Shown here: piece after piece, positions 1 through 64,000 of the stretch
How positions within the stretch are numbered: the first letter of the stretch is position 1
How the letters are laid out: each line of letters begins with the position of its first letter
NCBI GenBank assembly: GCA_002030045.1
Contig: LQBI01000031.1
Span: 94,854-158,853 of the forward strand
Direction: 5' to 3'
Source of the DNA: Candidatus Aegiribacteria sp. MLS_C
Lineage (GTDB): Bacteria > Fermentibacterota > Fermentibacteria > Fermentibacterales > JCC-6
DNA length: 64,000 nucleotides
Notes under the pieces: model-generated
What the model saw: the letters and a program-made list of their open reading frames with translations, nothing else
Told to the model about the DNA's origin: nothing
Databases searched by the model: none
Program-made: the position numbers and the translations under genes

Positions 1-467
1 TGAAGGTAGCCATGCTCAGGAATGCCATCATCGTGGCCGGGGCCCTTGGGATAGAGCATCCGAAGAGCACCTACGTTTGCGCCAAGGAGGTGCCCTACGA
101 GAAGATGCCCTGCACCATGGAGGCTGCCAGGATGAAGGAGATGGCCGACAGGGGCGAATTCGGCGACATCATCTTCGACGCTCCCCTGGCCATGGACCTC
201 GCCGTATCAGCCGAAGCCTGCAGGATCAAGAAGATAGACACCCCCGTCGGAGGGGACGCGGACATACTCATACTCCCCGACATTGAGGCCGCCAACATTC
301 TCTACAAGACCCTGATATTCATCTCCGGCGGAGAGCTCGGGGCAGTGATAATGGGGGCGAAGAATCCGGTGGTCCTCACCTCCCGCGCTGACTCTGCAGA
401 GTCGAAGCTGTGTTCCATCGTGCTGTCAGGGGTCGTCGCCGGATACGGGAAGACAGACGGGAACTGA
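1..467 (+). CDS. phosphate acetyl/butyryltransferase (Pta/Ptb family), C-terminal fragment; gene begins upstream of the window
   Basis: Open frame from the window edge to TGA at 465-467. The translation (…DADILILPDIEAANILYKTLIFISGGELGAVIMGAKNPVVLTSRADS…) matches the conserved C-terminus of the phosphotransacetylase/phosphotransbutyrylase family. Confidence 0.55.
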   Translation, partial: KVAMLRNAIIVAGALGIEHPKSTYVCAKEVPYEKMPCTMEAARMKEMADRGEFGDIIFDAPLAMDLAVSAEACRIKKIDTPVGGDADILILPDIEAANILYKTLIFISGGELGAVIMGAKNPVVLTSRADSAESKLCSIVLSGVVAGYGKTDGN

Positions 468-919
468 TGAGGATCGCCATAGCCAGCGATCACGCCGGAT
501 TCCGGCTCAAGGAGCACCTGGCGGAATGGCTCCGGGGGAGGGATGCCCTGGTCCTCGAGGACCTGGGCCCTTCGGACGACTGCTCCGTCGATTATCCTGA
601 TTTCGCCGGAGCCCTCTGCAGGAGCCTCCTCGCGGGATCCGCCGATATCGGCATCCTGATATGCAATTCCGGCATCGGTATGAGCATCAGCGCCAACCGG
701 TACAGGGGCATAAGGGCCGCCCTCTGTCTTTATCCGGACATGGCCTTCTGGGCCAGGCACCACAACGACGCCAACGTCCTGGTACTGGGAGGAGGCATGA
801 CGGCTCCCTTCCTGGCAAGGGAGATAGTGAAGGTCTTCCTGACCGAGGAGTTCGACGGTGGACGGCACGGGAGAAGGGTCGGCAAGATGGACTCTCTGCC
901 CGGCGTGCAGGGATCCTGA
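467..919 (+). CDS. rpiB: ribose-5-phosphate isomerase B
   Basis: ATG at 467 overlaps the upstream stop (TGATG). N-terminus MRIAIASDHAGFRLKEHL… with CNSGIGMSISANR is the RpiB/LacAB signature; length ~150 aa. Confidence 0.85.
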   Translation: MRIAIASDHAGFRLKEHLAEWLRGRDALVLEDLGPSDDCSVDYPDFAGALCRSLLAGSADIGILICNSGIGMSISANRYRGIRAALCLYPDMAFWARHHNDANVLVLGGGMTAPFLAREIVKVFLTEEFDGGRHGRRVGKMDSLPGVQGS

Positions 920-935
920 TCCCCCGGAGAAGGAA

Positions 936-2000
936 ATGATCGACGTTATTTGCGGAGCAAGACCGAATTTCATGAAAGTCGACCCCATCGTGAGGAACCT
1001 CGACCCCGGCATCGGTGTCCGTATAGTGCACACCGGTCAGCACTACGACCATATCATGTCCCAGAGCTTCTTCGACCAGCTCCGGCTGCCGCCTCCGGAC
1101 CTTAACCTCGAGGTGGGTTCGGCCAGCATCACAGCCCAGACAGCGGCCATAATGGAACGGTACGAGGAGGTCGTCGCCGATGGAGCTCCGGTGGCCGTCG
1201 TGGTGGTGGGTGACGTCAATTCCACCCTTGCCTGCTCACTTGTCGCGGTCAGGTACGGTATTCCGGTGATCCACGTGGAGGCAGGGCTGCGAAGCTTCGA
1301 CAGGCGAATGCCGGAGGAGATAAACCGAGTACTGACCGACCAGATAGCCGATCTGCTCCTGATAACCAGCGCCGAGGCCAGGGACAACCTGCTGGCCGAG
1401 GGCAAGAGCAGCAGGAGCATCAAGCTGGTGGGCAATCCCATGATAGATACTCTGAAGAGACTCCTGCCGGAGGCCATGTCCTCCGAGGAGCCGCCGGTGG
1501 GCGAGCGCTACTGCCTGGTCACGCTTCACAGGCCCTCGAATGTGGACGACCCGGAGAGGCTGATGAGGATACTTGAGGCACTCGGCGACCTCGAGGGTCT
1601 CAGGGTGGTGTTCCCGGCCCATCCCCGGACCCGCGCCAGCATCCTCTCCTGGAGACTGGAAGTGCCCTCCAGTGTGCTTGTAGGCGAACCCATGACCTAT
1701 TTGCAGTTCCTGAGAGCACAGGCGGGTGCGGCGGGTGTGATTACCGACTCGGGCGGGGTACAGGAAGAGACCAGCGTCCTCGGAGTGCCCTGCGTGACCG
1801 TGCGGACCAGCACCGAAAGGCCCGTAACGCTTGAACTGGGGACCAATGTCCTTTGCCCCGTCGTATCGGAACTGAAGGATGCGGTTATCTCGCAGATGGA
1901 GAAACGAACCGGTTCTCCTCCGGAGATACCTTTGTGGGACGGGAAGGCGGGGGGCAGGATAGCCGCAGCCATAGAGGAATTCATAGGAGGTGCCAGATGA
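936..2000 (+). CDS. wecB: UDP-N-acetylglucosamine 2-epimerase (non-hydrolysing)
   Basis: RBS GGAGAAGGAA is followed by ATG 936. Motifs HTGQHYD, GDVNSTLA and HVEAGLRSFD…PEEINR are typical of WecB/MnaA. Confidence 0.85.
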   Translation: MIDVICGARPNFMKVDPIVRNLDPGIGVRIVHTGQHYDHIMSQSFFDQLRLPPPDLNLEVGSASITAQTAAIMERYEEVVADGAPVAVVVVGDVNSTLACSLVAVRYGIPVIHVEAGLRSFDRRMPEEINRVLTDQIADLLLITSAEARDNLLAEGKSSRSIKLVGNPMIDTLKRLLPEAMSSEEPPVGERYCLVTLHRPSNVDDPERLMRILEALGDLEGLRVVFPAHPRTRASILSWRLEVPSSVLVGEPMTYLQFLRAQAGAAGVITDSGGVQEETSVLGVPCVTVRTSTERPVTLELGTNVLCPVVSELKDAVISQMEKRTGSPPEIPLWDGKAGGRIAAAIEEFIGGAR

Positions 2001-3427
2001 GGAGCCTGACAGCAGCTGCAGCCATCGGTCCGGTGTTCATGGTCTTCATCGCCGCGGCATGTGGCGGTTCCGGCGACGGAGGCTTGCGCGTCTCCGCCGC
2101 GGATTCGGGCACTCAGAAATTCGCGGTTTCCATTCGGGGCGACGATGTGGGCTACATGCAGCTCGACATAGAGGAGTACGGTGAGGATTCACTCCTGATA
2201 ACCCAGACCATCAGCTGGAACATGATCCTCATGGGGAACAGGCGGGACATCGAGATGTCCATGACCGCCGTCACCGATACGACCTACGACCTGGGCAGCA
2301 TGGAGATGATGATGTCCGACGGGTCCGCAGAGATCAATGTCACGGCCGTCAGGCGTGATTCCCTGCTTGTTTCCTCGATAGGCACCGCGGGCAGGGTGAT
2401 AGACAACTCGACAGTGATCGAGGGGGATTACCTCCCTGTGCTGGCCGATCTGGCATGCGCCTCCATGGATTGGACCGAGGGCCAGGAAAGGATCTTTCAG
2501 TCCTTCGATCCCGCCAGCGGAGCGGTTCTATCGGCCACCGCCCTGTGCCAGGGTTACGAGGAGATGGACCTGCTCGGCGACACAGTGGAGGCCGTAAGGC
2601 TCCAGCTGTCCCAGATGGGAACGAGCAACCTGGTCTGGGTTCACGAGGGACAGATAGTCCGTGAGTACGAAGAGGGTCTGGGAATGGAGATGACCCGTGT
2701 CCCGCCTGGACAGGGGGGGGATATAATTGCAACAACCGACCTGTACGAGGTCTTCGCTGTTTCCTCGACCCCCATAGCTGATCCCAGGTCGGTGAGGGAC
2801 AGGACATTCGTCCTCGAGGGAGACATCGACTGGTCCCTGTTCCAGCTGGACATCCCTCCACTGCAGGAGGCGAGGGGCTGCACGGTGCGGGTCTCGAACA
2901 CCGCACCGGACCTTCCGGCGGGGTTCCCTTCGCCGGCGGTTCCGGACAGCCTTGCTGACTACGTTCTTCCCGAACCCATGATACAGTCCGGGGATTCAAC
3001 GATCTGCGCCGGGGCCGCGGAAGTGACCGCCGGCAGCCGTGACGCATGGGAAGCCGCACGCAGGATCTGTTCCTTCGTCGATACTGCGGTGGAGAACACC
3101 CCCACGGTTTCCCTACCCTCCGCTGTGGACGTGATGGAAAACCTCCGCGGCGACTGCAACGAGCACACCATTCTGTTCGTGGCCATGGCCAGGGCGGTCG
3201 GACTGCCTTCGAGGATATGCGCGGGAATAGTCTACCTGGACGGCTCCTTCGGCTACCATGCATGGCCCATGGTGTGGGTGGGCGACTGGGTGGCAATGGA
3301 CCCGACCTTCGGTCAGTACCTGGCCGACGGGACACATGTGATCCTGGCCACGGGGGACCTCCAGTCCCAGTACGTTGTCAATTCCGTGATCGGAAGGCTC
3401 AGCGTCATCGAGCTGATGGAGGAGTGA
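1997..3427 (+). CDS. lipoprotein with C-terminal transglutaminase-like cysteine-protease domain
   Basis: AGGAGG RBS; ATG 1997 overlaps the wecB stop. Signal peptide plus lipobox (…FIAAAC GGS). The C-terminal CNEHTILFVAMARAVGLPSRICAGIVY…GYHAWPMVWVGDWVAMDPTFG fits a transglutaminase-like Cys/His/Asp core. Confidence 0.7.
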   Translation: MRSLTAAAAIGPVFMVFIAAACGGSGDGGLRVSAADSGTQKFAVSIRGDDVGYMQLDIEEYGEDSLLITQTISWNMILMGNRRDIEMSMTAVTDTTYDLGSMEMMMSDGSAEINVTAVRRDSLLVSSIGTAGRVIDNSTVIEGDYLPVLADLACASMDWTEGQERIFQSFDPASGAVLSATALCQGYEEMDLLGDTVEAVRLQLSQMGTSNLVWVHEGQIVREYEEGLGMEMTRVPPGQGGDIIATTDLYEVFAVSSTPIADPRSVRDRTFVLEGDIDWSLFQLDIPPLQEARGCTVRVSNTAPDLPAGFPSPAVPDSLADYVLPEPMIQSGDSTICAGAAEVTAGSRDAWEAARRICSFVDTAVENTPTVSLPSAVDVMENLRGDCNEHTILFVAMARAVGLPSRICAGIVYLDGSFGYHAWPMVWVGDWVAMDPTFGQYLADGTHVILATGDLQSQYVVNSVIGRLSVIELMEE

Positions 3428-4543
3428 ATGGCCTCAGATGCCGAGGTCCTTGCCATGAGGAAAGCCCTCAGGATGGCCTCCAAGGGCAGGGGGGCGGCAT
3501 TTCCCAATCCCATGGTGGGTGCCGTTGTCCTGGACGGGAATGGAGTCGAGGTCGGTGACGGCTTCCACCGGAAATGCGGGGAACCCCATGCCGAGACCGT
3601 GGCCCTGGCCGCGGCGGGGGACAGGGCGAGGGGAGGGACCATGGTGGTCACTCTGGAGCCCTGCTGCCATCAGGGCAGGACCGGACCCTGCACCGAGAAG
3701 ATAATCGGGGCGGGCATCTCCAGGGTCGTAGTGGCCATGCAGGACCCGGACCCGAGGGTGCACGGGGGCGGGATCAGAGCCCTGGAGGAGGCGGGCATCG
3801 ATGTGGAGACCGGTATTCTGGCGGAAAGGGCCGCCGAACTGAACCGATTCTACCTTCATTACGTGAGGACCGGCAGGAGCTGGGTCACCCTGAAGCTGGC
3901 CTTGAGCCTGGACGGCAGGGTGGCGGCAGCTGACGGCGGAAGCCGGTGGATCTCCTGCGAGGAGTCCAGGAAGACTGTCCATAAAAAGAGGGCATCGGTG
4001 TCGGCGGTCATGACCGGGGCCGGTACCGTCCGCCGTGACGACCCCCGGCTCACCGCCAGGGATCTCCCTTTCCCGCTCTGCGAACAGCCGGCAAGGGTAG
4101 TGGTGACCGGTTCCGGAGACCTGGGTGATCCGAAGAGATTCCTGTCCGCTCCGGGAAGGATAATAATAGCCCTGCCCCGGGGAGCGGGCGATCTTCCTGA
4201 GATCATTCGTGGAAGGAGTGACCTGGAGATCTGGGAGCTTCCGAAGGACAGCCGCGGCGGCGTCGACCTGAGGGAACTCCTGGCCAGGACCGCTTCACGC
4301 GGGATGGGGGAAGTGCTCTGCGAATCGGGTCCCGGTCTCGCTGCGAACCTGATGATCGAGGGACTGGTGGATTCGGTCATGTTCTTCACGGCACCGATCC
4401 TCATGGGTAACGGTGGAGTACCCGCCATCGGGGACCTTGGAGTCCGGAGCATGGATGGTGCAATAAGGCTTCGCGGCGTGAGGCGACGAAGGATCGGAAC
4501 GGATCAGCTGACGGAGGGGGAGATTGTTCACGGGTCTGATTGA
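3428..4543 (+). CDS. ribD: bifunctional diaminohydroxyphosphoribosylaminopyrimidine deaminase / 5-amino-6-(5-phosphoribosylamino)uracil reductase
   Basis: CMP/dCMP-deaminase zinc motif (HAETVAL…LEPCCHQGRTGPC) followed by an RibD reductase domain; 371 aa; ends with TGA. Confidence 0.9.
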   Translation: MASDAEVLAMRKALRMASKGRGAAFPNPMVGAVVLDGNGVEVGDGFHRKCGEPHAETVALAAAGDRARGGTMVVTLEPCCHQGRTGPCTEKIIGAGISRVVVAMQDPDPRVHGGGIRALEEAGIDVETGILAERAAELNRFYLHYVRTGRSWVTLKLALSLDGRVAAADGGSRWISCEESRKTVHKKRASVSAVMTGAGTVRRDDPRLTARDLPFPLCEQPARVVVTGSGDLGDPKRFLSAPGRIIIALPRGAGDLPEIIRGRSDLEIWELPKDSRGGVDLRELLARTASRGMGEVLCESGPGLAANLMIEGLVDSVMFFTAPILMGNGGVPAIGDLGVRSMDGAIRLRGVRRRRIGTDQLTEGEIVHGSD

Positions 4544-5135
4544 GGGTACGGGTACGGTGAGATCCCGGTCGGGAAGCTCACTGACGGTTTCCTCGCCTCT
4601 GTCCGGGGAGGTCGTGCCCGGAGACAGCTTTGCTGTGGACGGTTCCTGCCTTACGGTGACGGGTTCGGCGGCGGGTTCGATGAGTTTTCAATGTTCCGGA
4701 GAGACTCTTTCAAGGACGGTGATCCAGTGGTACACCACAGGGGTCAGGGTCAACCTGGAGAGGCCGCTGCTCCCCTCGGACAGGCTTCACGGCCACCTGG
4801 TGACGGGCCATGTGGACGAGACGGCCCGTTTACTGCGCGTTCAGAGATCCGGCGGCGGCATGACGGCATGGATCTCCTATTCCCCGGAGTCATCAGTGCT
4901 TCTCGTCCCCAGGGGATCAGTGGCCGTGAGCGGAGTGAGCCTTACGGTAGCGTCACTGGAACCCGGCATGTTCTCCGTTGCGCTGATACCGGAGACCCTT
5001 GCGAGGACAACTGCGGACGGATGGCGTCCGGGCACCAGGGTGAACCTGGAGTTCGACCTGATAGGCAAATACGTGCGGAGGCAGGCTGAAGCCGCCTCTG
5101 CTGCTGCAGGATTGAGGGATCATCTTGAAGGGTAA
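4524..5135 (+). CDS. ribE: riboflavin synthase alpha subunit
   Basis: [12 protein letters not shown]… N-terminus with a duplicated lumazine-binding half; overlaps ribD by 20 nt in another frame. Confidence 0.85.
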
Positions 5136-6363
5136 TGAGAACGGAGCGATCGCGGGGGCTCCCGAGGCCATCGAGGCCATAGCCGCCGGCAGGATGGTGG
5201 TCGTGGTGGACGACGAGAACAGAGAGAACGAGGGTGACCTGGTGATAGCAGCCCAGATGTGCGATGCCGGAGCAGTCAACTTCATGGCCATGGAGGCCAG
5301 GGGACTGATATGCCTTTCGATGGAGAGGGAAGACCTGGAGCGGCTGGGTATCCACGAGATGGTACCCCGGAACACTTCCCTCCATGATACCGCCTTCATG
5401 GTGAGCATCGACGCAAAGGAGGGCGTATCAACAGGAATCTCGGCCCACGACAGGGCCAGGACCATCGCAGTCGCCATCGATCCCTCCTCCAGGGTCGACG
5501 ACCTCGCCCGACCCGGACACATCTTCCCGCTGGCCGCCAGGCCCGGAGGTGTCCTTTCGAGGACGGGCCACACGGAGGCGGCGGTGGACCTGGCCAGACT
5601 GGCCGGGCTCGTGCCCGCCGGAGTGATCTGCGAGATAATGAACAGGGACGGTACCATGGCCAGGCTCCCCGAGCTCAGGGAATTCTGCCGGGAGCACGGG
5701 CTGGTGCTGACCACGGTTGAGGAACTGGTCCGCTACAGGCGCAGGACCGAGAAACTGGTGCGAGAGGTTGCTGCTTCAGTTCTGCCCACGGACTACGGGA
5801 CCTTCCAGCTGAGGATATTCGAGAGCATAACCGACGGAGAGGTCCATGTGGCGCTGGTGAAGGGTGAGGTGGCTGGAATGGAGAACGTGCTTGTCAGGGT
5901 GCATTCCCAGTGCCTGACAGGCGACGTGTTCGCCTCCAGGAGGTGCGACTGCGGAAGCCAGCTGCACGCCGCGCTGAGGAGGATAGAGTACGAGGGGATG
6001 GGAGTGGTACTTTACATGGCCCAGGAGGGTCGCGGGATCGGACTGGCCAACAAGATAAAGGCATACCATCTCCAGGACCATGGTCTGGACACCGTGGAGG
6101 CCAACGAGCGTCTGGGATTCGCCCCCGATCTCAGGGACTACGGTACCGGTGCGCAGATCCTGTCCGAGCTGGGCCTGTCCACCATAAGGCTCATGACGAA
6201 CAACCCGAGGAAAATAGTCGGCCTGAGGGGCTATGGGCTCGAGATCACGGAGAGGGTGGGTATCGAGGTGAAACCCACCAACGAGAACATCAGGTACCTG
6301 AGAACAAAGAAGAATAAGCTGGGACACCTGCTGGAGGAGGTCGACGATGACCTGGATACATGA
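5125..6363 (+). CDS. ribBA: bifunctional 3,4-dihydroxy-2-butanone-4-phosphate synthase / GTP cyclohydrolase II
   Basis: DHBP synthase motifs ([14 protein letters not shown]) followed by GTP cyclohydrolase II (CDCGSQL…[12 protein letters not shown]); 412 aa. Confidence 0.9.
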
Positions 6364-6868
6364 GGGGAAGCTTGACGGCGAAGGTATCAGACCGGCCATA
6401 ATCGTATCCCGTTTCAACAGTTTCATTACCGGCAAACTGCTGGAGGGCGCCCTTGACTGCCTGGAGAGACACAACGTGGACACTGACGACATCGACGTAT
6501 TCTGGGTTCCCGGCGCCTGGGAGATCCCGGCTCTCGCATTGAGGGTAGCGGACACAGGGCTGTTCGACTGCGTTATCTGTCTTGGAGCAGTCATAAGGGG
6601 CGAGACCCCTCACTTCGAGTACGTGTCCGCGGAGAGTGCCAAGGGAGTGGCCCAGGCCGCCATGCTCACGGACGTTCCGGTGGTCTACGGGATAGTCACC
6701 GCCGATACTGTGGAACAGGCAGTGGACCGGGCAGGCACAAAGTCCGGCAACAGGGGGTTCGACGCAGCCATGACGGCGCTGGAGATGACGGCCCTCTACG
6801 ACCATCTCGCCGACCTCGAGTCCTCCAGGGAGGAAGCACCCGGGGAAGAAGGGGAAGACAAGGACTGA
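6347..6868 (+). CDS. ribH: 6,7-dimethyl-8-ribityllumazine synthase
   Basis: [18 protein letters not shown]…VPGAWEIP…[14 protein letters not shown] are lumazine-synthase signatures. Confidence 0.9.
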
Positions 6869-7309
6869 ATGGGAGTCAGGAACAGATGCCGCAAAGCCCT
6901 TCTGCAGGCCAGGTTTGCCGCTGAGATAAACGGCAGGCCGATCCTGGTGAACCTGGAGTTCATACGGAGTATGCTCGAGGATCCGGAACTTGGCGTGGGC
7001 GCGCCCCTGGACGAGGAGGACTGGACCTGGATTGCGACGCTGGCCGAGGCCATCCAGGAGAATCTGGCGGAGATAAGGGAAAGGATCGGCGGATCCCTGG
7101 AGAACTGGACTCTGGACAGGCTCAGTATCGTCACCAGGCTGATACTCGAGCAGGCCATGGGAGAGATGTTCTACTGCAGTTCCCGAACGCCTGCGCCGGT
7201 GGTAATAGACGAGTCGCTTGAACTTGCCCGAATGTTCGAGGAGGATGAAGCGGCGGGGCTGATAAACGGAGTCCTTGACGCCATATCCGGAGACGGCGGG
7301 AAGGGCTGA
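6869..7309 (+). CDS. nusB: transcription antitermination factor NusB
   Basis: Starts one nt after the ribH stop. Length ~146 aa and the position downstream of ribH match the conserved ribH-nusB pairing; NusB-like helical sequence. Confidence 0.8.
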   Translation: MGVRNRCRKALLQARFAAEINGRPILVNLEFIRSMLEDPELGVGAPLDEEDWTWIATLAEAIQENLAEIRERIGGSLENWTLDRLSIVTRLILEQAMGEMFYCSSRTPAPVVIDESLELARMFEEDEAAGLINGVLDAISGDGGKG

Positions 7310-7327
7310 GGATCTGGAGATGATGAA

Positions 7328-8038
7328 ATGCTTCTAAGGGTGATCTCCGATGTCCACTCGAATCTCCCGGCCCTGAAAGCCGTCCTGGAAGACCCTCCCG
7401 GAGCCGGCGCTGACAGCACGCTCTGCCTCGGCGATGTTGTGGGTTACGGAGCGGACCCTTCCAAATGCATCAGCCTGGTCAGGAAGCAATGCCGACTGGT
7501 CGTCAGGGGGAACCACGACGCCGGGGCTGCCGGCCAGGTGTCCCTGGACAGGTTCAACTGGGAGGGGGCGACCGCCATAAGGTGGACCAGGGATGTCCTG
7601 AGCGGCGAAGAGATCAGATGGCTGTCCATGCTTCCCCATTTCCATGAGCTTCAGGAGTTCTTCCTGTGCCACAGCTATCCTGCAGACCCGGAGAGCTGGA
7701 CCTACGTCCTCAGACGCAACCAGGCACTTGCCTCCATCGAGGCGAGGAAGGGCCAGGTCTCACTGATAGGGCATACCCACCTGCCCGGGGTATGGTCCGA
7801 GGACGGTCAGTACAGCGAGATCGATTCCGGTGACCTGGAGAGCGTGAGGCTGATCAACGTGGGCAGCGTGGGTCAGCCGAGGGACCGGGACCCCCGTGCC
7901 GCGTACCTTCTTATAGACACGGAGAAGAGAACCTGGGAGCACCGGCGGGTGGAGTATCCGATTGACGAAGCCGCGGCACGAATCAGGGAGGAATCCCTCC
8001 CGGAAGTTCTTTGGCAGCGCCTCTACAGGGGTACGTGA
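7328..8038 (+). CDS. metallophosphoesterase (calcineurin-like, YfcE/MJ0936 family)
   Basis: ISDVHSN…LGDVVGYG…VRGNHD…GHTHLP is the metallophosphatase motif series. Confidence 0.7.
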   Translation: MLLRVISDVHSNLPALKAVLEDPPGAGADSTLCLGDVVGYGADPSKCISLVRKQCRLVVRGNHDAGAAGQVSLDRFNWEGATAIRWTRDVLSGEEIRWLSMLPHFHELQEFFLCHSYPADPESWTYVLRRNQALASIEARKGQVSLIGHTHLPGVWSEDGQYSEIDSGDLESVRLINVGSVGQPRDRDPRAAYLLIDTEKRTWEHRRVEYPIDEAAARIREESLPEVLWQRLYRGT

Positions 8039-8080
8039 CCGGGACATTTGCGCGGTTTCCTGCTCGTATCTGACCGAAGG

Positions 8081-9184
8081 CTAAGCCATGACACCCTCGG
8101 CGGTCTCCTCCATCACCTGGAGCATCCTGCGGGCCGTGGAGTCCCAGTCGAAGTTCCCCGCCCATTCCTTGCCCTTCGCGCCGAGGTCCGACCTCAGCTC
8201 CGAGTCGGATGCGATGCGACCCATGGCTTCCGCCAGTGCTTCAAGGTCTCCATGGGGGACCAGGATACCGGTCTCGCCGTTCCTCACCGAGTCCCTGAGC
8301 CCTTCGCTGTCACTTGCGATCACCGGTGTTCCGCAGGCGTTCGCCTCTATGACCGTGAGGCCCCACCCCTCCTTTTCCGAGGGAAATACCGCCGCCCATG
8401 CCCTCCGTAACCAGTGGAGCTTCCTTTCCTGTGATACGAAGCCCTCGAAAGTGACGGAGTCTTCAAGTCCCTGTTTCGAGGCAAGCTTCCTTAGCTCGTG
8501 ATCGTAGTCGCCCGATCCCAGGACTGTGAGCCTGCAGTCCCTGCCGGCCTCACGGAGCAGCCGGAGGGCGGATATTATGAGATGCACGCCCTTGTACCTC
8601 TTCAGCCTTCCCACGTACAGGAAGGTGCCCTGCTCGGGTTCGGGAGGACCCGGGCTGTAGAAACCGGTGTCTATTCCGCAGGGGATCACTGAGATTCTTC
8701 CCGCCGGTATTCCTCTGCTTATCAGGTCGGTCCTGGTGGAGTCCGATATTGCCACGAAGGTCGAATCCCTGTAGGCGCTGGGGATGAAGGACTCCATGAA
8801 GTTGACGTACAGGGCCAGAGGGAAGGCCACTTCCCTGTATGCCGTCGTACCGAACAGGTGAGGCACTACGGTGAGGACAGGTACGGGCGACCAGCGGGGG
8901 CTGTAGAAGGGGATCTTGCAGAGGTCCTCCAGAACGAGGTCGAAATTGGTCCCGATGTCCAGGGACAAGGCGAATCTCCTGACGGAGAAGTTGAAGGTAT
9001 TGCGTCTTCCATGCCGGAGTATCCTCACACCGTCGATCATCTCCTCGGGCGGCAGCCCCTTCACCGCCTGGGATACCTGGGTCACGGTGTGGCCGGCAGA
9101 CACAGCACGTTTCAGTATCTCGTGCAGATGGACCTCGGCGCCTCCGGCCTCCGGGTTCCGGGGATCCCTCCAGTTGAGGGCCAT
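8081..9184 (-). CDS. glycosyltransferase family 4
   Basis: N-terminal GGAEVHLHEI…GH and C-terminal EGWGLTVIEANACGTPVIASD…GETG are the GT4 (RfaG-like) signature. The start is chosen at MALNW; the ORF is open to 9220. Confidence 0.8.
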   Translation of the reverse strand: MALNWRDPRNPEAGGAEVHLHEILKRAVSAGHTVTQVSQAVKGLPPEEMIDGVRILRHGRRNTFNFSVRRFALSLDIGTNFDLVLEDLCKIPFYSPRWSPVPVLTVVPHLFGTTAYREVAFPLALYVNFMESFIPSAYRDSTFVAISDSTRTDLISRGIPAGRISVIPCGIDTGFYSPGPPEPEQGTFLYVGRLKRYKGVHLIISALRLLREAGRDCRLTVLGSGDYDHELRKLASKQGLEDSVTFEGFVSQERKLHWLRRAWAAVFPSEKEGWGLTVIEANACGTPVIASDSEGLRDSVRNGETGILVPHGDLEALAEAMGRIASDSELRSDLGAKGKEWAGNFDWDSTARRMLQVMEETAEGVMA

Positions 9185-9194
9185 TATGCGCACT

Positions 9195-9977
9195 TCAGCC
9201 CCTCCGCTGCTTCTCGGCAAAAATACCGATGACGCACCCGGTCATTCTTCCGACGGGAGAGGACTCCACCTTCTCCCTGATCCTTCTTCTGAGATCGTGA
9301 ACGGGTGGAACGAGGACGGGCCTGAGGGGAAGACATATACCGAGCTTCATCATTATCTCCCTGAAAACCCTGTAGGCCAGTGACGGGGAGAAGAACCGCC
9401 CGTAGGCGGCGCGGGGTTCGAGTCCCGCATCCTTCAGAAGCCGTCTCAGGCTTCCGGCGGTGAACTGAGTCTCCCAGCCGGCGAACCAGGCGTTTAACGC
9501 GATCAGTACCTTTTTCATTGCGGTGTATACGTGGAAGGTCTGGGGAACGTCCACGAGGACCGTTCCTCCGGGCCTCGTTACTCTGGAGTTCTCCCTAAGC
9601 AGCAGTATCGGCTCCCTGAAATGTTCCAGAACACCCTGGTGGAAGACCAGGTCGAAGACCCCGTCCCTGAAGGGCAGGGCGAGTGCGTCACCGCACACGA
9701 GCATGAGTTCAGCCCCGGACCTGTCCGCGGCCTCCCTGGCCAGCCTGAGGGCTTCGTGGGAATAATCCAGTGCGACGACCCGGGCTCCCTGCAGGGAAAG
9801 GGTAGCGCTGTCCCTGGCGGTGGCCGCCCCCACTTCCATTATCAGGAGTCCGGACACATCCATCCGCCTGCCCACCTCGAGGGGGATACGGCCGTCGTTG
9901 TCGTATATCTCGTCAAGGTCACGGTCACGACGCCAGAAGTCGTCCCAGTGACTCCTTTCGGAAGTCCTGCTGCTCAT
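9195..9977 (-). CDS. class I SAM-dependent methyltransferase
   Basis: Motif I LIMEVGAATARDS and motif post-I VVALDYS, with GGTVLVD downstream. Confidence 0.75.
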   Translation of the reverse strand: MSSRTSERSHWDDFWRRDRDLDEIYDNDGRIPLEVGRRMDVSGLLIMEVGAATARDSATLSLQGARVVALDYSHEALRLAREAADRSGAELMLVCGDALALPFRDGVFDLVFHQGVLEHFREPILLLRENSRVTRPGGTVLVDVPQTFHVYTAMKKVLIALNAWFAGWETQFTAGSLRRLLKDAGLEPRAAYGRFFSPSLAYRVFREIMMKLGICLPLRPVLVPPVHDLRRRIREKVESSPVGRMTGCVIGIFAEKQRRG

Positions 9978-10069
9978 ACAGCTAACCTACTAAGACAACC
10001 CGTATTTAACTAGAAGAATGTCCCATTCTGGTGCCGGGCCCGAAAAATGGGACATTCCTGTTCTTCGCA

Positions 10070-10906
10070 CTAGATCTTGAGGAGTTTCAGCGTTTCCGAA
10101 CCGTTCTCATCGGATGCCACCACGAGGTAGCAGCCGCATGCAAGACCGGATCCGTCAATGGTCATCGAACCGGTCAGGGGTTGTTCCATCATGACCCTGC
10201 CGGACATGTCGTAGAGGATCATCGTACCGCTCTCGAAGCCGGAAGATGAGATTACCACGGTGGAGTTGAAGGGGTTCCGGTCCGCAGCCAGTGACCTGGC
10301 TGTCGAGGTTCCGCCTTCGCCGGAAACCCCGTTGTAAGTCTGGATGTATACCTGGACAAAACCGTTGTAGTTGCTGGCCAGAACGTCTGGAAGGCCATCC
10401 TCGTTCCAGTCGTCGATACAGAACCTGGCTCCGTAGTATCCCGTATTGATGATGGCCTCGTTCCCAGAGAAGGCCGGGTTGGCGTTGGTGCCGGTGTTCT
10501 CGTAGTAGTAGATGCTGTAATCATTCGCACCGCAGAGCAGGTCCTTCCTGCCGTCCATGTTCATGTCAAAGACCTGAGGGCAGTTCCTGTAGTGGCTGAT
10601 GTTGGTGCCGCTGCTCTGAAGAAGCGAATAGGAGTTGTAGACTGGGTCCGTGTCTATCGTGTCGTTGATGTATAATCTGACGGTGCCGTCCTGGGTCCCC
10701 AGCAGCAGGTCACGGTTCCCGTCCTCGTCCCAGTCGACGCAGACCGGTGCCGAATTGTAGCCCACGTCTATCGTTACACCGCCGCAAACGAGGTCGGCCT
10801 CCTTCGTCAGTGTGATGGGTGATTCCGATGTCCGGCGGTAGTAGTGGGTGTAGCCATTTCGGTCCCCTACTACTATGTCGAGCATACCGTCGTCGTTGTA
10901 GTCCAC
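10070..10906 (-). CDS. FG-GAP/VCBS-repeat secreted protein, C-terminal part with T9SS C-terminal sorting domain (continuous in frame with 10934-11233 across a TGA)
   Basis: Repeated DxDxDG modules (VDWDEDGNRDLLLG, FDMNMDGRKDLLCG, DDWNEDGLPDVLAS). The C-terminus LYDMSGRVM…GCYLVVASDENGSETLKLLKI resembles a Por/T9SS tail. Confidence 0.6.
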   Translation of the reverse strand: MDYNDDGMLDIVVGDRNGYTHYYRRTSESPITLTKEADLVCGGVTIDVGYNSAPVCVDWDEDGNRDLLLGTQDGTVRLYINDTIDTDPVYNSYSLLQSSGTNISHYRNCPQVFDMNMDGRKDLLCGANDYSIYYYENTGTNANPAFSGNEAIINTGYYGARFCIDDWNEDGLPDVLASNYNGFVQVYIQTYNGVSGEGGTSTARSLAADRNPFNSTVVISSSGFESGTMILYDMSGRVMMEQPLTGSMTIDGSGLACGCYLVVASDENGSETLKLLKI

Positions 10907-10933
10907 AACCTGTGGATTCGTTGAACCTGTGCA

Positions 10934-11233
10934 TCAACCGTACGCCATGGTGATGATCACACCATCAGCGTAGAGGTAGGAGAACGAATTGAAAACCGGA
11001 GAGGCATTGGTCCCTTCGTTCTTGTAGAACCTGATATAACCGCTTGCGAACTGACCCAGGATGAGGTCCTTGAGCCCGTCACCATCCCAGTCTGCGACAC
11101 AGGGAGAGCCATAGTAACCGACGTCTATGACCGTTCCGCTGCACTGTAGATTGTAGGGCGACTCAAAACTGAAGGACTGGGATAGGACCAGGGTCGGGAA
11201 CAGCAATAGCGCGAAAAACAGAACCTTGTACAT
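10934..11233 (-). CDS. FG-GAP-repeat protein, N-terminal part with signal peptide; terminated by an in-frame TGA (plus-strand tca 10934-10936)
   Basis: RBS AAGGGGGGA; signal peptide MYKVLFFALLLFPTLVLSQ; FG-GAP module ADWDGDGLKDLILG. The same reading frame continues past the TGA into the 10070-10906 ORF. Confidence 0.6.
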   Translation of the reverse strand: MYKVLFFALLLFPTLVLSQSFSFESPYNLQCSGTVIDVGYYGSPCVADWDGDGLKDLILGQFASGYIRFYKNEGTNASPVFNSFSYLYADGVIITMAYG

Positions 11234-11302
11234 GGAATCCCCCCTTCATGTAGATCGATACTGAATAATACATAGTGCTTTTCCAGAAACGCAAGTCCAT
11301 AA

Positions 11303-11332
11303 GAAAAGGGGCGGTTCCCACCGCCCCTTTCC
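11303..11332 (-). terminator. intrinsic terminator downstream of the 11353-12651 gene
   Basis: Perfect stem aaaggggcgg / ccgccccttt with a 6-nt loop; flanking T-rich runs on both strands. Confidence 0.55.
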
Positions 11333-11352
11333 GCTTTTCGGAGACCGCAGTC

Positions 11353-12651
11353 TCAGTCTATCAGGTCCCGTCTGCCTATCCAGCCGAGGTAACCGTCGCG
11401 GACGAAGCGCCAGTACCTGTTGAGTCTCCTGGGGACCGAACCCCTGTCCCAGTCGGTGGGCCTGAATACGTTGGGGTCCGGCACCACGAGGGAGCCGACA
11501 TAGGAACCCTCGCTGTAGACCTTGTCGATCTCGGCTGCGATGGTGTCTATGTCCTCCTCGGAGGCGACGCCGTTGGAAGTTGCCTTGTAGAATTGAACGG
11601 TGACCCGTATGGGGAAGCTGGGGTCCCTTTCGATCTCGAGATTGTCTATCTCGGTGAAAGGCCCTTCCAGCTCACCGTGGCCTATGACCGCGGCCTCGAC
11701 ATCTGATGACCTGGACTGGGCTGCTCCTGTGGCGACCATTGAGGCATCCTCGCAGCAGCAGACCTCATCGAACCATGTGCTCTGGGGATTGCTCTGCTTC
11801 AGCGGTATCTGTATCAGAAGGACCATGTTCAGGTTGCTCTCATCTGATATGTCCGAGGGATCACCGCCCTGCTGGGCGTACTGGGTCCTGAAGTCCGATA
11901 TCCTCTGGCCCGTAAGGCTGGCACGCTGGCCGTTCTCGTTGAAGAAGAGCCTCTGTCCCCAGCTCCAGGAGCCGGGAACGGCGTCCCTAGTGTTGTCTAT
12001 AACCGTGACGCTTGTTCCTTCGCGGGTCACCAGGATGGTGAGCACCGCAGGGTCGCCCTCGTAGGACTGGTAGTTGTAGAGCACCGGGTTGAAGGTGGCG
12101 TTCCCGCTCTGAGGTATCGGCAGGAAGACCGCCTGCGCACTCACCAGCACCACGCTGTCCCTGGGAGCCAGAAGACTGTGCTCGTCGGCCTCCCATGATT
12201 CCGGATCGTGAAGGTAGAACCTGATGTTATCAACGAAATCCGTGAGAGATACGGGAGCCAGGTCCTCACCTATCTCGTTCCCGACCAGCAGGTAGAAATC
12301 GTCGGGGTCCATGTCGGCCGAGAGGTCATGGAAGTTCGGGTACCTTATTACCGGCATGCATGTCAGGGTTGGGTATTCAGCCCCGTCATCGTAGCTGTGG
12401 ACCTGAATGGTCATGTCGGAGATGTTGGGCCCCCAGCAGGAGCCGTAGTACCGTCCGGTGTCCTCCCATGTGACGTTGACCACGTCCAGGCCGTGTTCGG
12501 AGGCCATCTGTGTGACCTTGCTGTCCCAGACCATTTCGGCCACCCGGTTGACCACCTCCCGGTAATCATCGTTGGCAGACCTACCCGGGCAGAAGTAGGC
12601 GGCGAATGAGACCGATACGATCATCATTGTTGCCATCGTGTTCATCAGCAT
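11353..12651 (-). CDS. hypothetical secreted protein (signal peptide), unknown family
   Basis: 432-aa ORF. N-terminal hydrophobic signal MLMNTMATMMIVSVSFAAYF. I recognise no conserved catalytic motif. Confidence 0.55.
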   Translation of the reverse strand: MLMNTMATMMIVSVSFAAYFCPGRSANDDYREVVNRVAEMVWDSKVTQMASEHGLDVVNVTWEDTGRYYGSCWGPNISDMTIQVHSYDDGAEYPTLTCMPVIRYPNFHDLSADMDPDDFYLLVGNEIGEDLAPVSLTDFVDNIRFYLHDPESWEADEHSLLAPRDSVVLVSAQAVFLPIPQSGNATFNPVLYNYQSYEGDPAVLTILVTREGTSVTVIDNTRDAVPGSWSWGQRLFFNENGQRASLTGQRISDFRTQYAQQGGDPSDISDESNLNMVLLIQIPLKQSNPQSTWFDEVCCCEDASMVATGAAQSRSSDVEAAVIGHGELEGPFTEIDNLEIERDPSFPIRVTVQFYKATSNGVASEEDIDTIAAEIDKVYSEGSYVGSLVVPDPNVFRPTDWDRGSVPRRLNRYWRFVRDGYLGWIGRRDLID

Positions 12652-12737
12652 TTCAATACCTCCAGGTTGACTGACTTATCGGAACCTTTCTTCACTGCTG
12701 TTACACGCCCCCCTGAATCTTATTCCATAGATCCGGA

Positions 12738-12760
12738 GACGGACCTTAATTCATCAGGGA
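12738..12760. promoter_or_regulatory. copy of the GACGGACCT(T/A)AATTCATCA motif shared with the 13.7-kb inverted repeat, about 90 bp upstream of the 11353-12651 gene start
   Basis: GACGGACCTTAATTCATCAGGGA differs at 2 of the first 19 nt from the inverted-repeat arm GACGGACCTAATTTCATCAAG. Confidence 0.3.
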
Positions 12761-12824
12761 ATTGACTCGAGCAGTGCGAAAGGGCTTACCGTTGAAAGAG
12801 AATGCCGGTGAAAAAGGAAGCGGC

Positions 12825-12850
12825 GGGAAGGATCCCGCCGCGTTACTTTA
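12825..12850 (-). terminator. intrinsic terminator downstream of the 12868-13635 gene
   Basis: Stem gcggcggga / tcccgccgc with loop agga; on the minus strand it is followed by ttccttttt. Confidence 0.5.
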
Positions 12851-12867
12851 TGAACTTGAGTCAGACC

Positions 12868-13635
12868 TTAGAGTACGTTGAAGAGCCTGAGAAAGTCTAT
12901 CAGCTGGTACTCGTAGGACAAGAGGTCGGCGCCGTCCGTAAAGACGCTGTCTATGTTGAGTTCGGCGTAGTGGTCATTGCTGAGCTGGACGAATACCCAG
13001 TCGAAGTCGGTTACCTGCACGGAGTCAACCCATTCGGTGGATCCCGGTTCGGGTGCGAGCCTGCCGTGAGCACCCCTTGGGCAGAGCTTGGTGTCATTGC
13101 CACCGGGGTAGTTCACCGGGTCGAAGTTTCCGGAGAACAGGTAGAGCATGTTGCCCACGGTATCAATGTAGACATCCTGGGCGAAGTCCATGGAGTCGGC
13201 GCAGCCAAGTCCCCAGCCGGTGCCGTTATCGTAGAATACGAGTCCGTTCGACTCGGTGCCCACGCGCATCTCCCTCTCGTTCAGTGCGGACTCGGCCCTG
13301 GTGTCCACCCTGTTGGAGAAGCCGGCGGAGTAGTTGAGCCCTTCGGAAGCCTTCACCTGATAGTATCCGGTGGTAGTAGCTATGTGAGCGTAGGTCGTAT
13401 CCTCCGAGATGAATTCGGACCATGAACCCGGCATCGTGGTGGCGAAGTAGATGTGGTAACCATCGACCGTTACATCGACAGCATCCCAGAATAGCACTAC
13501 CGTATCACCCCTGGATGCGTTCTCGTCGATCTGGAGGTTCTGCACGTCCGGAAGGGTCCCGGACGGCGTTGAAGGCTCGCTGGAACATGCGATGAGAAGG
13601 GCAAGGGCGGCTGAGACTACAAGGCACTTCTTCAT
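12868..13635 (-). CDS. lipoprotein, probable fibronectin-III-like fold, unknown function
   Basis: Signal peptide plus lipobox (LALLIACSS). The DGYHIYF…YYQVKA pattern suggests an FN3-like domain. Confidence 0.55.
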   Translation of the reverse strand: MKKCLVVSAALALLIACSSEPSTPSGTLPDVQNLQIDENASRGDTVVLFWDAVDVTVDGYHIYFATTMPGSWSEFISEDTTYAHIATTTGYYQVKASEGLNYSAGFSNRVDTRAESALNEREMRVGTESNGLVFYDNGTGWGLGCADSMDFAQDVYIDTVGNMLYLFSGNFDPVNYPGGNDTKLCPRGAHGRLAPEPGSTEWVDSVQVTDFDWVFVQLSNDHYAELNIDSVFTDGADLLSYEYQLIDFLRLFNVL

Positions 13636-13695
13636 ACGGTCTCCGTTCGATCAGTGATCCCATGTTTTCAACAACACAACAATATAACATAACAT

Positions 13696-13777
13696 AGGGA
13701 CGGACCTAATTTCATCAAGTTATTTCTGTATATGATTGATCGATGTCAAATAACTTGATGAAATTAGGTCCGTCCCT
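13696..13777. repeat. perfect 29-bp inverted repeat (arms 13696-13724 and 13749-13777, 24-nt AT-rich spacer) followed by a direct repeat of GGTCCGTCCCTGAA (13767-13780 and 13784-13797)
   Basis: AGGGACGGACCTAATTTCATCAAGTTATT and its exact reverse complement AATAACTTGATGAAATTAGGTCCGTCCCT are read directly. They lie in the divergent promoter region between the 12868-13635 gene and the dnaE2-like gene. Confidence 0.7.
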
Positions 13778-13814
13778 GAACTAGGTCCGTCCCTGAATGG
13801 TATTGATTTTGTGT

Positions 13815-13826
13815 GAACAAATGTTT
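13815..13826. promoter_or_regulatory. candidate LexA (Cheo-box-type, GAAC-N4-GTTY) SOS operator overlapping the dnaE2-like start region
   Basis: GAACAAATGTTT matches the GAACRNRYGTTY core 12 of 12. It sits 12-23 nt upstream of ATG 13838, within the near-palindrome TGTGAACAAATGTTTACA. Confidence 0.35.
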
Positions 13827-13837
13827 ACATATATGGC

Positions 13838-16714
13838 ATGGAATACATGATCGGTCCTCTGCGCAGCTGGTACTCCTTCCGGAGGGGAGTGGCATCACCG
13901 TCGGACCTGTCGTCGTCGTCGGCATCCAGGGGGTTCTCCTGCGGTCTGCTGGCCGATCTCGACGTCATGTGCGGTCAGCTGGAGTTCGCCGGAGCCTGCA
14001 GGAAGGAGGGGATCGCCGGTGCAGCCGGGGTCGATCTTGAGGTTTCGGGAACCAGGGCCGTATTCGCCGCCGGGGAAGGAGGCTGGGGACAGCTCTGCAC
14101 CCTCGTCACCTCGACACTGCTACCGGAGCGTATAGGTACCGGGGAGGCAATGGCCTCCACCGACCGCCTGACGGCCATAGTAGGGACTCCGTACGCCGCT
14201 ATGGAACTGCGTGAAGCCCGGGGTTTCGAAGGTGAGGTGCTGGTGGGCGTCCTTCCGGAGGAACTGTCCGGAGTCTCTCCCGCTATGGCTGAGAGGGATA
14301 TCGTAGAGACCGGCTGCAGTCCGGTGGCGGTGTGGCCGGTGATGTTCACCGGAGGGGAGCAGATAAGGACCCATAGAGTGCTTCGAAGGGGCTACCTGGC
14401 CATCGAGAAGAGGAGGCCGCTGCAGTCCGATTACGCGACGGAACACAGCATCATGCCTGATGCGGAAGCTTTCGGAAGGAGCTTCCTCGGGGCGGAGAGG
14501 GCCATCTCGGGGAACATGGCGCTGGCGGAAAGACTGGGTACGCTCCCGAGCACGGGGAACCGCCGACGGAAGAGGGTCCCGGAGGAAGAAGGGAAGCTTG
14601 CGGAGATCGCCGCCTCGAGGATCGGTACCGTCTATCAGGGAAGCGCGGCGGCGAATCACAGGATGGAGAAGGAGCTTGCGGCCATACTGGAGAACGGTCT
14701 CGCCGGGTACTTCCTGAGGTTCTTCGAGATAGTCGAGTACTGCAGGGAGCGGGGCATAGCCGTATCCGCGCGCGGTTCGGCGGCGGGCAGCATAGTGGCC
14801 TATCTACTGGGCATTTCCATCATCTGCCCCATCAAGCACGACCTGTCATTCTCCAGGTTCTTCAACGTGCTCAGGTCGAGCCCTCCGGACATAGACCTGG
14901 ACATAGACAGCTCGAGGAGAGAGCAGGTGCTTGACTGGTTCCTGAAGAGGTCCGGCAGGAGCGGGGCAGCCGTCTCGCAGACCGTCGCCCACAGGTCCAG
15001 GTCGGCGTTCAGGGTCGCGGCGTCGGGACTGGGGATCGGCAGTTCCGAGATGGATACACTCACGAAACTCCTCAGGTACCGTGACAACGGTGCCTGGAGG
15101 AGGCCGGAGGCACGGCTGGCGCTGGAGAGATCCCTTCTGCTGAGGGGACTGCCTTCGCATCTGGCCCCCCATCCCTGCGGAGTCGTGTGGACCCATGACC
15201 CCGTGGACACCTTTGTGCCGCTTCATCCAAGCGCCATGGGATGCCACATCACCCATTTCGACAAGGACGGGGTGGAGGAGATGGGGCTCCTCAAGATGGA
15301 CCTGCTCGGCCAGAGGGGTCTCACAGCGGTCTCCATGACCTGCTCGGTACTCGGACGGGAGCCCATGGAGGTGTTCCGAAGAGGAGGACGAATACTCGGG
15401 GGAGCCATGGAACTGCTGGACTCCGGCAGGACGATAGGAGTGGTGCACGTGGAGTCCCCCGCCATGAGGGGGCTGCTCAAAGAGATGCGGATACGCACGA
15501 TGGAGGACGTGGGACGGGCTCTGGCCCTGGTCAGGCCCGGTGCCGCCGCTGGAGGCGGAAGACGGAACTACATGGAGTGCCTCCACTCCGGGAGGATTCA
15601 GCAGGGCTGTCTTCCGGAACTCCGTCAGGTGCTTCGGGAGAACATGGGGGTCATGCTCTACCAGGAGGACGTGTCCAGGGCCGCCGAGGTGCTCCTGGGA
15701 CTGGACGAGGCATCTTCCGACCTGCTGAGGAGACAGCTGAAGAAGGGCAGCATACACGAGGAGCAGGTGATATCCATCTGCAGGAGGAGATGTATGGGGC
15801 CCCGGAAGGCAGCGGCGGTATGGGAGGTTCTTTCGGGGTACGCAGGCTACGGTTTCTGCAAGGCCCACGCCTTCACCTACGCCGCGGTTGCATGCGGAGC
15901 GGCGGCCCTCAAGGTAGAGAGTCCGGCCCTCTACATGGCCTCGGTGATGGCGGCGGGCGGCGGGTTCTACCCGTCCAGGGTCTACCTCGAGGAGGCGCGT
16001 CGAATGGGAGTAGAGTTCTCTCCTCCGGGGGTCAACACCGGCCGCTGGCTTACCTGCGAGATGGAGGGTCGTATAGTTCCAGGCTTCCACCATCTGAAAG
16101 GGATGGGGGCCGTTGAGTACGAGAGGCTGGAGGCCGGAAGGCCCTACCGTTATCCCTCGGAGGTCCTCTCCGCCGGATGCGGAATGTCCCTCTGCAGGAA
16201 CATGGCGGCAGCCGGCTGCTTCGGTGAGCTTGGCTTCTCCCCGCCGGAAGCTCTCATGCAACTGGAGGCTGGGGACGGGGGTTTCTTTCCCGGCATACCC
16301 CAGGGCACACCGCCACTGCCCGACTACAGCCGGGAGACCAGGCTGGCGATGGAGCTGGGACTGCTGGGCCTGCCCCTCTCGCAGAACCCTCTCGAGCTCC
16401 TGCAGCCTCCTCCAGGCACGGTGCCTCTGAAGGATGTCCCCGTGTCCGGCACCTTCGGAATGTGGGGCAGGTCTGTGACGACCAGAAGGCTGGAGGGTGG
16501 TTCCGGGTTCCTGATGATGGAGGACGCCACCGGAGTTGCGGATGTGTTCCTTCCCTCACCGCTCTTCGGCAGGGCGGAGTCCATTCTTGTCCGTCCGGAA
16601 GCTACCATTATAGTAAGGGGTAGGCTGGAGAGAGGGAGCAGGATCCGCGGCTTGTACGTCGAGACAGGTCCGCTGTGTCTGGGACCTCTCGAACCCGAGC
16701 CTCCCGAAGAATAG
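13838..16714 (+). CDS. dnaE2: error-prone DNA polymerase, DnaE2/ImuC-like (Pol III alpha family, degenerate PHP domain, no tau-binding C-terminus)
   Basis: Pol III alpha palm and finger motifs are present: GYFLRFFEIVEYCRERGIAVSARGSAAGSIVAYLLGI, PDIDLDID, HPCGVVW, ITHFDKDGVEEMGLLKMDLLGQRGLT, LVRPGAA, YQEDV, GYGFCKAHAFTYA, and an OB fold near the end. 958 aa, shorter than a replicative DnaE. Confidence 0.8.
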   Translation: MEYMIGPLRSWYSFRRGVASPSDLSSSSASRGFSCGLLADLDVMCGQLEFAGACRKEGIAGAAGVDLEVSGTRAVFAAGEGGWGQLCTLVTSTLLPERIGTGEAMASTDRLTAIVGTPYAAMELREARGFEGEVLVGVLPEELSGVSPAMAERDIVETGCSPVAVWPVMFTGGEQIRTHRVLRRGYLAIEKRRPLQSDYATEHSIMPDAEAFGRSFLGAERAISGNMALAERLGTLPSTGNRRRKRVPEEEGKLAEIAASRIGTVYQGSAAANHRMEKELAAILENGLAGYFLRFFEIVEYCRERGIAVSARGSAAGSIVAYLLGISIICPIKHDLSFSRFFNVLRSSPPDIDLDIDSSRREQVLDWFLKRSGRSGAAVSQTVAHRSRSAFRVAASGLGIGSSEMDTLTKLLRYRDNGAWRRPEARLALERSLLLRGLPSHLAPHPCGVVWTHDPVDTFVPLHPSAMGCHITHFDKDGVEEMGLLKMDLLGQRGLTAVSMTCSVLGREPMEVFRRGGRILGGAMELLDSGRTIGVVHVESPAMRGLLKEMRIRTMEDVGRALALVRPGAAAGGGRRNYMECLHSGRIQQGCLPELRQVLRENMGVMLYQEDVSRAAEVLLGLDEASSDLLRRQLKKGSIHEEQVISICRRRCMGPRKAAAVWEVLSGYAGYGFCKAHAFTYAAVACGAAALKVESPALYMASVMAAGGGFYPSRVYLEEARRMGVEFSPPGVNTGRWLTCEMEGRIVPGFHHLKGMGAVEYERLEAGRPYRYPSEVLSAGCGMSLCRNMAAAGCFGELGFSPPEALMQLEAGDGGFFPGIPQGTPPLPDYSRETRLAMELGLLGLPLSQNPLELLQPPPGTVPLKDVPVSGTFGMWGRSVTTRRLEGGSGFLMMEDATGVADVFLPSPLFGRAESILVRPEATIIVRGRLERGSRIRGLYVETGPLCLGPLEPEPPEE

Positions 16715-16743
16715 GACTGGATATCTGCTGGAAGGGATCGAAG

Positions 16744-19122
16744 ATGGCCGTGAACCCGCTGAAGCCGGATGAGCTGAGATGGACATGCCCCAAGGAGGCG
16801 CTGGACTTCGAGACCACCTCCGACATAAAACCCACCGGCGAGATAGTCGGCCAGGAGAGAGCGATCCAGGCCCTGAAGCTCGGTCTGGAGATACCCTCGA
16901 TAGGCTACAACATGTTCGTCACAGGAGTCTCCGGAACAGGGCGCGAGACCACCATAAAGAGAATACTGGAAGGCATGGACACAACCACCAATGACCTCCG
17001 GGACATCATGTACGTCAGGAACATGGAGGACCCCGGGGTCCCGGTGGTACTCACCTTCCCGGCAGGCGAGGGATCCCGGTTCGCCGAGGCGCTGGAGGAG
17101 TGCGTGCAGCTGCTCAAGAGCAACATACCGGCGGTACTGAGCAGCGAGAAGGCCGAGATGGAGTCCCGTTCTCTGAAGACCGTTTACGGCAACCGGAAGA
17201 AGGAGGTCATGGAGGGGATAAAGGAGAAGGCCTCCGAAGAGGGCTTCACCATCGTCAACGTCCCTGTGCCCCCCGGCGAGTTCAGGCCCGATGTCCTTCC
17301 CGTGATAAACGACGAACCCGTAACCTTCGACACTCTTGCTGGAATGAAGGACGAGGGCAAGCTTACTCAGGAGGATATGGACCGTTACACGGCCAAGCAC
17401 GAGGAACTGTTCAGGGAACTGACGGAGGCCTTCAGGAAGACCCGTGACCTGGAGATCGAGTTCAACACCAGGATCGAGAAGATGTCCAGTAGGCTGGTAC
17501 AGCCCACCATTACCGGAATAATCGCCATACTCAGGGAGATCGGCGACGACAAGGCCGACAGCTGGGCCGATTCGCTGGTGGAGATAATACTGGAGAACCT
17601 GAGCGATTTTGCCGGGGGCTCCGACAGCGGAGATCCCTACGTGCTCTTTACTCCGAACCTGATCGTGGACAACTCAGGGAACGACAAGCGGCCCGTGATA
17701 ATAGAGGAATTCCCCGATTCCATAAGCCTCTTCGGAAACATCGACAGGGTAATGGTGGACAACAAACCCTACAGCGACCACACGATGATACGCCCCGGGG
17801 CGATTCACATGGCCGACGGCGGCTACCTCATCATGAACGCCCTGGACCTGGTGCGTGAACCCTCGCTCTGGCAGAGACTTATTCAGACTCTGAGGAACCA
17901 GACCACCGTCATCAGGTGCCATGATCCCCTGGGAATGCATCCCATCCACCTGCATCCCGAACCCCTGGAAACCAACGTCAAGGTAATACTCATAGGCTCC
18001 TCCTACCTCTACCAGCTGCTGGCCTCCTACGAGCCGGAGTTCGGGCTGCTCTTCCGAATAAGGGCCGCCTTCGACATCACTATGGAGGCATCGGTGCCTA
18101 ACGTAAGGGACTTCGCCAACGTGGTGGCCGGCATAATAAAGTCGGAAGGCCTGCTGCCCATGGATCCGGGAGCTGTGGCAGCCGTAGTCGAGGAGAGCGC
18201 AAGGATAGCCGGAATAGACAGGAGGATATCCCTGGAGTTCAACCGGGTAACGGACTACCTCCGCCAGTCCTCCTACTTCGCAAGGGGCAGCGGAGAGGAG
18301 GTGGTCAGGTCCGACCACGTCAAGGAGGCCATCAGGCAGAAGACCTTCCGCCTGAACATGGGCGAGAGCTACGCTACCAGGGACATTATGAAAGGCACGG
18401 TGAAGATCGATACCGAAGGTCTGAAGGTCGGACAGGTGAACGGGCTGGCGGTCTACCAGGGAGTGGACTACGCCTTCGGGCTCCCCGTGAGGATAACCAC
18501 CAGGGTCTCTGCAGGAAGGAAGGGACTGATCAACGTCGAGCGCGAGTCCGACATGTCGGGCACCACACATACCAAGGGCATGCTGATAATTTCCGGTTTC
18601 CTGCAGGGCAAGTTCGCACGGGAGTATCCTCTTTCCCTTTCGGCCAGCGTCGTCTTCGAGCAGAGCTACGGGGGCATCGAGGGGGACAGCGCCTCCTCCA
18701 CCGAGCTCTACGTTCTGCTCAGCGCCCTTTCAGAGATACCCATCAGGCAGGACATAGCCGTGACGGGGTCGGTCAACCAGTTCGGGGAGATACAGGCCAT
18801 AGGGGGCGTCAACGAGAAGATCGAGGGTTTCCACAGGGTGTGCTGCGGCAGGGGCCTTACCGGGACCCAGGGCGTCATGATCCCGTCGGCCAACGTGAAG
18901 GACCTTCACCTGAGGGACGAGGTAGTGGAATCCGTAAGGGAAGGAAGTTTCCACATCTGGTCCGTGGAAACCATCGAAGAGGGGGCTGAACTCCTGATGG
19001 GAATCAGCACAGGGGAGCTGATGCCCGACGGCATGTATCCGGCGGACACCATCTACGGGAAGGTGGACAGAAGACTGAGACAGATGGCGGAGACGCTGAG
19101 GTCCTTCAACTACCGCGACTAG
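16744..19122 (+). CDS. Lon-like ATP-dependent protease (COG1067 / LonB-YcbZ type)
   Basis: P-loop-like GVSGTGRETT. C-terminal S16 domain with a Ser-Lys dyad context (SYGGIEGDSASSTELYVLLSALSEIPIRQDIAVTGSVNQFGEIQAIGGVNEKIEGFHRVC); 792 aa. Confidence 0.8.
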   Translation: MAVNPLKPDELRWTCPKEALDFETTSDIKPTGEIVGQERAIQALKLGLEIPSIGYNMFVTGVSGTGRETTIKRILEGMDTTTNDLRDIMYVRNMEDPGVPVVLTFPAGEGSRFAEALEECVQLLKSNIPAVLSSEKAEMESRSLKTVYGNRKKEVMEGIKEKASEEGFTIVNVPVPPGEFRPDVLPVINDEPVTFDTLAGMKDEGKLTQEDMDRYTAKHEELFRELTEAFRKTRDLEIEFNTRIEKMSSRLVQPTITGIIAILREIGDDKADSWADSLVEIILENLSDFAGGSDSGDPYVLFTPNLIVDNSGNDKRPVIIEEFPDSISLFGNIDRVMVDNKPYSDHTMIRPGAIHMADGGYLIMNALDLVREPSLWQRLIQTLRNQTTVIRCHDPLGMHPIHLHPEPLETNVKVILIGSSYLYQLLASYEPEFGLLFRIRAAFDITMEASVPNVRDFANVVAGIIKSEGLLPMDPGAVAAVVEESARIAGIDRRISLEFNRVTDYLRQSSYFARGSGEEVVRSDHVKEAIRQKTFRLNMGESYATRDIMKGTVKIDTEGLKVGQVNGLAVYQGVDYAFGLPVRITTRVSAGRKGLINVERESDMSGTTHTKGMLIISGFLQGKFAREYPLSLSASVVFEQSYGGIEGDSASSTELYVLLSALSEIPIRQDIAVTGSVNQFGEIQAIGGVNEKIEGFHRVCCGRGLTGTQGVMIPSANVKDLHLRDEVVESVREGSFHIWSVETIEEGAELLMGISTGELMPDGMYPADTIYGKVDRRLRQMAETLRSFNYRD

Positions 19123-19134
19123 GTGACCGCCCGC

Positions 19135-19398
19135 CTAGTACCGGACCCTTCCGTAGGTCAGCAGGAGGTGGTCCGGCCCGTCCGGGGGGCTGCCGTCTTC
19201 CTCCATCGACCTCACCAGCAGGTAGACCCTGCCCTCCTCGTCGACCTCCATCAGGACAGGCGTGTTCTCCAGGGGCATGGTGTACACCGTACTCCAGAGA
19301 AACTCACCTTCAGGGTCGAACTCCATCAGGAATATGTCGGTATCCCCGGGAGGCATGAAGAAGCCGTCATCCCTCTCGTAGCCCGTGTAACCGGTCAC
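19135..19398 (-). CDS. beta-propeller (SBBP-type) repeat secreted protein, 3' fragment (-1 frame relative to 19395-20186)
   Basis: A GTG-initiated fragment of the caller whose frame stays open upstream and encodes the repeat-like sequence EYLDGLRFHANGKLPAIDGEGSVHVTGYTGYERDDGFF…EGEFLWSTVY. It is the continuation of the upstream ORF after a frameshift. Confidence 0.5.
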   Translation of the reverse strand: MTGYTGYERDDGFFMPPGDTDIFLMEFDPEGEFLWSTVYTMPLENTPVLMEVDEEGRVYLLVRSMEEDGSPPDGPDHLLLTYGRVRY

Positions 19399-20186
19399 GT
19401 GGACGGAGCCCTCCCCGTCGATGGCCGGCAGTTTTCCGTTCGCATGGAAACGCAGCCCGTCCAGGTACTCTCAGTAACGGTCCCCCCCCCGGCGTCGAAA
19501 CCCGTCAGGAACATGTAGAGGCTCATGCCGAGACTGTCGGTGACCCCGGTGAGAAGGACCCCTCCGTCAGGGGTCTCGGCCATGTCACCGAGGCCTGTCA
19601 CGGGTCCGCCCTGAAGACGGAAAGCTGTGGCCATGATGACGCTGCCCGACGCATCCGGCCGGTAAAGCTTCCACCGGTCGCTTCCGGGAGGAGGTTCCCG
19701 GGCGGCCAGGCAGCCGCAGTTCACAGACGGCACGACGAAGGGGCCTGCGTCCCCGTAATAGTATGCGGAATCCAGCAGAACGGTCCACAGATTGTCTCCC
19801 TCGGGACCGAACCTGGAGACACCGGTCAGGATCATGCACTCGGAAGGGTGCTCTCCGGACAGGGAGACTCCCCCGTATTCTGAAAACGTCCCCGGCGGGA
19901 CCGGTAGAGGCGTCACCACGGACGGTCGCACCGTGCAGCCGGTGTCCATCGGGACCAGACACCTGAGCGGTCCGTCGACCCCATCCTTAACGAGTTCTAT
20001 CACCGCTGACGATCCGGCCGTGTCCGTTACCATGGACAGGGGACGCCATCCCTCGGAGTTCAGGTCACCGGCCACGGTCCAGTCCGCGGGCGGGACCGCG
20101 GCATTCATGGCAAGCACAATGATGACGAAGCTCATGGTTCCTCCTCTGCGCGCATGAAAACCCCGCTGTAAGATATTCCCTTTCAA
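19395..20186 (-). CDS. beta-propeller (SBBP-type) repeat secreted protein, 5' fragment with signal peptide; the frame is lost near 19450-19480
   Basis: Signal peptide MSFVIIVLAMNAAVPPADW. Repeat units (…DNLWTVLLDSAYYYGD…, …SDRWKLYRPDASGS…). The last ~30 codons are Ser/Thr/Arg-rich out-of-frame junk. A C9 homopolymer sits at 19482-19490. Confidence 0.55.
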   Translation of the reverse strand: MKGNILQRGFHARRGGTMSFVIIVLAMNAAVPPADWTVAGDLNSEGWRPLSMVTDTAGSSAVIELVKDGVDGPLRCLVPMDTGCTVRPSVVTPLPVPPGTFSEYGGVSLSGEHPSECMILTGVSRFGPEGDNLWTVLLDSAYYYGDAGPFVVPSVNCGCLAAREPPPGSDRWKLYRPDASGSVIMATAFRLQGGPVTGLGDMAETPDGGVLLTGVTDSLGMSLYMFLTGFDAGGGTVTESTWTGCVSMRTENCRPSTGRAPST

Positions 20187-20248
20187 TGAGTTTCAGTTGA
20201 TCGATCCTGAACTGGAGAAGAAGTACCGCGACACAGTATATTCAACTA

Positions 20249-21412
20249 ATGACGAAGGTATTCAGCGCATCATGGGGACAGCTCGAGAAGGCCGGCTCAA
20301 ACGTCGGCGACGAAGCCATCTTTGCTTCACAGGCCAGGGACCTGTCGACTCTGGAGGACGTAAGACTGGGTGTGATGTCCGCCGATCCACAGAGGACCAG
20401 GGTTCTGTACGGTGCGGAACCTTTCGACGTCTCACGCGGAAGGCTCCGGGCCATGGCCAGAGGAGTGAGGTGGGCCGACGTCGTCATTGTGGGTGGCGGA
20501 GAACTGGCACAGGACAGGTCATCGCTCCTGTACACACCCTTCAATCTTCATCCCATCAGGCTTGCCAGGAAGTACAGGAAACCCGCCTTTGCCTGGTCGG
20601 TGGGAATAGGACAGGGCGCGGAGCTGGCAAGATGGACCCCGGGGCAGCTCAGGAAATGGCTCGGTTACTGCTGCGGAGTGACGGTACGGGACAGGCCCTC
20701 CTACGAGACCCTGATGTCACTGGGACTGGATCCGGAAAGGGTCAAGCTGGCATCGGACTCCACCTTCACCCTGGCGGGAGACTTCGCCGGTACCCATGGC
20801 TCGCCGGAGATACTGGGAGTCGCCCTTAGGGATGTCTCCAACAGACGTGGGAAACTGCTTCCTCTGGAGGTCCGGCGCCGACTCGGGCTCTACCGCGAAC
20901 CGGATCGGACGGAGGAGAGACGGGTATGGGCCGGTCTGCTGGACAGGCATATCGAGACCCGTGGAGGCGAGATCCGCTTCTTCCCGTTCCATACCGGAAG
21001 CCTTTCGAATTCGGACGACAGCGAGTGCATATCGGTGATGTCAATGATGGAGCACAGCGACCAGGCTTCTGTCGTGATGCCCGGGGACCTCAGGTCATTC
21101 CTGAACTCCATCTCAGAGTGCAGGGTCATGATAACCGTCCCGCTCCACGGATCCATATTATCCCTGGTCACGGGCACCGTTCCAATCGCAGTCCCCTACG
21201 CCTCCAAGGGTTACAGGTTCATGGAGGAGGCAGGTCTTGGCGGTCTCACCGTGAACACCGGTATCCAGGGCTGGCAGGAGGCCCTCTGGGAACTGCTGGA
21301 TAGGACCTGGGAGGCGTCGAGGGACATCCTGCAGGATATCGCGGAGACTCGAAGCCGGCTTGCAGAGATGAGCACGGCGACCCTGGAGCTCTTCCGCAGG
21401 ACATGCATCTGA
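20249..21412 (+). CDS. polysaccharide pyruvyl transferase family protein (CsaB/WcaK-like)
   Basis: N-terminal GSNVGDEAI motif (the GNxGDEAI of pyruvyl transferases) and overall ~390-aa architecture. Confidence 0.65.
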   Translation: MTKVFSASWGQLEKAGSNVGDEAIFASQARDLSTLEDVRLGVMSADPQRTRVLYGAEPFDVSRGRLRAMARGVRWADVVIVGGGELAQDRSSLLYTPFNLHPIRLARKYRKPAFAWSVGIGQGAELARWTPGQLRKWLGYCCGVTVRDRPSYETLMSLGLDPERVKLASDSTFTLAGDFAGTHGSPEILGVALRDVSNRRGKLLPLEVRRRLGLYREPDRTEERRVWAGLLDRHIETRGGEIRFFPFHTGSLSNSDDSECISVMSMMEHSDQASVVMPGDLRSFLNSISECRVMITVPLHGSILSLVTGTVPIAVPYASKGYRFMEEAGLGGLTVNTGIQGWQEALWELLDRTWEASRDILQDIAETRSRLAEMSTATLELFRRTCI

Positions 21413-21416
21413 CAGG

Positions 21417-22253
21417 ATGATGCTACCGGGTATTCACGCCTCCGTCAGCGGAGGGCTCAATCGGGCCCTGGAAGTCCTGGGGTCATCGGGTCTGCCCTGC
21501 GGCCAGATATTCACCTCGAACCAGAGGCGCTGGAAGGGCCGCGAGGTGAAGGAACGCGAGAAGGAGGAGTTTTCGCGGACCCCCATCAGTGTCATATCCC
21601 ACACATCCTACCTGATCAATCTCGCCTCGTTCAGAAACGAGGTCAGGGAACGATCCTTCCTCGCCCTGAGCGAGGAACTCCTGAGAATGCACCAGCTGGG
21701 CATACACTGGACCGTCCTTCATCCCGGCGCACACCTGGGTGAAGGGGATGCCACGGGAATAAGGGCCGTGGCCGCTGCGGTGAGAAGCATCCTGCAGGAT
21801 GCACCGCCCGACACCGGAGTGCTATACGAGAACACCGCGGGCCAGGGTACGGTGGTGGGACGTTCCTTCGAGCAGCTGTCGGACCTCATGGACGGGACGG
21901 GCATTCCCGGGAGGACCGGGATATGCCTGGACACCTGCCACGCATTCGCGGCGGGTTACGACCTGTCCACCAGGAACGGAGTGGACATGGTGATGGAGGA
22001 GTTCGACTCCGTCGTAGGGTCCTCCCGTATAAGGGCCTTCCACATGAACGACTGCCTTGGGACATGCGGGAGTCACCTTGACCGCCATGCCAGGCTCGGC
22101 GGTGGTTTGCTGGGACTGGACCCCCTCCGGTACCTTGCCTCTTTGGAGGATTTCGACGGTATCCCCGGAATAGTCGAGACCCCCGGTACCGACGGGGACA
22201 GGGTCGCCGACGCCCTTGCACTCACTGCCGGCGAGGGAGTGTCCAGGGGGTGA
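21417..22253 (+). CDS. nfo: endonuclease IV (deoxyribonuclease IV)
   Basis: GIHASVSGGL…QIFTSNQRRW…HPGAHLG…LYENTAGQG…CLDTCHAFAAGYD…RAFHMNDC is the Nfo/AP-endonuclease-2 motif series. Confidence 0.85.
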   Translation: MMLPGIHASVSGGLNRALEVLGSSGLPCGQIFTSNQRRWKGREVKEREKEEFSRTPISVISHTSYLINLASFRNEVRERSFLALSEELLRMHQLGIHWTVLHPGAHLGEGDATGIRAVAAAVRSILQDAPPDTGVLYENTAGQGTVVGRSFEQLSDLMDGTGIPGRTGICLDTCHAFAAGYDLSTRNGVDMVMEEFDSVVGSSRIRAFHMNDCLGTCGSHLDRHARLGGGLLGLDPLRYLASLEDFDGIPGIVETPGTDGDRVADALALTAGEGVSRG

Positions 22254-22475
22254 CGCCTCCACCCGGTCCCGCTGCAAGGATCGGGACACGACTGCTGCCT
22301 GGAAACTGCCTGCAGTATCCGATCGATGCTGAAGAGGCAGATTGAGGAGAACCATCGCTGCTTTCCTGTGCATCGTGTTCATGTTATTATTCATCGTCGA
22401 ACATCAGACAGGCAGGAAGGCAGGTCGATTGCTCCACCGCGACATCAGGGTCACGACCGGACCGGGGGGTCAGTC

Positions 22476-23528
22476 GTGAAGGTCGCGGTAACGGCGGATG
22501 TCCATCTGGGAAGGGAAGGAGAGCATCCCGAGAGGCTGGAGGCCCTGGGCTGCATCCTCGATACCGCCGAAAGCAGGGGAATCCCGATCCTGGTCATCGC
22601 CGGCGATCTCTTCGACCAGAATTCCACCGGCTACTCGGGCTTCGAGCAGCTGTGCCGGCGACACCCCGGCATACAGGTGCATCTCATACCCGGCAACCAT
22701 GATCCGGACATATCCGGAAAGACCGTCGTAGGCGACAACATAACGGTCCACCGTCAGGTCACATCGGTCGACCTGGACGGTGTCTCAATGGTCTTCGTGC
22801 CCTATTGCGAGAACTCCGGCATGTGTGATAGCCTGGGGAACCTGAATACGGGCGGGCGCTGGGTCCTGGTCGGCCACGGCGATTACCTGGGGGGGCTGAA
22901 GGAGCGCAATCCCTACGAGAAGGGGACCTACATGCCCCTGTACAGGAAGGACCTTGAGCTGCTCAAACCCTGGCGGGTCTTCCTGGGCCACATTCACAAG
23001 CCCCTGAAGGACTCCTCCGTCTACTATCCCGGATCCCCCTGCGGGCTGGACATAAACGAAACGGGCAGGAGGAGCTTCCTTCTCTTCGACACCTCTACCG
23101 GGAAGGTGGATAGGGAGACCGTTGATACAGCGGTGATCTACTTCAGGGAGAGTTTCCTGGTCATTCCCGACGAACTGGAACTGGACAGGCTCAGGAAACA
23201 GGCCGAAGCCAGGACAGCCGCATGGGGGCTGACAGCCGGTGAAAGGCCGAAGGCCAGGGTAAGGGTGGAGGCCAGGGGGTTCTCATCGGACAGGGAAGCC
23301 GTGATGGAATGCCTACGGGAATCATTCTCCGACTACACCTTCCATTCCGGCGAACTCCCGGACATATCCGGCCTCCGCATCGCCGGGGACGGAAGACGGA
23401 CCACCATTGCACGCAGGGCCATCGAACTCATAGAAGACCTGGACTGGGAATACGGAGGCGAGCAGCCTGACAAGGAGCAGGTCATGGAAGCGGCCCTTGG
23501 AATAATCTTCGGGGACGGGGCCGGATGA
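22476..23528 (+). CDS. sbcD: SbcD/Mre11-like metallophosphoesterase nuclease
   Basis: GTG start gives MKVAVTADVHLG. It is followed by AGDLFD…GNHD…GHGD…GHIH, the Mre11-type phosphoesterase motifs I-VI. Confidence 0.7.
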   Translation: MKVAVTADVHLGREGEHPERLEALGCILDTAESRGIPILVIAGDLFDQNSTGYSGFEQLCRRHPGIQVHLIPGNHDPDISGKTVVGDNITVHRQVTSVDLDGVSMVFVPYCENSGMCDSLGNLNTGGRWVLVGHGDYLGGLKERNPYEKGTYMPLYRKDLELLKPWRVFLGHIHKPLKDSSVYYPGSPCGLDINETGRRSFLLFDTSTGKVDRETVDTAVIYFRESFLVIPDELELDRLRKQAEARTAAWGLTAGERPKARVRVEARGFSSDREAVMECLRESFSDYTFHSGELPDISGLRIAGDGRRTTIARRAIELIEDLDWEYGGEQPDKEQVMEAALGIIFGDGAG

Positions 23529-25657
23529 TGCCCGTCAGGATCCGGAGCATGAGGATCATGAGGGAGGGCCCTCTCCAGAAGGACCTTGACCTTGAACCGG
23601 CGGACCTGAACCTGATATACGGCAGGAACGAGACGGGCAAGACATACGTCGTCGAGGCCATGATATCGCTGCTCTTCCGGACCGGCAGGGATTCCCGCTG
23701 GTCCAGCAGGTCAACCAAGTCCAGGCCGGCGACCGTGAGGGAGTGGGAACCCAGAGGGGAGATCGAGGTGACCGGGCTCGGGGATGGAGCCACGGTCTTC
23801 ACGGCAGGCAGTCCAAGGATCGAGGACCTGGCGGAGAGGGGCGACGGAATGCCATCGGACCTCTCCAGGCTGCTGGTGGTCAGGGCCGGCGACACCAGGC
23901 TCTCCGATGCCAGGGACGGAGTCGGTGACGAAGTCCTGAGGACCTACCTCTCGGGAAAGAGCGTTCTGGACGAGGTGGAAGCGAACATCGGTCAGGAGAC
24001 GGTGAAGAACGCCGTCATAACCGATGGCCGCATAGAGGCCGATAACAAGGGTCTTTACCGGGACAGACTCACCCTCGAGAGGGAGCTACGATACCTGGAC
24101 GAGCTGCGCATGGTGGTGGACGAGAACGCCTCCCTGGTCCGGCTCAATTCCCTGGAGAGAATGAAGGGCGAGCTGGAGGAACGGCTGAGGGACCTGGAGG
24201 ACGCAAGGAGACACCAGGCCTTCCTGCTCCGGGAGGAACGGTCCAGGCTCCTTCTGGACCTCGAAGAACTGCCATCAGAGGAGCAGATCATCCAGCTGGG
24301 TACCGACATCAGTCTCTACCGATCCAGGAACAGGGACCTCCAGCGGCTGAGTGCGGAAATCAAGGAAGCCTCCTCCACCGGCGGTGAACTGGAATGGCTG
24401 GAGCAGGCAAGGGAGGAGTACCTATCCGGTACAGAGTCAGAAGGCAGGGAGCTGATTCCCGCTTCCGCCTGCAGGTACCTCGCACTTCTCTTCCTCCTTA
24501 TGGCGGGTGCCGGAGCATTCTTCGGCAGGGCTCTCACCCTTGCCGGAACCCTGCTTGCAGCCGCATGCCTGGTTTACCTCCTTTGGAGCCGCGGAAAGCG
24601 CCCTTCCCCGGCGGAGACTGAAATTAGGAGGGCTATCGAGAGGGAGTTCCAAAGGAGGTTCGGCAGGGAGCTGACCGATACCGCTACCCTGAAGATGGTC
24701 CTCAGGGAACTGGAGAGCGAGAGGATACGATCCGCCACCGCCGTCGAGAACAGGGACAGGACTGCGGAGGAGGTCGAGGGGGTCGGGAAGCGCGTTGAGG
24801 GGAACATCTACATTCTTGCAGGCAGGGAAGTCCCTCCCGATGAATGGGACGTGGTCCTGGACGGGTTCAGGGCATCGAGGAAGAAACTGCAGGAGGAGCT
24901 GGCCTCGGTCGACGGGGTCATAGCCACTCTGGGAGTACCGCTTGAGGAGAGCTTCCCGCAGCCTTCCACAGCTGAATGGGACCAGAGGGCCTACATCGAT
25001 GTCAGGGAACGTCTGGCGGCTGTAAACGGTGAACTGGACAGGGAGAGGAAGGGCCTCGAGGAACTCAAGGTGGACATATCGGTTGCGACCGGCCTGAATT
25101 CCAGGGATATTCGCGAGCTTATAACGGCGCTGGAGGACAGGAGACGTCAACTCGCGGAGGAACACCGCCTGGTCACCGCCAGGATCCTTGCCGGGAACAC
25201 CGTCTACAGGACCATATGCCAGTACAGGGAACAGGAGAACGCAAGACTCGGCCAGGCCCTGGAATCCCCCGAGATAGTAAACCCGCTGCGCATGATGACC
25301 GGAAGGTACAACGGCATCAGGATGACAGACGACGGTGACCTGTACCTGAAGACCGACGGAAGGGGCGAGTATCCCCTGCACCATCTCAGCACCGGCGCCG
25401 CCGAGCAGGTCTACATGGCCCTCAGGACCGGTTTCGCCAGCCTGTCCTTCGGAGAGCCGGCCTTCCTGCTGCTTGACGACGCATTCCAGCATTCCGACTG
25501 GGACAGGAGGAAGAACCTGGTGGACCAGGTCACGTCAATGGTGGAGGATGGGTGGCAGGTGTTCTACTTCACCATGGATGAGCACCTGAGGAAACTATTC
25601 GACGGGAGGGGAATGGAGATGGGCAGCGGCCGCTACCGTTACCTCAGCCTTGATTAG
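23525..25657 (+). CDS. sbcC: SbcC/Rad50-like ATPase with an internal two-helix transmembrane hairpin
   Basis: Walker A GRNETGKT; long coiled-coil-like central region; C-terminal signature/Walker B/D-loop (LSTGAAEQVYMALRTGFA…FLLLDDAFQHSD). In place of a zinc hook it has the hydrophobic stretch YLALLFLLMAGAGAFFGRALTLAGTLLAAACLVYLLW. Confidence 0.7.
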   Translation: MMPVRIRSMRIMREGPLQKDLDLEPADLNLIYGRNETGKTYVVEAMISLLFRTGRDSRWSSRSTKSRPATVREWEPRGEIEVTGLGDGATVFTAGSPRIEDLAERGDGMPSDLSRLLVVRAGDTRLSDARDGVGDEVLRTYLSGKSVLDEVEANIGQETVKNAVITDGRIEADNKGLYRDRLTLERELRYLDELRMVVDENASLVRLNSLERMKGELEERLRDLEDARRHQAFLLREERSRLLLDLEELPSEEQIIQLGTDISLYRSRNRDLQRLSAEIKEASSTGGELEWLEQAREEYLSGTESEGRELIPASACRYLALLFLLMAGAGAFFGRALTLAGTLLAAACLVYLLWSRGKRPSPAETEIRRAIEREFQRRFGRELTDTATLKMVLRELESERIRSATAVENRDRTAEEVEGVGKRVEGNIYILAGREVPPDEWDVVLDGFRASRKKLQEELASVDGVIATLGVPLEESFPQPSTAEWDQRAYIDVRERLAAVNGELDRERKGLEELKVDISVATGLNSRDIRELITALEDRRRQLAEEHRLVTARILAGNTVYRTICQYREQENARLGQALESPEIVNPLRMMTGRYNGIRMTDDGDLYLKTDGRGEYPLHHLSTGAAEQVYMALRTGFASLSFGEPAFLLLDDAFQHSDWDRRKNLVDQVTSMVEDGWQVFYFTMDEHLRKLFDGRGMEMGSGRYRYLSLD

Positions 25658-25696
25658 ACCGGTAACCGGAAGCGGCCGCTACCGTTACCTCAGCCT
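25625..25696. repeat. 26-bp direct duplication (AGCGGCCGCTACCGTTACCTCAGCCT at 25625-25650 and 25671-25696) spanning the sbcC-like stop codon
   Basis: Exact repeat read directly; the first copy encodes the last 8 codons of the sbcC-like gene. Confidence 0.6.
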
Positions 25697-25749
25697 GGGT
25701 ACACCCGCCGGCCGGGAGGGGGATCCGACCATGAGCAAAGGGTGGTGCA

Positions 25750-28575
25750 ATGCTGCTGGAGTACCTGCCTGAAGATGCCGGCTCCGTGCCGGCGCCGGCC
25801 GGGGACACTTCCACCGGGACGGTAATCCTCAGGGGCAGCGGGTGCAGGGTGGTCTTCTCGTCTGCGGATGACGGGGACGATGTGATCATAGAGAGGGACG
25901 ACGGCACACGGCACAGGGTGGATCTCCCCTCCAGGCTTCCGTACAGGCACTTGTCGGACATCAGTCCCTCTGGATATCTCCTTGTCGTGGTGTCCCGCAC
26001 CAGGGCCAGGGCGGTGGAGCTTCCATCAGGAAGGACCAGGATCATCCTGGAGGGTCCCTGGATGACCGGTACGGCCTGCCTGGCCGAGGGGTTCGTTGCC
26101 GTACTCACACGGGAAGGCAGATTCACCCTCGACATGAGGGATCCCGACGTGGCAGCGCTATCCAGCCTGCGGGGGGTGGATCCGTCCTCGGGCACGGTTA
26201 CCTTTGGATGCTCGGCGATGATCCACCTGCTGGACGCGAATGGTCCCGGAAGGCTGGTGCACAGCTTCGAGTGCCGGGCGGACCACATCTCCTCCGTCCT
26301 CGAGGGAAGGGTGGCGGTCCTGAGGAGGTCGCCTCCCGATGCGGATTCCTGGGGAACGCTGTTCCTGGGGTTCGCCGAAGGTTTGTTCTCGGTCCTGGGC
26401 AAGCACCCGGAAGACCTGGGCCGTATCCTCGAGGCGGGCGGTCTGGTCCGCGGCGAGAAAGGTGTCGGGGTAAGAGGCCTGAGGAAGGCCCTGGAAACCA
26501 TGGAGCCCTTCAGGATAAGGAAGATAGTGGAGGGGATGGGGCCGGATCCGGCAGCGGACCCGCCTCCGGTGGAGATAGTATCAAGGAAGGGCAGGATCAG
26601 GCTGGCACTGACCCGCGGGGAGGAGTCAGCGGTGCCGCTTCCGGAAGGGGCAAGGGAAGCCCTGGGTCTGGGTGTAGACGACTGGATAGCCGACTCCTCC
26701 CCGACGGGCACATTCCCGGTGATGAGATACCTCGACGGTATGTACAGGGTGTCCCTCGCATGCACGGTGGACGGCGGCGTGGCGGAGATCAGGCCGGACA
26801 GGGAACTGTCCTGCCATACCATGTGCTACGGGTTCTCTCCCGACGGGAACCGGGTGCTGCTATCCATGTACGGAGGCAGCTACCTGGTGGACACCCGAAC
26901 CGGCGTAGTGGAGGTGGCGGCTCCCCAGTTCAGGGAGCCACTTGCCGCGGAGATACTGGACGATGATTCCTTCGCCGTACTCAGCAGGCTGGAGGCCGAC
27001 TGCAGCCAGCTGGACATCTGGATGAGGCGGGAAGACTGCTTCCGACCCGTTTCATCGCTGTCCGCGGGACTTCTGGACATGCTGTTCCACCTCCACGGCA
27101 CGGGTTTGATAATGCTCACCTTCAGGCACATGCCCCCGGAGGACTCGGTAACCGTGGTCCTCCGCATCGACCCTGAGCGGGGGTCTGTTCCGGTGGACCT
27201 GCTGGATCTCAGGACAGGGGAAGCATGGAGCAACGGAGGCCGCTGCTTCCTGACGGGCGCCGACGGATCCCGCTACGAGATGTTCCTCCTGGGGGAGGGG
27301 GAAGAGCGTCCACCCCTCTCGCTCTCCTTCATCCGGCGGCAGGAAGAGCGGCCCTCCTCGGTGATGGTCTTCCGCTCCGGGGAGGACGGGCACAGGTACG
27401 GCTACATCGACTGCGAGGGCCGATGGGTCATGGAGCCCAGGTTCCTGGAAGCCGCCGGTTTCGCCGGCGGTCTGGCCGCAGCCGCCATGCCCCCCCACGG
27501 GTTCAGGGGCCTGGTCGATGCCTCCGGAAGGACGGTCATGCCCTTCCACTCCTCCTGGGTGGGAGAGCCCGCGGAAGGGTACAGGAGGGTGGCCATGGGC
27601 GGATACCCATCCTCAGGCGAACCGGCGGACTCACTCTTCGGCGTCTTCGGTCCCGTGGAGGGCTGGGTGCTGGAACCCGTTTACCCTGCTGCGGGGGAAT
27701 TCAGACAGGGCAGGATTAGGGTCCGCTACATGGACGGTGACGAGAACTGGGCCCGTGCCGACGGCACAAGGCTGACCGGTGAAAGCTACTCGGAATGCGG
27801 CGATTTCTCCGAGGGCCTGGCCAGGTTCCGGAAAGGAGGCAGGTGCGGTTTTGCTGACCTGGAGGGCCGGATGGTGATACCTCCCAGGTTCGAGGAGGCG
27901 ATGGACTTCAGCTGCGGCCTTGCCGGCGTGAGGCTGCAGGGACCCCTGTGGAGGTGTGTGGACACCGGGGGGAGCGTTGTTGTCACCAGGGGTTACGACG
28001 AGTTCTTCCCCCACTCGGAAGGGGTGGCCTGCGTCCGAACGGGCAATTGCTGGGGATACGTCGATACGCGGGGGGAAGAACCCTTCGGAATGTGCTTCCA
28101 GAGGACCTTCAACTTTGCCGGAGGAATGGGAGTGGCGGTCATGGAGGGAAGATGGCACTTCCTGACGGTCTCGGGCGTGATCACTCCGGGATGGGATGCC
28201 GCATACGCTCCTTTCGAAGGGATCGGCGTTTACAGGCAGGACGGTCTCTTCGGCTACGCGGACCGCAGCGGCGAGGTTGTGACGGGTCCCGTCTACACTG
28301 CGGCCCGGAACTTCAATCAGGGGCTGGCCGCCGTGATGTCAGGCGGCAGATGGGGCTACATCGACCGGCACGGCCAGTGGGCCGTGGAACCGCGATTCTC
28401 CGGAGCCGGGGATTTCTCCGAGGGACTGGCGCCGGTGACGGAGACGGCCGGGGGACCATGGGGCTATATAGACCGCGAGGGGCAGATGAGGATACACCCG
28501 TACTTCTCGGAGGCCGGCTCCTTCGGCGGCGGACTTGCGGCGGCGGCTGCTTCCCTGAAAGGTGATGACCGTTGA
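25750..28575 (+). CDS. large cytoplasmic protein with C-terminal WG-containing (KWG-like) repeats, function unknown
   Basis: 941 aa, no signal peptide. The C-terminal half carries multiple WGYID/WGFAD…G.….P.F…GLA repeats (e.g. RWGYIDRHGQWAVEPRFSGAGDFSEGLAPV). Confidence 0.6.
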   Translation: MLLEYLPEDAGSVPAPAGDTSTGTVILRGSGCRVVFSSADDGDDVIIERDDGTRHRVDLPSRLPYRHLSDISPSGYLLVVVSRTRARAVELPSGRTRIILEGPWMTGTACLAEGFVAVLTREGRFTLDMRDPDVAALSSLRGVDPSSGTVTFGCSAMIHLLDANGPGRLVHSFECRADHISSVLEGRVAVLRRSPPDADSWGTLFLGFAEGLFSVLGKHPEDLGRILEAGGLVRGEKGVGVRGLRKALETMEPFRIRKIVEGMGPDPAADPPPVEIVSRKGRIRLALTRGEESAVPLPEGAREALGLGVDDWIADSSPTGTFPVMRYLDGMYRVSLACTVDGGVAEIRPDRELSCHTMCYGFSPDGNRVLLSMYGGSYLVDTRTGVVEVAAPQFREPLAAEILDDDSFAVLSRLEADCSQLDIWMRREDCFRPVSSLSAGLLDMLFHLHGTGLIMLTFRHMPPEDSVTVVLRIDPERGSVPVDLLDLRTGEAWSNGGRCFLTGADGSRYEMFLLGEGEERPPLSLSFIRRQEERPSSVMVFRSGEDGHRYGYIDCEGRWVMEPRFLEAAGFAGGLAAAAMPPHGFRGLVDASGRTVMPFHSSWVGEPAEGYRRVAMGGYPSSGEPADSLFGVFGPVEGWVLEPVYPAAGEFRQGRIRVRYMDGDENWARADGTRLTGESYSECGDFSEGLARFRKGGRCGFADLEGRMVIPPRFEEAMDFSCGLAGVRLQGPLWRCVDTGGSVVVTRGYDEFFPHSEGVACVRTGNCWGYVDTRGEEPFGMCFQRTFNFAGGMGVAVMEGRWHFLTVSGVITPGWDAAYAPFEGIGVYRQDGLFGYADRSGEVVTGPVYTAARNFNQGLAAVMSGGRWGYIDRHGQWAVEPRFSGAGDFSEGLAPVTETAGGPWGYIDREGQMRIHPYFSEAGSFGGGLAAAAASLKGDDR

Positions 28576-28577
28576 GA

Positions 28578-28991
28578 ATGACTGTTCTGACGTGCGCCAT
28601 GCTGACGGCAGCCGCCCTGGCCGGGGTGGCGGCGGGTTCCGTCCATCCGGCAGATGCCCTGGAGATACACGGACTACTGCTGGAGCACACGGGCGAGGAT
28701 CCTCTCGTGACGCTGGCCGGACCGGACTCCGCCATAGTCCTGTTCGTCGTCATGGGAGGGGAATGGATGGATGACGGTGTCCAGTGGGGGCAGCTGCTGA
28801 CAGCAGCATCGGTCGCGGTCCGCATGGACACCGGGAGGGAATGGCGGCTGAGGGACGTAGCGGTCTCCTTTGGGGACGCGTGGTGCAGGATGTCCTCAGA
28901 GCACGCCGGGTCAATCGCCTCGGCGGGACCCGACGCAGCGCTCCGTCCGGAAGTCTGCCGCTCCCTGGTCGAGGTCAGGATACTGGAATAG
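28578..28991 (+). CDS. small secreted hypothetical protein
   Basis: Start overlaps the previous stop (TTG 28572 / ATG 28578). Signal-like N-terminus MTVLTCAMLTAAALAGVAAGS. Confidence 0.45.
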   Translation: MTVLTCAMLTAAALAGVAAGSVHPADALEIHGLLLEHTGEDPLVTLAGPDSAIVLFVVMGGEWMDDGVQWGQLLTAASVAVRMDTGREWRLRDVAVSFGDAWCRMSSEHAGSIASAGPDAALRPEVCRSLVEVRILE

Positions 28992-29002
28992 CCGGGAGCG
29001 CT

Positions 29003-30064
29003 CTACCTCGTGGTTTCGTCGAGGGCACCGGTGAACTTGTCCAGCTGTTCCAGGAAGAAGGCGTTCCCCGGGTCCAGCTCCAGCGCCTTTGTTTCCCATT
29101 CAACCGCCGTGGCCGGATCGCCCGATGCGTAGTAGGACTCCGCGACCGTGTCCATGATGTTCGGATCCTCAGGAGCCAGCTCGCTTGCCATAAGTGCTAT
29201 CTCAACCGCCCGTTCAGGATGGAGCTTCCTGATGGCCAGCTCCCACGCGAGACCGTTGAGGTCCTGGGCGTCCGGCTCTCCGGAGGCCAGGTAGTCCTCC
29301 ATGATGTCAAGGGCGTAATCAGCCTCCGGGTATCCCGCGTCTATGTACACCGGGAACACGAACCACATGCACCACTTGGAGTATATCCTCCCCAGGTCGC
29401 CGATGGGGTCCCGGGCGTCGGCGACCCTTATGTCAACGAGCAGGTCGCTGCTTCCCTGGTAGCCGCCGTCCCGGCGGTAGACCACCAGGGCCGCAGACTG
29501 CCTTCCCCTGCTGTCGCCGCCGGCCGCATCGCCCGCCGCCAGGGCCGCAAGGAGCCTGTCCCCCAGCGGTCCCTGATCGCTCAGGAAGGCGTCCTCCATC
29601 TCCTGCACAACTTCGGGGCCGGTCAGGATGTTGCCCTGTATGGCGTAGCCGGGACCGGTAACGCTCCCGGCCCAGTCGATGGTACCGCTTCCGGTGAAGG
29701 AGGCGGAGCCGCCCCTTGCATCGACTATCCCCAGCTGCCTCACAGAGCTGTCCGGATCCGAGGAGATCAGGCTGTCCAGGGTCTCCTGTGCGGAGGTACC
29801 GGTCATGAGCAGCCCGACTCCCAGAGGTCCGAACATCGCATTGGTCTGCGCCTGGGTGGCGACGGCACCCGCCCCGGGTTCTCCCCAGGGTACTATGTAG
29901 CCCACGTCCAGCACCTTCGACGCCACTCCCACTCCCAGCTCACCGGTAAGGGTGTCGATGGCCACGATGGAGAAGGTGGAAGTGTAGATCTCCCCGGGAA
30001 AGCCTTCGCACGCCGGCGGGAAGGCCAGCACCAGAACAGGCAGAAAATGGATCATCGGGAACAC
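29003..30064 (-). CDS. DUF1028 (Ntn-hydrolase-like) domain protein fused to TPR repeats, secreted
   Basis: Signal peptide. TFSIVAIDTLTGELGVGVASKVLDVGYIVPWGEPGAGAVATQAQTN matches the DUF1028 N-terminus; the C-terminus has TPR-like helical repeats. Confidence 0.7.
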   Translation of the reverse strand: MFPMIHFLPVLVLAFPPACEGFPGEIYTSTFSIVAIDTLTGELGVGVASKVLDVGYIVPWGEPGAGAVATQAQTNAMFGPLGVGLLMTGTSAQETLDSLISSDPDSSVRQLGIVDARGGSASFTGSGTIDWAGSVTGPGYAIQGNILTGPEVVQEMEDAFLSDQGPLGDRLLAALAAGDAAGGDSRGRQSAALVVYRRDGGYQGSSDLLVDIRVADARDPIGDLGRIYSKWCMWFVFPVYIDAGYPEADYALDIMEDYLASGEPDAQDLNGLAWELAIRKLHPERAVEIALMASELAPEDPNIMDTVAESYYASGDPATAVEWETKALELDPGNAFFLEQLDKFTGALDETTR

Positions 30065-30423
30065 GCTCCCTTCAAAGTCCTGCCACGGCCAGCCTCCCGG
30101 CCATCCTCCGGCTGAGCAGCACCATCAGGACGGCAAGAAGAGGGGAGACCGTCATGGAAATGCCAAGCTGGAGTATTATAATGACGAACCATTCCTTATC
30201 CAGATTGACCTCTGGAACCCCGTCATTCCACAGTCTCAACCGCAATTCCGGCTACGGGAAATGAATACATCGAACCGAAGCTTGTGTCCGAGGTGAGCCG
30301 ATGAACAATCCCCGAAACAGGGACCTGGTATTTCGGAATGCTATTCTTCGGCCCGACCGAAGGGAGGGACTGCCTGATCGGATCTGAACAGGGGGTCAGT
30401 GTCGTGCCCCGGGGTTCGGATCG

Positions 30424-30798
30424 TCAGCAGCCTCCGCATTTCACGGCCATTATGACCACAACCGCAACCACCCCCAGGACGAGGAGCCAGAGTATTCCCA
30501 TGAAGGAGCCGCAGCATCCGCAGCCGGTGCTGTTGATTGCCTGCTGGATACCCTGCTGACCTTCCTCGGAAGGGGATCCCTCGAAAACACCGTCCTCCGA
30601 ATCCCTCAGCTTGGGACCCGGATCATGGGAGGGTTTGGAGAAGAGACCCGACTTGCCGCCGGGCCTCCTCTTCGATCCGCCCACCGAGAAGAAGGGTTTC
30701 TTGCTGCTCCGACCGGTACCGGAGGAACCGGATTTGAAACCGGAGAAGGAGAAACCCTTGCTGGAGCCCTTCGACGATCCCGACCTTGTCTTCTTCAA
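30424..30798 (-). CDS. small Gly/Ser/Lys-rich protein with C-terminal transmembrane helix and Cys-rich tail (hypothetical)
   Basis: 124-aa ORF; C-terminus …NSTGCGCCGSFMGILWLLVLGVVAVVVIMAVKCGGC. A 206-aa ORF (30611-31231) overlaps on the opposite strand, so the coding assignment is uncertain. Confidence 0.35.
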   Translation of the reverse strand: MKKTRSGSSKGSSKGFSFSGFKSGSSGTGRSSKKPFFSVGGSKRRPGGKSGLFSKPSHDPGPKLRDSEDGVFEGSPSEEGQQGIQQAINSTGCGCCGSFMGILWLLVLGVVAVVVIMAVKCGGC

Positions 30799-31239
30799 TC
30801 CTGGACCTCCATCGTTAGCTTCGGCATCAGAATGGATACTAGACTTGACCCTTTTGGGTCCAGACCGGGAACTAATCCTGTCCCCGTGCGATATTCCAGT
30901 TGCAGACCCGATGGATCGAAATCCTTCAGGACCAGAACCCGGTCTGCAGAACGGCTGGCGGGCCGTTAACCCAATGGCAACTCGCCATGAGGGTCGGGGC
31001 GGTTTCGGTGCAACCCCGGAATTCCCCTCCCCGCCCGGACCATTACGGTCCGCCGGCCATGATCATCTTCAACACACGGTACATATACGGGAACAAATTC
31101 CCTTGACCGGAGTTAGATATATGACGCGAGAAACCTCACCGGGGAAGGGTCCGGAAAACTGGAAGCGGTTGGAAGAACTCTCCTCCTCTCGAGAGCTGAC
31201 TGGTACGGCGGAACGGGTCCATCTCCGGTGAGGTCATCA

Positions 31240-31283
31240 TCACCGCCCCGGGACACCTCCACTCCGGGGCGGTCCTTCTTTAT
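31240..31283 (+). terminator. plus-strand intrinsic terminator with no annotated upstream plus-strand gene
   Basis: Stem cgccccgg / ccggggcg with a 12-nt loop, then gtccttctttatt. Confidence 0.4.
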
Positions 31284-31285
31284 TA

Positions 31286-32158
31286 CTACCTGTTGACCAG
31301 GACGCAGTCCTCAAGGCCGACAAGTCCGAAGGACTCGCCGGCGATTGTTCCCCTGATCCTGACACCGTCCCTCGACGCCACCATGGCCGAATCGCTCGTT
31401 TCCGGGATCGCCCCCGTCATCTCGCAGGCCACGTACTTGGTGTAGATGTCACCGGACCCGGCAAGGTCCACCCTGACCGTAACGCCGTAATCCGTTGTGG
31501 AAGTCGTGGTCGAGTGGTAGTAACCCTCCACCACGACCCGGCGGCCGATCCACGTGTTGAAGAGTTCGTGGAACTCAGCGACAGGGATAGGCGTCGTACC
31601 GTTGCAGGCATAGGGGCTCGTCGCGGTACCGGGAGCCGCCTCCTCCGCACCCTGGACAAGCGAGGCACCGGTGAGCATCAGGTCCCCAGTCCAGTAGTAG
31701 TCCACGGTGCCGCGTACCGTGAGCAGCCGGTCCCCGCCCACCGGAACTCCCTGGACGGAGTCGAAGGCGAACGTGGCCAGCTCCTGGTCGCCACCGGGAG
31801 TTCCCACAAGGGCTACCTCATCCTCGATCGTCATGCTGTCGCCGTAGAAGATGCCGGGATATCCCTGCAGCGTTACCTCGAGTCCGTCCCAGGCGAAAAA
31901 GGCCTCATAGAGGGCGGCTGCACCCACCGGCGTATCTGCCGTTACCTCGGCCGGATCAAGCTTGCCCTCGGGGTAGAGGGGTTCAGGGGCAGCAGGTTCC
32001 TGTCCGGTATCCTGCTCCTGCATCGAAGCGGTCTCCGTGCTGTCCGGAGCCTCGAGTACTCCGGTGTCTCCGGAAGAATCCCCGTCGTCCTCAGGACCTC
32101 CTCCGCACGCCGGGACCATGAGCACCAGAAAAGCCATCGCAACCGCAGTTCTCTTCAT
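31286..32158 (-). CDS. lipoprotein with internally duplicated domain, unknown function
   Basis: Signal peptide plus lipobox (LVLMVPACGGG). Two similar halves (…LYEAFFAWDGLEVTLQGY… and …FHELFNTWIGRRVVVEGY…). Confidence 0.55.
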   Translation of the reverse strand: MKRTAVAMAFLVLMVPACGGGPEDDGDSSGDTGVLEAPDSTETASMQEQDTGQEPAAPEPLYPEGKLDPAEVTADTPVGAAALYEAFFAWDGLEVTLQGYPGIFYGDSMTIEDEVALVGTPGGDQELATFAFDSVQGVPVGGDRLLTVRGTVDYYWTGDLMLTGASLVQGAEEAAPGTATSPYACNGTTPIPVAEFHELFNTWIGRRVVVEGYYHSTTTSTTDYGVTVRVDLAGSGDIYTKYVACEMTGAIPETSDSAMVASRDGVRIRGTIAGESFGLVGLEDCVLVNR

Positions 32159-32759
32159 TTCTTTCCTTCCTGATCTGCTGAGTTTTGCAGGAGGATTCTA
32201 AGTCCGCCGTGACCGGGCTGCAAGCTGCCCGGCGGAAGAATGCTTGACCCTGAATTCGGGGCTCCGTATCCTATTCCGTGTGAGCGGGGAAGGAAGAGGT
32301 CGGGTGCGGGTACGGCACGGTTCTGGCGAGGGAAAGTGCGGAGGATGCGAAGGGGTACCAGTTCCGAAGGGAGTCATTCCTTCCGGCACCCTTTCCTGCC
32401 CGGTGTAACGGTGCCGTGTCTACAGATACCTCTTCGTAAGGGACGAGCCCCCGGGCAGGTGTCCCGTATGCGGCGCATCCAGCGACAGGTTCGAGGAATT
32501 CACCAGTGAGTGACGGGCGGTGGGGAATGTTGTACCTGAACGCGGCCGCATTGCTGCTGGCGGTTTCCGGGGTCTTCGGCGTCAGCAGGGTCAGGGGCGG
32601 AGGTCCGTTACGTTTCCGGATCGCGGAAAGGATACTGGACTAGGCAACACTGGGCGGTCTGAACATGGAGCAGGTGACCGGGCTGCTGGCCAGGCTGAGC
32701 CTGCAGGATGCCCCGGAGCCTTTAATGGATGCCATGGGTTTGAAGTGAGGGAGGTTCGA

Positions 32760-33185
32760 ATGGGATCGGAATCGCGGATCGAAGGCATTCTGGTGCCGGC
32801 GCTGACCGCAGTCCTGTTCCTGTCGGGTTGCGGCGGGGGGGAAGGCTCTTCCGAATCAGCTGAAGTAATACTTGAGGAGAGCGGCACGATAGAGGAGCGG
32901 GATACCCCCGACCCTAACCACGGCGGTCTTGCCTACGACGGCTACACCTTCGAGGCCGGGCAGCTCGACAGGATAACCGTGAGCGTCCGGGCGGAAGGTT
33001 TCGCTCCCCTGGTCAAGCTCTACGAGGTATCGACCGGCGCGCATCTGGCGGAATGGGACTCCCGGTACTCCCAGGAGCCCTCGCTTGCCTACACGATTGC
33101 CTCGAGGGGCTCCTACGAGGTAAGGATATACTCTCCAGACGGCGTTGACGGCGAGTACTCCCTGGAGGTTACCCGCTCCCGCTGA
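32760..33185 (+). CDS. small lipoprotein with pre-peptidase C-terminal (PPC)-like domain
   Basis: GAGGGAGG RBS, then ATG 32760. Lipobox LFLSGCGGG. DGYTFEAGQLDRITVSVRAEGFAPLVKLYEV…GSYEVRIYSPDGVDGEYSL resembles a PPC beta-sandwich. Confidence 0.55.
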   Translation: MGSESRIEGILVPALTAVLFLSGCGGGEGSSESAEVILEESGTIEERDTPDPNHGGLAYDGYTFEAGQLDRITVSVRAEGFAPLVKLYEVSTGAHLAEWDSRYSQEPSLAYTIASRGSYEVRIYSPDGVDGEYSLEVTRSR

Positions 33186-33202
33186 GGACCATTACGGAAA
33201 AG

Positions 33203-33228
33203 GGCGGAGCCGGAGCTCCGCCCTCTCC
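33203..33228. terminator. bidirectional intrinsic terminator between convergent genes
   Basis: gggcggagc-cgga-gctccgccc hairpin, flanked by aaaa on the left (a U-tract for the minus-strand C25 peptidase transcript) and a weak tract on the right. Confidence 0.5.
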
Positions 33229-33243
33229 CATTGACTGAAAGCA

Positions 33244-35655
33244 CTACCTGCAGACTATCACCCTGCCGGTGTGGATACCGCCGGCCGGGTCCGCGGAGCG
33301 GATCATGTACACGCCCTGAGGCACTACGGAGCTGTCCCAGGTGATGGTGTGCTGACCCGCGGCCAGCGGGCCGGAATGGATTGTGGCCACCATCCTGCCC
33401 GCGGTGTCGTAGACGGACATGCTGAAGTCACCGGTGGCGGAGAGCGAGACCGGTATGGAGAGCAGTCCCGACACCGGGTTCGGCCATGGCGTGCCAACCG
33501 AGGTGACCATGGCGCCGGGTCCCTCACCGGTTCCCATGCCGTTGATGACGCCCTCCGCGGGCAGGCAGTTGTGGGCGGTGACCATCCAGAGGATGTCGTT
33601 CAGACCACCGATGGGATCGAAGGTCAGGGTGACGCAGCCGGTGGAATCGGTGACGCCGCTGGCCCAGAGGCTGTCGTGGTAGAGGCAGACGAGGGCGTTG
33701 TTCACCGGCGCCCTGGACAGGTCCACGTAGAAAGCTGCCTCGGTGGATCCCACGGGCAAAGTGTAGGGTGGAACCACGGAGAGTTCCATCGGTACCTCCG
33801 TCCTCATGTCCATGGTCGGGTCGCCGAACCAGTGGAAGAGGTCGTAGGTCGTCTCTGCGTACCACTCCCAGCTTCCATAGGGGTTGAAGGGAGCCGCCAC
33901 GTACATCTCCATCTTGGCGGTGGTGAGGGCCTGGCCCGCCAGGTAGTTGCCGGTGGGGTCGGTGTAGAGGGCCGGAGGTGTCGTGTACTGGTCGACGAAG
34001 GATTTGTGGTGTCCGTAGGTAAGGTAGTCGTTGAAGTAGCTGTAGCTTGAGGCAGTGGCGGCAAAGACCCCTACGGCGCCGCCCTCCATCCTGAAGAAGT
34101 TCTCGGCGAAGCAGTCGCCGGAGAACTGACCCGTGAGGCAGTTGGTGCTCATGACCATGGGGGTCATGTCGCCGTTGCTCAGGCTCGACAGGTTGCTGGT
34201 GTAGAACGGGGGATCGGCCCATCCGCTGATGGACCCGTGGTCGCGGTGCTGCACCAGGAACACCCCGCCGTTGATGGCGTCGGTGATGCCCGCGGCGTTG
34301 CCGTCCCAGACTATGTCTCCGGGTACCATCTGTCCGGCGCTGGGAAGGTCGCTCCTGTAATAGTAGGGGGGCGACTGGGAGGTGTCCTTCACGTACTCGC
34401 GCTGGACCTCCTTGCCGTAGATGTTCATGTAGGTGTCGCGGACGGTTTCCAGCGTGAAGCAGAACCAGCGGGTGGCGACGGTTCCCCCGTTTGCCTGCAG
34501 CATTCCGGCGGTGAGGACGTGTCCCCAGAAGTCCGGGTCCATGAGGGGATCGAACTGCCACTTGAGTATCTTGGCCTCGACTATGGGATAATGGCTGGTC
34601 GGCGTGACGAAGCGGCTGTGGAAGATGTCCGGGAAGTAATCGGAACCGTCGACGCAGACGTACCTGTTGTCGCTGTAGCACCCGGTGGGGGCGCTGTAGC
34701 TTGTGAGGTCCCCCTGGTCGCCCACGAAGAGGACGAAGCTGGGAGGTATTACCCAGTTGTCGTAGGCGTCCTTGATGTAGTTGTAGATCTCGGTCTGGGA
34801 CCAGCTGCCGGCGGCCACGACGGCGGTGAGGTAGCCCTGCCTCATCTTGGCCTCGATGAAGGCGTCCATCATGGTGTCCACGAAGTCGTCGCCTGCTATG
34901 ATGAGCAGGTCGGCGGCGGTTATGTCCCTGGCCTGCCTTATGTTCGAAGCCCTTATCGCCTCTCCGGAAGGTATATGGATCGAGGAAGCGGCTTCTCCCA
35001 GTATGCTGGAATTGACAAGGGTCCTGTAGGTATTGCGGAAGAACCTGCTCAGAAGCCTGGGATCCACCTGCACGGAGCCTCCCAGGTCAACCGTCACTCG
35101 AAGCCTCGGGTGAACGGTCATTACCTGTGTGGCTGCATTCCAGCTGAAGGGAAGGACGGTGAAGCGTCCGATGTTGACACCCCTCATGACGCCGGCTTCC
35201 TCGAAGGCCGCGTCCTGCCGGGGATAGTTTCCCTGAGCGTACATCTCAGGAAGGTAGGTGAAGGGTACCGGGTCGTAGGAGTTGTCCGACGGAATCGGCT
35301 GCATCGGCGAAGGGGAGAACCCTTCCAGCACCACCGGTTCGCCGACGGGCTCGACGGATATCGAGACGTTCGGGGCATCCGGCAGGGCTGCCAGGAAGGA
35401 AACCTTGGGAAGCATCGGGGCGCCTTCCGTCTCGGCGTAGGGGGTCATTGAAGGTACCGAAAGCACGCTGAAGGTCTTCCCCTGCTCCGTGAAGTCGGTG
35501 TAGAAGAACCCGGGCACGGTGATGTCGACCGTGAAACCCGAAGGAGTGCATTCCACGACCTCGAGGCTGGCGTGGCCGAGGTCGGTGATTCCGAAGTCGA
35601 CCCATTCGGCCAGCGACAGGGAGGAAAGCGCTAGAAGGAGGATCAAATGTTTCAT
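33244..35655 (-). CDS. peptidase C25 (gingipain-like) with T9SS C-terminal sorting domain
   Basis: Signal peptide. Gingipain-type blocks (LLIIAGDDFVDT, VLFVGDQGDL, HRDHGS). The C-terminus SMSVYDTAGRMVATI…GVYMIRSADPAGGIHTGRVIVCR is T9SS-tail-like. Confidence 0.8.
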   Translation of the reverse strand: MKHLILLLALSSLSLAEWVDFGITDLGHASLEVVECTPSGFTVDITVPGFFYTDFTEQGKTFSVLSVPSMTPYAETEGAPMLPKVSFLAALPDAPNVSISVEPVGEPVVLEGFSPSPMQPIPSDNSYDPVPFTYLPEMYAQGNYPRQDAAFEEAGVMRGVNIGRFTVLPFSWNAATQVMTVHPRLRVTVDLGGSVQVDPRLLSRFFRNTYRTLVNSSILGEAASSIHIPSGEAIRASNIRQARDITAADLLIIAGDDFVDTMMDAFIEAKMRQGYLTAVVAAGSWSQTEIYNYIKDAYDNWVIPPSFVLFVGDQGDLTSYSAPTGCYSDNRYVCVDGSDYFPDIFHSRFVTPTSHYPIVEAKILKWQFDPLMDPDFWGHVLTAGMLQANGGTVATRWFCFTLETVRDTYMNIYGKEVQREYVKDTSQSPPYYYRSDLPSAGQMVPGDIVWDGNAAGITDAINGGVFLVQHRDHGSISGWADPPFYTSNLSSLSNGDMTPMVMSTNCLTGQFSGDCFAENFFRMEGGAVGVFAATASSYSYFNDYLTYGHHKSFVDQYTTPPALYTDPTGNYLAGQALTTAKMEMYVAAPFNPYGSWEWYAETTYDLFHWFGDPTMDMRTEVPMELSVVPPYTLPVGSTEAAFYVDLSRAPVNNALVCLYHDSLWASGVTDSTGCVTLTFDPIGGLNDILWMVTAHNCLPAEGVINGMGTGEGPGAMVTSVGTPWPNPVSGLLSIPVSLSATGDFSMSVYDTAGRMVATIHSGPLAAGQHTITWDSSVVPQGVYMIRSADPAGGIHTGRVIVCR

Positions 35656-35985
35656 CTTGCTCCTTAACGTTCTTGGTGTGTGTTCCCAACCGGTATAGAA
35701 GGAGTGTACGGGGCTGACGGTTACCGTTTTCGTCAGGATTATAAGAGACTGCCGGGGTGAGGTAAAGTAAGATATTGCGAGTCAATCATATACAGTTATA
35801 CAAATGTTTTTTCGAATCTTACAGTAATAGAACACGTTTGAATGTTATGAATACATTTGATAAGGATTAAAACATGCTGTTTATACCCTCTATCATGAAT
35901 GAGGAATTTAGAATGGCTATTAGCATTATTATTAGTAAAATTTTATATTATCAGTGAAAATGTTCTCGAAGTATCTTCCAGGGCA

Positions 35986-36016
35986 TTGACCGCACCGGGA
36001 CACTTGTCGAATATTC
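35986..36016 (+). promoter_or_regulatory. candidate sigma70-like promoter (TTGACC-N18-AATATT) for the leader upstream of the homocysteine cluster
   Basis: TTGACC at 35986-35991 and AATATT at 36010-36015, in the AT-rich island. Confidence 0.25.
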
Positions 36017-36026
36017 CCGGCTGATC

Positions 36027-36163
36027 GGAGGAGCAGTGATGATACCAAACGCAACATGGAACTCCCGAATGATAATGCCCCGGCCCCGTCAGGGCGCTGC
36101 CGGGTAGACGCTCCTCCACACCTCCGCTGAAACCCCGCAGCCTCTCTGCGGGGCTTTTTCGTT
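36027..36163 (+). promoter_or_regulatory. candidate leader or attenuator: 22-codon leader ORF (36039-36107) whose GGAGGAGC RBS can pair with GCTCCTCC (36110-36117), followed by an intrinsic terminator (36133-36163)
   Basis: GGAGGAGC and its exact complement GCTCCTCC lie 76 nt apart. A nested CCCGGC…GCCGGG helix sits inside. The terminator ccccgcag-cctctc-ctgcgggg plus ctttttcgttt lies 40 nt before the UPF0280 start. Confidence 0.4.
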
Positions 36164-36201
36164 TCCGGGAAGAAGTTTTAACGGGATGAGCGGAGGTAGC
36201 G

Positions 36202-36939
36202 ATGTATACCCACAGGTTCTACAGGACCTGGGTCTCCCACGGAGACCTCTGCAGGTTCAGGATAGTAAGGCACGAAAGCGATCTGCACATTGCAGCGGAC
36301 TGCGATCTCTCCATGGCGGCCTGCGATGCCCTCCACAGGGTCCGCAGGGAACTGGAGGGCTACGCAGACGGCAATGAAGCCTTCCTCCATTCCCTGGTAC
36401 CGGTTACGGTCCCGCCGTCGGCTCCTGAGGTGGCGGTGAGAATGGCTGAAGCGTCCTCCCTCTGGGGAGTGGGACCCATGGCCTCGGTGGCGGGTGCGGT
36501 CGCCGAGAGCGTGGGCCGGGCGCTGGAGGAATGGACGGATACGGTGATAGTGGAGAACGGCGGGGACATCTTCGCGAGGAGCGCCGGGACATTGAATTTC
36601 GTCCTCTACGCCGGGGAGGACTCCCCGTTCAGCGGCAGGATAGGTTTCCGTATCCACGCCCCGGACGGGAAGGGCGTCTGCACCTCTTCTGGCACGGTGG
36701 GCCATTCCCTCTCCTTCGGAAGGGCCGGAGCAGTCACAGTGGTTGCAGGGGACTGCGCCGAGGCCGACGCAGCCGCCACGGCCATAGCCAACATGATATC
36801 AGCCCCCGGGGATCTCGAGGAAACCCTGGAAAGGGTCAGTCTGAGGGGAAGCGTCGAAGGCGTGGTGGCCTGCTGCGGCAGGTCCATCGTCTCCAGGGGG
36901 GTAAGGCTTCTGCCGGTGGAGGGAAGGGAGGGGGCATGA
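36202..36939 (+). CDS. UPF0280-family protein, first gene of the DUF39/NIL-ferredoxin homocysteine-biosynthesis cluster
   Basis: 245 aa; resembles archaeal UPF0280 proteins by recollection, and sits immediately upstream of the NIL-ferredoxin and COG1900 genes. The stop overlaps the next ATG (ATGA). Confidence 0.55.
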   Translation: MYTHRFYRTWVSHGDLCRFRIVRHESDLHIAADCDLSMAACDALHRVRRELEGYADGNEAFLHSLVPVTVPPSAPEVAVRMAEASSLWGVGPMASVAGAVAESVGRALEEWTDTVIVENGGDIFARSAGTLNFVLYAGEDSPFSGRIGFRIHAPDGKGVCTSSGTVGHSLSFGRAGAVTVVAGDCAEADAAATAIANMISAPGDLEETLERVSLRGSVEGVVACCGRSIVSRGVRLLPVEGREGA

Positions 36940-37373
36940 CGGTTTCCATCAGCGTGCTGCTGAGCTTCCCCGGGGAATGCGTCGGCGAACCGGTGATATC
37001 CGGTCTTGTGCGGGAGTGCGGTCTCGAGGTGAACATCCTCCACGCACGCATAAGTCCCAGCGAGGAGGGAAGGATGCTGGCCAGGCTGGAGGGGACGGAG
37101 GATCTGATGGAAAGGGGCTTGGACTACCTTTCCCGACGGGGGGTCGGAGTAACCGTTCCGGGAACCGGCTTCATCTGGGACGAGGATCTCTGCGTGCACT
37201 GCGGAGCCTGTGCCGGCATCTGCCCCGGGGGGGCGTTCACCGTCGATCACGACACTCTCCTGGTTTCCTTCGATATGTCCGGCTGCATCCTGTGCGGGCT
37301 CTGCATGGAGGTCTGCTACTACGGGGCCGTCCAGTCGGTGGAGGATCACATGAAAGGAGGAAGCGGGAAATGA
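36936..37373 (+). CDS. NIL-domain protein fused to a 2x[4Fe-4S] ferredoxin (MA1822-like)
   Basis: NIL-like N-terminus (…GEPVISGLVRECGLEVNILHARI…GRMLARLEG) and CVHCGACAGICP…CILCGLCMEVC. Confidence 0.75.
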   Translation: MTVSISVLLSFPGECVGEPVISGLVRECGLEVNILHARISPSEEGRMLARLEGTEDLMERGLDYLSRRGVGVTVPGTGFIWDEDLCVHCGACAGICPGGAFTVDHDTLLVSFDMSGCILCGLCMEVCYYGAVQSVEDHMKGGSGK

Positions 37374-38509
37374 TGAGGAGCTGGGAGGGAATAAACGAGA
37401 GGATCGACTCGGGAAGGGTAACAGTGGTCACAGCGGAGGAGATGACGGAGATGTCCGCCTCCATTGGGGTTGCAGAGGCCTTCAGGAGAGTGGACGTCGT
37501 TACCACCGGCACATTCTCCCCCATGTGCTCCAGCGGTGTCCTTCTCAACACTGGACACCATTCACCGCGGCTCAATTACCGGAGGGCCTGGCTGAACGGT
37601 GTGCCCGCCTACTCGGGTCTGGCCGCCGTGGACCTGTACGTCGGCGCTACGGCCCGAAGGGAGTCCGGGGACCGTGGAGAGGGCGGAGAATACGGGGGAG
37701 GCCATCTGATCGAGGACCTGGTCGCGGGAAGGCAGGTGAGGCTGACCGCGGAAGGCCACGGCACCGACTGCTATCCGGGAAGGGCCGTTGAGAAGATCAT
37801 CGGCCTTCAGGAGCTGAGGGACGCGTTCCTGGTCAACCCGAGGAACTGCTACCAGAACTACAACGTGGCGGTGAACCGCTCGAAGGAGAGGACCGTCCAC
37901 ACATACATGGGACCCCTGCTGCCGGACATGAGGAACGCCTCGTACAGCAGCGCCGGCCAGCTGTCGCCGCTGATGAACGATCCGGAGTACAGGACCATCG
38001 GAATAGGCTCCAGGGTGTTCCTGGGAGGAGGCATCGGGTACGTATCCTTCAGGGGAACGCAGCACGATCCATCGGTACGGAGGACCGAGGGCGGAATACC
38101 GGAGGGAGGCGCCGGAACACTGTTCCTCACCGGGGATCTCAAAGGGATGTCCCGCGAGTTCCTAAGAGGAGTTAGAATACCAGGTTACGGTGTATCCCTT
38201 GCCGTGGGAGTAGGGACCGCCATACCTCTCCTGGACGAGGAGATGGCCCGCTGCGCAAGCGTGTCGGACAGGGAGATACCGGCCCCCGTGGTGGACTACT
38301 CCGGCGACTACCCGGAAATGAACGGGCGTATAGTGGGAACCACGGACTACGCGGCACTCAGGTCCGGCGAGATATCGCTCCTGAACAGGAGGGTAAGGAC
38401 GGTGCCCCTCTCCAGCTACCCGATGGCGAGAAGGATCGCGCTTAAGCTCCGCAGCATGGTGGAGCAAGGGCTCTTCAGGCTCTGCAGACCCTCGGCGCCG
38501 CTGGAATAG
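37370..38509 (+). CDS. COG1900/DUF39 homocysteine-biosynthesis enzyme (MA1821-like, sulfide-dependent)
   Basis: AGGAGG RBS; ATGATG start overlaps the NIL-ferredoxin stop. 379 aa; DUF39 is seen next to NIL-ferredoxin as in methanogens. Confidence 0.75.
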   Translation: MMRSWEGINERIDSGRVTVVTAEEMTEMSASIGVAEAFRRVDVVTTGTFSPMCSSGVLLNTGHHSPRLNYRRAWLNGVPAYSGLAAVDLYVGATARRESGDRGEGGEYGGGHLIEDLVAGRQVRLTAEGHGTDCYPGRAVEKIIGLQELRDAFLVNPRNCYQNYNVAVNRSKERTVHTYMGPLLPDMRNASYSSAGQLSPLMNDPEYRTIGIGSRVFLGGGIGYVSFRGTQHDPSVRRTEGGIPEGGAGTLFLTGDLKGMSREFLRGVRIPGYGVSLAVGVGTAIPLLDEEMARCASVSDREIPAPVVDYSGDYPEMNGRIVGTTDYAALRSGEISLLNRRVRTVPLSSYPMARRIALKLRSMVEQGLFRLCRPSAPLE

Positions 38510-38589
38510 AGTGTTCGCGGAATAGCATGTTCAGACCCCCTGTATTATCATAGTCGTCGGAAAACAAGAAACCGAGGGGAGATCCTTTC

Positions 38590-40152
38590 ATGAAGAATTA
38601 CGTTTGCGCCCTTGCGGCTGCCGTTATGCTGGTCGTCTCGTGCGGGACCGGAGTCGTGGCTCCCGGAAACGAGATGAGGTGTTCGCTCCCGGAGAAGACA
38701 CATACGCTTTCCGACGCCTGGCATGATGGGGAGAGCATCCTCCTCTCCCTCGGGATGCCCATGGCCATGGACGTCTATACGGAGGCCCACGGAATATCCG
38801 GCAGCGGCATAATGGTCATCGACGTCAGGAGCCACGATTTCGACCCGATTGCAGCGGTCATCGACGGACAGGGGAGCCTTGTGGCCCTGTGCGATGACTG
38901 GAAGGACAGCAGCAACGCCAGAATAGTCCTGAACGGTGCCCCTTCGGGAGGCCGGCTGCTTGTCTTCTCACCGGATGATTCCCGGGGGCTGTATGACGTG
39001 GTTGTGAGGGAAGGAACACAGCAGGACCTGGAAGCCTTCTCAGGCGCCATGGACCTCTCCTCCGGCCAGGTGAGAGGATGGATGGAGGCCGGTTCCTACA
39101 ACCCGGTCCTGGAGACCGTCCTCAGGGAGAGCCTGGAGCAGAACGTCTACAACTACAACTATTCCCAGGCCCAGCTCTTCCCGTTCTCGCTGGACGGGGA
39201 GGAACTGGTGTCCCTGAGCCTGGAGTCAGTCGAGTTCGACACCTACCTGGTGCTGGTGTCAGTAGAGGATGGTTCCTACGGTTTCGTGGCATACAACGAC
39301 GATTACAGCGGGTCCGACTCCCGGATCATCAGCAGCCTGGAGGCCGGGGACTACCTGGCCGTGGTGATGCCCTACGCGACTGGCGAAACGGGGGAGTTCG
39401 CACTTCGACTGGAGAAGATGGACAGCGGTGCCCTTGAGGCATCCGGTGTGGATGCCGGCGAGCAGGGCGTCGAATACTCGGGCATGATTCGGGAAGACGC
39501 CAGCCTGGCGCTGGCCTGGTGGCCGGACATGGCGGACAGCTGGGAGGTGCCGTCCTTCCTCGATCCCTTCAGCCCGGTCGCCGGTTTCACTTTTACGGTC
39601 CATGAACCTTCGGTCTACAGCCTGGAGGCCCGGGGGGAAATCGACGTCTGCCTGACCCTGCTGAGGGAACAGGACGGGTACATGGAACTTGCGGGCTCAA
39701 ACGACGACAACATCGACATGGGAACCGACTCGAGGATAACGGGTCCCCTGGTACCCGGCGAGTACACGGCACTGGTTTCGGCCTACAGCGGCGGCGAAGG
39801 AGGCCCGGTGACCTTCTCATGGCGGATGGAGGACTCGATTATCGAATCCCTCACACCGGGAAGGCCGGTGGATGCTTACGCCCCCTACGAGACCCCCAGT
39901 CTCATCTACAGTCTGGAGGCCGTTCCCGGAAGGACCTATTCGATCTCCGTCGAGAGCGTCGATCTCGACCCGGTGACGACCCTTTACCTGCCCGACGGCC
40001 AGAGCATGTACGACGACGACGGAGGGGAGGGGACCAACTCCCTCCTCACGTTCACTCCCGCACCCGCTCAGGCGGGTACATGCTTCCTTGTGGTGGAGAA
40101 GTACTCGGAAGGCACCGGGACCTTCAGCATACTGCTGGAGCAGCAGAGGTAG
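38590..40152 (+). CDS. lipoprotein with tandem PPC (pre-peptidase C-terminal)-like beta-sandwich domains
   Basis: Lipobox VVSCGTG. Repeated units of the type DTYLVLVSVEDGSYGFVAYNDDYSGSDSRI…GDYLAVVMPYATGETGEFALRL. Confidence 0.6.
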   Translation: MKNYVCALAAAVMLVVSCGTGVVAPGNEMRCSLPEKTHTLSDAWHDGESILLSLGMPMAMDVYTEAHGISGSGIMVIDVRSHDFDPIAAVIDGQGSLVALCDDWKDSSNARIVLNGAPSGGRLLVFSPDDSRGLYDVVVREGTQQDLEAFSGAMDLSSGQVRGWMEAGSYNPVLETVLRESLEQNVYNYNYSQAQLFPFSLDGEELVSLSLESVEFDTYLVLVSVEDGSYGFVAYNDDYSGSDSRIISSLEAGDYLAVVMPYATGETGEFALRLEKMDSGALEASGVDAGEQGVEYSGMIREDASLALAWWPDMADSWEVPSFLDPFSPVAGFTFTVHEPSVYSLEARGEIDVCLTLLREQDGYMELAGSNDDNIDMGTDSRITGPLVPGEYTALVSAYSGGEGGPVTFSWRMEDSIIESLTPGRPVDAYAPYETPSLIYSLEAVPGRTYSISVESVDLDPVTTLYLPDGQSMYDDDGGEGTNSLLTFTPAPAQAGTCFLVVEKYSEGTGTFSILLEQQR

Positions 40153-40191
40153 GTCTTCCGCCCGTGACCCGGCGGGGCGGCAGCCTGGCTG

Positions 40192-41430
40192 CTACTCCCT
40201 TTCGGGAAGAAGCGAGCGCATGTTGACCGTGGAGGGTATCACCGGGTAGTCTATCACGACCCTGTAGGTCCTGAAGAGATTCGGGTCCCAGTCCAGCCTT
40301 GCGAACACATCCTCCATCATCTCGGTGTACCATGGAAGATATGGTGAGTACATGGCCCGGACGCCGAATCCCAGCTTCTGTATGGATGCCTCTATCGGAA
40401 GACAGCTGTTGGGATTGCGGAATTCCGCCGCCCTGGCCCAGTCGTAGCCGGTGAACTCCCCGAAGACGAACAACTCCGGATCCATGGGGCCTATCAGGTC
40501 CCTGTGGACTATCTGGTCGAAGACCAGCCGTTCCACAGGCGTCCTGGACCTGACCAGCACCTCCCGGTACCTGTCCTCCCTGGTCCTGTAGCTTGAGAAC
40601 ACGCTCCTGGCAACCTGTGCGGTAATGCAGGTCATTGCCTCGGTATTGCCTATGGGAGCTTCCTCCAGTTCGTGGACCACCCGTCCCTCGCATTTCCTGG
40701 AGCTTACCACGTTGGGCAGGGGCGCGGAGCAGAAGCTGTAGTAGAAAGGGACGCCCATGTGGTTCTCCGTACCCTCCGGGCATGCCTCCAGGGGCTGCAC
40801 CTGTACGAAGCTCTTCGGGACGTTCTCGTCGTCGGTGAAGTACGCCCACTCCAGGAGCCAGGGCACGTTGGGCCTGTTCCTGCGGAAATCGACGAACCCC
40901 CTGATACTGGCGATGTCATGGTACAGGCCGTCATCCGAAGGACAGAAGACCCATGTGCAGAGCTGGGTGGCGGCCTGTACTCCCAGCAGGTGGCTGTAGG
41001 CGGTGAAAGCGGCCTTCTGCTGGGACAGGAACGCCTTCGACCTGCCCTTGTCGGAGCAGGCCAGGAGCATAAGGTCGAACTCCTTCCTGCTGTCCGCATG
41101 CTTTTCAACCATCTCGTCGAAGGCCTGGCACGCTTCCCTTGCCCGTTTCAGGAGCTTCTTCGAAGTGCCGAGCTTCTTGCACAGCTTCATGAAGTTGCGG
41201 CAGGCGGCCTTGCCCGGCACGAACTGGGCGGCAAGGAAGGGGTCATCCTCGCAGATCACGTTGTAGATCTTCCATCCCAGCTTCTTGTCTATGTTCAGCT
41301 TCTTGTAGACGTCCCGCGGGTTGTCAACGGATATGTCGAGCCCGTGGAGTATCTCTCCGAGGATGTTCTTCATCATGACTACCGTGGAACTGATGTCCTC
41401 ACCGAAACACATGCTGTCGTAGTTCTCCAT
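40192..41430 (-). CDS. hypothetical cytoplasmic protein, unknown family
   Basis: Start chosen at MENYDSM, preceded by AGGAAAGGAAAA. The ORF is open to 41535, but the first 35 codons are a CCCC-containing probable non-coding stretch. Confidence 0.5.
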   Translation of the reverse strand: MENYDSMCFGEDISSTVVMMKNILGEILHGLDISVDNPRDVYKKLNIDKKLGWKIYNVICEDDPFLAAQFVPGKAACRNFMKLCKKLGTSKKLLKRAREACQAFDEMVEKHADSRKEFDLMLLACSDKGRSKAFLSQQKAAFTAYSHLLGVQAATQLCTWVFCPSDDGLYHDIASIRGFVDFRRNRPNVPWLLEWAYFTDDENVPKSFVQVQPLEACPEGTENHMGVPFYYSFCSAPLPNVVSSRKCEGRVVHELEEAPIGNTEAMTCITAQVARSVFSSYRTREDRYREVLVRSRTPVERLVFDQIVHRDLIGPMDPELFVFGEFTGYDWARAAEFRNPNSCLPIEASIQKLGFGVRAMYSPYLPWYTEMMEDVFARLDWDPNLFRTYRVVIDYPVIPSTVNMRSLLPERE

Positions 41431-41666
41431 AATCCGTTTTCCTTTCCTGAACAGGCATTTACTATGTTCGATCCGGTCAGGCGAAACAAGACTCCGGCAG
41501 CAGCAGCAATGGGGGACAATTGCAGTTCTTGACACGTTTCTGGAAACAGTCGATATTTACCTCCGTAGCCAGGACTGACAGGGAATTGCCGGTCCGGGAA
41601 CCCGAAGGCGTTGCTGCTGTTCCTTTTCATAGTCATCCTGTATGTTATTGCTCGAAAGGAGAAGAC

Positions 41667-42665
41667 ATGAGATTCACTCTTGTATTACTTTCCATTCTGG
41701 CGGCTGTGGCCCTCTCGGCCGAGAGGACCGTACTCTGGGAGTACTTCACCCAGACCGGTTGACCCACCTGCTACAGCAGCTGGTCAGCTGTTAAGAGTGC
41801 CATCAACCCCTTCCTCACCTCCGGCGATGTAGCTCCACTCTACATCTTCTACAACGGTCCCGCCGCATGTGCCTTCAACTCGACCAGGTTCAGCTTCTAC
41901 GGCGTCGGGGCGACACCCACGGTCAAGATCGACGGGCTCGCGTCCGGCTATGCGCCCTCGGGATACGCGACAGCCATCAACAACAGGCTGGCGGTCCCCT
42001 CCTACGTGGACATCGACGTTACAATGGTGGGCGATGCCTCCGGCGGCACCGCGTACATCAGTGTCACAGCCGAGGAGGAGCCCTCCCAGACCTATCCTAT
42101 CAAGGTCTGGTGCGTGATCACCGAGGACCACGACATTGCCGCCGGAACAGGCTGGGGCGGGTACACGAACATGGAGATGATGTGGCTTCCCCGTGCATGG
42201 CCACTGGGGACCCAGGGCCAGGCGCTGAACTTCACGGGCCCGTACCCGCAGACCCTGAGCGTGGCCGGGGACTACACCCTCGACCCCTCACAGCACCAGT
42301 TCGACAACCTGAACGTGACCACCTTCGTCCAGTACACATCCGGCACAAGGGAGTGTCTCAACGCCGACCATATGGACATGCCCGACACGGCTACCGGAGT
42401 CTACGGCGACGAGGAGGGTTACTCACCAGTCACGCTCCTCACCGCAGGGCCCAACCCTTCCAACGGGGCCGTCACCATCAGCTGCGGGCTTCCCGCAGGA
42501 GTGGCCGGGACGGTAAGGGTATTCGATATAACCGGCAGGATCGTGAATTCCTTCCCCGCCGGGGATGCCGTCGAAACCCAGCTGGCGGAAAGCGGCGTCT
42601 ACTTCGTGCACCTGAGCACTACCGGAGGGGAATCGGTCAGGAGACAGATCACCGTAATAAGGTAG
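41667..42665 (+). CDS. predicted selenoprotein: signal-peptide, thioredoxin-like (UxxC) N-terminal domain, T9SS C-terminal sorting domain; in-frame UGA at 41760-41762
   Basis: AAAGGAGAAG RBS and ATG 41667. Signal peptide MRFTLVLLSILAAVALSA. VLWEYFTQTG-[TGA]-PTCYSSW resembles a Trx-fold F/W-x-x-W-C-x-x-C motif with Sec in place of the first Cys. The frame stays open across the TGA for 301 more codons. The C-terminus (…VRVFDITGRIVNSF…GVYFVHLSTTGGESVRRQITVIR) is T9SS-tail-like. Confidence 0.55.
41775..41792 (+). other. candidate bacterial SECIS-like hairpin 12 nt downstream of the UGA
   Basis: AGCAGC-UGGUCA-GCUGUU, a 6-bp stem (one G-U pair) with a G/U-containing apical loop. Confidence 0.3.
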
Positions 42666-42687
42666 CAAGGCAGTTATCACTGTGGAG

Positions 42688-42725
42688 AAGGGGCGGCCGG
42701 TCCGGACGCCCCTTCGACTTTTCAT
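42688..42725 (+). terminator. intrinsic terminator after the thioredoxin-like gene
   Basis: aag-ggggcg…cgcccc-ctt stem followed by cgacttttcatt. Confidence 0.45.
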
Positions 42726-42734
42726 TCCATTCGG

Positions 42735-43157
42735 TCAGTCGTAGGTGGAGAACGCATCCCGTTCGCCGGGACTCATGCCCCAGGCGGGCATCAGGGACAG
42801 TATCTCGAGGTCGGGGTCGTCACCGAGCCTGTAGAAGGCATCGCCGTCCAGGAATATCCTCCCGTTCTTTCCACCGGTCTCCGTCAGCACCATCGAGATC
42901 TCCCGCATACCCATGTCCACGGGGCTGCCGTCCAGTCTCACGGCCTCCCGCCTGTTCAGTACCAGTTCATCGGCAGTCGAATACCATTCGCCCGTGTAGA
43001 CGATACCCTCGTTGATGGACCGGAGGAAGGCGTACTCCCCCGTCTCCCAGAAGAAGTAGCAGCTGCCGTAACCGTCGGAAACGTCGGGTTCCGAGTTCCA
43101 GAACCCCTCCAGCTCCGCAGGGGTCATTGCAAGTAGCGCGGCAAGGAACAGCATCAT
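42735..43157 (-). CDS. small secreted hypothetical protein
   Basis: 140 aa with an N-terminal signal peptide MMLFLAALLAMTPA. Confidence 0.5.
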   Translation of the reverse strand: MMLFLAALLAMTPAELEGFWNSEPDVSDGYGSCYFFWETGEYAFLRSINEGIVYTGEWYSTADELVLNRREAVRLDGSPVDMGMREISMVLTETGGKNGRIFLDGDAFYRLGDDPDLEILSLMPAWGMSPGERDAFSTYD

Positions 43158-43171
43158 GTTACCCTCCCAGG

Positions 43172-43777
43172 TCAGGTGTTGCAGAAATGCTTATCCAGGT
43201 AGTAGGCCAGAAGCCTCCTGGCCTCCTCCTCGCACTCTCCGCAGGAGGTGCCCACCTTGGTCTTCTCCTGCAGCTGGTAGTAGTTCCTGGCTCCCTCAAG
43301 GACCGCGTGCTCTATCTCGTCCTCGGTGATGTTGAGGCACTGGCAGACCACCCGTGAGCCGGTGTCGTGGACCCTGTCCTCCATACCGATGGAGCGGTAG
43401 TAGTTGTCTATAGCCCTGCGCAGGGCCTTGTCGCCGAGGACGGAGCAGTGTACCTTGTTCTCGGGGAGCCCGCCGAGCTGCTCTATGATGTCCCTGTTGG
43501 AGATTCTGTATGCGTCCTCGAGTTTCATGCCCTTCACCATCTCGGAGAGGACGGATGTGCTGGCTATGGCGCTGGCGCACCCGAAGGTCTTCCACCGGCA
43601 GTCCGTGATGGTCATCGATTCGGGGTCTATCTTCAGGTAGAAGGTCATCTCGTCGCCGCACTTGATGTTGCCGGTGGTTCCCTTCGCGTCGTACTCGAAG
43701 CCCTCCTCGTCGTACATGATGTTCTTCGGGTCCATGAAGTGCTCCTTGACCCGGTCCGAGTACAGCCAGTCGCTCAT
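43172..43777 (-). CDS. nifU: NifU-like Fe-S cluster scaffold (IscU-type N-domain plus BFD-like [2Fe-2S] domain)
   Basis: N-terminus MSDWLYSDRVKEHFMDPKN; scaffold cysteines (GNIKCGDEM…FGCASAIAS); BFD-like CQCLNITEDEI…CGEC. Confidence 0.85.
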   Translation of the reverse strand: MSDWLYSDRVKEHFMDPKNIMYDEEGFEYDAKGTTGNIKCGDEMTFYLKIDPESMTITDCRWKTFGCASAIASTSVLSEMVKGMKLEDAYRISNRDIIEQLGGLPENKVHCSVLGDKALRRAIDNYYRSIGMEDRVHDTGSRVVCQCLNITEDEIEHAVLEGARNYYQLQEKTKVGTSCGECEEEARRLLAYYLDKHFCNT

Positions 43778-44958
43778 CTGCAGCTCCCGCCCCAGGCAGT
43801 GGACATCTTCCTCAGTCTCCGCACCACGCCCGGAAGGACCTCGAGCACCCTCTCGACGTCGTCCTCCGTTGTGGACCTCCCCATGCTGATGCGAAGGGAT
43901 CCGTGACTGTACTCAACGGGAAGACCCATCTCGAGGAGCACATGGGAAGGGTCAAGGGACCCCGACGCGCATGCGGAACCGGTGGAGACCTCTATGCCCT
44001 CCATGTCGAGATACAGCAGCATGGCCTCCCCCTCGACGCCGGCGAAGGAGACGTTCAGCGTCGAATGTACGCAGTGTTCCGGGAAGCTGTTGAAGTGAAT
44101 GTCGTCTATCCTTTCAATTATTCCTTCCCTGAGCCTGCGGTTGAGGGCCTCAAGCTTCCTTCCCTCGGCTTCCATCTCCAGTCCCCTCATTTCCGCAGCG
44201 ATTCCGAATCCCGTTATTCCCAGGGTGTTCTCGGTGCCCGCCCGTCGTCCCATTTCCTGGTGGCCGCCTCGGATCAGGGGACAGAAGGGCGTGCCCCTCC
44301 TTACATAAAGAGCGCCCACCCCCTTGGGTCCGTATATCTTGTGGGCCGAGACCGTCAGGAAGTCCACTTCCAGTTCTCTAACGTCAACCGGTATCTTGCC
44401 CACGGCCTGTACGGCATCGGTGTGGAAGAGGGCTCCCGCCCTGTGGGCGAGGTCCAACGCCGTACGAACATCCTGTATCGCACCTGTCTCGTTGTTCACC
44501 ATCATGATGGAAACCAGCGACGTATCCCTGGCGAGGGCCTCCTCGAGGTCCTCCATCCTGAGCAGGCCACGTTCATCGACGCCTATCCTGGCCACGCTTG
44601 CGCCGCGGTTCTCAAGACATTTGGAGGTCTCGAGGATACACGGGTGCTCGATGGTGGAAGTGACCAGCTGGCTCTCGACCGAAGGATGGATGCCGCACTG
44701 CGCCCCGGTGCAGCCGAGGATTGACAGGACGGTGTTGTTGGCCTCGGAGCCGCTGCCCACGAACATCATATCCCCGGGTTCCGCGTTTATCAGCGCCGCC
44801 ACCCTGCCCCTTGCCTCCTCAAGCAGAGCCCTGGCCTCCCTGCCGTCGGCGTGGAGGCTGGATGGATTCCCGTAGAGGTCCATGGAGTCTATGATCGACT
44901 TCCTGACCTCGGGATGCAGTGGAGTCGTCGCGTTATGGTCCAGGTAGATCCTCTTCAT
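43774..44958 (-). CDS. nifS: cysteine desulfurase
   Basis: MKRIYLDHNATTP start; PLP lysine context SAHKIYGPKG; active-site loop STGSACAS; 4-nt overlap with nifU. Confidence 0.85.
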   Translation of the reverse strand: MKRIYLDHNATTPLHPEVRKSIIDSMDLYGNPSSLHADGREARALLEEARGRVAALINAEPGDMMFVGSGSEANNTVLSILGCTGAQCGIHPSVESQLVTSTIEHPCILETSKCLENRGASVARIGVDERGLLRMEDLEEALARDTSLVSIMMVNNETGAIQDVRTALDLAHRAGALFHTDAVQAVGKIPVDVRELEVDFLTVSAHKIYGPKGVGALYVRRGTPFCPLIRGGHQEMGRRAGTENTLGITGFGIAAEMRGLEMEAEGRKLEALNRRLREGIIERIDDIHFNSFPEHCVHSTLNVSFAGVEGEAMLLYLDMEGIEVSTGSACASGSLDPSHVLLEMGLPVEYSHGSLRISMGRSTTEDDVERVLEVLPGVVRRLRKMSTAWGGSCR

Positions 44959-45127
44959 CTTCTCTCCAGGTTCATGAAACCTCATATCCGTCGACGCCCC
45001 GTGATTATGTGCCTGCCCAACGTGAAATGCAACCGCTCATAGCCGGTTCCCCTCCATTGTCCCCGGAGCGGACCTTGGACATGTTTTCCTTCTTGGCGGT
45101 AAAAAAAAGGAAGGAACGGGGTCTCCC

Positions 45128-47017
45128 ATGAACAGGAACAACAGTCTCAGGGACAGGTTGAGCTACGCTTTCGACACCATGATGTCCCGGGGGACGTCCG
45201 GTCTGATGATCTGGCTGGGTGTCCTCTCGGTGGTGCTGATAGTCGCCTTTTCGCTTGTGGTCATCCTGACACGGACAGCCCCCGAGGGGGAGAACTTTCT
45301 CGAGATTACCTGGATGAGCCTCATGAGGACCCTGGATCCCGGTACCATGGGTGGAGACCAGGGAACCCCCCTCTTCCTCATGGCGATGCTGTGCGTCACG
45401 CTGGGGGGCATCTTCATAATAAGCACCCTGATAGGCATAGTGACCACCAGCCTCGAGGCGAAGCTGGAATCGCTCCGCAAGGGCAGGTCCAGGGTGATGG
45501 AGAGCGGGCATACCGTGATCCTGGGATGGTCCGAGCAGGTCTTCACCATAGTTTCGGAACTGACCATAGCCAACGAGAACCAGAAGAACCCGTGCGTGGC
45601 GATACTGGCAGAGATGGACAAGGTGGAGATGGAGGACGAGATAAGGAGCAAGGTCCCAGACACTCGAAACACCAGGGTGGTGTGCCGGACCGGCAGTCCC
45701 ATGGAACCCGCCGATCTTGCCATAATGAGCCTCGGCACCTCGAAGTCCATAATAGTGCTCTCGCCGGAGGGGGACGATCCCGACCCCGAAGTGATCAAGG
45801 TCATGCTGGCAATAGTGAACGATCCGGAACTATCCTCCGTGGACCTCAACGTCGTGTCCCTGGTGAGGGACCCGGAGAATCTCCAGGTCGCAAGGATCGT
45901 TGGAAGGGACAGGGCGGAGATCGTCCTGGCCGGCGACCTGGTTGCCAGGATGGCGGCCCAGACCTGTCTTCAGTCGGGCCTCTCCGTGGTGTACCAGGAA
46001 CTCCTGGACTACGGCGGTGATGAGATCTACTTCCACATGGAACCATCACTGGCCGGAAGCAGGTTCAGGGAGGTCCTCTTCATGTACGAGAACAGCACCA
46101 TAATGGGAATCAAACCCGCAGATGGTCCCCCGGTGCTGAACCCGCCCATGGACACCGTCCTCGAGGAGGGCGACAGCCTCATCGCCATTTCCGAGGACGA
46201 CGACACCGTGGTGCTTTCCGGAAGGGAGACCTTCGACGTATCCGAGGGTGCTATTCGAAGCGACAGTCCCGTTGAGAACACCCCGACCAGGATCATAATG
46301 CTCGGCTGGAACTGGAGGGCTCCCATCATAATCAGGGAGCTGGACAGCTACCTGATGCCGGGATCCTACTTGCGCGTAGTGGCCAGGGGGGAGATGTGTG
46401 ACTTCGGCGGACAGGAACCGGGACTGGAAAACCTCGAGCTGGAGTTCACGCCGGCGGACACCACCGATCGTAAGATCCTGGAAAGTCTGGATATAGCGGG
46501 CTTCAACCACATCATCCTGCTCTGCTACACCGATCACCTGGAGGCACAGGAGGCCGACTCGGCCACACTGATGACGCTCCTCCACATCCGGGACATAACC
46601 GGGGGCTCGAAGGCCGGGTACACGATAGTAAGCGAAATGAAGGACATTCGGAACAGGAACCTGGCCGAGGTGACCGGAGCCGATGATTACATAGTCAGCG
46701 ACCAGATGCTGAGCCTGCTTCTGACGCAGATATCAGAGAACCGGTATCTAAGCGGCGTGTTCTGGGACCTCTTCGACCCGGAGGGATCGGAGATCTATCT
46801 CAAGCCGGTGAGCAGGTTCGTCAGTCCAGGCGAGCCCGTGAACTTCTATACGGTTGTGGAGAGCGCGGCCCGCAGGGGAGAGGTGGCCCTGGGGTACCGT
46901 ATCGCCGCTCTCAGGGATGATGCCGAGAGTTCCTACGGAGTGGTCGTCAATCCCGACAAGGGGAAGACGGTGGTCTTCGATGACAAGGACATGGTGATAG
47001 TTCTGGCGGAGGACTGA
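45128..47017 (+). CDS. CASTOR/POLLUX-type ion-channel-like protein (two TM helices plus tandem RCK/TrkA-like domains)
   Basis: N-terminal TM pair and a pore-like segment, then HTVILGWSEQ… and …RIIMLGWNWRA… RCK-type Rossmann starts. Confidence 0.7.
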   Translation: MNRNNSLRDRLSYAFDTMMSRGTSGLMIWLGVLSVVLIVAFSLVVILTRTAPEGENFLEITWMSLMRTLDPGTMGGDQGTPLFLMAMLCVTLGGIFIISTLIGIVTTSLEAKLESLRKGRSRVMESGHTVILGWSEQVFTIVSELTIANENQKNPCVAILAEMDKVEMEDEIRSKVPDTRNTRVVCRTGSPMEPADLAIMSLGTSKSIIVLSPEGDDPDPEVIKVMLAIVNDPELSSVDLNVVSLVRDPENLQVARIVGRDRAEIVLAGDLVARMAAQTCLQSGLSVVYQELLDYGGDEIYFHMEPSLAGSRFREVLFMYENSTIMGIKPADGPPVLNPPMDTVLEEGDSLIAISEDDDTVVLSGRETFDVSEGAIRSDSPVENTPTRIIMLGWNWRAPIIIRELDSYLMPGSYLRVVARGEMCDFGGQEPGLENLELEFTPADTTDRKILESLDIAGFNHIILLCYTDHLEAQEADSATLMTLLHIRDITGGSKAGYTIVSEMKDIRNRNLAEVTGADDYIVSDQMLSLLLTQISENRYLSGVFWDLFDPEGSEIYLKPVSRFVSPGEPVNFYTVVESAARRGEVALGYRIAALRDDAESSYGVVVNPDKGKTVVFDDKDMVIVLAED

Positions 47018-47086
47018 CACCGTCCTGCATCGGAATCCGGGGGCCTCGCGTCCCCTCGGCGACGGCCGGACGGGGGACCTTCGGCT

Positions 47087-47869
47087 TCACTCTTCCCGGG
47101 CGGCACCTTCAAGGAGTTCCCGGCACCATTCCTCTGCCTCGTCCAGCAATGCCGGCAGAGCATCAGGGCTCGAAGGGTACAGCAGCCTCTCGAGCCTGGT
47201 GTTAACTCCATCTGGATAGTCCCTGTCGGCGTACCTTATTCCGAAATCGAACCTTTCCGGCCTGTATTTCAGGTTCAGGAGCCCCGCCAGCTTTCCCGAT
47301 AAGAACCTCTGGTACTGCGCGACGGCGTCGATGGCGTTGCCTCTGGCGATCTGCTTGCGTGTCTCGACCAGGGTGAGAGGCAGTGTCGCACCTAGCATAC
47401 CGAGGAAACCGGAACGCCTGCGACTCAGTTCCAGGGGGTCCGATCCCTCCCCGGTGACAATTCCGTCCCGGTCAAGCCATACCAGGGCCTTCCCGTGACG
47501 GTCGGGCTCCAGGAGCCTTTCGTTCGAGGACAGCTTCTCCACCAGCAGGTCTATGTAATACAGGGGGGGGCAGTCCTCGATGAAGTAGAAACACTGCCCG
47601 TGACCGTGCCAGCAGGGTTCCGGCATTCGGAAACGGCGGGTTATTCCGTACTCCGCCTCCAGAAAGGACTCGAACAGTCTGAAAGCTTCCTCGACCCTGT
47701 CGTCCTCGACCACCATCACCAGGTCAAGGTCCGAGTAGTCATCCAGGAAGCCTGTGGCAGCGGAACCCCCTTCCCACATAGCCCGCACCCATGCAAATGT
47801 ATCGAAGACGCCCAGTATTCCCTTCCTCATCCTTTCCCGGAAGGGAGCTGTGCCTCTGCAGCCGTTCAT
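47087..47869 (-). CDS. nucleotidyltransferase-fold protein (ANT(6)/AadK-like)
   Basis: GFLDDYSDLDLVMVVED is a G[SA]-x9-13-DxD nucleotidyltransferase motif. Confidence 0.55.
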   Translation of the reverse strand: MNGCRGTAPFRERMRKGILGVFDTFAWVRAMWEGGSAATGFLDDYSDLDLVMVVEDDRVEEAFRLFESFLEAEYGITRRFRMPEPCWHGHGQCFYFIEDCPPLYYIDLLVEKLSSNERLLEPDRHGKALVWLDRDGIVTGEGSDPLELSRRRSGFLGMLGATLPLTLVETRKQIARGNAIDAVAQYQRFLSGKLAGLLNLKYRPERFDFGIRYADRDYPDGVNTRLERLLYPSSPDALPALLDEAEEWCRELLEGAAREE

Positions 47870-47890
47870 TTCAGGGGGATACAGTGTCCG

Positions 47891-48460
47891 TCAGTCCCGA
47901 CCCAGGAGACCATCCCTGAGACCTCCGTTCGGAGGATCGTCCCCCAGCCAGATGAGGAAGAACACCTCCTGGAAATCGCTGCCTTCTATCGTTCCCATCA
48001 CGGTACCCTTCACCGATACCTCCAGTCCTGTCCCGGGACGGTAAGTGAAGGTCATTCGGTCACCTTCGCTCATCGGGCTCATCCAGGAATTCAGGGTGAT
48101 CACCCTGTCCTCGTACCGGGGGAGGTCATTCCCGGCGTTCTTGATGAACCCCTCGGCCCAGGCGGAGGTGATGTCGGACTCCCCCACGTCCCTGACGAAA
48201 TGGAGGACCAGTCTTTTCGTCTCCTCGGAAGCGCATATCGCGGGACCGTTGCCGCCGGGGTTCTCCAGGTACAGAGCAGCCACGTAAACGTTGACCCTGA
48301 AGAGAGTGGCTTCCCTGGTCCCCAGTCCGTTGAGGGCAAGTTCGGTGCCGTCCACGGTGATGTTGTCCGGGTAGGACACCCCGTCGCGCTCCATGGCCCC
48401 AAGGCCGGAGGCCGTAACTGCAAGGACTGCTGCAAGGAGCGTGGAAGCTGCTGGTCTCAT
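47891..48460 (-). CDS. chalcone-isomerase-like family protein, secreted
   Basis: Signal peptide. TVDGTELALNGLGTREATLFRVNVYVAALYLE resembles bacterial CHI-like proteins. Confidence 0.5.
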   Translation of the reverse strand: MRPAASTLLAAVLAVTASGLGAMERDGVSYPDNITVDGTELALNGLGTREATLFRVNVYVAALYLENPGGNGPAICASEETKRLVLHFVRDVGESDITSAWAEGFIKNAGNDLPRYEDRVITLNSWMSPMSEGDRMTFTYRPGTGLEVSVKGTVMGTIEGSDFQEVFFLIWLGDDPPNGGLRDGLLGRD

Positions 48461-48472
48461 GTTCCTCCCGAT

Positions 48473-50863
48473 CTAGTGCTGTTCCGAGAACAGCTCGTTC
48501 ATGGCAGTAAGCAGCTGGGCCATTGAATAGGGTTTCAGGAGGAACCTCGAGTTTTCCCTGAACCTTTCCAGTGCGTCGCTGCTCTTCTCCCTGCTGTACC
48601 CGCTGCAGAAGATGATGGGCATTTCAGGTCGGACCTCCCTTATCTTTTCGGCGGCCATGAAACCATTCATGACGGGCATCACCGCGTCCATTATCATGAG
48701 GTCCACGCTGTCCGGAGAATCGGTGACAAGCAGGACAGCCTCCTCACCGTCCGCTGCCGTTATCACCTCGTGGCCGGCCTCCGAGAGCACTTCGCAGGCA
48801 AGGTTCCTCACATCGTCGTCGTCCTCCGCTATGATGATGGTGAGGGATACGGCCTCCTCGACCTCGTACTCCTGAGGTATCTCCTCTATCTCTATGTTGC
48901 GGTCGGCCGCCGGCAGGTAGACCCTGAACACGGAACCCTCGCCGGGAACGCTTTCGGCCCTTATGAGACCGTCATGCTGCGTGACGATGCCGTATACCGT
49001 GGAGAGGCCCAGACCCGTGCCGGCGGTTATACCCTTGGTACTGAAGAAGGGCTCGAAGATCCTGGAAAGGGTGTCCTCGTCCATACCATGACCGGTGTCG
49101 GCGATGGATACCATTCCGTAGTAACCCGGCCTGGCCGATGGATTGGTCTCACAGAACTCGCTGTCCAGGTAGACCCTGTCCGTCCGTACCGTTATCCTGC
49201 CGCCTTCGGGCATCGCATCCCTTGCATTGAGGCATATATTGAGCAGGACCTGTCCCGCCATGGAATGATCGGCGTTAACGTACACGGGATCCGTACAGGT
49301 CTCGAGAATGATGCCGATATTCTCGCCTATGATCCTCTTCAGCATTTTGAGGTGTTCCGAGATCACCTGGTTGAGATCCATTATACTTGTCACGATGACC
49401 TGGTTCCTGCTGAACAGCAGCAGCTGATGGACCAGTTCTTCGGCCCTCTCCCCGGCCTTCGATATCTGACGGACCATCTCCCTCACCGGGTGGTCCTCCT
49501 CGAGAGCGGCATCCGCCAGTTCCGTATAGCCGTTTATGACCTGCAGGATGTTGTTGAAGTCGTGTGCCACGCCCCCCGCCAGCTGGCCCACAGCATCCAT
49601 CTTCTGGGACTGCCTGAACTGGTTCTCAAGCTGAATGCGCTCGGACAGGTCCCTCACAAGGACGATGTAGGATCTTTCGCCATCGAAGCGGATCTCAGAG
49701 ACGTTCAGTTCGACCGGGATCTTCTCCCCGTCCTTGCGCAGTATCTCCACGTCGTATATCGGAGGGACTTTCTTGCCGGCTATCCTGTTGGTCATGTTCC
49801 TCAGCACCAGTGCCTCGTGATCGTGGGAAACGAAGTTCAGGACGCTGTTGCCCAGCAGTTCCCCGCGGTCGTAGCCCGTCAGGGTCGTCGCTGTGCGGTT
49901 GACGAAGACGATGATACCGTCGCGGTGGATCACGATGGCGTCGTTGCTGTTTTCCACCAGGGTACGGTACTTCTCCTCGCTCTCTCTCAGGGACTCGATT
50001 GTCTGCACGGTGTCCGTAATGTCCGTGCATACTAGCTGCAGGACCGGATGATGGCCGTGTTCGGACACAAGTATGCTGACCATCGCCCGGACGGTTACTC
50101 CATCGGCGTTCAGCATGCTGTACCGGGCAGTTCCGGATGGGTCGCCGGAACCATCCAGCATGCGCATTCTTCCGGTCAGGTCATTCCAGGATGGTTCAGA
50201 GAAGACCAGTCTTACTTCCGATGCCTCCATCGAGGTCAGCACGGAGGTCTCCAGGCCCAGCATCCTCCCCGCGGATTCGCTGGCGTACTCGATGACGGGA
50301 GGGTCTCCGCCGATGATCATGGTGCCGTGGTCGGAGTCCTCCATGATACGCCTGAACAGATCCGCATCCCTGACCAGGTCCTCGGGATACTCCACGGGGT
50401 TTTCCAGCAGGTGTCCCGAGACCATGACGCACATCACAATGCCGTCCTCGTCCCTGATCACCCTGTTGAGGAAGGTCGCCGGGATGCTCCCGCCGTCGGC
50501 GAGTATGGAGTACTCCTGCCGGAATGTCCCGGATCCCCTTTCGGTTAAGAGGTCGCTGAATGCCCTGGAAGCTGCGTCCCCTGATTCCGGGTCCACAAGG
50601 TCGGAGAACCAGTTCATGCCGACTATCTCCTCAGCGCTCCGGCCCAGTATGTCGCACATCTGCCGGTTGACGGTGATTATCTTGCCGCTGCGCGAGGTGA
50701 AGAGCAGAATGCTGTCGGCTTCCCTCAGTATGTCCTCCCCGGACATGTATTTCAGGACTGTACTGGAATCGCTCATTTCCCACTCCTGGTTTGAACGGTA
50801 CCCAGGGTCTGGCCTGAGACGCTGTTCCTGTACCGATAATACTAACTCAGCTCCACCAGTCAA
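48473..50863 (-). CDS. multi-PAS hybrid sensor histidine kinase with C-terminal receiver domain
   Basis: HisKA (VAHDFNNILQVI); HATPase (DTGHGMDEDTLSRIFEPFFSTK…GTGLGLS); REC (IIIAEDDDDV…MDAVMPVMNG). Confidence 0.8.
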   Translation of the reverse strand: MTGGAELVLSVQEQRLRPDPGYRSNQEWEMSDSSTVLKYMSGEDILREADSILLFTSRSGKIITVNRQMCDILGRSAEEIVGMNWFSDLVDPESGDAASRAFSDLLTERGSGTFRQEYSILADGGSIPATFLNRVIRDEDGIVMCVMVSGHLLENPVEYPEDLVRDADLFRRIMEDSDHGTMIIGGDPPVIEYASESAGRMLGLETSVLTSMEASEVRLVFSEPSWNDLTGRMRMLDGSGDPSGTARYSMLNADGVTVRAMVSILVSEHGHHPVLQLVCTDITDTVQTIESLRESEEKYRTLVENSNDAIVIHRDGIIVFVNRTATTLTGYDRGELLGNSVLNFVSHDHEALVLRNMTNRIAGKKVPPIYDVEILRKDGEKIPVELNVSEIRFDGERSYIVLVRDLSERIQLENQFRQSQKMDAVGQLAGGVAHDFNNILQVINGYTELADAALEEDHPVREMVRQISKAGERAEELVHQLLLFSRNQVIVTSIMDLNQVISEHLKMLKRIIGENIGIILETCTDPVYVNADHSMAGQVLLNICLNARDAMPEGGRITVRTDRVYLDSEFCETNPSARPGYYGMVSIADTGHGMDEDTLSRIFEPFFSTKGITAGTGLGLSTVYGIVTQHDGLIRAESVPGEGSVFRVYLPAADRNIEIEEIPQEYEVEEAVSLTIIIAEDDDDVRNLACEVLSEAGHEVITAADGEEAVLLVTDSPDSVDLMIMDAVMPVMNGFMAAEKIREVRPEMPIIFCSGYSREKSSDALERFRENSRFLLKPYSMAQLLTAMNELFSEQH

Positions 50864-50928
50864 TTCCGAAAAGCACTTTTAATCATGGTTGGGAACTGTA
50901 TGTGGCCGGCATGTACCGTCGAAGGCGA

Positions 50929-51828
50929 CTAGAGAGTGACTATAGCGACCCCGGCAACGGCCAGCAGCGCACCGGCCAGCTCCGGGATCCGGACCCTCCG
51001 TCCCATGATGAACTTCTCGGGTACCATTATGAATACAGGCACCATGGCCATTATGGTGGACGCTATTCCAACCCGTATGAGCCTGACGGCCACCAGGGAG
51101 AGGGATACCCCCAGGAATGGACCGAAGAAGGATCCCAGTCCTACCATCCTCATGGCCGTGCCGTTCCCGGCCGCCTCCCTCAGCCTGCGGCGGAGACCTG
51201 ACAGGGGGAGTGCAAGGGCGAAGACCGCCAGGGCGGCGATCAGCCTGATCTGGTTCGCCGCGAAGGGATCGTAGTCCCCCATACCGTACTTGCTCAGGAC
51301 CAGGCCCGCCGCCTGGCCCACTGTCCCGCCCAGGGCCAGCAGTATGCCGCCGGCGGGGTGTGCCAGCCTTACCCTGCTGGATTCCCTCACCACTATCACC
51401 ATACCTATTCCCGAGACGGTGACGAGTATGCCCAGCCAGTGTCCCGGCGACAGCGATTCGTTCAGGAAGACCCGGCCGGCAAGGGCCGTGACCGGAGGCA
51501 CCAGCGCGTAGATGACCATCGATATCCGGCTGCCTATGAGCACGAAGGCCCGGAAGAGGAAAAGGTCTCCTGCCACGAAGCCTACGAGCCCGGAGAGTCC
51601 GAGCCAGAACCACCTCGAGGTTCCAGCGTCGACAGGCAGAGGGAGACCCCTGGTCAAGGTGGTGTAGATCGACAGCAGTACGAAACCCGCAGCCAGCCGC
51701 ATGATGTTCACAGGGAGGGATCCCACCCTCCTGCCGGCGGCCTCGAAGGAAATCACCGTGACGGTCCAGCAGACCGCAGTGCCAAGCGCCGCCAGTTCTC
51801 CGGACCCCATCGATCCTCCGTCCAGCAT
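50929..51828 (-). CDS. EamA/DMT-family transporter
   Basis: Ten predicted TM helices in two EamA-like halves. Confidence 0.7.
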   Translation of the reverse strand: MLDGGSMGSGELAALGTAVCWTVTVISFEAAGRRVGSLPVNIMRLAAGFVLLSIYTTLTRGLPLPVDAGTSRWFWLGLSGLVGFVAGDLFLFRAFVLIGSRISMVIYALVPPVTALAGRVFLNESLSPGHWLGILVTVSGIGMVIVVRESSRVRLAHPAGGILLALGGTVGQAAGLVLSKYGMGDYDPFAANQIRLIAALAVFALALPLSGLRRRLREAAGNGTAMRMVGLGSFFGPFLGVSLSLVAVRLIRVGIASTIMAMVPVFIMVPEKFIMGRRVRIPELAGALLAVAGVAIVTL

Positions 51829-51952
51829 GCACGTTACAGGCCGGTATTATACGATGAACCCTGCGGAAAGGGGTTTCCTGTGCTCCAGCTTCCGAGTTAA
51901 ATTGCTCAGACTGTGAACGAAGAAGTCCCTCGCTCTGCAGGAGGAAGGTCCA

Positions 51953-54900
51953 ATGGAAACTTCCGGCTACGGCTCCCCAGTCTCTGAAGCGGCGGCCGCA
52001 CTTGAGGAGAGCCTTTCCATGTACTCACGCGGAAGCAGGTTCCTTGCCGGAAGGACTGACCGCCTGGTGGACGGGGAGAGAAGGAAAGTCGCCGTTCTCT
52101 TCCTGGGGATCGCCCTGGAAGCAGGCTCCGGCGGAACCACCGATCACGATCTCTTCCATGGAGTCCTGGCCGGAATAATGGACTTCCTGTCTTCGGTGGT
52201 GGAATCCTTCGGAGGCTACGTGGACAAGAGCGAGGGTGCAAGGCTCATGGCCCTCTTCGGGGCCAGGTCCGCCGCCGAGAACGACAGCGCGCGAGCCGTG
52301 GGATGCGGCCTCAGGATGGTGGAGATCCTCCGGGAGGTCGGTCCCGCGCTCCCTGAAGGCAGTTCGCTCCAGGCCGGGGCCGGGATCAATTCCGGCACCG
52401 TCGTTGTCGCCCCGGACCCTGCAGGACACCTCACCGCCACCGGTTCCACAGTCAATCTGGCCTCCAGGATAGAGGAGATGGCGGAGCCGGGCACCGTATT
52501 CGTATCGAGTGGCGTACGGGAGGAATGCGGCGACCTCTTCGAATTCGATTCAAGGGGCAGCTTCGCTGTGAGGGGGACCTCGTCCACCGTATGCATCTAC
52601 CAGCCTGCCGGTCCCGGGAGACTGCGGAAGGAGAGGTGGGAGAGGGCGGCACGCCTGTCCGGAATACCCATCTTCGGCAGGGAAAGGGAACTGGAAAGAC
52701 TGGAGGAGCTTGTGGGAAGGGCTTTCGGGGATACCCCCGGAACCGTCCTGGCAAGGATCAGGGGAGAGGCCGGCATAGGCAAGTCCAGGCTCCTGCACCA
52801 CCTTCTGGAGAGCATCGGGGGCGTCGCCGTACTTCACGGTCACACGGAACACTTTTCCCGGACCCCCTTCTCGATCTGGCTAGATATTCTCAGGGGGTAT
52901 CTCCGGACAATGGACGACTCCGAGGGGGTCATAGCCGACAAGCTTGCCATTCTGGCGGACGGATGCCCCGACGGAAGACTGGCTGCCAAGGTGAGGGAGG
53001 AGATACCCAGGCTCACTGCATTCCTTCTGTACGGAGGACCTGATGCCGGCGGCGGCAGCCCGGAGGAGAGCCGTGCCCTGGCGGTCGCGATACGCCTTGT
53101 ACTAAGCGCGCTCTCCGCTTCCGGTCCCCTGCTGCTGGCGCTGGAGGACCTTCACTGGATGGACGAGGCCTCCGCCAGGGTGCTTCAGCTCTTCACCGGT
53201 TCAGTTGGAGACGGTGCCGGCGTTATGATAGCCGCCACCGAGAGACCCCCGGAGAGCGGACCGGCGATTGAGGAGAAGGGATGGGAGATCATGGAACTGG
53301 ATCCCCTCGGGTCGAGCCCCATCGCGGCGATCTGCGACCATCTGCTTTCCGACGGGGGGGAACCCGCGGACATGGATCCCTGTCTCACGGACTTCCTGCA
53401 CAACGGCGCCAGGGGCAACCCGTTCTACGCCGAGGAGCTGGTCCTGAGCCTGCACGAGATCGGCGGCATCGTCCGCGGCAGTGACGGAAGATGGAGACTC
53501 ACCACCGGCGTCGCTGACATCGGCGTCCCTCCCGGCGTCGCCGCCCTGATCCAGTCGAGGGTGGACATGCTGCCCGGGGAGGAAAGGAGGATACTCCAGA
53601 TCGCGTCGGTAATAGGTACGGCGTTCAGAAAGGGTCTCCTGAAGAAGGTAACCTCCGGGCTCGGTCTTCGGGAGTATCCGGAAGTATCGGTACAGAAGCT
53701 GGTGGAAAAGGGCTTCCTGATTCCGGAGAATGGCGGGAGGCTGTCCTTCAGGCACGACCTCGTGAGGTCCTCGGTCTACGGAACTACCCTGATGCACAAC
53801 AGGAGGATCGTGCACGGCATCACCGCCGAGGCCTGCGAGGAACTCTATTCTGATGAAACCGGAATGATGGCGACCGTGGTCTTCGACCACTGGAGACTTG
53901 CCGGCAGGAGCGGGAAGATGCTGGAGTGGTCGGACAGGGCACTTGCCGGGGCAAGGGACGGGGACCTCGTTTCCGAGATAATACGAATAGCCGGGCACGT
54001 GCTGGAGGTTACCGGCAGGGATTCGTCCGACGGCGAGTGGTCCTCGAGGATGTTCGCGATGGAATTGATGCAGGCGGCGCTGGGCAGGTCGGGCAACCTT
54101 TCCGAAGCCCTGGATGTCACCGAGGAATTCCTCGCGGAGGCCTCGGCCGGGGGCAGACCGGACTGGGAAGCGGTGGCGCTGAGAGCCAGGGGAATCCATC
54201 TGAACGAGATGGGCAGGCACGAGGAGATCGAAGCAGTGTACGCCCGTGCTCTGGAGATGGCCCGGGTGGCCGGCGACGGAATGCTCATCGCCCGGGTCCA
54301 CGGCAGCATCGCCAACTTCTACTCGGATACCGGCAGGAACGACCTGGCCCTGGAGAACTACAGGGCCGCAAGGGAGATACTTGTACGGGAGGGCAGCAGG
54401 GAACAGCTTGCATCTGCCCTCTGCAACACCGCCAACCTGATGGTCCGCCTGGGGAGGAGGGAGGAGGCCGCGAAGGAGTTCCTGGAGTCCATACGCATAT
54501 GCAGGGAGAGAGGGATGAGGGCCTCGCTGGGCTATTCGCTCAACGGCTACGCCATCCTCCTGGCGATGGAGAACAGGCTGGAGGAGGCTGAGAAGGTATT
54601 CGAGGAGGCGCTTGACTGCCAGAGGGACATAGGTAACAGACCCCTGGAGTCAAGTATAACGGGCAACCTCGGTGTGCTGACCAGGATGCTCGGGGATCTC
54701 CCCCGATCCCTGGAGTACAGGGAGTCCGCCCTGCGGATGGTCCGTTCCTGCGGCAGCCGCAGGTCGCTGGCCATAGCACTGGTGAACATGGCAAGTATCC
54801 ACAGGCTGATGGAGAACAAGGAAGCCGCTCTAAGCTACTGCGGCGAGGCCCGTTCGGTGGCGGAGAGCATCCGGGACCCTGCCAGTCTCTGTCATGCGGT

Positions 54901-55108
54901 GAGCATCCAGGGCATGCTGTACCTGGCCATGGGTCGAAGAAAAGACGCCATGGAAGCCTGCGAGGAGGCAATCCGCCTGGTGGAGTCCCACGGCATCTCT
55001 TCGGGCACACTTGAAGACCTGGATGATTTCCTGGGCATTATGATGGAATACGGTCTGCCGTGCAGGAGGCCGTCCAACTGGGAAGACGGAGGGACCGGAG
55101 AGCTCTAG
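51953..55108 (+). CDS. adenylate/guanylate cyclase domain - AAA/STAND-type ATPase - TPR repeat protein
   Basis: Class III cyclase-like N-domain (VAVLFLGIA…GINSGTVVV…GSTVNLASRIEEMAEPGTVFVS); P-loop GEAGIGKSRLL; C-terminal TPR array. Confidence 0.75.
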   Translation: METSGYGSPVSEAAAALEESLSMYSRGSRFLAGRTDRLVDGERRKVAVLFLGIALEAGSGGTTDHDLFHGVLAGIMDFLSSVVESFGGYVDKSEGARLMALFGARSAAENDSARAVGCGLRMVEILREVGPALPEGSSLQAGAGINSGTVVVAPDPAGHLTATGSTVNLASRIEEMAEPGTVFVSSGVREECGDLFEFDSRGSFAVRGTSSTVCIYQPAGPGRLRKERWERAARLSGIPIFGRERELERLEELVGRAFGDTPGTVLARIRGEAGIGKSRLLHHLLESIGGVAVLHGHTEHFSRTPFSIWLDILRGYLRTMDDSEGVIADKLAILADGCPDGRLAAKVREEIPRLTAFLLYGGPDAGGGSPEESRALAVAIRLVLSALSASGPLLLALEDLHWMDEASARVLQLFTGSVGDGAGVMIAATERPPESGPAIEEKGWEIMELDPLGSSPIAAICDHLLSDGGEPADMDPCLTDFLHNGARGNPFYAEELVLSLHEIGGIVRGSDGRWRLTTGVADIGVPPGVAALIQSRVDMLPGEERRILQIASVIGTAFRKGLLKKVTSGLGLREYPEVSVQKLVEKGFLIPENGGRLSFRHDLVRSSVYGTTLMHNRRIVHGITAEACEELYSDETGMMATVVFDHWRLAGRSGKMLEWSDRALAGARDGDLVSEIIRIAGHVLEVTGRDSSDGEWSSRMFAMELMQAALGRSGNLSEALDVTEEFLAEASAGGRPDWEAVALRARGIHLNEMGRHEEIEAVYARALEMARVAGDGMLIARVHGSIANFYSDTGRNDLALENYRAAREILVREGSREQLASALCNTANLMVRLGRREEAAKEFLESIRICRERGMRASLGYSLNGYAILLAMENRLEEAEKVFEEALDCQRDIGNRPLESSITGNLGVLTRMLGDLPRSLEYRESALRMVRSCGSRRSLAIALVNMASIHRLMENKEAALSYCGEARSVAESIRDPASLCHAVSIQGMLYLAMGRRKDAMEACEEAIRLVESHGISSGTLEDLDDFLGIMMEYGLPCRRPSNWEDGGTGEL

Positions 55109-55962
55109 TGTTCGATGAACCCGCTCCCGTCCCATGCATGGACCGTGGAGTATGTATCCGTGAGAACGTAGTCCTCCGTCCCCTCTTCCCACTGGGATAC
55201 CTCTGTCAGCACCCGTACCTCTTCGGGTCTGCCGGAGCTGTCCGCGGGCAGGACGAATGACTGTACGAACCTGTATTCGGAAGCCTCGAACTGCGAATCG
55301 GCCGACGGGCCCATTATCAGCTCATCCCCGGTCCAGCAGAGGAGAATGTCCCGGTTGAGGAAACCGCAGGCCTCGTAGATGAAAGACAGCCTGACGATGT
55401 CCCTCAGGCCCCTCAACCCTTCGGGTACGGCAGGAGCGCTCCTGACCGAATAGCTGTAGGGGACCTGTCCGAAACCGCCGTCGGGCGGGCTGAATACGAT
55501 TTCGCTGACCATCCTTCCGGAAACCAGGACCCTGGCGGCAGAGCTGAAGGAGCAAGTCCCGGGGTCGTAACCCGTAATTCCGTACAGGAAGAGCGTATCT
55601 CCTCCCAGCGGCTGGAACGCAAGTGCCAGGGACGTGCCGGTCATCCAGCCTTCGCACACGCCCCTTTCCCGAGGAACGGACACACTGTACCAGTACGTGG
55701 CGGTGCCGTTCTCCAGGAGAATATCTCCTCCAGAACCGGTTATTTCCACCTCGGTGCCCGCCGGAAGCATGTCGACCGAAGCCGACCCTGTATCCGCATC
55801 CTCGTATACCACAGCGCCATCGGAGAGAGTCAGGGCACTCCCATCGGTGAAATCGCCGTGCCAGTAATCCGCCCTCGAGAAGCCTGTTGCCGTCGACAAC
55901 ACCACCAGGCACAGGACGACAGTTCTATGAATCATGCTCCTCCGTCCGATTCCCTTGCTCAT
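55105..55962 (-). CDS. secreted hypothetical protein, co-operonic with the upstream hybrid kinase (4-nt overlap)
   Basis: Signal peptide MIHRTVVLCLVVLSTA; no recognised domain. Confidence 0.5.
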   Translation of the reverse strand: MSKGIGRRSMIHRTVVLCLVVLSTATGFSRADYWHGDFTDGSALTLSDGAVVYEDADTGSASVDMLPAGTEVEITGSGGDILLENGTATYWYSVSVPRERGVCEGWMTGTSLALAFQPLGGDTLFLYGITGYDPGTCSFSSAARVLVSGRMVSEIVFSPPDGGFGQVPYSYSVRSAPAVPEGLRGLRDIVRLSFIYEACGFLNRDILLCWTGDELIMGPSADSQFEASEYRFVQSFVLPADSSGRPEEVRVLTEVSQWEEGTEDYVLTDTYSTVHAWDGSGFIEH

Positions 55963-58370
55963 TCCTCCAGGATGCTGCCGAGGAGGTCTGATATCTGGTT
56001 CAGTGAATAGGGCTTGGTTATCACACCGGAGAATCCGTGGCTTGAGTAATCGCTCATAATGGATGCATTGGAGTAACCGCTGGAGACTATGGCCCTGACA
56101 CCGGGATCCATCTGCAGCAGTTCCCTGACAGTCTCTGTCCCTCCCATGCCGTCGGGCACTGTAAGGTCGAGGATGACCGCGTAGTACGGGCGGTGGTCCT
56201 CCATCGCCTTCCTGTACATGTCCAGCGTCTCAGAACCCTCCGATGCGGTATCCACCTCGTACCCGAGTTCCTTCAGAAGAGCGCCGGCGGTGTCCCTGAT
56301 CATCTTCTGGTCGTCCATGATGAGGATCCTCCTGCCAACGCCCTGATTCTTTCCGCCCTGTGCCACCGGAATGTCCTCCACGTCGTCATCAGCGGCGGGC
56401 AGATACACCGTGAACTCCGTCCCCCTTCCCAGTTCGGTGTCCACCCTTATGTGTCCCCCGTGCTTCCTGACCATCGAATAGGCGGTGGCGAGACCAAGAC
56501 CGCTTCCGTTGCTCCTTGTTGTGAAGAAGGGGTCGAATATTCTGTCGAGATGATCCTGCTGTATGCCGTAGCCGTCGTCCCTGATGAAGACCTTCACGTA
56601 CTGGCCCGGAGCGACCCCGGAAGGATCTCCACTGTCCAACGTATCCGCCTCCGCGCCGATGTGGACCCTTCCGCCCCCCGGCATCGACTGGACCGCGTTG
56701 ATTATGATGTTGCTGAATACCTGCACCAGCTGGTCGCTGTCGGCGGTTACCGCAGGGAGTCCCGGCGGCACATCGAACTCCGCCGTGACGTTGGATCCGC
56801 TCAGGACGAAGGATGCCGCTTCCCTGAGCAGTCTGTCGACGGCCACCTTCTTCTTGACCGGGTTGCCTCCCCTGGAGAATGTGAGCAGCTGCCTCGTCAG
56901 GTTCGAGGCCTTGCTGGCGGCGTGCTCGGAGCCTGTGAGGATCTCGTAGAGGTCGCTCCCCGGTTCCACCATGGTCCTGGCAAGGGAGATGTTCCCGATT
57001 ATGGCCGTGAGGAAGTTGTTGAAGTCGTGGGCGATCCCGCCGGCCAGGAGCCCCAGCGACTCCAGCTTCTCTATCCTCCTCTGCTCCTCCTCGAGCTTCT
57101 TGATGTCGGTTATGTCCCTGGCCACGCCGAGGACTGCTTCCTCTCCCGCGTAGGCGATGTCCCTCACGGAGAACTCCACTGACCTTATGTCGCTGTCGCT
57201 CCTGAGTACCCTGAGCTGGAACACGTTCGGGATCTCCGCGAGCCCTTCCAGCGGCTTGCCGTCAGGGCCGACACTTTCCCGGTCGTCAGGATGGAGGAGC
57301 TGCCGGAAGCTCATTCCCAGCATCTCCTCCCGCGTACGGAGAGCGATGTCGCACATCCTGTCGTTGACGAAGAGGAAGCGGTCCCCTCCGTAGATGTAGA
57401 TTCCGTCATGGCTCTGCTCGACCAGGGTCCTGTACTTCCTCTCGCTTTCCTCCAGTTCAGCGGTCCTGTCCCTGACCAGCTCCTCCAGCCGGAACCGGTG
57501 GTTGGCCAGTTCCTCCTCGACCTGCTTTCGTCCGGTGATGTCCCTGACCGTCGCCTGCAGCAGCTGTCTGCCCCTGATCTGGATCCTGCTGAGGAGAACC
57601 GTTGCGGGAAAATCCTCGCCGTTGACCCTTCGGTGGGTCCACTCGAAGAAGTTCGAGCCATTCTCCATCGCCCTGTCGATCATCTCCTTCGCCTTGATGG
57701 CGGATATCTGGCCGTCAGGCTGGTATTCCGGCGAGAGTTTCCACGGCTGATGCGAGGTGAAATCCGCCTCGCTCCTGCATCCGAACATCTCTATGGTCGC
57801 GGGGTTGCCGGCGGTGAAGCTCCAGTCAGGAGGTTCGAGGGTCATTATGGCGTCTCGCGAGTTCTCGAAGAGGGAGCGGTATTTCTCCTCGTTCTCCCTC
57901 TGTATCTTCTCGGCCTTCTTCTGTTCAGTTATGTCGATGAAGCTGAGCAGCAGGAGTCTGCTGGAATCGGTTGTACTGTGAACGTCGGAGGCGTTCAGGG
58001 ACATTATCCTCTCACCGATGTTCAGGAGGTTGAGGTTGGCCTCGTAACCGTCGAAATCCCTGTGTATCGAGAGTAACTCGTCAAGAAGCTCCCTGAGGCC
58101 CTCAAGGTCAAGGATGCCTCCGCCGATGGAGAAGACGGGCTCTCCCTTGACCTTCTTCGCCTCGATACCGAACATTTCGGTGAAGCTGGTGTTGCTGAAC
58201 ACAACATTGAGCGACGAGTCCAGGACCAGGATGGGTTCGGTTATGGCAGAAATGATCGATGAAAGGAAATCGATGCATTCGTCGGTGCTCATGCCCTCTA
58301 TGGGGCAGGAACGGCATTCATCCTCCGGTCCCTCGCCGAGTATTTCGCCAGCCTTTTCGGGATTCACCAT
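55959..58370 (-). CDS. multi-PAS hybrid sensor histidine kinase with C-terminal receiver domain
   Basis: HisKA (IAHDFNNFLTAI); HATPase (DDGYGIQQDHLDRIFDPFFTTR…GSGLGLA); REC (ILIMDDQKMI…LDLTVPDGMGG). Confidence 0.8.
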   Translation of the reverse strand: MVNPEKAGEILGEGPEDECRSCPIEGMSTDECIDFLSSIISAITEPILVLDSSLNVVFSNTSFTEMFGIEAKKVKGEPVFSIGGGILDLEGLRELLDELLSIHRDFDGYEANLNLLNIGERIMSLNASDVHSTTDSSRLLLLSFIDITEQKKAEKIQRENEEKYRSLFENSRDAIMTLEPPDWSFTAGNPATIEMFGCRSEADFTSHQPWKLSPEYQPDGQISAIKAKEMIDRAMENGSNFFEWTHRRVNGEDFPATVLLSRIQIRGRQLLQATVRDITGRKQVEEELANHRFRLEELVRDRTAELEESERKYRTLVEQSHDGIYIYGGDRFLFVNDRMCDIALRTREEMLGMSFRQLLHPDDRESVGPDGKPLEGLAEIPNVFQLRVLRSDSDIRSVEFSVRDIAYAGEEAVLGVARDITDIKKLEEEQRRIEKLESLGLLAGGIAHDFNNFLTAIIGNISLARTMVEPGSDLYEILTGSEHAASKASNLTRQLLTFSRGGNPVKKKVAVDRLLREAASFVLSGSNVTAEFDVPPGLPAVTADSDQLVQVFSNIIINAVQSMPGGGRVHIGAEADTLDSGDPSGVAPGQYVKVFIRDDGYGIQQDHLDRIFDPFFTTRSNGSGLGLATAYSMVRKHGGHIRVDTELGRGTEFTVYLPAADDDVEDIPVAQGGKNQGVGRRILIMDDQKMIRDTAGALLKELGYEVDTASEGSETLDMYRKAMEDHRPYYAVILDLTVPDGMGGTETVRELLQMDPGVRAIVSSGYSNASIMSDYSSHGFSGVITKPYSLNQISDLLGSILEE

Positions 58371-59046
58371 GCCGAACGCCCCTGTCTGCCTTGTATCGAC
58401 CGAACTCGGTCATCATATAATAGCTGCCCCTGAGGCGGAGCAAGTACTACGGATATACCCCGCGATTCCTTGCCGCAGCCTGCCGGCGGATTATCTTCCC
58501 TTATGCCTTCATTCCTAAAGGGAGGGCTGTGGACGGGTTGCTTACGGTCTTCGGGTCAGGGAGTTCTACGGGGAGACTGTCGCCTCCGGGACCCGAGTAC
58601 CCGTGGAGTCCCTCTCCACTTCGCTTCCCGGGGGCCCTGAGAACTGGAGGGACGCGGCTGGATCACTCCTGGAGAGGCTGCAGGAGGACGGTGTGTACCA
58701 CCCTTCGACCATGGCTTCGATATCCGTCTCTGAAGAGGCTGCCTGCGCACCGGCCGACTGCTGCGATACGGTCATCAGGGAAGTCCACGGGCCCGGAGGG
58801 GAGGGAGATCCGAACACCGCCCCGGTCCTGGACCGCTTCAGGGTTTGCAGTAGGTGCGGCGGGATCCTGTGGTGGCATCCCCTCCGCGGTGAGTACATGC
58901 CCCATTCCAGCCTGCTCAAGCGTACGCGGCGGGGAACGGCGGCTACGTAAACTAAGCCCCGGTCAGCAGTTGACGATAAAGGGCGGTCCGGTCATACTAC
59001 TTACTGCTTGTTCGAACAGCAGAACCCGTTCCGGAGCGGCGGACAT

Positions 59047-60030
59047 ATGGGCAAGAGTGCCAGCAGGATCCTGAGCATACTGCGGGAAAGCGACGGCTAC
59101 GTCTCCGGTCAGGAGATATCCGACATGCTCGGTATCTCGAGGACCGCAGTATGGAAGAACATAAACAGCCTCAGGGATTACGGTTACACGATCGACGCAG
59201 TCTCCAACAGGGGCTACCGCCTCCTTCGGGGAGTGGACATTCCCACCGCCGACGAGATAGGCCGGCAATGCGCAGCCTCGGTATTCGGAAGGGAGATCGT
59301 GTACATGGCATCGTTATCCTCCACGAACAACCTGGCCATGATGCTGGCTGCCCAGGGGGCGGAGCACGGTACTGTGGTCACTTCCGACGAGCAGACCTCC
59401 GGAAAAGGAAGGATGGGGCGCGACTGGTATTCGCCGCCCGGGACGAACCTGTACATATCGGTGGTCCTCAGACCGCCTGTTTTTCCTGCCGAGGCGTCGC
59501 AGATACCCATCCTGGCGGTCCTGGCGGAAATGCGGGCCATGCGCAGGCTCTGCCCCGGCCTGGATCTGGCCGTCAAGTGGCCCAACGACGTGTACTGCAG
59601 TGGGAGGAAGGTCTGCGGTACTCTCTGCGAGATGAAGGCCGAGACGGACAGCGTGGAACACCTTGTGGTCGGTACGGGCATCAATGTGAACGCCAACCCT
59701 TCCGACCACGACATGCCGCTGACCGCCACATCCCTCTTCATGGAGACCGGACAGAAACAGTCAAGGGCCGAACTGGCAGCCCGGTTCCTCGAGGACTTCG
59801 AGCGTGTCTACGAGCGATGGCTTTCCGAATGCAGCCTCGAGCCCTTCATGATGGAATGGAACTCGGCGTCCCTGCTCCTGGGCCGGCGGGTGGACGTACG
59901 GACGGCCAGCAAGGTCATCACCGGAATATCGATGGGTATTGCGGAGAATGGCGCATTGAAGCTGCAGCTCAAGGATGGCACGAAGAGGCTGGTCTACGCC
60001 GGCGACGCTACCCTGCACGGAAGTTTCTGA
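59047..60030 (+). CDS. birA: bifunctional biotin-[acetyl-CoA-carboxylase] ligase / biotin operon repressor
   Basis: N-terminal wHTH (YVSGQEISDMLGISRTAVWKNI) and ligase core (QTSGKGRMGRDWYSPPGTNLYIS…KWPNDV). Confidence 0.85.
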   Translation: MGKSASRILSILRESDGYVSGQEISDMLGISRTAVWKNINSLRDYGYTIDAVSNRGYRLLRGVDIPTADEIGRQCAASVFGREIVYMASLSSTNNLAMMLAAQGAEHGTVVTSDEQTSGKGRMGRDWYSPPGTNLYISVVLRPPVFPAEASQIPILAVLAEMRAMRRLCPGLDLAVKWPNDVYCSGRKVCGTLCEMKAETDSVEHLVVGTGINVNANPSDHDMPLTATSLFMETGQKQSRAELAARFLEDFERVYERWLSECSLEPFMMEWNSASLLLGRRVDVRTASKVITGISMGIAENGALKLQLKDGTKRLVYAGDATLHGSF

Positions 60031-60092
60031 ACTTTCCGTTATGGTTGCCCCCGGGACCGGGGGGAACAATATTCATTCTTTGAGATATCACC

Positions 60093-60563
60093 ATGTTGGA
60101 CACGATGAAACGAGAGGGGGTATTCGGCTTGAGCCTGGTAATGATAGCGGCTCTTCTGATAGGCGTAGTTGCTGATGACTTCGAACTCCCGCCGGACATA
60201 GTCTACGGCACCATGAACAGGACCGGCAGGCTGGCGGAGGTCGATGCCGGAGGACTGCAGGTAGTCCTCTCAGTCAGGGAAGGGGATCACGAGACTTTCT
60301 GGTCCTTCGATCCTCTGCTGAACAGTTTCCTGTCCCTTCACACGGATGAGCAGGCAGTCCTGGAGATCGAGGACGTCGAGACCTGGATGCCGGAGGAAGA
60401 AGCCATGGTCAGGTTGCTGCGAGTGGTGGACGCCACCATTGGAGAGATCACCTTCCGTGCATGGAGCGATTCCCTGGAAGCAGGGGGTACCCCGGGCGAA
60501 GTACTCGAGGACCCGGGAACTCCCCGGGGCGAGGATGACTGCGAGGGGGACGGAGGAAGATGA
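60093..60563 (+). CDS. hypothetical membrane-anchored protein
   Basis: N-terminal TM helix GVFGLSLVMIAALLIGVV; acidic C-terminus. Confidence 0.4.
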   Translation: MLDTMKREGVFGLSLVMIAALLIGVVADDFELPPDIVYGTMNRTGRLAEVDAGGLQVVLSVREGDHETFWSFDPLLNSFLSLHTDEQAVLEIEDVETWMPEEEAMVRLLRVVDATIGEITFRAWSDSLEAGGTPGEVLEDPGTPRGEDDCEGDGGR

Positions 60564-60574
60564 CCGGCTGACGC

Positions 60575-61681
60575 TCAGTCGGTGATCTCTTCCAGTTCAT
60601 CTGCACGGTAGGTCGACAGGGGCGTCGGATCCTCCATGTTCCTGCCCGGATGGTATTCCAGTGCGGGCTGCACCAGCGATCCCGCCCTTATGAATAGATC
60701 GGCCACGGGTATTCCCACGGGACACGCATCGCTGCACTGCCCGCATCCGGTGCAGTACGGGGCTATGTGGTTCAGCCTTCCCAGGTGGAACTGCAGTGTG
60801 CCGGGTGGCACTCTCAATGCACCCCTTCTTTCGGCCTCGTGCCCTATCAGCGAAGGTGGATAGATTGTCCTCGCGGTCTCGTAATCGCACAGCAGGCAGG
60901 TGCACAGGGGACACGCCTGCCGGCATGCCCTGCAGCCTATGCATTTGGCGAACAGGCTTACCAGTTCCTCCAGACCGCTGCCGGCGGACGGGCCCTTCTC
61001 AATGAAGTCCTGCCGCTGAAGGGACCTGCGCCGGGCGACAGCCCTGGTGAGCTGCTCCAGGGACGGCCCCTGGACGATCTCGAAACCGGTAAGGTCTTCG
61101 GCCATGGACGCCGCCGCCTCGGACCTCAGGAGTATTCGAGTGTCTTCCGGGCTTTCATCCGCTTCCAGAAGCAGGACCATGTCGGCAGGGTCCCCGGGGA
61201 CGAAATCGGTGCAGACCGAGCATGCGGTCCTGTAACCGGATCCGCCGCCGCTCTTTCCTGAGTCATTTCCCGAGGCCTTGCCGGAGTCTCCGACCCCGGG
61301 GCAGGTGCAGCTGATGAAGAACATGTTCTCCACGCTGCCCTGTGACTGTTTCACGTTCTCGATAAAGGCCCTCAGCTCGCAGGGTCTTATGATGACGGCG
61401 ACCTTCTCCTCGAGCGGCCGCGATACCGTCAGCTGGGAGAGTGCCCTTGCGGCCTGGACCGGCATCAGGGGATGGAACGGGACCGCTTCCTCGACAAGTC
61501 TCGGATCCGATATGAGGGAATAGCTGAAGCTCTCGTTGCCGGGGATGCTGCGAAGCGAGAAGACGGCCTTCACGGAACCGCTGACCAGGAGCTGCCTCAG
61601 GATGCTGCGAACCCCCTCGACGTGGTCTCCGGGACACCGGATGTACCGCCCGCCCGCCGTTGCCTCAGTCCTCGAACTCAT
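60575..61681 (-). CDS. FrhB/FdhB-family protein (coenzyme F420 hydrogenase/dehydrogenase beta-subunit-like) with 2x[4Fe-4S] ferredoxin insert
   Basis: CIGCRACRQACPLC and CTGCGQCSDACPVG. GAGGAGGA RBS; 17-nt overlap with the upstream paralog. Confidence 0.7.
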   Translation of the reverse strand: MSSRTEATAGGRYIRCPGDHVEGVRSILRQLLVSGSVKAVFSLRSIPGNESFSYSLISDPRLVEEAVPFHPLMPVQAARALSQLTVSRPLEEKVAVIIRPCELRAFIENVKQSQGSVENMFFISCTCPGVGDSGKASGNDSGKSGGGSGYRTACSVCTDFVPGDPADMVLLLEADESPEDTRILLRSEAAASMAEDLTGFEIVQGPSLEQLTRAVARRRSLQRQDFIEKGPSAGSGLEELVSLFAKCIGCRACRQACPLCTCLLCDYETARTIYPPSLIGHEAERRGALRVPPGTLQFHLGRLNHIAPYCTGCGQCSDACPVGIPVADLFIRAGSLVQPALEYHPGRNMEDPTPLSTYRADELEEITD

Positions 61682-62723
61682 GCAGTTCCTCCTCGACGAA
61701 GGTGTTCAGCGGAAGAGGCTCCTCCGGGTCCTTTCCCGCCCTGTAGTCGAAGAGCGCGGAAGTGCCGGCGCCTACCATGCTGACAAGTCTTCCAACGGGG
61801 ATCCCTGCGGGGCAGGCGTCCTCGCACATACCGCAGCCGACGCAGGAAATGCTCATATGGGCCATTCGGCCGATGTGGAACAGAAGGGTATCGGAGACCA
61901 GCCTGGCCGCCCCTGACCTTCGGGACCGGTCGAGGTGCGAGGATGCCGGACTGCGTCTGTCCTTCATGTCGATGAAGCACTGCCTGCAGTAGCATATAGG
62001 ACATACCGTCCTGCAGGCCCTGCATCCGATGCAGTCGGCGAAGAAGTCCGACAGCCGGCCTATGCCCGCCACCTGTTGCCTCAGTTCTGTCCTCGCCCCC
62101 TCCGCGGTACCGAGCCTGAGTGCCCTGAGTTCTTCCGTTCTTTTCGACCATTCGTCCAGGCTGCCCTGTTCCTCGAGACCCAGCGAGGACGCGAGTTCCC
62201 CGCCCTTAGCCGTCAGCGGGAGCAGGAGGTTCGAATCAGCGGACCTGACGATGCAGGCGTCGCCGCAGGCGGTGAATTCGGAGCACTGCCTGCAGGCAGG
62301 TCGCAGGTTTGCCGGATCGCATTCTTCGGGTTCCGCCGCGCCGTCGTAGAGGTCCAGCTGAATGACACCGGGACAGTCCATGGTGACCAGCGTAAGGTTC
62401 GCGTGGTCGATCTGACGGAGTTTCATCACCTCCACCGCCGCCCTTGCCTCGCAGGGCCGCATTATGGCCAGTATTCTGCGGGATGAGGGCTCTCCGGCCG
62501 CCGAGGACAGGGCCCTGGCCCCCTGTACGGTCATTACCGGCGGCAGGGGTTCCGCCGAGGTCAGAGCGTCAGGCGTTCCCGCCAGTATCCAGCTGTAGCT
62601 GTCCCCGGGACCCCTTGACGGAACCATCACGAAGTCGGCGTACCCCTCCCTGAGAGCGGAGTATGCCAGCTCAAGGAGCGCTTCGCGAAGCGGCAGGCCG
62701 GGGCTGGTGACGAGGCCCCTCAT
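61665..62723 (-). CDS. FrhB/FdhB-family protein, paralog 2, with 2x[4Fe-4S] ferredoxin insert
   Basis: CIGCRACRTVCPIC and CVGCGMCEDACPAG. Start MRGLVTSP overlaps the hdrA-like stop (ATGA). Confidence 0.7.
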   Translation of the reverse strand: MRGLVTSPGLPLREALLELAYSALREGYADFVMVPSRGPGDSYSWILAGTPDALTSAEPLPPVMTVQGARALSSAAGEPSSRRILAIMRPCEARAAVEVMKLRQIDHANLTLVTMDCPGVIQLDLYDGAAEPEECDPANLRPACRQCSEFTACGDACIVRSADSNLLLPLTAKGGELASSLGLEEQGSLDEWSKRTEELRALRLGTAEGARTELRQQVAGIGRLSDFFADCIGCRACRTVCPICYCRQCFIDMKDRRSPASSHLDRSRRSGAARLVSDTLLFHIGRMAHMSISCVGCGMCEDACPAGIPVGRLVSMVGAGTSALFDYRAGKDPEEPLPLNTFVEEELHEFED

Positions 62724-63934
62724 CTCAGGGCTCCCTCCACCTGCGACCGGATCTGTTCGGGAGTGAAGTGCAGCGACCGTATGGCTCCGGAAGGACACGC
62801 CGCGGCGCAATTACCGCAACCCTTGCATAGAACGCCGTTGACGGTGCACACGAACCTCTCCTCATCGAAGGAAATGGCTCCGAAACCGCAGACGTCCATG
62901 CACTGCCGGCATCCGCGGCAGAGTGTCTCGTTTATGACGGACCTCCTTGGTTCCGTCATGACCTCCCTGCCGGGGACCAGGGCTGAGAGGATGCCGCCTG
63001 CCACAGCCTCGGCGCTTCTGACCGAGTCGCCGGGACCGCAGGGGCCTCCTGCGCAGCCCGCTATGTACACGCCGTCGATGGCGGTGGAGAACGGATCGAG
63101 GAAAGTGTGCCTTCGTGAAGGGAAACCTGACTGTCCAGCCGATAGACGCAGCATTCCAGCTATTCCAGAGAATCCTTTCGACGGCCGGTACTTCCCGTCT
63201 TCCATCTCGCAGCCGGTTGCCAGTACCAGTGCACCGACCCTGAGAGGTTCGTCGAGGCTGGTGACGGAAACAATGAAATTCCCGAAGAAACCGACTATTT
63301 CCTGGGGCTCGCTTCCGGTCAGGACCTCGATGGAACTGGTTCGACCGACCTCCTCGGCCAGTTCCGCGGTAACGGCCAGGTCCCTGCCCTCCGGGCTGCC
63401 GCCCAGCTCCGGCTCCCTCTCCAGGAGGACTACCCTTCTGCCGGCTTCCGCGAGTATCAGGGAGGCTATCATGCCGGTGAGCCCTCCTCCTATCACGAGC
63501 ACGCCGGGATCGCAGACTATGCTGCTGGTCTCCAGGGCTTCATGGCGGGCCGCCCTCTCCACGGCGGCCCTGATCATCCTGAGGGCTTTCCAGGTGGCCA
63601 GGTCGCGGTCTGATGTAACCCATGCCACATGTTCACGGATGTTTGCCATTTCCATCATGAAGGGGTTCAGACCCGCCGCAGCGCATACGGCCATGAAGGT
63701 CCTCTCGTGCTCCCTGGGAGAACAGGCGGCCACCACCAGCCTTTCGAGACGGTTCGCCCTTATCCTCTCCGCGAGGTACTCCCTTCCTTTGGGGGAGCAG
63801 AGCAGACCGTAGGTCTCCGCGACCACCACTCCCGGCATGACGGATGCCTCCTCCGCGAGCCTGCCGATATCGACCCTGTCGCTGATGTTGTTCCCGCAGC
63901 TGCATATGAAGACTCCGGTCCGAGGAAGAATCAT
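62720..63934 (-). CDS. HdrA-like FAD-dependent flavoprotein (heterodisulfide reductase subunit A family, short QmoA-like form) with C-terminal ferredoxin cysteines
   Basis: N-terminus GVFICSCGNNISDRVD; FAD fold GVLVIGGGLTGMIASLIL; C-terminal CRGCRQCMDVC…CKGCGNCAAACP; AGGAGA RBS. Confidence 0.75.
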   Translation of the reverse strand: MILPRTGVFICSCGNNISDRVDIGRLAEEASVMPGVVVAETYGLLCSPKGREYLAERIRANRLERLVVAACSPREHERTFMAVCAAAGLNPFMMEMANIREHVAWVTSDRDLATWKALRMIRAAVERAARHEALETSSIVCDPGVLVIGGGLTGMIASLILAEAGRRVVLLEREPELGGSPEGRDLAVTAELAEEVGRTSSIEVLTGSEPQEIVGFFGNFIVSVTSLDEPLRVGALVLATGCEMEDGKYRPSKGFSGIAGMLRLSAGQSGFPSRRHTFLDPFSTAIDGVYIAGCAGGPCGPGDSVRSAEAVAGGILSALVPGREVMTEPRRSVINETLCRGCRQCMDVCGFGAISFDEERFVCTVNGVLCKGCGNCAAACPSGAIRSLHFTPEQIRSQVEGALR

Positions 63935-64000
63935 TCCGGTCTCCTGTTCGCGGATGAAAGTATCCTGCCTGCGGCCCCGGCGGCCGATTCCACCGAGGCG

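Follow-up and report, generated by a model that had tools for sequence, protein, structure and literature searches.

A Hairpin-Forming Intergenic Palindrome beside a DnaE-Like Gene of Candidatus Aegiribacteria: A Candidate Small Repeat Family with REPIN- and MITE-Like Traits

The Lipoprotein–Polymerase Locus

The DNA analyzed here (the window, 64,000 nucleotides in full) comes from Candidatus Aegiribacteria sp. MLS_C and corresponds to positions 61094–125093 of the 164.6-kb JGI contig MLSed_10000017. The MLS_C bin was recovered from Mahoney Lake sediment and comprises 2.9 Mb with a G+C content of 59.6% (PMC4846661). At the locus of interest a lipoprotein-like gene on the minus strand and a DnaE-family polymerase gene on the plus strand are divergently transcribed, in agreement with a first-pass annotation of the window. 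The DnaE-like gene is followed by a LonB/LonC-like protease gene. The genes and their flanking signals are as follows:

11353–12651, minus strand: gene for a 432-aa protein with a hydrophobic N-terminus; no Pfam or NCBIfam match
12820–12841, minus strand: canonical intrinsic terminator of the lipoprotein gene, GCGGCGGGA-TCCT-TCCCGCCGC then TTCCTTTTT; not part of the repeat
12868–13635, minus strand: lipoprotein-like gene, 255 aa; no Pfam or NCBIfam match
13803–13831, plus strand: promoter-like region of the DnaE-like gene, TTGATT-N17-TACATA around the 16-bp palindrome GTGAACAAATGTTTAC (13813–13828)
13838–16714, plus strand: DnaE-family polymerase gene, 958 aa; best NCBIfam match "error-prone DNA polymerase", far under the cutoff

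We compared this locus with nine other assemblies that were retrieved by homologs of the polymerase and the lipoprotein, among them L016 (GCA_016936235.1), L021 (GCA_964639605.1), and L020 and L009 (both from SRR7615342). The TATATT element, which is the −10 of the lipoprotein gene, is conserved 5′ of that gene in every genome compared. Immediately 5′ of the polymerase start lies the conserved box GT[AG][AT]ACA[AT][AT]TGTTTACATAT, which occupies 13813–13828, is unique in the window, and occurs in all of the relatives compared, with or without the palindrome P1 that is described below. Judged by this comparison of sequences, the LexA-like box is the truly conserved cis-element of the lipoprotein–polymerase intergenic region. 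It resembles the Gram-positive type of LexA box (GAAC-N4-GTTC). The −10 element of the DnaE-like gene ends 6 nt before the ATG, and the gene has no Shine-Dalgarno sequence. Together, the box and the promoter suggest that this Fermentibacterota gene encodes an error-prone polymerase, is under SOS control, and is possibly leaderless. The box matches neither of the two Bacteroidetes LexA-like motifs reported previously (PMC8565304). A weak match to it (3 mismatches), TTATACAAATGTTTTT at 35796–35811, lies 5′ of a C25-peptidase/T9SS gene (33244–35655, minus strand) and is probably due to chance.

The terminator at 12820–12841 separates the two minus-strand genes and is kept in L010, L013, L019, and L020 and missing in L016 and L021. 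Farther along, 5′ of the 432-aa gene at 12700–12726 (minus strand), the sequence GGAATAA-N15/16-GTAACAGCAGTGAA (GGAAT-N17/18-GTAAC) is conserved in all relatives and looks like an ECF-sigma-type promoter.

Structure of the P1 Palindrome

Between the divergent lipoprotein and polymerase genes lies P1, which consists of these parts:

13696–13725, no strand assigned: left arm, AGGGACGGACCTAATTTCATCAAGTTATTT, fully complementary to 13748–13777
13726–13747, no strand assigned: spacer or loop, CTGTATATGATTGATCGATGTC, AT-rich, with GATC and ATCGAT
13748–13777, no strand assigned: right arm, the exact reverse complement of the left arm; the Logan contig L008 starts within it
13779–13795, plus strand: tandem duplicate of 13762–13778 (the arm end and 5 flanking nt), 17 nt long and 16/17 identical

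The first-pass annotation had claimed a perfect 29-bp inverted repeat around a 24-nt spacer, far beyond chance, with a partial duplication of the right arm. The inverted repeat is real and measures 30 nt in each arm, with 100% complementarity and a 22-nt spacer; the duplication was also recovered, the sequence TAGGTCCGTCCCTGA occurring exactly at 13765–13779 and again at 13782–13796. The palindrome is indeed nonrandom. Folding of the region gives −31.9 kcal/mol for single-stranded DNA (z = −9.1 against shuffles), and P1 as RNA, the form in which folding had been recommended, gives −48.7 kcal/mol (z = −13.5). Its G+C content is 35%, and it has no T-run. P1 was considered as an intrinsic terminator and rejected on this composition and on its position between divergent gene starts; a terminator scan finds only 12820–12841.

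The closest relative of MLS_C, represented by SRR7615342, has a polymerase that is 91% identical and a lipoprotein gene with 90% nucleotide identity, and P1 is common only to these two. In this independent sample, both arms of the orthologous P1 are present on two contigs that end there: L020 ends 26 nt beyond the left arm, GGGGACGTACCGCATTTCGTGCACTT, and L009 starts 2 nt before the exact reverse complement of that arm. The palindrome is therefore not an assembly artifact. The loop of P1 is unalignable with the loop of this orthologous element. The 17-nt duplication is missing in L009, where the arm is directly followed by GAGGGG-TTGATT, and thus it represents a later, MLS_C-specific event, probably a slippage duplication.

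The palindromes also disturb assemblies. Five Logan contigs (L008, L009, L017, L018, and L020) start or end at or within arms, and the JGI contig L022 folds back at 1135–1288, where the right arm of the second palindrome (P2, below) is followed by the contig's left flank in reverse complement.

P1 Is Absent from Most Relatives

The lipoprotein–polymerase intergenic region is 202 nt long in the window versus 101–109 nt in L010, L013, L016, L019, and L021–L023, and the palindrome is not present in the orthologous intergenic region of these six related genomes. Because the region is short in the relatives and lacks the palindrome, P1 represents an insertion or expansion of ~95 nt. Conserved promoters flank the P1 site in the relatives without P1. 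Based on this distribution among the aligned sequences, P1 is most likely a later gain in the MLS_C lineage. We also considered that the arm was derived from the ancestral sequence of the same site, GGTGGACAGACC; this derivation was rejected since the arm instead matches the P2 copies over 22/26 nt.

A Second Site, P2, Decayed in the Window and Intact in Relatives

A near-identical copy of the arm core had been reported at 12738–12756, and this segment is an exact match to GACGGACCTNAWTTCATCA. A 19-nt core pattern allowing up to 3 mismatches has 3 matches in the window versus 0.07 expected, and 12738–12763 is 81% identical to the P1 arm over 26 nt. The copy belongs to a second site, P2, of which two parts remain in the window:

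12735–12763, minus strand: surviving arm, read on the minus strand as CTGATGAATTAAGGTCCGTCTCC; the GGAAT promoter element of the 432-aa gene follows 8 nt downstream
12773–12793, minus strand: degenerate remnant of the distal arm, AACGGTAAGCCCTTTCGCACT, which has lost its pairing with the other arm

The P2 region of the window folds no better than shuffles (z = +0.72), and P2 is decayed and non-folding in both the window and L020. Perfect P2 palindromes with the arm AGGGACGCACCCAATTTCGCCAAGTT are found in L016 (10773–10843) and L021 (7490–7555), where they follow directly on the lipoprotein stop codon, in place of the canonical terminator, and precede the promoter region of the next gene. The surviving P2 arm of the window aligns with the promoter-proximal arm of these intact elements. 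The third copy had been read as an independent half-site; it is rather what remains of a palindrome that has decayed in the window, whereas relatives carry it intact at this position. In L019, the first arm of another P2 variant follows the terminator, and the end of the contig cuts this copy; P2 was not found in L010 or L013. P2 is probably the older of the two sites.

The gene between the two sites is itself variable. The 255-aa lipoprotein gene is missing in L011 (5849–6000) and L012 (5887–6000), where the 432-aa gene faces the DnaE-like gene, and thus the gene flanked by P1 and P2 is variably present.

The Arms Remain Watson–Crick Complementary Despite Sequence Divergence

Four intact copies were aligned: P1 of the window (W-P1), P2 of L016 and of L021, and the P1 of SRR7615342, which was joined across the loop with its centre missing (L20/L9-P1). 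Elements of the family measure 66–82 bp or more. The gaps between perfect arms and the sequences at the junctions are as follows:

W-P1: gap 22 nt; junctions AACAT ... GAACT
L016-P2: gap 19 nt; junctions GCTTT ... CCTAC
L021-P2: gap 10 nt; junctions GCCGC ... ATCCA
L20/L9-P1: gap at least 28 nt; junctions GGGCA ... GAGGG

All 25 stem pairs are Watson–Crick in all four copies. Where stem pairs have changed, both sides changed (8 two-sided changes, 0 one-sided), and no G-U pair is found among the 100 pair cells (25 pairs in 4 copies). None of 500 shuffles attains these stem values, and none of the register-shifted controls, in which pairing partners were slid, comes close. The loops, by contrast with these arms, are variable, differing in both length and sequence among copies, and the distance between arms ranges from 5 to at least 28 nt across family members. 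A single arm is not self-complementary: its folding does not surpass that of shuffles (z from −0.55 to +0.80). In contrast to classical REPs, the arms also lack a GTAG-like end. No copy of P1 or P2 is followed by a T-run. The absence of wobble pairs, together with the position of P1 upstream of both promoters and of P2 in a 3′ region, argues for a property at the level of DNA rather than RNA.

An outer arm block, GGGACG-ACC--ATTTC, is common to all copies. Variable positions across the four arms number 4/18 in the outer block versus 5/8 in the inner stem, a contrast that is only suggestive. At third codon positions of the lipoprotein gene, the window and L020 differ by 23%, L016 and L021 by 21%, and the two clades from each other by ~43–44%. 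Between L016 and L021, loops and immediate flanks differ, yet the arms show 52/52 identical positions; under independence at 21% divergence this identity has p ~5e-6. It follows that intact arms are under constraint and that a palindrome evolving purely neutrally is unlikely.

Relationships among arms depart from the genome tree. Between W-P1 and its positional ortholog L20-P1, 8/26 arm positions differ, all compensated, versus only 4 positions between W-P1 and the clade-B P2; L20-P1 differs from the L019 P2 at only 3. This pattern of sequence similarity is suggestive of replacement or conversion among family copies, the incongruence involving few sites, of which four could be one event. Conversion among copies would in turn require that further copies exist somewhere.

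Copy Number and Signs of Mobility

In the window and the nine related loci (175.8 kb in all), P1 and P2 are the only matches of a covariance model. No further copies lie in the MLS_C flanks, 6.6 kb and 9.9 kb beyond the window, and approximate arm searches agree; nor does any copy besides P1 and P2 occur in ~110 kb of the relatives' loci in the same neighborhood. The MLS_C sequence thus scanned amounts to 80.5 kb, or 2.8% of the 2.9-Mb genome, and contains P1 as an intact copy and, 1 kb away, P2 as a decayed one. If placement in the 2.9 Mb is random, this yields a 95% upper bound of ~110 copies in MLS_C; a family of hundreds of copies is unlikely, whereas a low-copy family would be compatible with the result.

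Wider searches were likewise negative. Genome and metagenome contig collections returned six chance matches, in unrelated genomes of other G+C content, to GACGGACCTWAWTTCATCA, a pattern too specific for the MLS_C variant, in collections from which the source contig is apparently missing. The family pattern has no match among viral contigs, BLAST against plasmids and phages gave none, and Rfam 15 gave only generic hairpin matches, the best of which, a miRNA-precursor hairpin, scores 38 bits where the threshold is 96. As far as these searches could show, there is no earlier description of the repeat family. Among the genes in 80 kb of MLS_C examined, we found no transposase, RAYT, integrase, or LexA gene, and target-site duplications are absent at all four junction pairs.

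A Hairpin Repeat Element as the Favored Explanation

Taken together, these observations lead us to favor, with a probability of about one in two, the hypothesis that P1 is a copy of a small, low-copy, hairpin-forming, palindromic intergenic repeat family that is REPIN- or MITE-like, selfish or semi-selfish, and restricted to a sub-clade of Ca. Aegiribacteria. Under this hypothesis, P2 would have been occupied first, with the lipoprotein terminator on one side and the promoter of the 432-aa gene on the other. P1 would have come later, 6–8 nt upstream of the −35 element of the DnaE-like gene, where the two divergent promoters leave the only gap that tolerates an insertion. The element may spread as a unit by copy-insertion or conversion, possibly through a single-stranded DNA hairpin handled by a putative enzyme. 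Its arms would be kept perfect at the DNA level by hairpin-templated (template-switch) correction, by selection on the hairpin, or by both. Template switching makes imperfect inverted repeats perfect and homogenizes their arms (PMC7202029; PMC8604942); such correction probably helps to keep the arms perfect here. Any effect on neighboring genes would be incidental, upstream promoter DNA having been displaced and the −35 region of the lipoprotein gene replaced, and the importance of P1 to the flanking genes is probably incidental as well.

Several observations count against a mobile family. Both sites lie within 1 kb around one gene, no copy has target-site duplications, no transposase occurs among the genes of the 80 kb examined, and the constraint on the arms is also compatible with a host function. 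The proposal of the first-pass annotation that the repeat is MITE-like survives in part: a family exists at two sites, one gained and one decaying, whereas the target-site duplications by which a MITE was to be recognized are found at no copy, and dispersed copies are absent from the 80.5 kb. The same annotation had anticipated that a motif confined to this locus and not conserved in related genomes would be a local terminator or hairpin; no regulon was found, yet the family is conserved in relatives.

Comparison with known systems places the family near several of them. REPINs combine inverted conserved ends with a less conserved spacer, form one long hairpin as a whole unit, show compensatory stem changes, and leave singlets that are decayed doublets (Bertels and Rainey 2011; PMC3116915). 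The present family shares this anatomy, as well as a size of ~70–110 bp, the lack of target-site duplication, gain at a new site, decayed single arms, persistence at orthologous sites, and constraint on intact copies. However, REPINs occur in tens to hundreds of copies, whereas here two sites are known from the 80.5 kb of MLS_C and ~110 kb of relatives scanned; they are accompanied by a single-copy gene for RAYT, a Y1 HUH transposase, flanked by the repeat, and no such gene is present in the 80 kb; and they are described mainly from Proteobacteria and some cyanobacteria and are not known from Fermentibacterota. Furthermore, a REP arm is itself an imperfect palindrome, which the arms here are not, and the evidence does not place the family within the REP/RAYT class proper. 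Bacterial MITEs such as the Correia elements of Neisseria, ERIC, and RUP resemble the family in being short and noncoding with inverted repeats of ~26–30 bp, in lying in intergenic regions near promoters, and in their presence or absence between close relatives. Unlike MITEs, the family has an inner stem that is also perfectly complementary, its four junction pairs are free of target-site duplication, no parent IS with matching ends was found, and Rfam, plasmids, phages, and viral contigs hold nothing similar. Integron attC sites are similar in having a conserved hairpin over imperfectly conserved sequence, blocks at the stem base, a variable center, and a position near a variably present gene. 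Unlike attC sites, the elements have neither RYYYAAC/GTTRRRY boxes nor extrahelical bases, their stems being perfect, and there is no integrase in the 80 kb; gene order here is chromosomal and syntenic across the clade.

Alternative Explanations

The next explanation to be weighed is that of a cis-regulatory element, in which a host protein would read the outer block GGGACG-ACC--ATTTC, as duplex or as cruciform, and thereby regulate the genes for secreted proteins and possibly the DnaE-like gene as well. The arrangement of the window is in keeping with such a role, since an arm lies upstream of all three genes in the same orientation and each element ends 5–8 nt before a −35-like element (for P2 the GGAAT of the 432-aa gene, for P1 the TTGATT of the DnaE-like gene), and the constraint on intact arms (0/52 differences between L016 and L021) and the presence of exactly one intact copy per clade, adjoining the lipoprotein gene, would also be expected. 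The position of 5–8 nt, however, is the only place in short intergenic regions where an insertion spares the promoters. The promoters themselves are conserved in genomes that lack the elements (P1 in six relatives, P2 in L010 and L013), P2 has decayed in the window and L020, and no regulator gene adjoins the locus. Arm spacing differs among copies by more than 20 nt. A dimer on B-DNA could not accommodate such variation, and a fixed-spacing dimeric regulator on duplex DNA is ruled out; the inner stem, moreover, covaries perfectly where its sequence is free, a pairing that a duplex-binding protein does not need. We consider regulation by a host protein unlikely, although the constraint on the arms and their closeness to −35-like elements leave it some weight. 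The narrower claim that the repeats form an operator family for one regulator is not supported, in view of the absence of P1 from six relatives, of the variable arm distance (5 to at least 28 nt), and of the third copy being a decayed palindrome.

Known operators and sites were also tried as candidates for the arm and rejected. The CtsR repeat, CIRCE, parS, dif, and the IHF consensus do not fit across family members, and sigma-54 and ECF promoter readings of the arm have the wrong spacing. The motifs GGA-N5-TCC and CTAA-N5-TTAG of Bacteroidetes LexA-like regulation (PMC8565304) likewise do not fit across the family.

An immobile structural palindrome without function, created as an inverted duplication by template switching and copied once to a nearby position by recombination, is less probable still. 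It would account for the restriction to two known sites 1 kb apart and for the lack of target-site duplications and of a transposase. Quasipalindrome correction by template switching, for which the precedents cited above exist, also explains, without recourse to RNA, why all stem pairs are Watson–Crick with changes on both sides and no G-U-type intermediates. It is, however, a mutational mechanism and not a class of element, and it leaves the arm identity of L016 and L021 and the second site unexplained: homogenization permits drift, yet these arms are identical at 52/52 positions despite 21% synonymous-site divergence. The outer block common to all copies, the deviation of arm relationships from the genome tree, and the decay of P2 in one clade also speak against it, the last indicating that correction alone is insufficient.

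We find it improbable that the hairpin acts as RNA, be it by terminating transcription, by insulating against read-through, by offering RNase III a processing site, or as a small RNA. The predicted RNA hairpins are very stable (−48.7 to −57.1 kcal/mol), and the P2 elements of L016 and L021 stand where the canonical terminator would be. P1, however, is probably not transcribed, given its location between divergent genes, with both conserved promoter elements downstream of it; moreover, no copy has a T-run, G-U pairs occupy 0/100 pair cells, perfection is equal on both strands, and Rfam offers only generic hairpins far under threshold. Finally, an attC-like or cruciform-operator system, in which the hairpin would be a structure-specific site whose conserved stem base is read by a dedicated hairpin- or cruciform-binding protein (such as a gene-moving recombinase or a regulator of the secreted-protein genes) of this uncultured phylum, is in our judgment highly improbable; the intact copy lies beside the variably present lipoprotein gene, on its 5′ side in one clade and on its 3′ side in the other.

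Implications and Additional Observations

If the hypothesis of a hairpin repeat family is correct, this would be the first palindromic repeat family noted in Fermentibacterota and a clean natural case of an inverted repeat that stays Watson–Crick during sequence turnover. The element is of a familiar kind and opens no new mechanism. For the annotation of metagenome-assembled genomes (MAGs), the element breaks k-mer assemblies and produces fold-back chimeras, and P1 should not be taken as an SOS or other operator, the conserved cis-element being the adjoining 16-bp LexA-like box.

Three further features of the region deserve mention. L016 carries at 13539–13579, between an FG-GAP gene and a methyltransferase gene, an unrelated perfect 20-nt palindrome (AAATGTCCCATTCCGGTGCC g GGCACCGGAATGGGACATTT), which is probably a terminator. 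At 22476–25657 of the window, a metallophosphatase with weak SbcD matches is paired with a 710-aa ATPase with weak Rad50/RecF-type matches, all under curated cutoffs; these similarities make the pair a possible hairpin nuclease of the SbcCD type, with potential consequences for the length of palindrome that the genome tolerates. Lastly, Por_Secre_tail domains, which mark type IX secretion sorting, are present on an FG-GAP protein and a C25 peptidase of the window (10070–10906 and 33244–35655), consistent with an origin of the window in the FCB superphylum.

Follow-up and report, generated by a model that had tools for sequence, protein, structure and literature searches.

The window analyzed here is a 64-kb stretch of contig LQBI01000031.1 from the metagenome-assembled genome of Candidatus Aegiribacteria sp. 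MLS_C. All six ORFs that an earlier sequence-only reading had listed between positions 20249 and 28991 are carried by the + strand, and each ORF and its domain assignment were recovered where that reading had placed them. These genes included a polysaccharide pyruvyl transferase (20249-21412; PF04230, 89.9 bits); nfo (21417-22253; TIGR00587, 230.9 bits against a cut-off of 129.65); a SbcD/Mre11-like metallophosphoesterase of 350 aa (22476-23528; AVO35_06630), which matched the Pfam family Metallophos; a Rad50/SbcC-like ABC ATPase of 710 aa (23525-25657; AVO35_06635); a 941-aa protein with C-terminal WG repeats (25750-28575; WG_beta_rep, 205.7 bits); and a 139-aa protein with an N-terminal hydrophobic segment resembling a signal peptide (28572-28991). 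The spacer noted earlier between the ATPase and WG-repeat genes is present, with a length of 92 nt rather than 93. No Rfam matches were found within the window, and a scan of positions 20000-29200 for σ70 promoters and intrinsic terminators returned nothing beyond chance.

Comparison of the SbcD-like protein with its relatives placed its start codon at a GTG at position 22476, which has a GGGGGG stretch 7-12 nt upstream. All homologues are 347-359 aa long and open with MK[IV]A[IV]TADVH, and the deposited protein is likewise the 350-aa form; the longest ORF, which starts at 22326 and would encode 400 aa, was therefore rejected. Alignment of 16 homologues, which represent the Aegiribacteria-type group as well as about 10 further lineages, revealed that the phosphoesterase motifs (D8-x-H10, G43-D44, G73-N74-H75-D76, H134-G135-D136 and G171-H172-x-H174) are invariant in every sequence. 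The closest solved relatives in a profile search of the PDB were E. coli SbcD (E 1.1e-15) and Mre11 (E 1.5e-10), and the curated SbcD model TIGR00619 gave 39.2 bits, which is below its cut-off of 77.65. The phosphoesterase diverges much faster than its neighbors, retaining 67% identity where Lon retains 95% and 40% where Lon retains 85%. Such rapid change is uncommon among core repair enzymes and counts against the explanation that we favor below.

The ATG of the ATPase gene overlaps the stop codon of the SbcD-like gene by 4 nt, forming an ATGA junction. Among ABC ATPases, which Krishnan et al. reportedly classified in 2020, the encoded protein is of the YhaN (PF13514) type, and its nucleotide-binding motifs are intact: Walker A, GRNETGKT (aa 33-40, 23621-23644), with N35, E36, G38 and K39 invariant; the ABC signature motif, LSTGAAEQ (aa 621-628, 25385-25408), with S622 and G624 invariant; and Walker B with the D-loop, FLLLDDAFQHSD (aa 647-658, 25463-25498), with D651 and D658 invariant and D652, A653, F654 and Q655 nearly so, as judged from alignments of 24 and 27 sequences. 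An AF2 model of the ATPase (pLDDT 82.6) showed a split head formed by aa 1-171 and 595-709 and two long helices spanning aa 176-300 and 363-579. The best Foldseek match of this model was Rad50 (7zr1_C, E 4e-12), with LmuB, LmuACB and JetC structures also among the matches, and the only ATPases matched in the PDB profile search were Rad50 chains. These results agree with the earlier description of a SbcC/Rad50-like ATPase having both half-sites. The Rad50 models of NCBIfam gave at most 28 bits, far short of their cut-offs (847-1000), and PF13514 (AAA_27) gave 26.2 bits, above its gathering cut-off of 22, over aa 5-52 only.

At the apex of the coiled coil, hydropathy, the AF2 model and positional conservation point to a predicted transmembrane helical hairpin (aa 318-354, 24476-24586) composed of two helices of 17-20 residues with a single Arg between them. 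Its Kyte-Doolittle maximum over 19 residues is 2.02, making it the sole segment of this kind in the ATPase, and AF2 placed the two helices at aa 313-333 and 335-354, with pLDDT values of 65-77 within the hairpin. The window ATPase lacks a central CxxC zinc hook, in keeping with the earlier proposal that a hydrophobic two-helix hairpin replaces the hook. This arrangement extends throughout the family: the hairpin was conserved in position, not in sequence, in 207 of the 207 members examined and was seen in all 14 aligned relatives, at all 16 loci outside the Aegiribacteria group and in each of the 144 top library representatives, which without exception lack a central CxxC. In the set of 207, the hairpin has a median span of 44 aa and a turn that is usually one charged residue, and both its flanks are enriched in K and R and depleted in D and E, as expected of cytoplasmic flanks. 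Kyte-Doolittle maxima in the family have a median of 2.5 and range up to about 3.0. Taken from hydropathy, charge bias and the AF2 model, the ATPase is thus predicted to insert into the membrane through its apex, with the sequences on either side of the hairpin remaining in the cytoplasm.

A profile search revealed a large family, with 912 cluster representatives at E<=1e-30. Within it, the compact clade of about 700 aa to which the window ATPase belongs is distinct, scoring at least 588 bits internally and at most 125 bits against other YhaN-like proteins, and a second size class of about 875-900 aa is also present. Hosts of the compact clade include the Aegiribacteria-type group; Syntrophales/Syntrophobacterales; Gemmatimonadetes; Anaerolineae; Actinomycetota; Spirochaetaceae; Bacteroidales; and Synergistota MAGs. 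Overall, the family has a patchy distribution over about 10 lineages, with one archaeal MAG among its hosts. A phosphoesterase gene lies directly upstream of the ATPase at each of 16 loci that sample about 10 lineages beyond the Aegiribacteria group, and at every locus examined this gene, encoding about 350 aa, abuts or overlaps the ATPase start.

In contrast to this constant pairing, a Pfam census of 91 neighboring ORFs at the 16 loci outside the Aegiribacteria group identified no recurrent third gene, the commonest neighboring domains being Fer4 (three), PHP (two) and HTH_3 (two). Among Aegiribacteria-type loci, the order LonB, pyruvyl transferase, nfo, the pair and DUF1028 is maintained from 84% down to 45% ATPase identity. 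Beyond this group, nfo adjoins the pair only at locus L003. The pyruvyl transferase shows no detectable association with the pair, and neither it nor the small exported protein stays beside the pair outside the Aegiribacteria-type group and L003. The functional unit is a two-gene operon, encoding the SbcD-like and Rad50-like proteins, rather than a set of six or three genes; the other four genes, for the pyruvyl transferase, Nfo, the WG-repeat protein and the small exported protein, are neighbors that lie outside the machine.

Sequence elements flank this operon on both sides. Upstream, a putative σ54-type promoter-like element, AGGCAGGTCGATTGCT (GG-N10-GC), lies at 22418-22433 on the + strand, 43 nt 5' of the SbcD-like start. 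It scored 17.5 of a possible 19.5 against TGGCACG-N4-TTGCW, and only four sites on both strands of the 64-kb window score as high. L007, the closest relative, retains this block, and comparable sites occur upstream of the pair at L005 (score 18.5) and L003 (score 17.5), where the site adjoins a divergent σ54 activator gene, suggesting that the element may serve as a promoter. That these upstream elements resemble σ54 sites rather than a SOS box also counts against the explanation favored below. At the other end, a GC-rich stem-loop spans the ATPase stop codon (25625-25696, + strand), containing the palindrome AGCGGCCGCT twice together with ACCGTTACC/GGTAACCGG, and is enclosed in an exact direct repeat of 25 nt (25626-25650 and 25672-25696). 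L007 has the same arrangement of stem-loop and repeat, with the repeat sequence altered in both copies, and this structure may form the 3' end of the operon. We considered whether the repeat could provide an alternative C-terminus for the ATPase; the copies are spaced 46 nt apart here and 47 nt apart in L007, a difference that does not preserve the reading frame, and this possibility was rejected.

The sequence-only reading had likened the pair to YhaO/YhaN rather than to canonical SbcCD, a view that our profile data bear out. In addition to the PF13514 score above cut-off, most ATPase homologues have a precomputed PF13514 match and some carry the JGI name YhaN, and hairpin-bearing proteins of 830-1313 aa with PF13514 matches contain the same central hydrophobic hairpin. 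An hhalign comparison of alignment A3 with alignment A7, which consists of hairpin-bearing relatives of the family (two of them JGI-named YhaN, one from a Firmicutes MAG), gave a probability of 99.9% and an E value of 1.7e-36 over 198 columns of coiled coil and C-terminal head. The gene order also corresponds to yhaO-yhaN in B. subtilis, in which the phosphoesterase precedes the ATPase (PMC2811018). By its sequence relationships, the pair thus falls within the YhaN/YhaO (SbcE/SbcF) group defined by PF13514, as part of a compact clade of ~700 aa.

The only studied member of the YhaN/PF13514 group is SbcE/SbcF of B. subtilis. SbcE has no CxxC; its central domain, between coiled-coil arms of about 300 aa, is hydrophobic and insoluble, and the protein forms polar foci in competent cells, at the site of DNA entry; membrane localization was not reported (PMC2811018), and the literature that we searched contained no analysis of SbcEF as a membrane protein. 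Roles in double-strand-break repair or competence and control by the SOS response have been described (PMC2811018 and further literature), SbcEF was dispensable in a nick-repair screen, and mutant phenotypes are mild, with no biochemistry available because both proteins were insoluble (PMC2811018). The window pair resembles SbcE/SbcF in having a SbcD-like phosphoesterase followed by a SMC-like ABC ATPase that lacks CxxC and carries a central hydrophobic domain. It differs in several respects: the ATPase is only 710 aa long, with arms of about 125 and 215 aa as opposed to ~300 aa; it belongs to a separate, compact clade found in lineages other than Firmicutes; the census of neighbors at 16 loci revealed no yhaM-like gene downstream; and the upstream elements are σ54-like rather than a LexA-controlled promoter. 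Identity between SbcEF and the pair is put at about 20-25%, confined to the heads, and the B. subtilis proteins are likened to it by their description and through YhaN-named relatives, so any function carried over from SbcEF to the pair would be by analogy.

Comparison with SbcCD and Mre11-Rad50 likewise revealed both shared and distinct features. The pair has in common with these complexes a Mre11-type nuclease with all phosphoesterase motifs, adjacent and coupled genes, and a split ABC head of the Rad50 type joined to an antiparallel coiled coil. In contrast, the apex carries a transmembrane-type hairpin instead of a CxxC zinc hook, and both proteins fall far below the curated SbcD and Rad50 cut-offs (39 versus 77.65 and 28 versus 1000 bits, respectively). 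In the AF2 model, the window ATPase also appears to have a far shorter coiled coil than SbcC does.

The 941-aa WG-repeat protein had been put forward as the third member of a repair or defense system together with the nuclease and the SMC-like ATPase. Consistent with such a system, the three genes lie on the same strand, the WG-repeat gene follows the ATPase after the 92-nt spacer, and the order recurs at L008, which shares 59% ATPase identity and encodes a 1122-aa WG-repeat protein. However, the WG-repeat gene lies downstream of the pair at just two of nine syntenic Aegiribacteria-type loci, being missing at L001/L002, L009, L011, L027, L028 and L029, and at none of the 16 loci outside this group. 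A lack of synteny with sbcCD-like genes elsewhere was one of the outcomes that the sequence-only reading had itself named as refuting its proposal, and these counts show such a lack at most loci. Moreover, the interval from the ATPase to DUF1028 differs among loci, being empty, occupied by the small protein alone or occupied by the WG-repeat gene plus the small protein, and the GC-rich stem-loop and a repeat scar separate the ATPase and WG-repeat genes. The N-terminal domain of the WG-repeat protein (aa 1-545) had no Pfam match even at E<=1 and no internal repeat detectable by BLASTP; a homologue search with it returned only itself, leaving the L008 protein as its sole detected relative, and a single-sequence AF2 model was unusable (pLDDT 34.5). 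A three-component system is thus largely refuted by synteny, and we regard it as highly improbable. The 139-aa protein, which matches no Pfam family, has homologues downstream of the ATPase at L001, L003, L008 and L011, with identities of 27-42% in alignment A6 and 33-47% over the stretches aligned by tblastn, and lacks a homologue at L009, L027 and L028. It is a frequent but lineage-restricted neighbor of the pair and a candidate module member at most.

Neighboring genes also enter into a second alternative, that the pair acts on the cell envelope as a membrane ATPase with a phosphoesterase directed at lipids or sugar phosphates. Calcineurin-like phosphoesterases do include lipid and nucleotide-sugar enzymes, and the pair is preceded by a pyruvyl transferase and followed by an exported protein; but neither of these two genes accompanies it beyond the Aegiribacteria-type group and L003, the phosphoesterase is closest among solved proteins to SbcD and Mre11 rather than to LpxH or CpdA types, and the ATPase is Rad50-like in both sequence and fold, all of which make an envelope function very unlikely. 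A different question is whether the hairpin spans the membrane at all or instead forms a buried hydrophobic dimerization hinge in a soluble SMC-like protein. A turn of a single residue is very tight for a transmembrane hairpin, AF2 confidence in this region is moderate, and the SbcE study describes its central domain as hydrophobic and insoluble without placing it in the membrane (PMC2811018). Nevertheless, a soluble hinge is disfavored by the high hydropathy maxima of the two helices, each about 20 residues long and free of charges, and by their flanks enriched in positive charge, and the hairpin varies in sequence while keeping its hydrophobicity and length, a pattern of lipid-facing helices rather than of a specific protein interface. 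We consider a soluble hinge improbable.

Somewhat less improbable, though still unlikely, is that the two genes constitute a module against foreign DNA, in which a membrane-tethered end sensor and its nuclease would destroy linear DNA entering by phage injection, conjugation or transformation. Rad50/SMC-like ATPases with nucleases form the core of Lamassu and Wadjet, and the pair shares with Lamassu a Rad50/SMC-like ATPase with weak LmuB profile matches and LmuACB fold matches, in addition to the LmuB and JetC structures recovered by Foldseek. The patchy distribution, the rapid divergence of the phosphoesterase and the location of SbcE foci where DNA enters competent cells (PMC2811018) would also fit such a role. 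In contrast, PADLOC analysis of eight locus proteins yielded only weak, generic ATPase matches of the LmuB/PbeC/Mad8 type (best LmuB match 42 bits; PDLC03859, E 1.3e-11), a similarity that any Rad50/SMC head with a coiled coil would give, and nothing for the other five proteins of the six-gene block. Homologues of the LmuA effector and of LmuC, a component of type II Lamassu, are missing, the partner is a Mre11-type phosphoesterase without a PADLOC match, and the ATPase has a transmembrane-type hairpin. The pair also resides in housekeeping synteny that is stable over wide divergence in the Aegiribacteria-type group rather than in variable islands, the neighbor census revealed no defense genes, and the ATPase had no matches in a tblastn search of plasmids and phages or in a pattern scan of IMG/VR. 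The suggestion of a defense module made by the sequence-only reading gained no support from these searches.

We propose that the pair probably encodes a chromosomal, inner-membrane-tethered complex for DNA-end processing or repair, a two-gene version of the Mre11/SbcD plus Rad50/SbcC type. The domain identities, the intact catalytic motifs, the conservation of both hairpin and pairing and the absence of further conserved partners are direct observations; by analogy with SbcCD and SbcEF, the two proteins would form a complex, DNA would be its substrate and repair its role. The SbcD-like and Rad50-like genes would be translationally coupled within one operon, and the two-helix transmembrane hairpin at the apex would take the place of the zinc hook. 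With the apex in the membrane, the ATPase half-sites and the bound nuclease would lie in the cytoplasm, hanging from the inner membrane by a short coiled-coil stalk. As in SbcCD and Mre11-Rad50, the heads, once engaged through ATP, could then grip DNA ends or hairpins and so permit the phosphoesterase to cut. The hairpin may supply the apex dimerization otherwise given by the zinc hook and, at the same time, restrict the enzyme to membrane-proximal DNA.

A more speculative version of this proposal, to which we attach only a small chance, is that the complex is a membrane gatekeeper acting solely on DNA ends at the inner membrane, where it would process transforming DNA or destroy injected or conjugated DNA, possibly under σ54 control. 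If true, the pair would represent a distinct functional class of Mre11-Rad50 complexes rather than a redundant repair paralogue. In the current understanding, Mre11-Rad50 and SbcCD machines are soluble and join the tips of their coiled coils through a zinc hook. Here, a family of 912 representatives from about 10 lineages has kept the catalytic head and the nuclease, with a coiled coil that always ends in a membrane-type hairpin. The compact clade, which has a cultured host in Leptolinea tardivitalis and whose 700-aa size gives simpler constructs, should be useful for testing whether a membrane-anchored Rad50-type complex is functional and which DNA it acts on.

Annotation of the locus in the Candidatus Aegiribacteria sp. 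MLS_C MAG recovered, all on the + strand, the six ORFs that a sequence-only reading had proposed as a repair or defence block. These encode a polysaccharide pyruvyl transferase (20249-21412; PF04230); nfo (21417-22253; TIGR00587, 231 bits, above the cut-off); a 350-aa metallophosphoesterase (22476-23528), lying between nfo and the ATPase gene; a 710-aa P-loop ATPase (23525-25657), 100% identical to AVO35_06635; a 941-aa protein (25750-28575) with WG_beta_rep repeats throughout its C-terminal 400 aa; and a 139-aa protein that is hydrophobic at its N-terminus (28572-28991). DnaE- and LonB-like genes lie upstream of the block and a DUF1028 gene lies downstream on the opposite strand. The phosphoesterase starts at GTG 22476, with GGGGGG before the start codon; the longest ORF, from 22326, was rejected because the homologues are all 347-359 aa, starting MK[IV]A[IV]TADVH, and the deposited protein is 350 aa.

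The phosphoesterase and ATPase genes are coupled, stop codon and start overlapping as ATGA, and encode an intact Mre11-type active site and an intact Rad50-type ATPase. The calcineurin-type catalytic motifs of the phosphoesterase are all invariant among 16 homologues, and its closest solved proteins are E. coli SbcD (E 1.1e-15) and Mre11 (1.5e-10). For the ATPase, Walker A (GRNETGKT), the signature motif (LSTGAAEQ) and the Walker B/D-loop (FLLLDDAFQHSD) are invariant in alignments of 14-27 relatives, and a PDB search with the family profile retrieved, among ATPases, only Rad50 chains (E 2e-7). An AF2 model from 27 input sequences (pLDDT 82.6) has a head split into aa 1-171 and 595-709, long helices at 176-300 and 363-579, and a tip carrying two short helices (313-333 and 335-354); its top Foldseek match was Chaetomium Rad50 (E 4e-12), followed by MukB, cohesin, Smc5/6, JetC and LmuB.

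At every locus examined, a phosphoesterase homologue of ~350 aa adjoins or overlaps the ATPase gene. Pair-bearing MAGs include ones labelled Syntrophales/Syntrophobacterales, Gemmatimonadetes, Anaerolineae, Actinomycetota, Spirochaetaceae, Bacteroidales and Synergistota, and the pair is also present in cultured Leptolinea tardivitalis. The ATPase family numbers 912 representatives at E<=1e-30, in two size classes (~700 aa and ~875-900 aa). One MAG labelled as a Thermoplasmatales archaeon (L014; CAZESS010000007.1, 2059-5207) contains a complete phosphoesterase and hairpin-ATPase pair, a case of horizontal acquisition by an archaeon or else of faulty binning. Set against L007, L008 and L001, the SbcD-like protein shows far quicker divergence than the genes around it: identities for SbcD-like protein, ATPase and Lon are 67%, 84% and 95% in L007, the closest relative, and ~40%, 60% and 85% in L008.

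The sole hydrophobic segment of the ATPase (aa 318-354; Kyte-Doolittle 19-residue maximum 2.02) forms a conserved apical hairpin. Its position, length and hydrophobicity are maintained across relatives while its sequence varies freely. It occurs at each of the 16 loci found outside the Aegiribacteria group (Kyte-Doolittle maxima 2.3-3.0) and in 144 of the 144 best-ranking representatives from an exhaustive profile search, all of them lacking a central CxxC. Among 207 members, the median charge-free span is 44 aa and the helices are mostly divided by one charged residue; both flanks show an excess of K+R (2.4 and 2.8 per 12 aa; background 1.7) and a deficit of D+E. These features are the signature of a transmembrane helical hairpin, which would insert in the membrane with both ends cytoplasmic.

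The pair resembles SbcEF rather than canonical SbcCD, as the sequence-only reading had suggested. The ATPase narrowly exceeds the gathering score of PF13514 (AAA_27); some members of its family carry the JGI name YhaN; and in profile-profile comparison, hairpin-bearing proteins 711-1313 aa long (two proteins named YhaN by JGI; one from a Firmicutes MAG) matched at 99.9% probability. The family falls short of canonical SbcCD on two counts, the zinc hook and the curated scores. B. subtilis SbcE (YhaN) likewise lacks CxxC and has an SbcD-like gene, yhaO, upstream; its central domain is unique, hydrophobic in the first half and insoluble on expression, and the protein formed polar foci in competent cells, and the word "transmembrane" is nowhere used in that paper (PMC2811018). 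yhaONM is a listed member of the LexA/SOS regulon (PMC3896406). However, the ATPase family has shorter arms than SbcEF, lacks yhaM and differs in taxonomic range, and its members score at least 588 bits within the clade but at most 125 bits against other YhaN-like proteins; it is therefore a compact, separate clade of the YhaN group. Five more distant YhaN-like proteins with PF13514 matches (P0074, P0076, P0081, P0090 and P0103; ~1150 aa) have neither hydrophobic hairpin nor CxxC, and thus the apical hairpin is not universal in the PF13514 group. The kind of system to which the pair belongs is already known but barely studied.

Beyond the two genes there is no other conserved partner. The proposed trio with the WG-repeat protein did not hold, as a WG gene comes after the pair at just two loci, those of the window and L008. 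It was not found after the pair in L001/L002, L009, L011, L027, L028 and L029, which otherwise preserve the LonB-pyruvyl transferase-nfo-pair-DUF1028 order, nor in any of the 16 loci from outside the Aegiribacteria-type group. Among 91 ORFs neighbouring the pair in those 16, Pfam matches revealed no recurrent partner. The slot between ATPase and DUF1028 is variable in content: empty, small protein alone, or WG protein plus small protein. Within the WG protein, the first 545 aa (25750-27384) have no Pfam match or internal repeat, matched only the protein itself in a search of 5.8 billion proteins, and gave an unusable AF2 model; their one relative is the L008 protein (47% identity, ~200 extra N-terminal residues). 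The 139-aa protein is a commoner neighbour, with homologues (27-47% identity) just downstream of the ATPase gene in L001 (10144-10587), L003 (10443-10877), L008 (13540-13995) and L011 (4756-5187), and none in three close relatives and outside the lineage. This putatively exported family has a signal-peptide-like N-terminus, a conserved ~110-aa domain and no Pfam match; GPDSxLVLFVALGGEW and DVAVSFGDxWCR are among its conserved motifs. nfo and pyruvyl transferase adjoin the pair only in Aegiribacteria-type loci, with nfo also near the pair in L003. ARAGORN called a tRNA-Arg(CCT) at 31967-32057 (91 nt, unusually long for its type); Rfam at gathering threshold found no tRNA or other RNA family anywhere in the window.

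The 222-nt spacer upstream of the pair (22254-22475) contains conserved blocks fitting sigma-54 promoters (GG-N10-GC). One, AGGCAGGTCGATTGCT (22418-22433), lies 43 nt before the SbcD-like start codon and is among only four window sites scoring at least 17.5. A second, GGAAC-N6-ATGCTT (22347-22362), is conserved in seven relatives and loses its GG in the window because the window reads GAGAAC. Sigma-54-like sites also precede the pair in L003 (6218-6233) and L005 (~66 nt upstream of 6934). A divergently transcribed sigma-54 activator gene adjoins the L003 operon; none was found within the window. At the 3' end of the ATPase gene (25622-25713), a 25-nt exact direct repeat (25626-25650 and 25672-25696) duplicates the last ATPase codons 46 nt downstream. 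The palindrome AGCGGCCGCT occurs in each copy, and the two AGCGGCCGCT copies with ACCGTTACC/GGTAACCGG make a GC-rich stem of ~18 bp whose loop holds the ATPase stop codon. This arrangement recurs in L007, where the spacing is 47 nt and both copies differ in sequence from those of the window; the L007 contig stops within the second copy. The repeat may be an element resembling a terminator, or the scar of a rearrangement at the variable slot.

The suggestion of an anti-phage module was not borne out. PADLOC gave weak LmuB-type matches to the ATPase only (42 bits at most), leaving the phosphoesterase and all neighbours without a match; the pair lies in stable housekeeping synteny as ATPase identity falls from 84% to 45%, and was not found in plasmid, phage and IMG/VR collections. 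A mobile defence island is thus not supported by these findings, which would still be compatible with a chromosomal anti-foreign-DNA role.

The pair's molecular identity is far more secure than its biological role. We propose that phosphoesterase and ATPase may form an SbcCD-like heterotetramer in which the hairpins would insert into the inner membrane and pair, taking over the zinc hook's job, with the heads suspended in the cytoplasm from a coiled-coil stalk of ~125 residues. On binding ATP, the heads would close around a DNA end or hairpin, which the phosphoesterase would then cut, and anchoring would limit action to DNA at the membrane. On balance, the pair is fairly likely to be a membrane-tethered SbcCD-like complex acting on DNA ends or hairpins there.

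Follow-up and report, generated by a model that had tools for sequence, protein, structure and literature searches.

A probable leader-peptide attenuator with methionine control codons precedes a homocysteine operon in Fermentibacterota

We describe a conserved RNA leader that lies directly upstream of the homocysteine operon of Candidatus Aegiribacteria sp. MLS_C. As judged from its sequence, this element is probably a ribosome-mediated (leader-peptide) transcription attenuator that would sense methionine through two Met codons and would be backed by a helix that hides a Shine-Dalgarno (SD) sequence. The mechanism is a known one and the family is new; we found no description of methionine specificity in the literature searched. 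Throughout, positions are those of the window, a stretch of 64,000 nt from contig LQBI01000031.1. The features of the leader and the operon are as follows.

35986..36015, forward strand: sigma-70-type promoter from a consensus scan (-35 TTGACC at 35986-91, N18, -10 AATATT at 36010-15)
36027..36034, forward strand: SD1, the SD of the leader ORF, GGAGGAGC
36039..36107, forward strand: leader ORF, 22 codons plus TAG (36105-07), with its ATG at 36039, MIPNATWNSRMIMPRPRQGAAG
36069..36077, forward strand: control codons ATG-ATA-ATG (Met11, Ile12, Met13)
36076..36087, forward strand: segment 1, UGCCCCGGCCCC, which can pair with segment 2 or segment 4
36092..36106, forward strand: segment 2, GGGCGCUGCCGGGUA, which can pair with segment 1 (GNNA loop 36088-91) or segment 3 (antiterminator)
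36110..36117, forward strand: anti-SD1, GCUCCUCC (GCTCCTCC at the DNA level), the exact complement of SD1
36120..36128, forward strand: anti-SD2, ACCUCCGCU, which can pair with 36189-36197
36132..36141, forward strand: segment 3, ACCCCGCAGC, the 5' arm of the terminator and the antiterminator partner of segment 2
36146..36159, forward strand: segment 4, CUGCGGGG, then C and U5 (36155-59), the 3' arm of the terminator
36189..36204, forward strand: SD2 (AGCGGAGGU, 36189-97) and the UPF0280 start ATG at 36202
36202..38509, forward strand: the regulated operon, from Pfam matches
36202-36939, forward strand: UPF0280/COG2122, family PF27030
36939-37373, forward strand: NIL and 4Fe-4S ferredoxin protein (Pfam)
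37370-38509, forward strand: DUF39/HcyBio (Pfam)

Genetic work in Desulfovibrio showed that all three proteins of the operon (UPF0280/COG2122, NIL-Fer4, and DUF39) are needed for homocysteine/methionine synthesis (PMC5764234). We found the leader unit ahead of this operon in 18 distinct loci, whose hosts are Fermentibacterota/Aegiribacteria, some unassigned metagenome contigs, and one contig with the NCBI label Planctomycetota (UPF0280 protein). The -35 and -10 boxes, the in-frame ORF, the Met-x-Met codons, the hairpins, the U-tract, and the SD of the next gene are conserved in all 18 loci, and the leader SD is conserved in 17. Every copy recovered by the collection scans precedes the same homocysteine operon, and the distance between element and operon is fixed at every locus, even where the upstream neighbor is different (L010 and L039). 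The scan pattern that recovered 10 of the relatives did not include the Met codons, and the collection scans were not conditioned on them. Within the 64-kb window the core motif has one copy versus 0.03 expected, and no further copy was found when up to 3 mismatches were allowed. Alignment A3 holds 15 leaders and alignment A4 holds 17 sequences; three loci were added later than the first 15. About 12 other scan matches were rejected as chance occurrences in GC-rich DNA, where the promoter, leader ORF, and terminator context was absent (L012-L016, L022, L024, L025, and L030-L033, mostly from high-GC genomes such as Streptomyces and Amycolatopsis). As DUF39 is typical of methanogens, we also considered an archaeal reading, with a C/D-box sRNA (GUGAUGA at 36036, CUGA at 36127) or a TATA-box promoter. 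This was rejected in view of the UPF0280 protein, which is 100% identical to that of Ca. Aegiribacteria, a bacterium, and of a T9SS sorting domain in a neighboring gene; the conserved sigma-70-type promoter and the intrinsic terminator also counter it.

An earlier note on this DNA had pointed to a promoter-like TTGACC-N18-AATATT site, and we found this site at 35986-36015 to be conserved in the relatives. In A3, TTGAC is invariant, the -10 box is [G/A]ATATT in 14 of 15 leaders and GATAAT in L026, and the spacer varies freely. TTGAC and a -10-like box are present in the three later loci as well. Transcription would start near 36022. The stretch from the terminator to the UPF0280 start is variable across the aligned loci and holds no conserved promoter. 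Therefore, the operon must be transcribed through the terminator.

The ribosome-binding site at 36027-34, the 22-codon ORF at 36039-36107, and its Met codons are as the note had described them, and the ORF is in frame in 18 of 18 loci, with lengths of 18 to 29 codons. A GGAG/GAGG-type SD lies 4 to 14 nt 5' of an in-frame start codon in 17 of the 18 loci, L026 being the one without, and GTG at 36036, in frame, is an alternative start for the leader. Across the 18 loci there was no SD-coupled ATG or GTG in another frame; the scan flagged only a TTG out of frame, shared by four closely related loci, which we regarded as spurious. The N-terminal half of the leader diverges completely, without stops or frameshifts, and the C-terminal half is near-invariant at the nucleotide level. 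All 18 leaders carry Met-x-Met, with ATA, TTA, or GCG as the middle codon, and several have extra Met codons (e.g., an N-terminal MMLMII... or Met18). The control codons, only two in number besides the start codon, encode the amino acid that is the product served by the regulated homocysteine operon. They end exactly at the start of segment 1, and the leader stop is at the 3' end of segment 2.

Several leaders differ 3' of the Met codons. The ORF of L008 ends 5 codons early (...MIMPRPR*) with the nucleotides of segment 2 kept, L036 has an Ala-to-Asp change at the bulged position 36100 (A21D), L038 has R17H, and codons 15 and 18 are free to vary among leaders. The variable nucleotides of the core are the unpaired ones, namely, the hairpin loop 36089-90 and the bulges 36095, 36100, and 36101, plus codon 15. 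Because the variable core sites are unpaired, and because of the changes in L008 and L036, we conclude that conservation 3' of the Met codons is largely at the RNA level. The divergent leader L039 keeps M-x-M-P-x-P-R and differs in segment 2 and the C-terminal tail. That this motif is conserved even in L039 suggests that the peptide itself could matter.

A strong intrinsic terminator about 40 nt before UPF0280 had also been noted, and our analysis bears this out: the hairpin CCCCGCAG/CTGCGGGG at 36133-53, followed by T5 at 36155-59, has a z-score of -3.58 (0 of 200 shuffles fold as well), and 42 nt separate the end of the T-run from the UPF0280 ATG (36202). Every locus has the invariant GGGGC followed by T4-7. 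Some relatives, the L010, L017, L020, L021 group, have a weak terminator stem (-5 to -10 kcal/mol). All 17 sequences keep the 1:4 stem by the U-tract intact, including those where 3:4 is weak.

Comparative folding upstream of the orthologous clusters revealed two mutually exclusive folds, both conserved: 1:2 with 3:4, which forms the terminator, and 1:4 with 2:3, the antiterminator. In A4 (17 sequences), 89.1% of cells are paired in the terminator fold versus 39-57% in slid controls, and 93.5% are paired in the antiterminator fold versus 42-60%. For the antiterminator fold, 0 of 500 shuffles reached either the paired percentage or the covariation score, and ten cells have double changes. By helix, 1:2 is 92-93% paired, 1:4 is 93% paired with a G:C-to-A:U double change in L038, and 2:3 (36096-36104 with 36134-36141) is 92.5% paired versus 42-53% in slid controls. 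The 2:3 pairing was predicted by RNAalifold on its own and is the minimum free energy (MFE) structure of the segment 2–3 stretch in 14 of 15 leaders. Among the 15 leaders, pair 36101:36137 is C:G in 8, A:U in 5, and something else in 2. In the clade with A:U, the G-to-U change at 36137 disrupts one pair of the terminator stem yet retains the 2:3 pair. This compensatory change favors the antiterminator. An unshifted 2:3 register, with a C·C mismatch, had no double changes and was rejected; the shifted register, with C36100 bulged, has them. Most base pairs are invariant, and the covariation consists of few events in related sequences. The nested CCCGGC/GCCGGG register of the earlier note did not survive this comparison, as 36082:36101, the pair at its center, reads G:C, A·A, or U·C among relatives, about half of which cannot form it. 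A better fit to the comparative data is the MFE register, in which 36100-01 are bulged.

Shuffles fold nearly as well as the whole leader (z -1.75 and -1.96), so the support for structure is comparative and not thermodynamic. As single sequences, the 1:2 and 2:3 helices are not set apart from GC-matched shuffles (z -1.5 and -0.1); because these z-scores are not significant and the RNA is GC-rich, we set thermodynamics aside as evidence for the two helices. When segment 1 was masked, the equilibrium MFE usually still contained the terminator. Therefore, the switch would have to be kinetic. The predicted partner of segment 2 in L039 is the spacer, not segment 3.

The RBS complement GCTCCTCC at 36110-17 and a second CCTCC at 36121-25 are present as reported earlier, and the helix proposed to sequester the RBS holds in part. 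The perfect 8-bp pairing GGAGGAGC/GCTCCTCC stands in the window and L001, to which it is limited; in most relatives the duplex is no better than composition-matched shuffles. The SD1/anti-SD1 duplex has an energy of -17.9 kcal/mol in the window versus a shuffle mean of -10.9, and the duplex of SD1 with the spacer is clearly above composition shuffles (1-2% as strong) only in the window, L001, and L017. The C+U content of the spacer is 64-86% in the loci that have an SD1; L026 has neither SD1 nor the CU-rich spacer.

The clearest covariation among the helices is found in anti-SD2:SD2, which spans the terminator. The SD2 core GGAGG is invariant, and 88.6% of cells in the helix are paired versus 39-54% in slid controls. 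Four of its pairs have double changes, its covariation score is reached by 1 of 500 shuffles, and in all 15 loci at most 7% of composition-matched shuffles fold as well as the duplex. Neither this helix nor the antiterminator pairing 36096-36104/36134-36141 was in the earlier note.

From these features we infer the following scheme of stalling, ribosome footprints, termination efficiency, second-helix logic, and methionine response. The conserved promoter would start the transcript, and a ribosome would translate the 22-codon leader. With ample Met-tRNA(Met), that ribosome would reach the stop at the 3' end of segment 2 (36105-07), and segment 2 would then be covered or re-paired with segment 1. 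Pairing 3:4 would form, and with about 42 nt left to the UPF0280 gene, the GC-rich hairpin and U5 would end transcription. Under Met scarcity, the ribosome would stall with Met11 or Met13 in the A site, covering segment 1 (36076-87), and segment 2 (36096-36104) would pair with segment 3 (36134-36141). Segment 4 would be left partnerless because segments 1 and 3 are both occupied, and RNA polymerase would read into UPF0280, NIL/ferredoxin, and DUF39, leading to homocysteine, the methionine precursor. The placement of Met13 (36075-77), segment 1 (36076-87), and the stop (36105-07) fits such stalling, with the size of the ribosome footprint taken from general knowledge. As a second layer, ACCUCCGCU (36120-28) on the UPF0280 SD would silence transcripts that leak past the terminator fold; in the antiterminated fold, 36120-28 would be trapped in the 26-nt loop of the 2:3 helix, leaving SD2 free. 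As a third feature, CUCCUCC right after the leader stop can pair with SD1 and may limit leader translation to the pioneer ribosome. Because a Met sensor depends on fMet-tRNA for initiation, super-attenuation might result when starvation is severe.

The earlier note had offered a riboswitch or a peptide-mediated attenuator, possibly unclassified, as the layout. An Rfam scan was run, and no known family explains the element. Neither the 64-kb window nor any of 16 related loci scored for a family at the gathering threshold. In a permissive scan with E values up to 10, region 35650-36300 matched sRNA, snoRNA, and miRNA families at chance level only, and no riboswitch or leader family. The covariance models for SAM/SAH riboswitches (SAM-I, II, III, IV, V, VI, SAM/SAH, and SAH) and the T-box had no match in the window or the 16 loci, and Trp_leader, His_leader, Leu_leader, Thr_leader, and Phe_leader had none either. 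We found no Met-codon attenuator in Rfam 15 or in full-text literature searches. The element is unclassified with respect to Rfam 15 and the literature searched; it is not a known RNA family, and a riboswitch is unlikely. A SAM riboswitch over methionine genes is the usual arrangement in many bacteria. In Sinorhizobium meliloti, SAM-II is reported to control metA and metZ (PMC9373788). A new class of riboswitch, in which SAM, SAH, Met, or homocysteine would stabilize 1:2 and 3:4 and the ORF would be incidental, would suit the two conserved alternative folds, the terminator before a Met-pathway operon, and the high conservation of segments 1 and 2. We nevertheless hold it to be very doubtful. 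Besides scoring no Rfam family at the gathering score and only weak, unrelated matches in the permissive scan, the element is made of two simple hairpins, with no multi-helix junction, pseudoknot, or conserved internal loop. The sole conserved single-stranded stretch, AUG-NNN-AUG, varies as codons do (the middle triplet at all three positions, the AUGs never), the SD, start, frame, and stop are kept in 17 of 18 loci, and the variable sites of a core read as codons are the spacer codon, loops, and bulges. The conserved translated ORF, the invariant Met codons, the terminator, and the conserved alternative pairings instead support the peptide-mediated attenuator.

Three other readings keep the ORF or the helices and assign them other roles. 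Control could be mainly translational, with anti-SD2:SD2 opened by leader translation or a trans factor and the terminator doing no more than stopping part of the transcripts constitutively, or marking where a small RNA or small-protein gene ends. The strong covariation of anti-SD2:SD2 agrees with this, as do the weak terminator stems of the L010, L017, L020, L021 group and L039, where, with segment 1 masked, segment 2 pairs with the anti-SD2 spacer, which would free SD2. However, it leaves the invariant Met-x-Met, the conserved 2:3 pairing and the compensatory change in it, and the invariant GGGGC-U(n) unexplained, and the 1:4 stem is intact (17 of 17) where 3:4 is weak. We consider it unlikely as the main mode of control; as a second layer it is compatible with the attenuator model. 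Quite improbable in our view is a nascent-peptide sensor, in which MxMPxPR would stall the ribosome in the exit tunnel on a small molecule (Met, SAM, or homocysteine) in place of tRNA charging, the stalled ribosome selecting between the same folds. Such an arrest peptide would resemble TnaC (tryptophan), SpeFL (ornithine), or plant CGS1 (SAM). M-x-M-P-x-P-R is indeed present in 18 of 18 leaders, including L039, and in the first 15 leaders the changes in Pro, Arg, Gly, and Ala codons are mostly synonymous (CCC/CCT, CGT/CGC/CGA, GGC/GGA/GGG, and GCC/GCA). However, these are all SSN codons; both folds pair the first and second bases, and it is the third bases, in loops or bulges, that vary, so RNA constraints could explain the synonymous pattern. 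Non-synonymous changes also occur (R17H in L038, A21D in L036, codons 15 and 18, the early stop of L008, and the tail of L039), and if a ligand stalled the ribosome over segment 1, high metabolite would switch the operon on, the wrong sign for Met or SAM. In a weaker form of arrest, the Pro codons after the Met codons may tune a kinetic stall and make two Met codons sufficient. An independent small-protein gene with no regulatory tie to the operon is scarcely credible. The conserved ORF of 18-29 codons does have its own promoter, SD, and terminator, but the lack of a conserved promoter before UPF0280 and the constant distance to a single operon (again including L010 and L039) argue against it. 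Its N-terminal half is unconstrained and its C terminus is dispensable in L008, and the conserved alternative pairing with the terminator arm would be purposeless.

The proposed attenuator resembles that of the Escherichia coli trp operon (trpL). Both have a short, SD-led leader ORF with two control codons for the end product of the pathway; four segments with 1:2, 2:3, and 3:4 alternatives; control codons at the start of segment 1 and a stop near segment 2; and a 3:4 hairpin with a U-tract just before the first structural gene. Two is also the number of control codons in the trp leader, whereas the his, leu, thr, and phe leaders have runs. The trp switch is kinetic, and in both systems equilibrium favors the terminator, so the choice must be kinetic. 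The trpL SD can likewise pair with a downstream stretch. Unlike trp, the control codons here are Met codons parted by one variable codon, the stop comes at the 3' end of segment 2 instead of between segments 1 and 2, segment 4 is a further possible partner of segment 1, and an extra covarying helix hides the first structural gene's SD. The two are alike neither in sequence nor by covariance model, and the hosts here are Fermentibacterota and a Planctomycetota-labeled MAG, not Proteobacteria.

Methionine genes are usually controlled by SAM riboswitches, Met T-boxes, or proteins such as MetJ, MetR, and SahR. Our element shares with the SAM riboswitches and Met T-boxes its place in the 5' leader of Met/homocysteine genes and its output, terminator versus antiterminator and/or SD sequestration; the proposed input differs, being the charging of tRNA(Met) read by a translating ribosome and not SAM or uncharged tRNA bound by the RNA. 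Leader-peptide attenuators are known for Trp, His, Leu, Ile/Val, Thr, and Phe, with candidates for Cys. Candidate Cys leader peptides occur in Actinobacteria, and conserved terminator hairpins were not found upstream of the cys operons of Mycobacterium (PMC1262725). The cysteine-responsive, polycysteine leaderless short ORFs of mycobacteria (bioRxiv 10.1101/834739) are similar to our element in that an amino-acid-specific leader ORF precedes sulfur amino-acid genes, and L026, which apparently lacks an SD, may be leaderless like them. They differ in having Cys runs, where our element has two Met codons together with a clear terminator/antiterminator pair. The leucine-rich attenuator peptide of Staphylococcus aureus ilv-leu (PMC5794164) and the three-hairpin attenuator of Corynebacterium glutamicum ilvBNC (PMC11857589) are reported as leader-peptide attenuators that also use hairpin alternatives outside the Proteobacteria, with a different amino acid, sequence, and phylum.

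A Met version of the attenuator would show how far the classic mechanism stretches, as the sensor itself needs methionine (fMet-tRNA) to start translation. An attenuator combined with a covarying, SD-hiding helix that spans the terminator would be a compact example of two-layer control, and the element could seed a new Rfam leader family. The leader would also provide independent support for the assignment of UPF0280/COG2122 to methionine biosynthesis. For the uncultured Fermentibacterota, it would offer the first way into the regulation of the DUF39/NIL-ferredoxin/COG2122 homocysteine pathway, itself a recent discovery.

Because the host is a bacterium, this region should be judged against sigma-70 promoters, Shine-Dalgarno (SD) sequences, and intrinsic terminators. 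We found that the promoter, SD, 22-codon leader open reading frame (ORF), CU boxes, and hairpin described in the earlier note matched the sequence base for base. The exact complementarity between 36120-28 and 36189-97 had not been part of that description. In the features listed here, SD1 and SD2 belong to the leader ORF and the UPF0280 gene, respectively, anti-SD1 and anti-SD2 are their complements, and segments 1 to 4 are RNA arms in the style of the trp attenuator.

33244-35655, minus strand: C25 peptidase with T9SS sorting domain, upstream and divergent
35986-91: promoter -35 box, TTGACC, then an 18-nt spacer
36010-15: promoter -10 box, AATATT
36027-34: SD1, GGAGGAGC
36039-36107: leader ORF, ATG at 36039, 22 codons, TAG at 36105-07, peptide MIPNATWNSRMIMPRPRQGAAG
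36076-87: segment 1
36092-36106: segment 2
36110-17: anti-SD1, GCTCCTCC
36120-28: anti-SD2, ACCTCCGCT, exact complement of AGCGGAGGT
36121-25: second box, CCTCC
36132-41: segment 3
36133-53: terminator hairpin, CCCCGCAG/CTGCGGGG, then C, then T5 at 36155-59
36146-53: segment 4, then the U-tract
36189-97: SD2, AGCGGAGGT, the SD of the 36202 gene
36202-36939: first structural ORF (UPF0280), 245 aa
36939-37373: NIL and 4Fe-4S ferredoxin gene, downstream of the UPF0280 gene
37370-38509: DUF39/HcyBio gene, downstream of the NIL/ferredoxin gene

The product of the 36202-36939 gene is a member of the UPF0280/ApbE-like family PF27030, and a Candidatus Aegiribacteria sp. MLS_C (Fermentibacterota) hypothetical protein matches it at 100% identity. 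The ferredoxin and DUF39 genes share an ATGA overlap, as they do in relatives. We rejected a 510-aa ORF (36977-38509) as a single gene; it spans the NIL/ferredoxin and DUF39/HcyBio genes, and its additional 148 N-terminal aa are an open-frame artefact of GC-rich DNA. In Desulfovibrio vulgaris, DUF39, NIL/ferredoxin, and COG2122 (= UPF0280) are each needed for homocysteine synthesis and, by that requirement, for methionine synthesis likewise (PMC5764234). Between the C25 peptidase gene and the leader promoter lies a 330-bp AT-rich gap (35656-35985; 31-37% GC versus ~62% in the flanks), which holds several promoter-like sites, including a minus-strand TTTACC-17-TATAAT (35766-35738). The pairing of C25 peptidase and leader operon is syntenic in most Fermentibacterota loci. 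Downstream, an 80-nt gap separates the DUF39 gene from one (38590-40152) whose 520-aa product has a PPC (pre-peptidase C-terminal) domain at its C terminus; most relatives have this gene in the same position.

We collected contigs with UPF0280 proteins 52-85% identical to that of the window and ran a pattern scan with GCCNNNGCCCCGNNNNGGNNCTGCNGGGTA, which spans the hairpin core and leaves the Met codons outside, once on genome contigs and once on metagenome contigs. After matches in GC-rich DNA of unrelated genomes were discarded as chance, 18 distinct leaders were left, from Aegiribacteria/Fermentibacteraceae MAGs, unassigned metagenome contigs, and one contig (L039) whose UPF0280 protein carries the NCBI label Planctomycetota. 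All 18 lie directly upstream of a UPF0280-(NIL/)Fd-DUF39 operon, even where the upstream neighbor differs (loci L010 and L039). Upstream of the L010 leader are genes for a radical SAM protein, hemerythrin, and a 145-aa ORF without a Pfam match, with no C25 peptidase there.

At 17 of the 18 loci, the conserved core is in frame with a start codon that lies 4-14 nt 3' of a GGAG/GAGG-type SD, and scanning all 18 revealed no SD-coupled ATG or GTG in other frames. An out-of-frame TTG flagged in four closely related loci was regarded as spurious. The first 9-15 codons cannot be aligned across lineages, yet they contain no stop or frameshift. Comparative evidence thus indicates that the leader ORF is translated. 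Example peptides are MKQLEYGPAHMIMPQPRQGAAG, MTTFRAGNSNMIMPLPREGAAG, MSYRWNAGHMIMPRPRKGAAG, and MMLMIISAKSCRMLMPEPRLGAAG; others are MRTGLSAGRLYMAMPAPRGGAAG (L026), MTVNPTGSYSMIMPRPHMGAAG, and MIPVHRTTRLERAPLMAMPAPRWRGRGAP (L039, 29 codons). Met-x-Met is present in every leader (18/18); its middle codon is ATA, TTA, or GCG, so that all three positions vary, and the flanking ATGs are constant. One clade has added N-terminal Met codons (MMLMII, MIMMII), and two leaders have an extra Met at codon 18. In the window the second Met codon (36075-77) adjoins segment 1. The divergent L026 leader (520-734, minus strand; also L029) has no SD and is possibly leaderless, its ATG falling ~10 nt 3' of the -10 box; its spacer folds into its own hairpin with no CUCCUCC box, and its anti-SD2 is shifted, CGUCUG pairing with CAGACG.

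We observed conservation of two alternative pairings in a 17-sequence alignment: 89.1% of cells were paired in the terminator fold (1:2 + 3:4) and 93.5% in the extended hairpin (1:4 + 2:3), versus 39-57% and 42-60%, respectively, in controls with the arms slid out of register. RNAalifold predicted the 1:4 + 2:3 fold unaided, double changes occurred in 10 of its cells, and none of 500 column shuffles did as well by either percentage of paired cells or covariation. Eight sequences have C:G at pair 36101:36137, and five have A:U; in that second clade, U in place of G at 36137 mismatches the terminator stem but preserves 2:3 pairing there. L038 changes 36088 from G to A (Arg to His) and compensates with C-to-U in segment 4, and L039 has rebuilt the 1:2 hairpin from other sequence (CCCGCG-C-CCCC/GGGG-A-CGCGGG). 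In L010 (2782-3009) the local terminator stem has decayed (-5 kcal/mol) and the long-range 1:4 stem by the U-tract is kept.

As a stand-in for a ribosome that covers segment 1 while segment 4 is still untranscribed, we folded the segment 2-to-3 stretch alone. In 14 of 15 leaders the MFE structure was the 2:3 helix, with energies of -10 to -19 kcal/mol (L026, -33); across the 15, 1:2 ranged from -14 to -19 and 3:4 from -5 to -24 kcal/mol. Single-sequence z-scores in this GC-rich RNA were significant for the terminator only (-3.58; 1:2, -1.5; 2:3, -0.1). Even when segment 1 was masked, the terminator mostly persisted in the equilibrium MFE. Therefore, the choice of fold would have to be kinetic. 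In the E. coli trp attenuator, the choice between folds is likewise kinetic.

We propose from these comparisons that the element is a trp-type attenuator that responds to the supply of Met-tRNA(Met). When Met is ample, the ribosome would translate as far as the stop codon, where segment 2 ends, and the 3:4 hairpin (or 1:4 stem) would form beside the U-tract and end transcription near 36159. With scarce Met, a stall at codon 11 or 13 would place it on segment 1; 2:3 pairing would leave segment 4 without a partner, and polymerase would enter the homocysteine operon. In the terminator fold, the anti-SD2:SD2 helix would silence leaked-through transcripts, and in the 2:3 fold anti-SD2 would be confined to a 26-nt hairpin loop. 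SD1:spacer pairing may limit leader translation to the first ribosome.

Could control be mainly translational, through the anti-SD2 helix? That helix was paired in 88.6% of cells (slid controls, 39-54%), with double changes at four pairs and a covariation score equaled by 1 of 500 shuffles, and in 15/15 leaders tested its duplex was stronger than nearly all composition-matched shuffles (<=7% fold as well). L039 (2260-2503) has a different terminator, CCCCGAGG/CCUCGGGG, and masking its segment 1 leads to predicted pairing of segment 2 with a CCUUCC spacer in place of segment 3, which hints at a more translational mode there. We consider mainly translational control unlikely; the helix fits the attenuator model as a second layer. 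The SD1:anti-SD1 helix of the earlier note reaches a perfect 8 bp only in the window (-17.9 kcal/mol) and L001 (-19.3 kcal/mol). In other leaders a CU-rich spacer is generally SD-complementary, usually no better than shuffles, and L026 has neither SD1 nor a CU-rich spacer.

A sensor based on nascent-peptide arrest would draw on MxMPxPR, which is universal among the leaders, and the nascent peptide may contribute alongside the RNA constraint. However, variable nucleotides fall in the loop (36089-90, a GNNA-type tetraloop), in bulges (36095, 36100, 36101), and in codon 15. In L008 (2858-2911; also L009), TGA at codon 18 truncates the peptide to ...MIMPRPR* but leaves the nucleotides of segment 2 in place, with TAA where the stop normally lies and a U-tract of just 4 nt; sequencing error is unlikely because the recruiting protein occurs on 5 contigs. 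L036 changes Ala to Asp at bulged 36100, and the Arg-to-His change of L038 falls in the loop. Thus, RNA pairing would suffice to explain most conservation downstream of the Met codons, and we give peptide arrest a slightly lower chance than translational control. A new riboswitch seems less probable again. The earlier suspicion of an unclassified element held up against Rfam 15, which gave no match at gathering score in the window (1-64000) or in 16 related loci (98 kb total); at E up to 10, 35650-36300 gave just matches at chance level, for which the terminator hairpin was responsible. Least credible of all is an unrelated small-protein gene; such a gene would account for a translated ORF, and every leader found precedes the same operon.

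In the literature searched, including targeted reading of the comparative attenuator surveys PMC2965389 and PMC1262725, we found no methionine leader-peptide attenuator; we therefore rated the element a new family with a mechanism of known class. [quoted passage not shown] By our rating, the Met specificity, the phyla, and the added SD-sequestering layer are new. The mechanism is textbook, and its Met-sensing version is unexpected. For uncultured bacteria, the leader gives the DUF39 pathway a regulatory link that can be tested.
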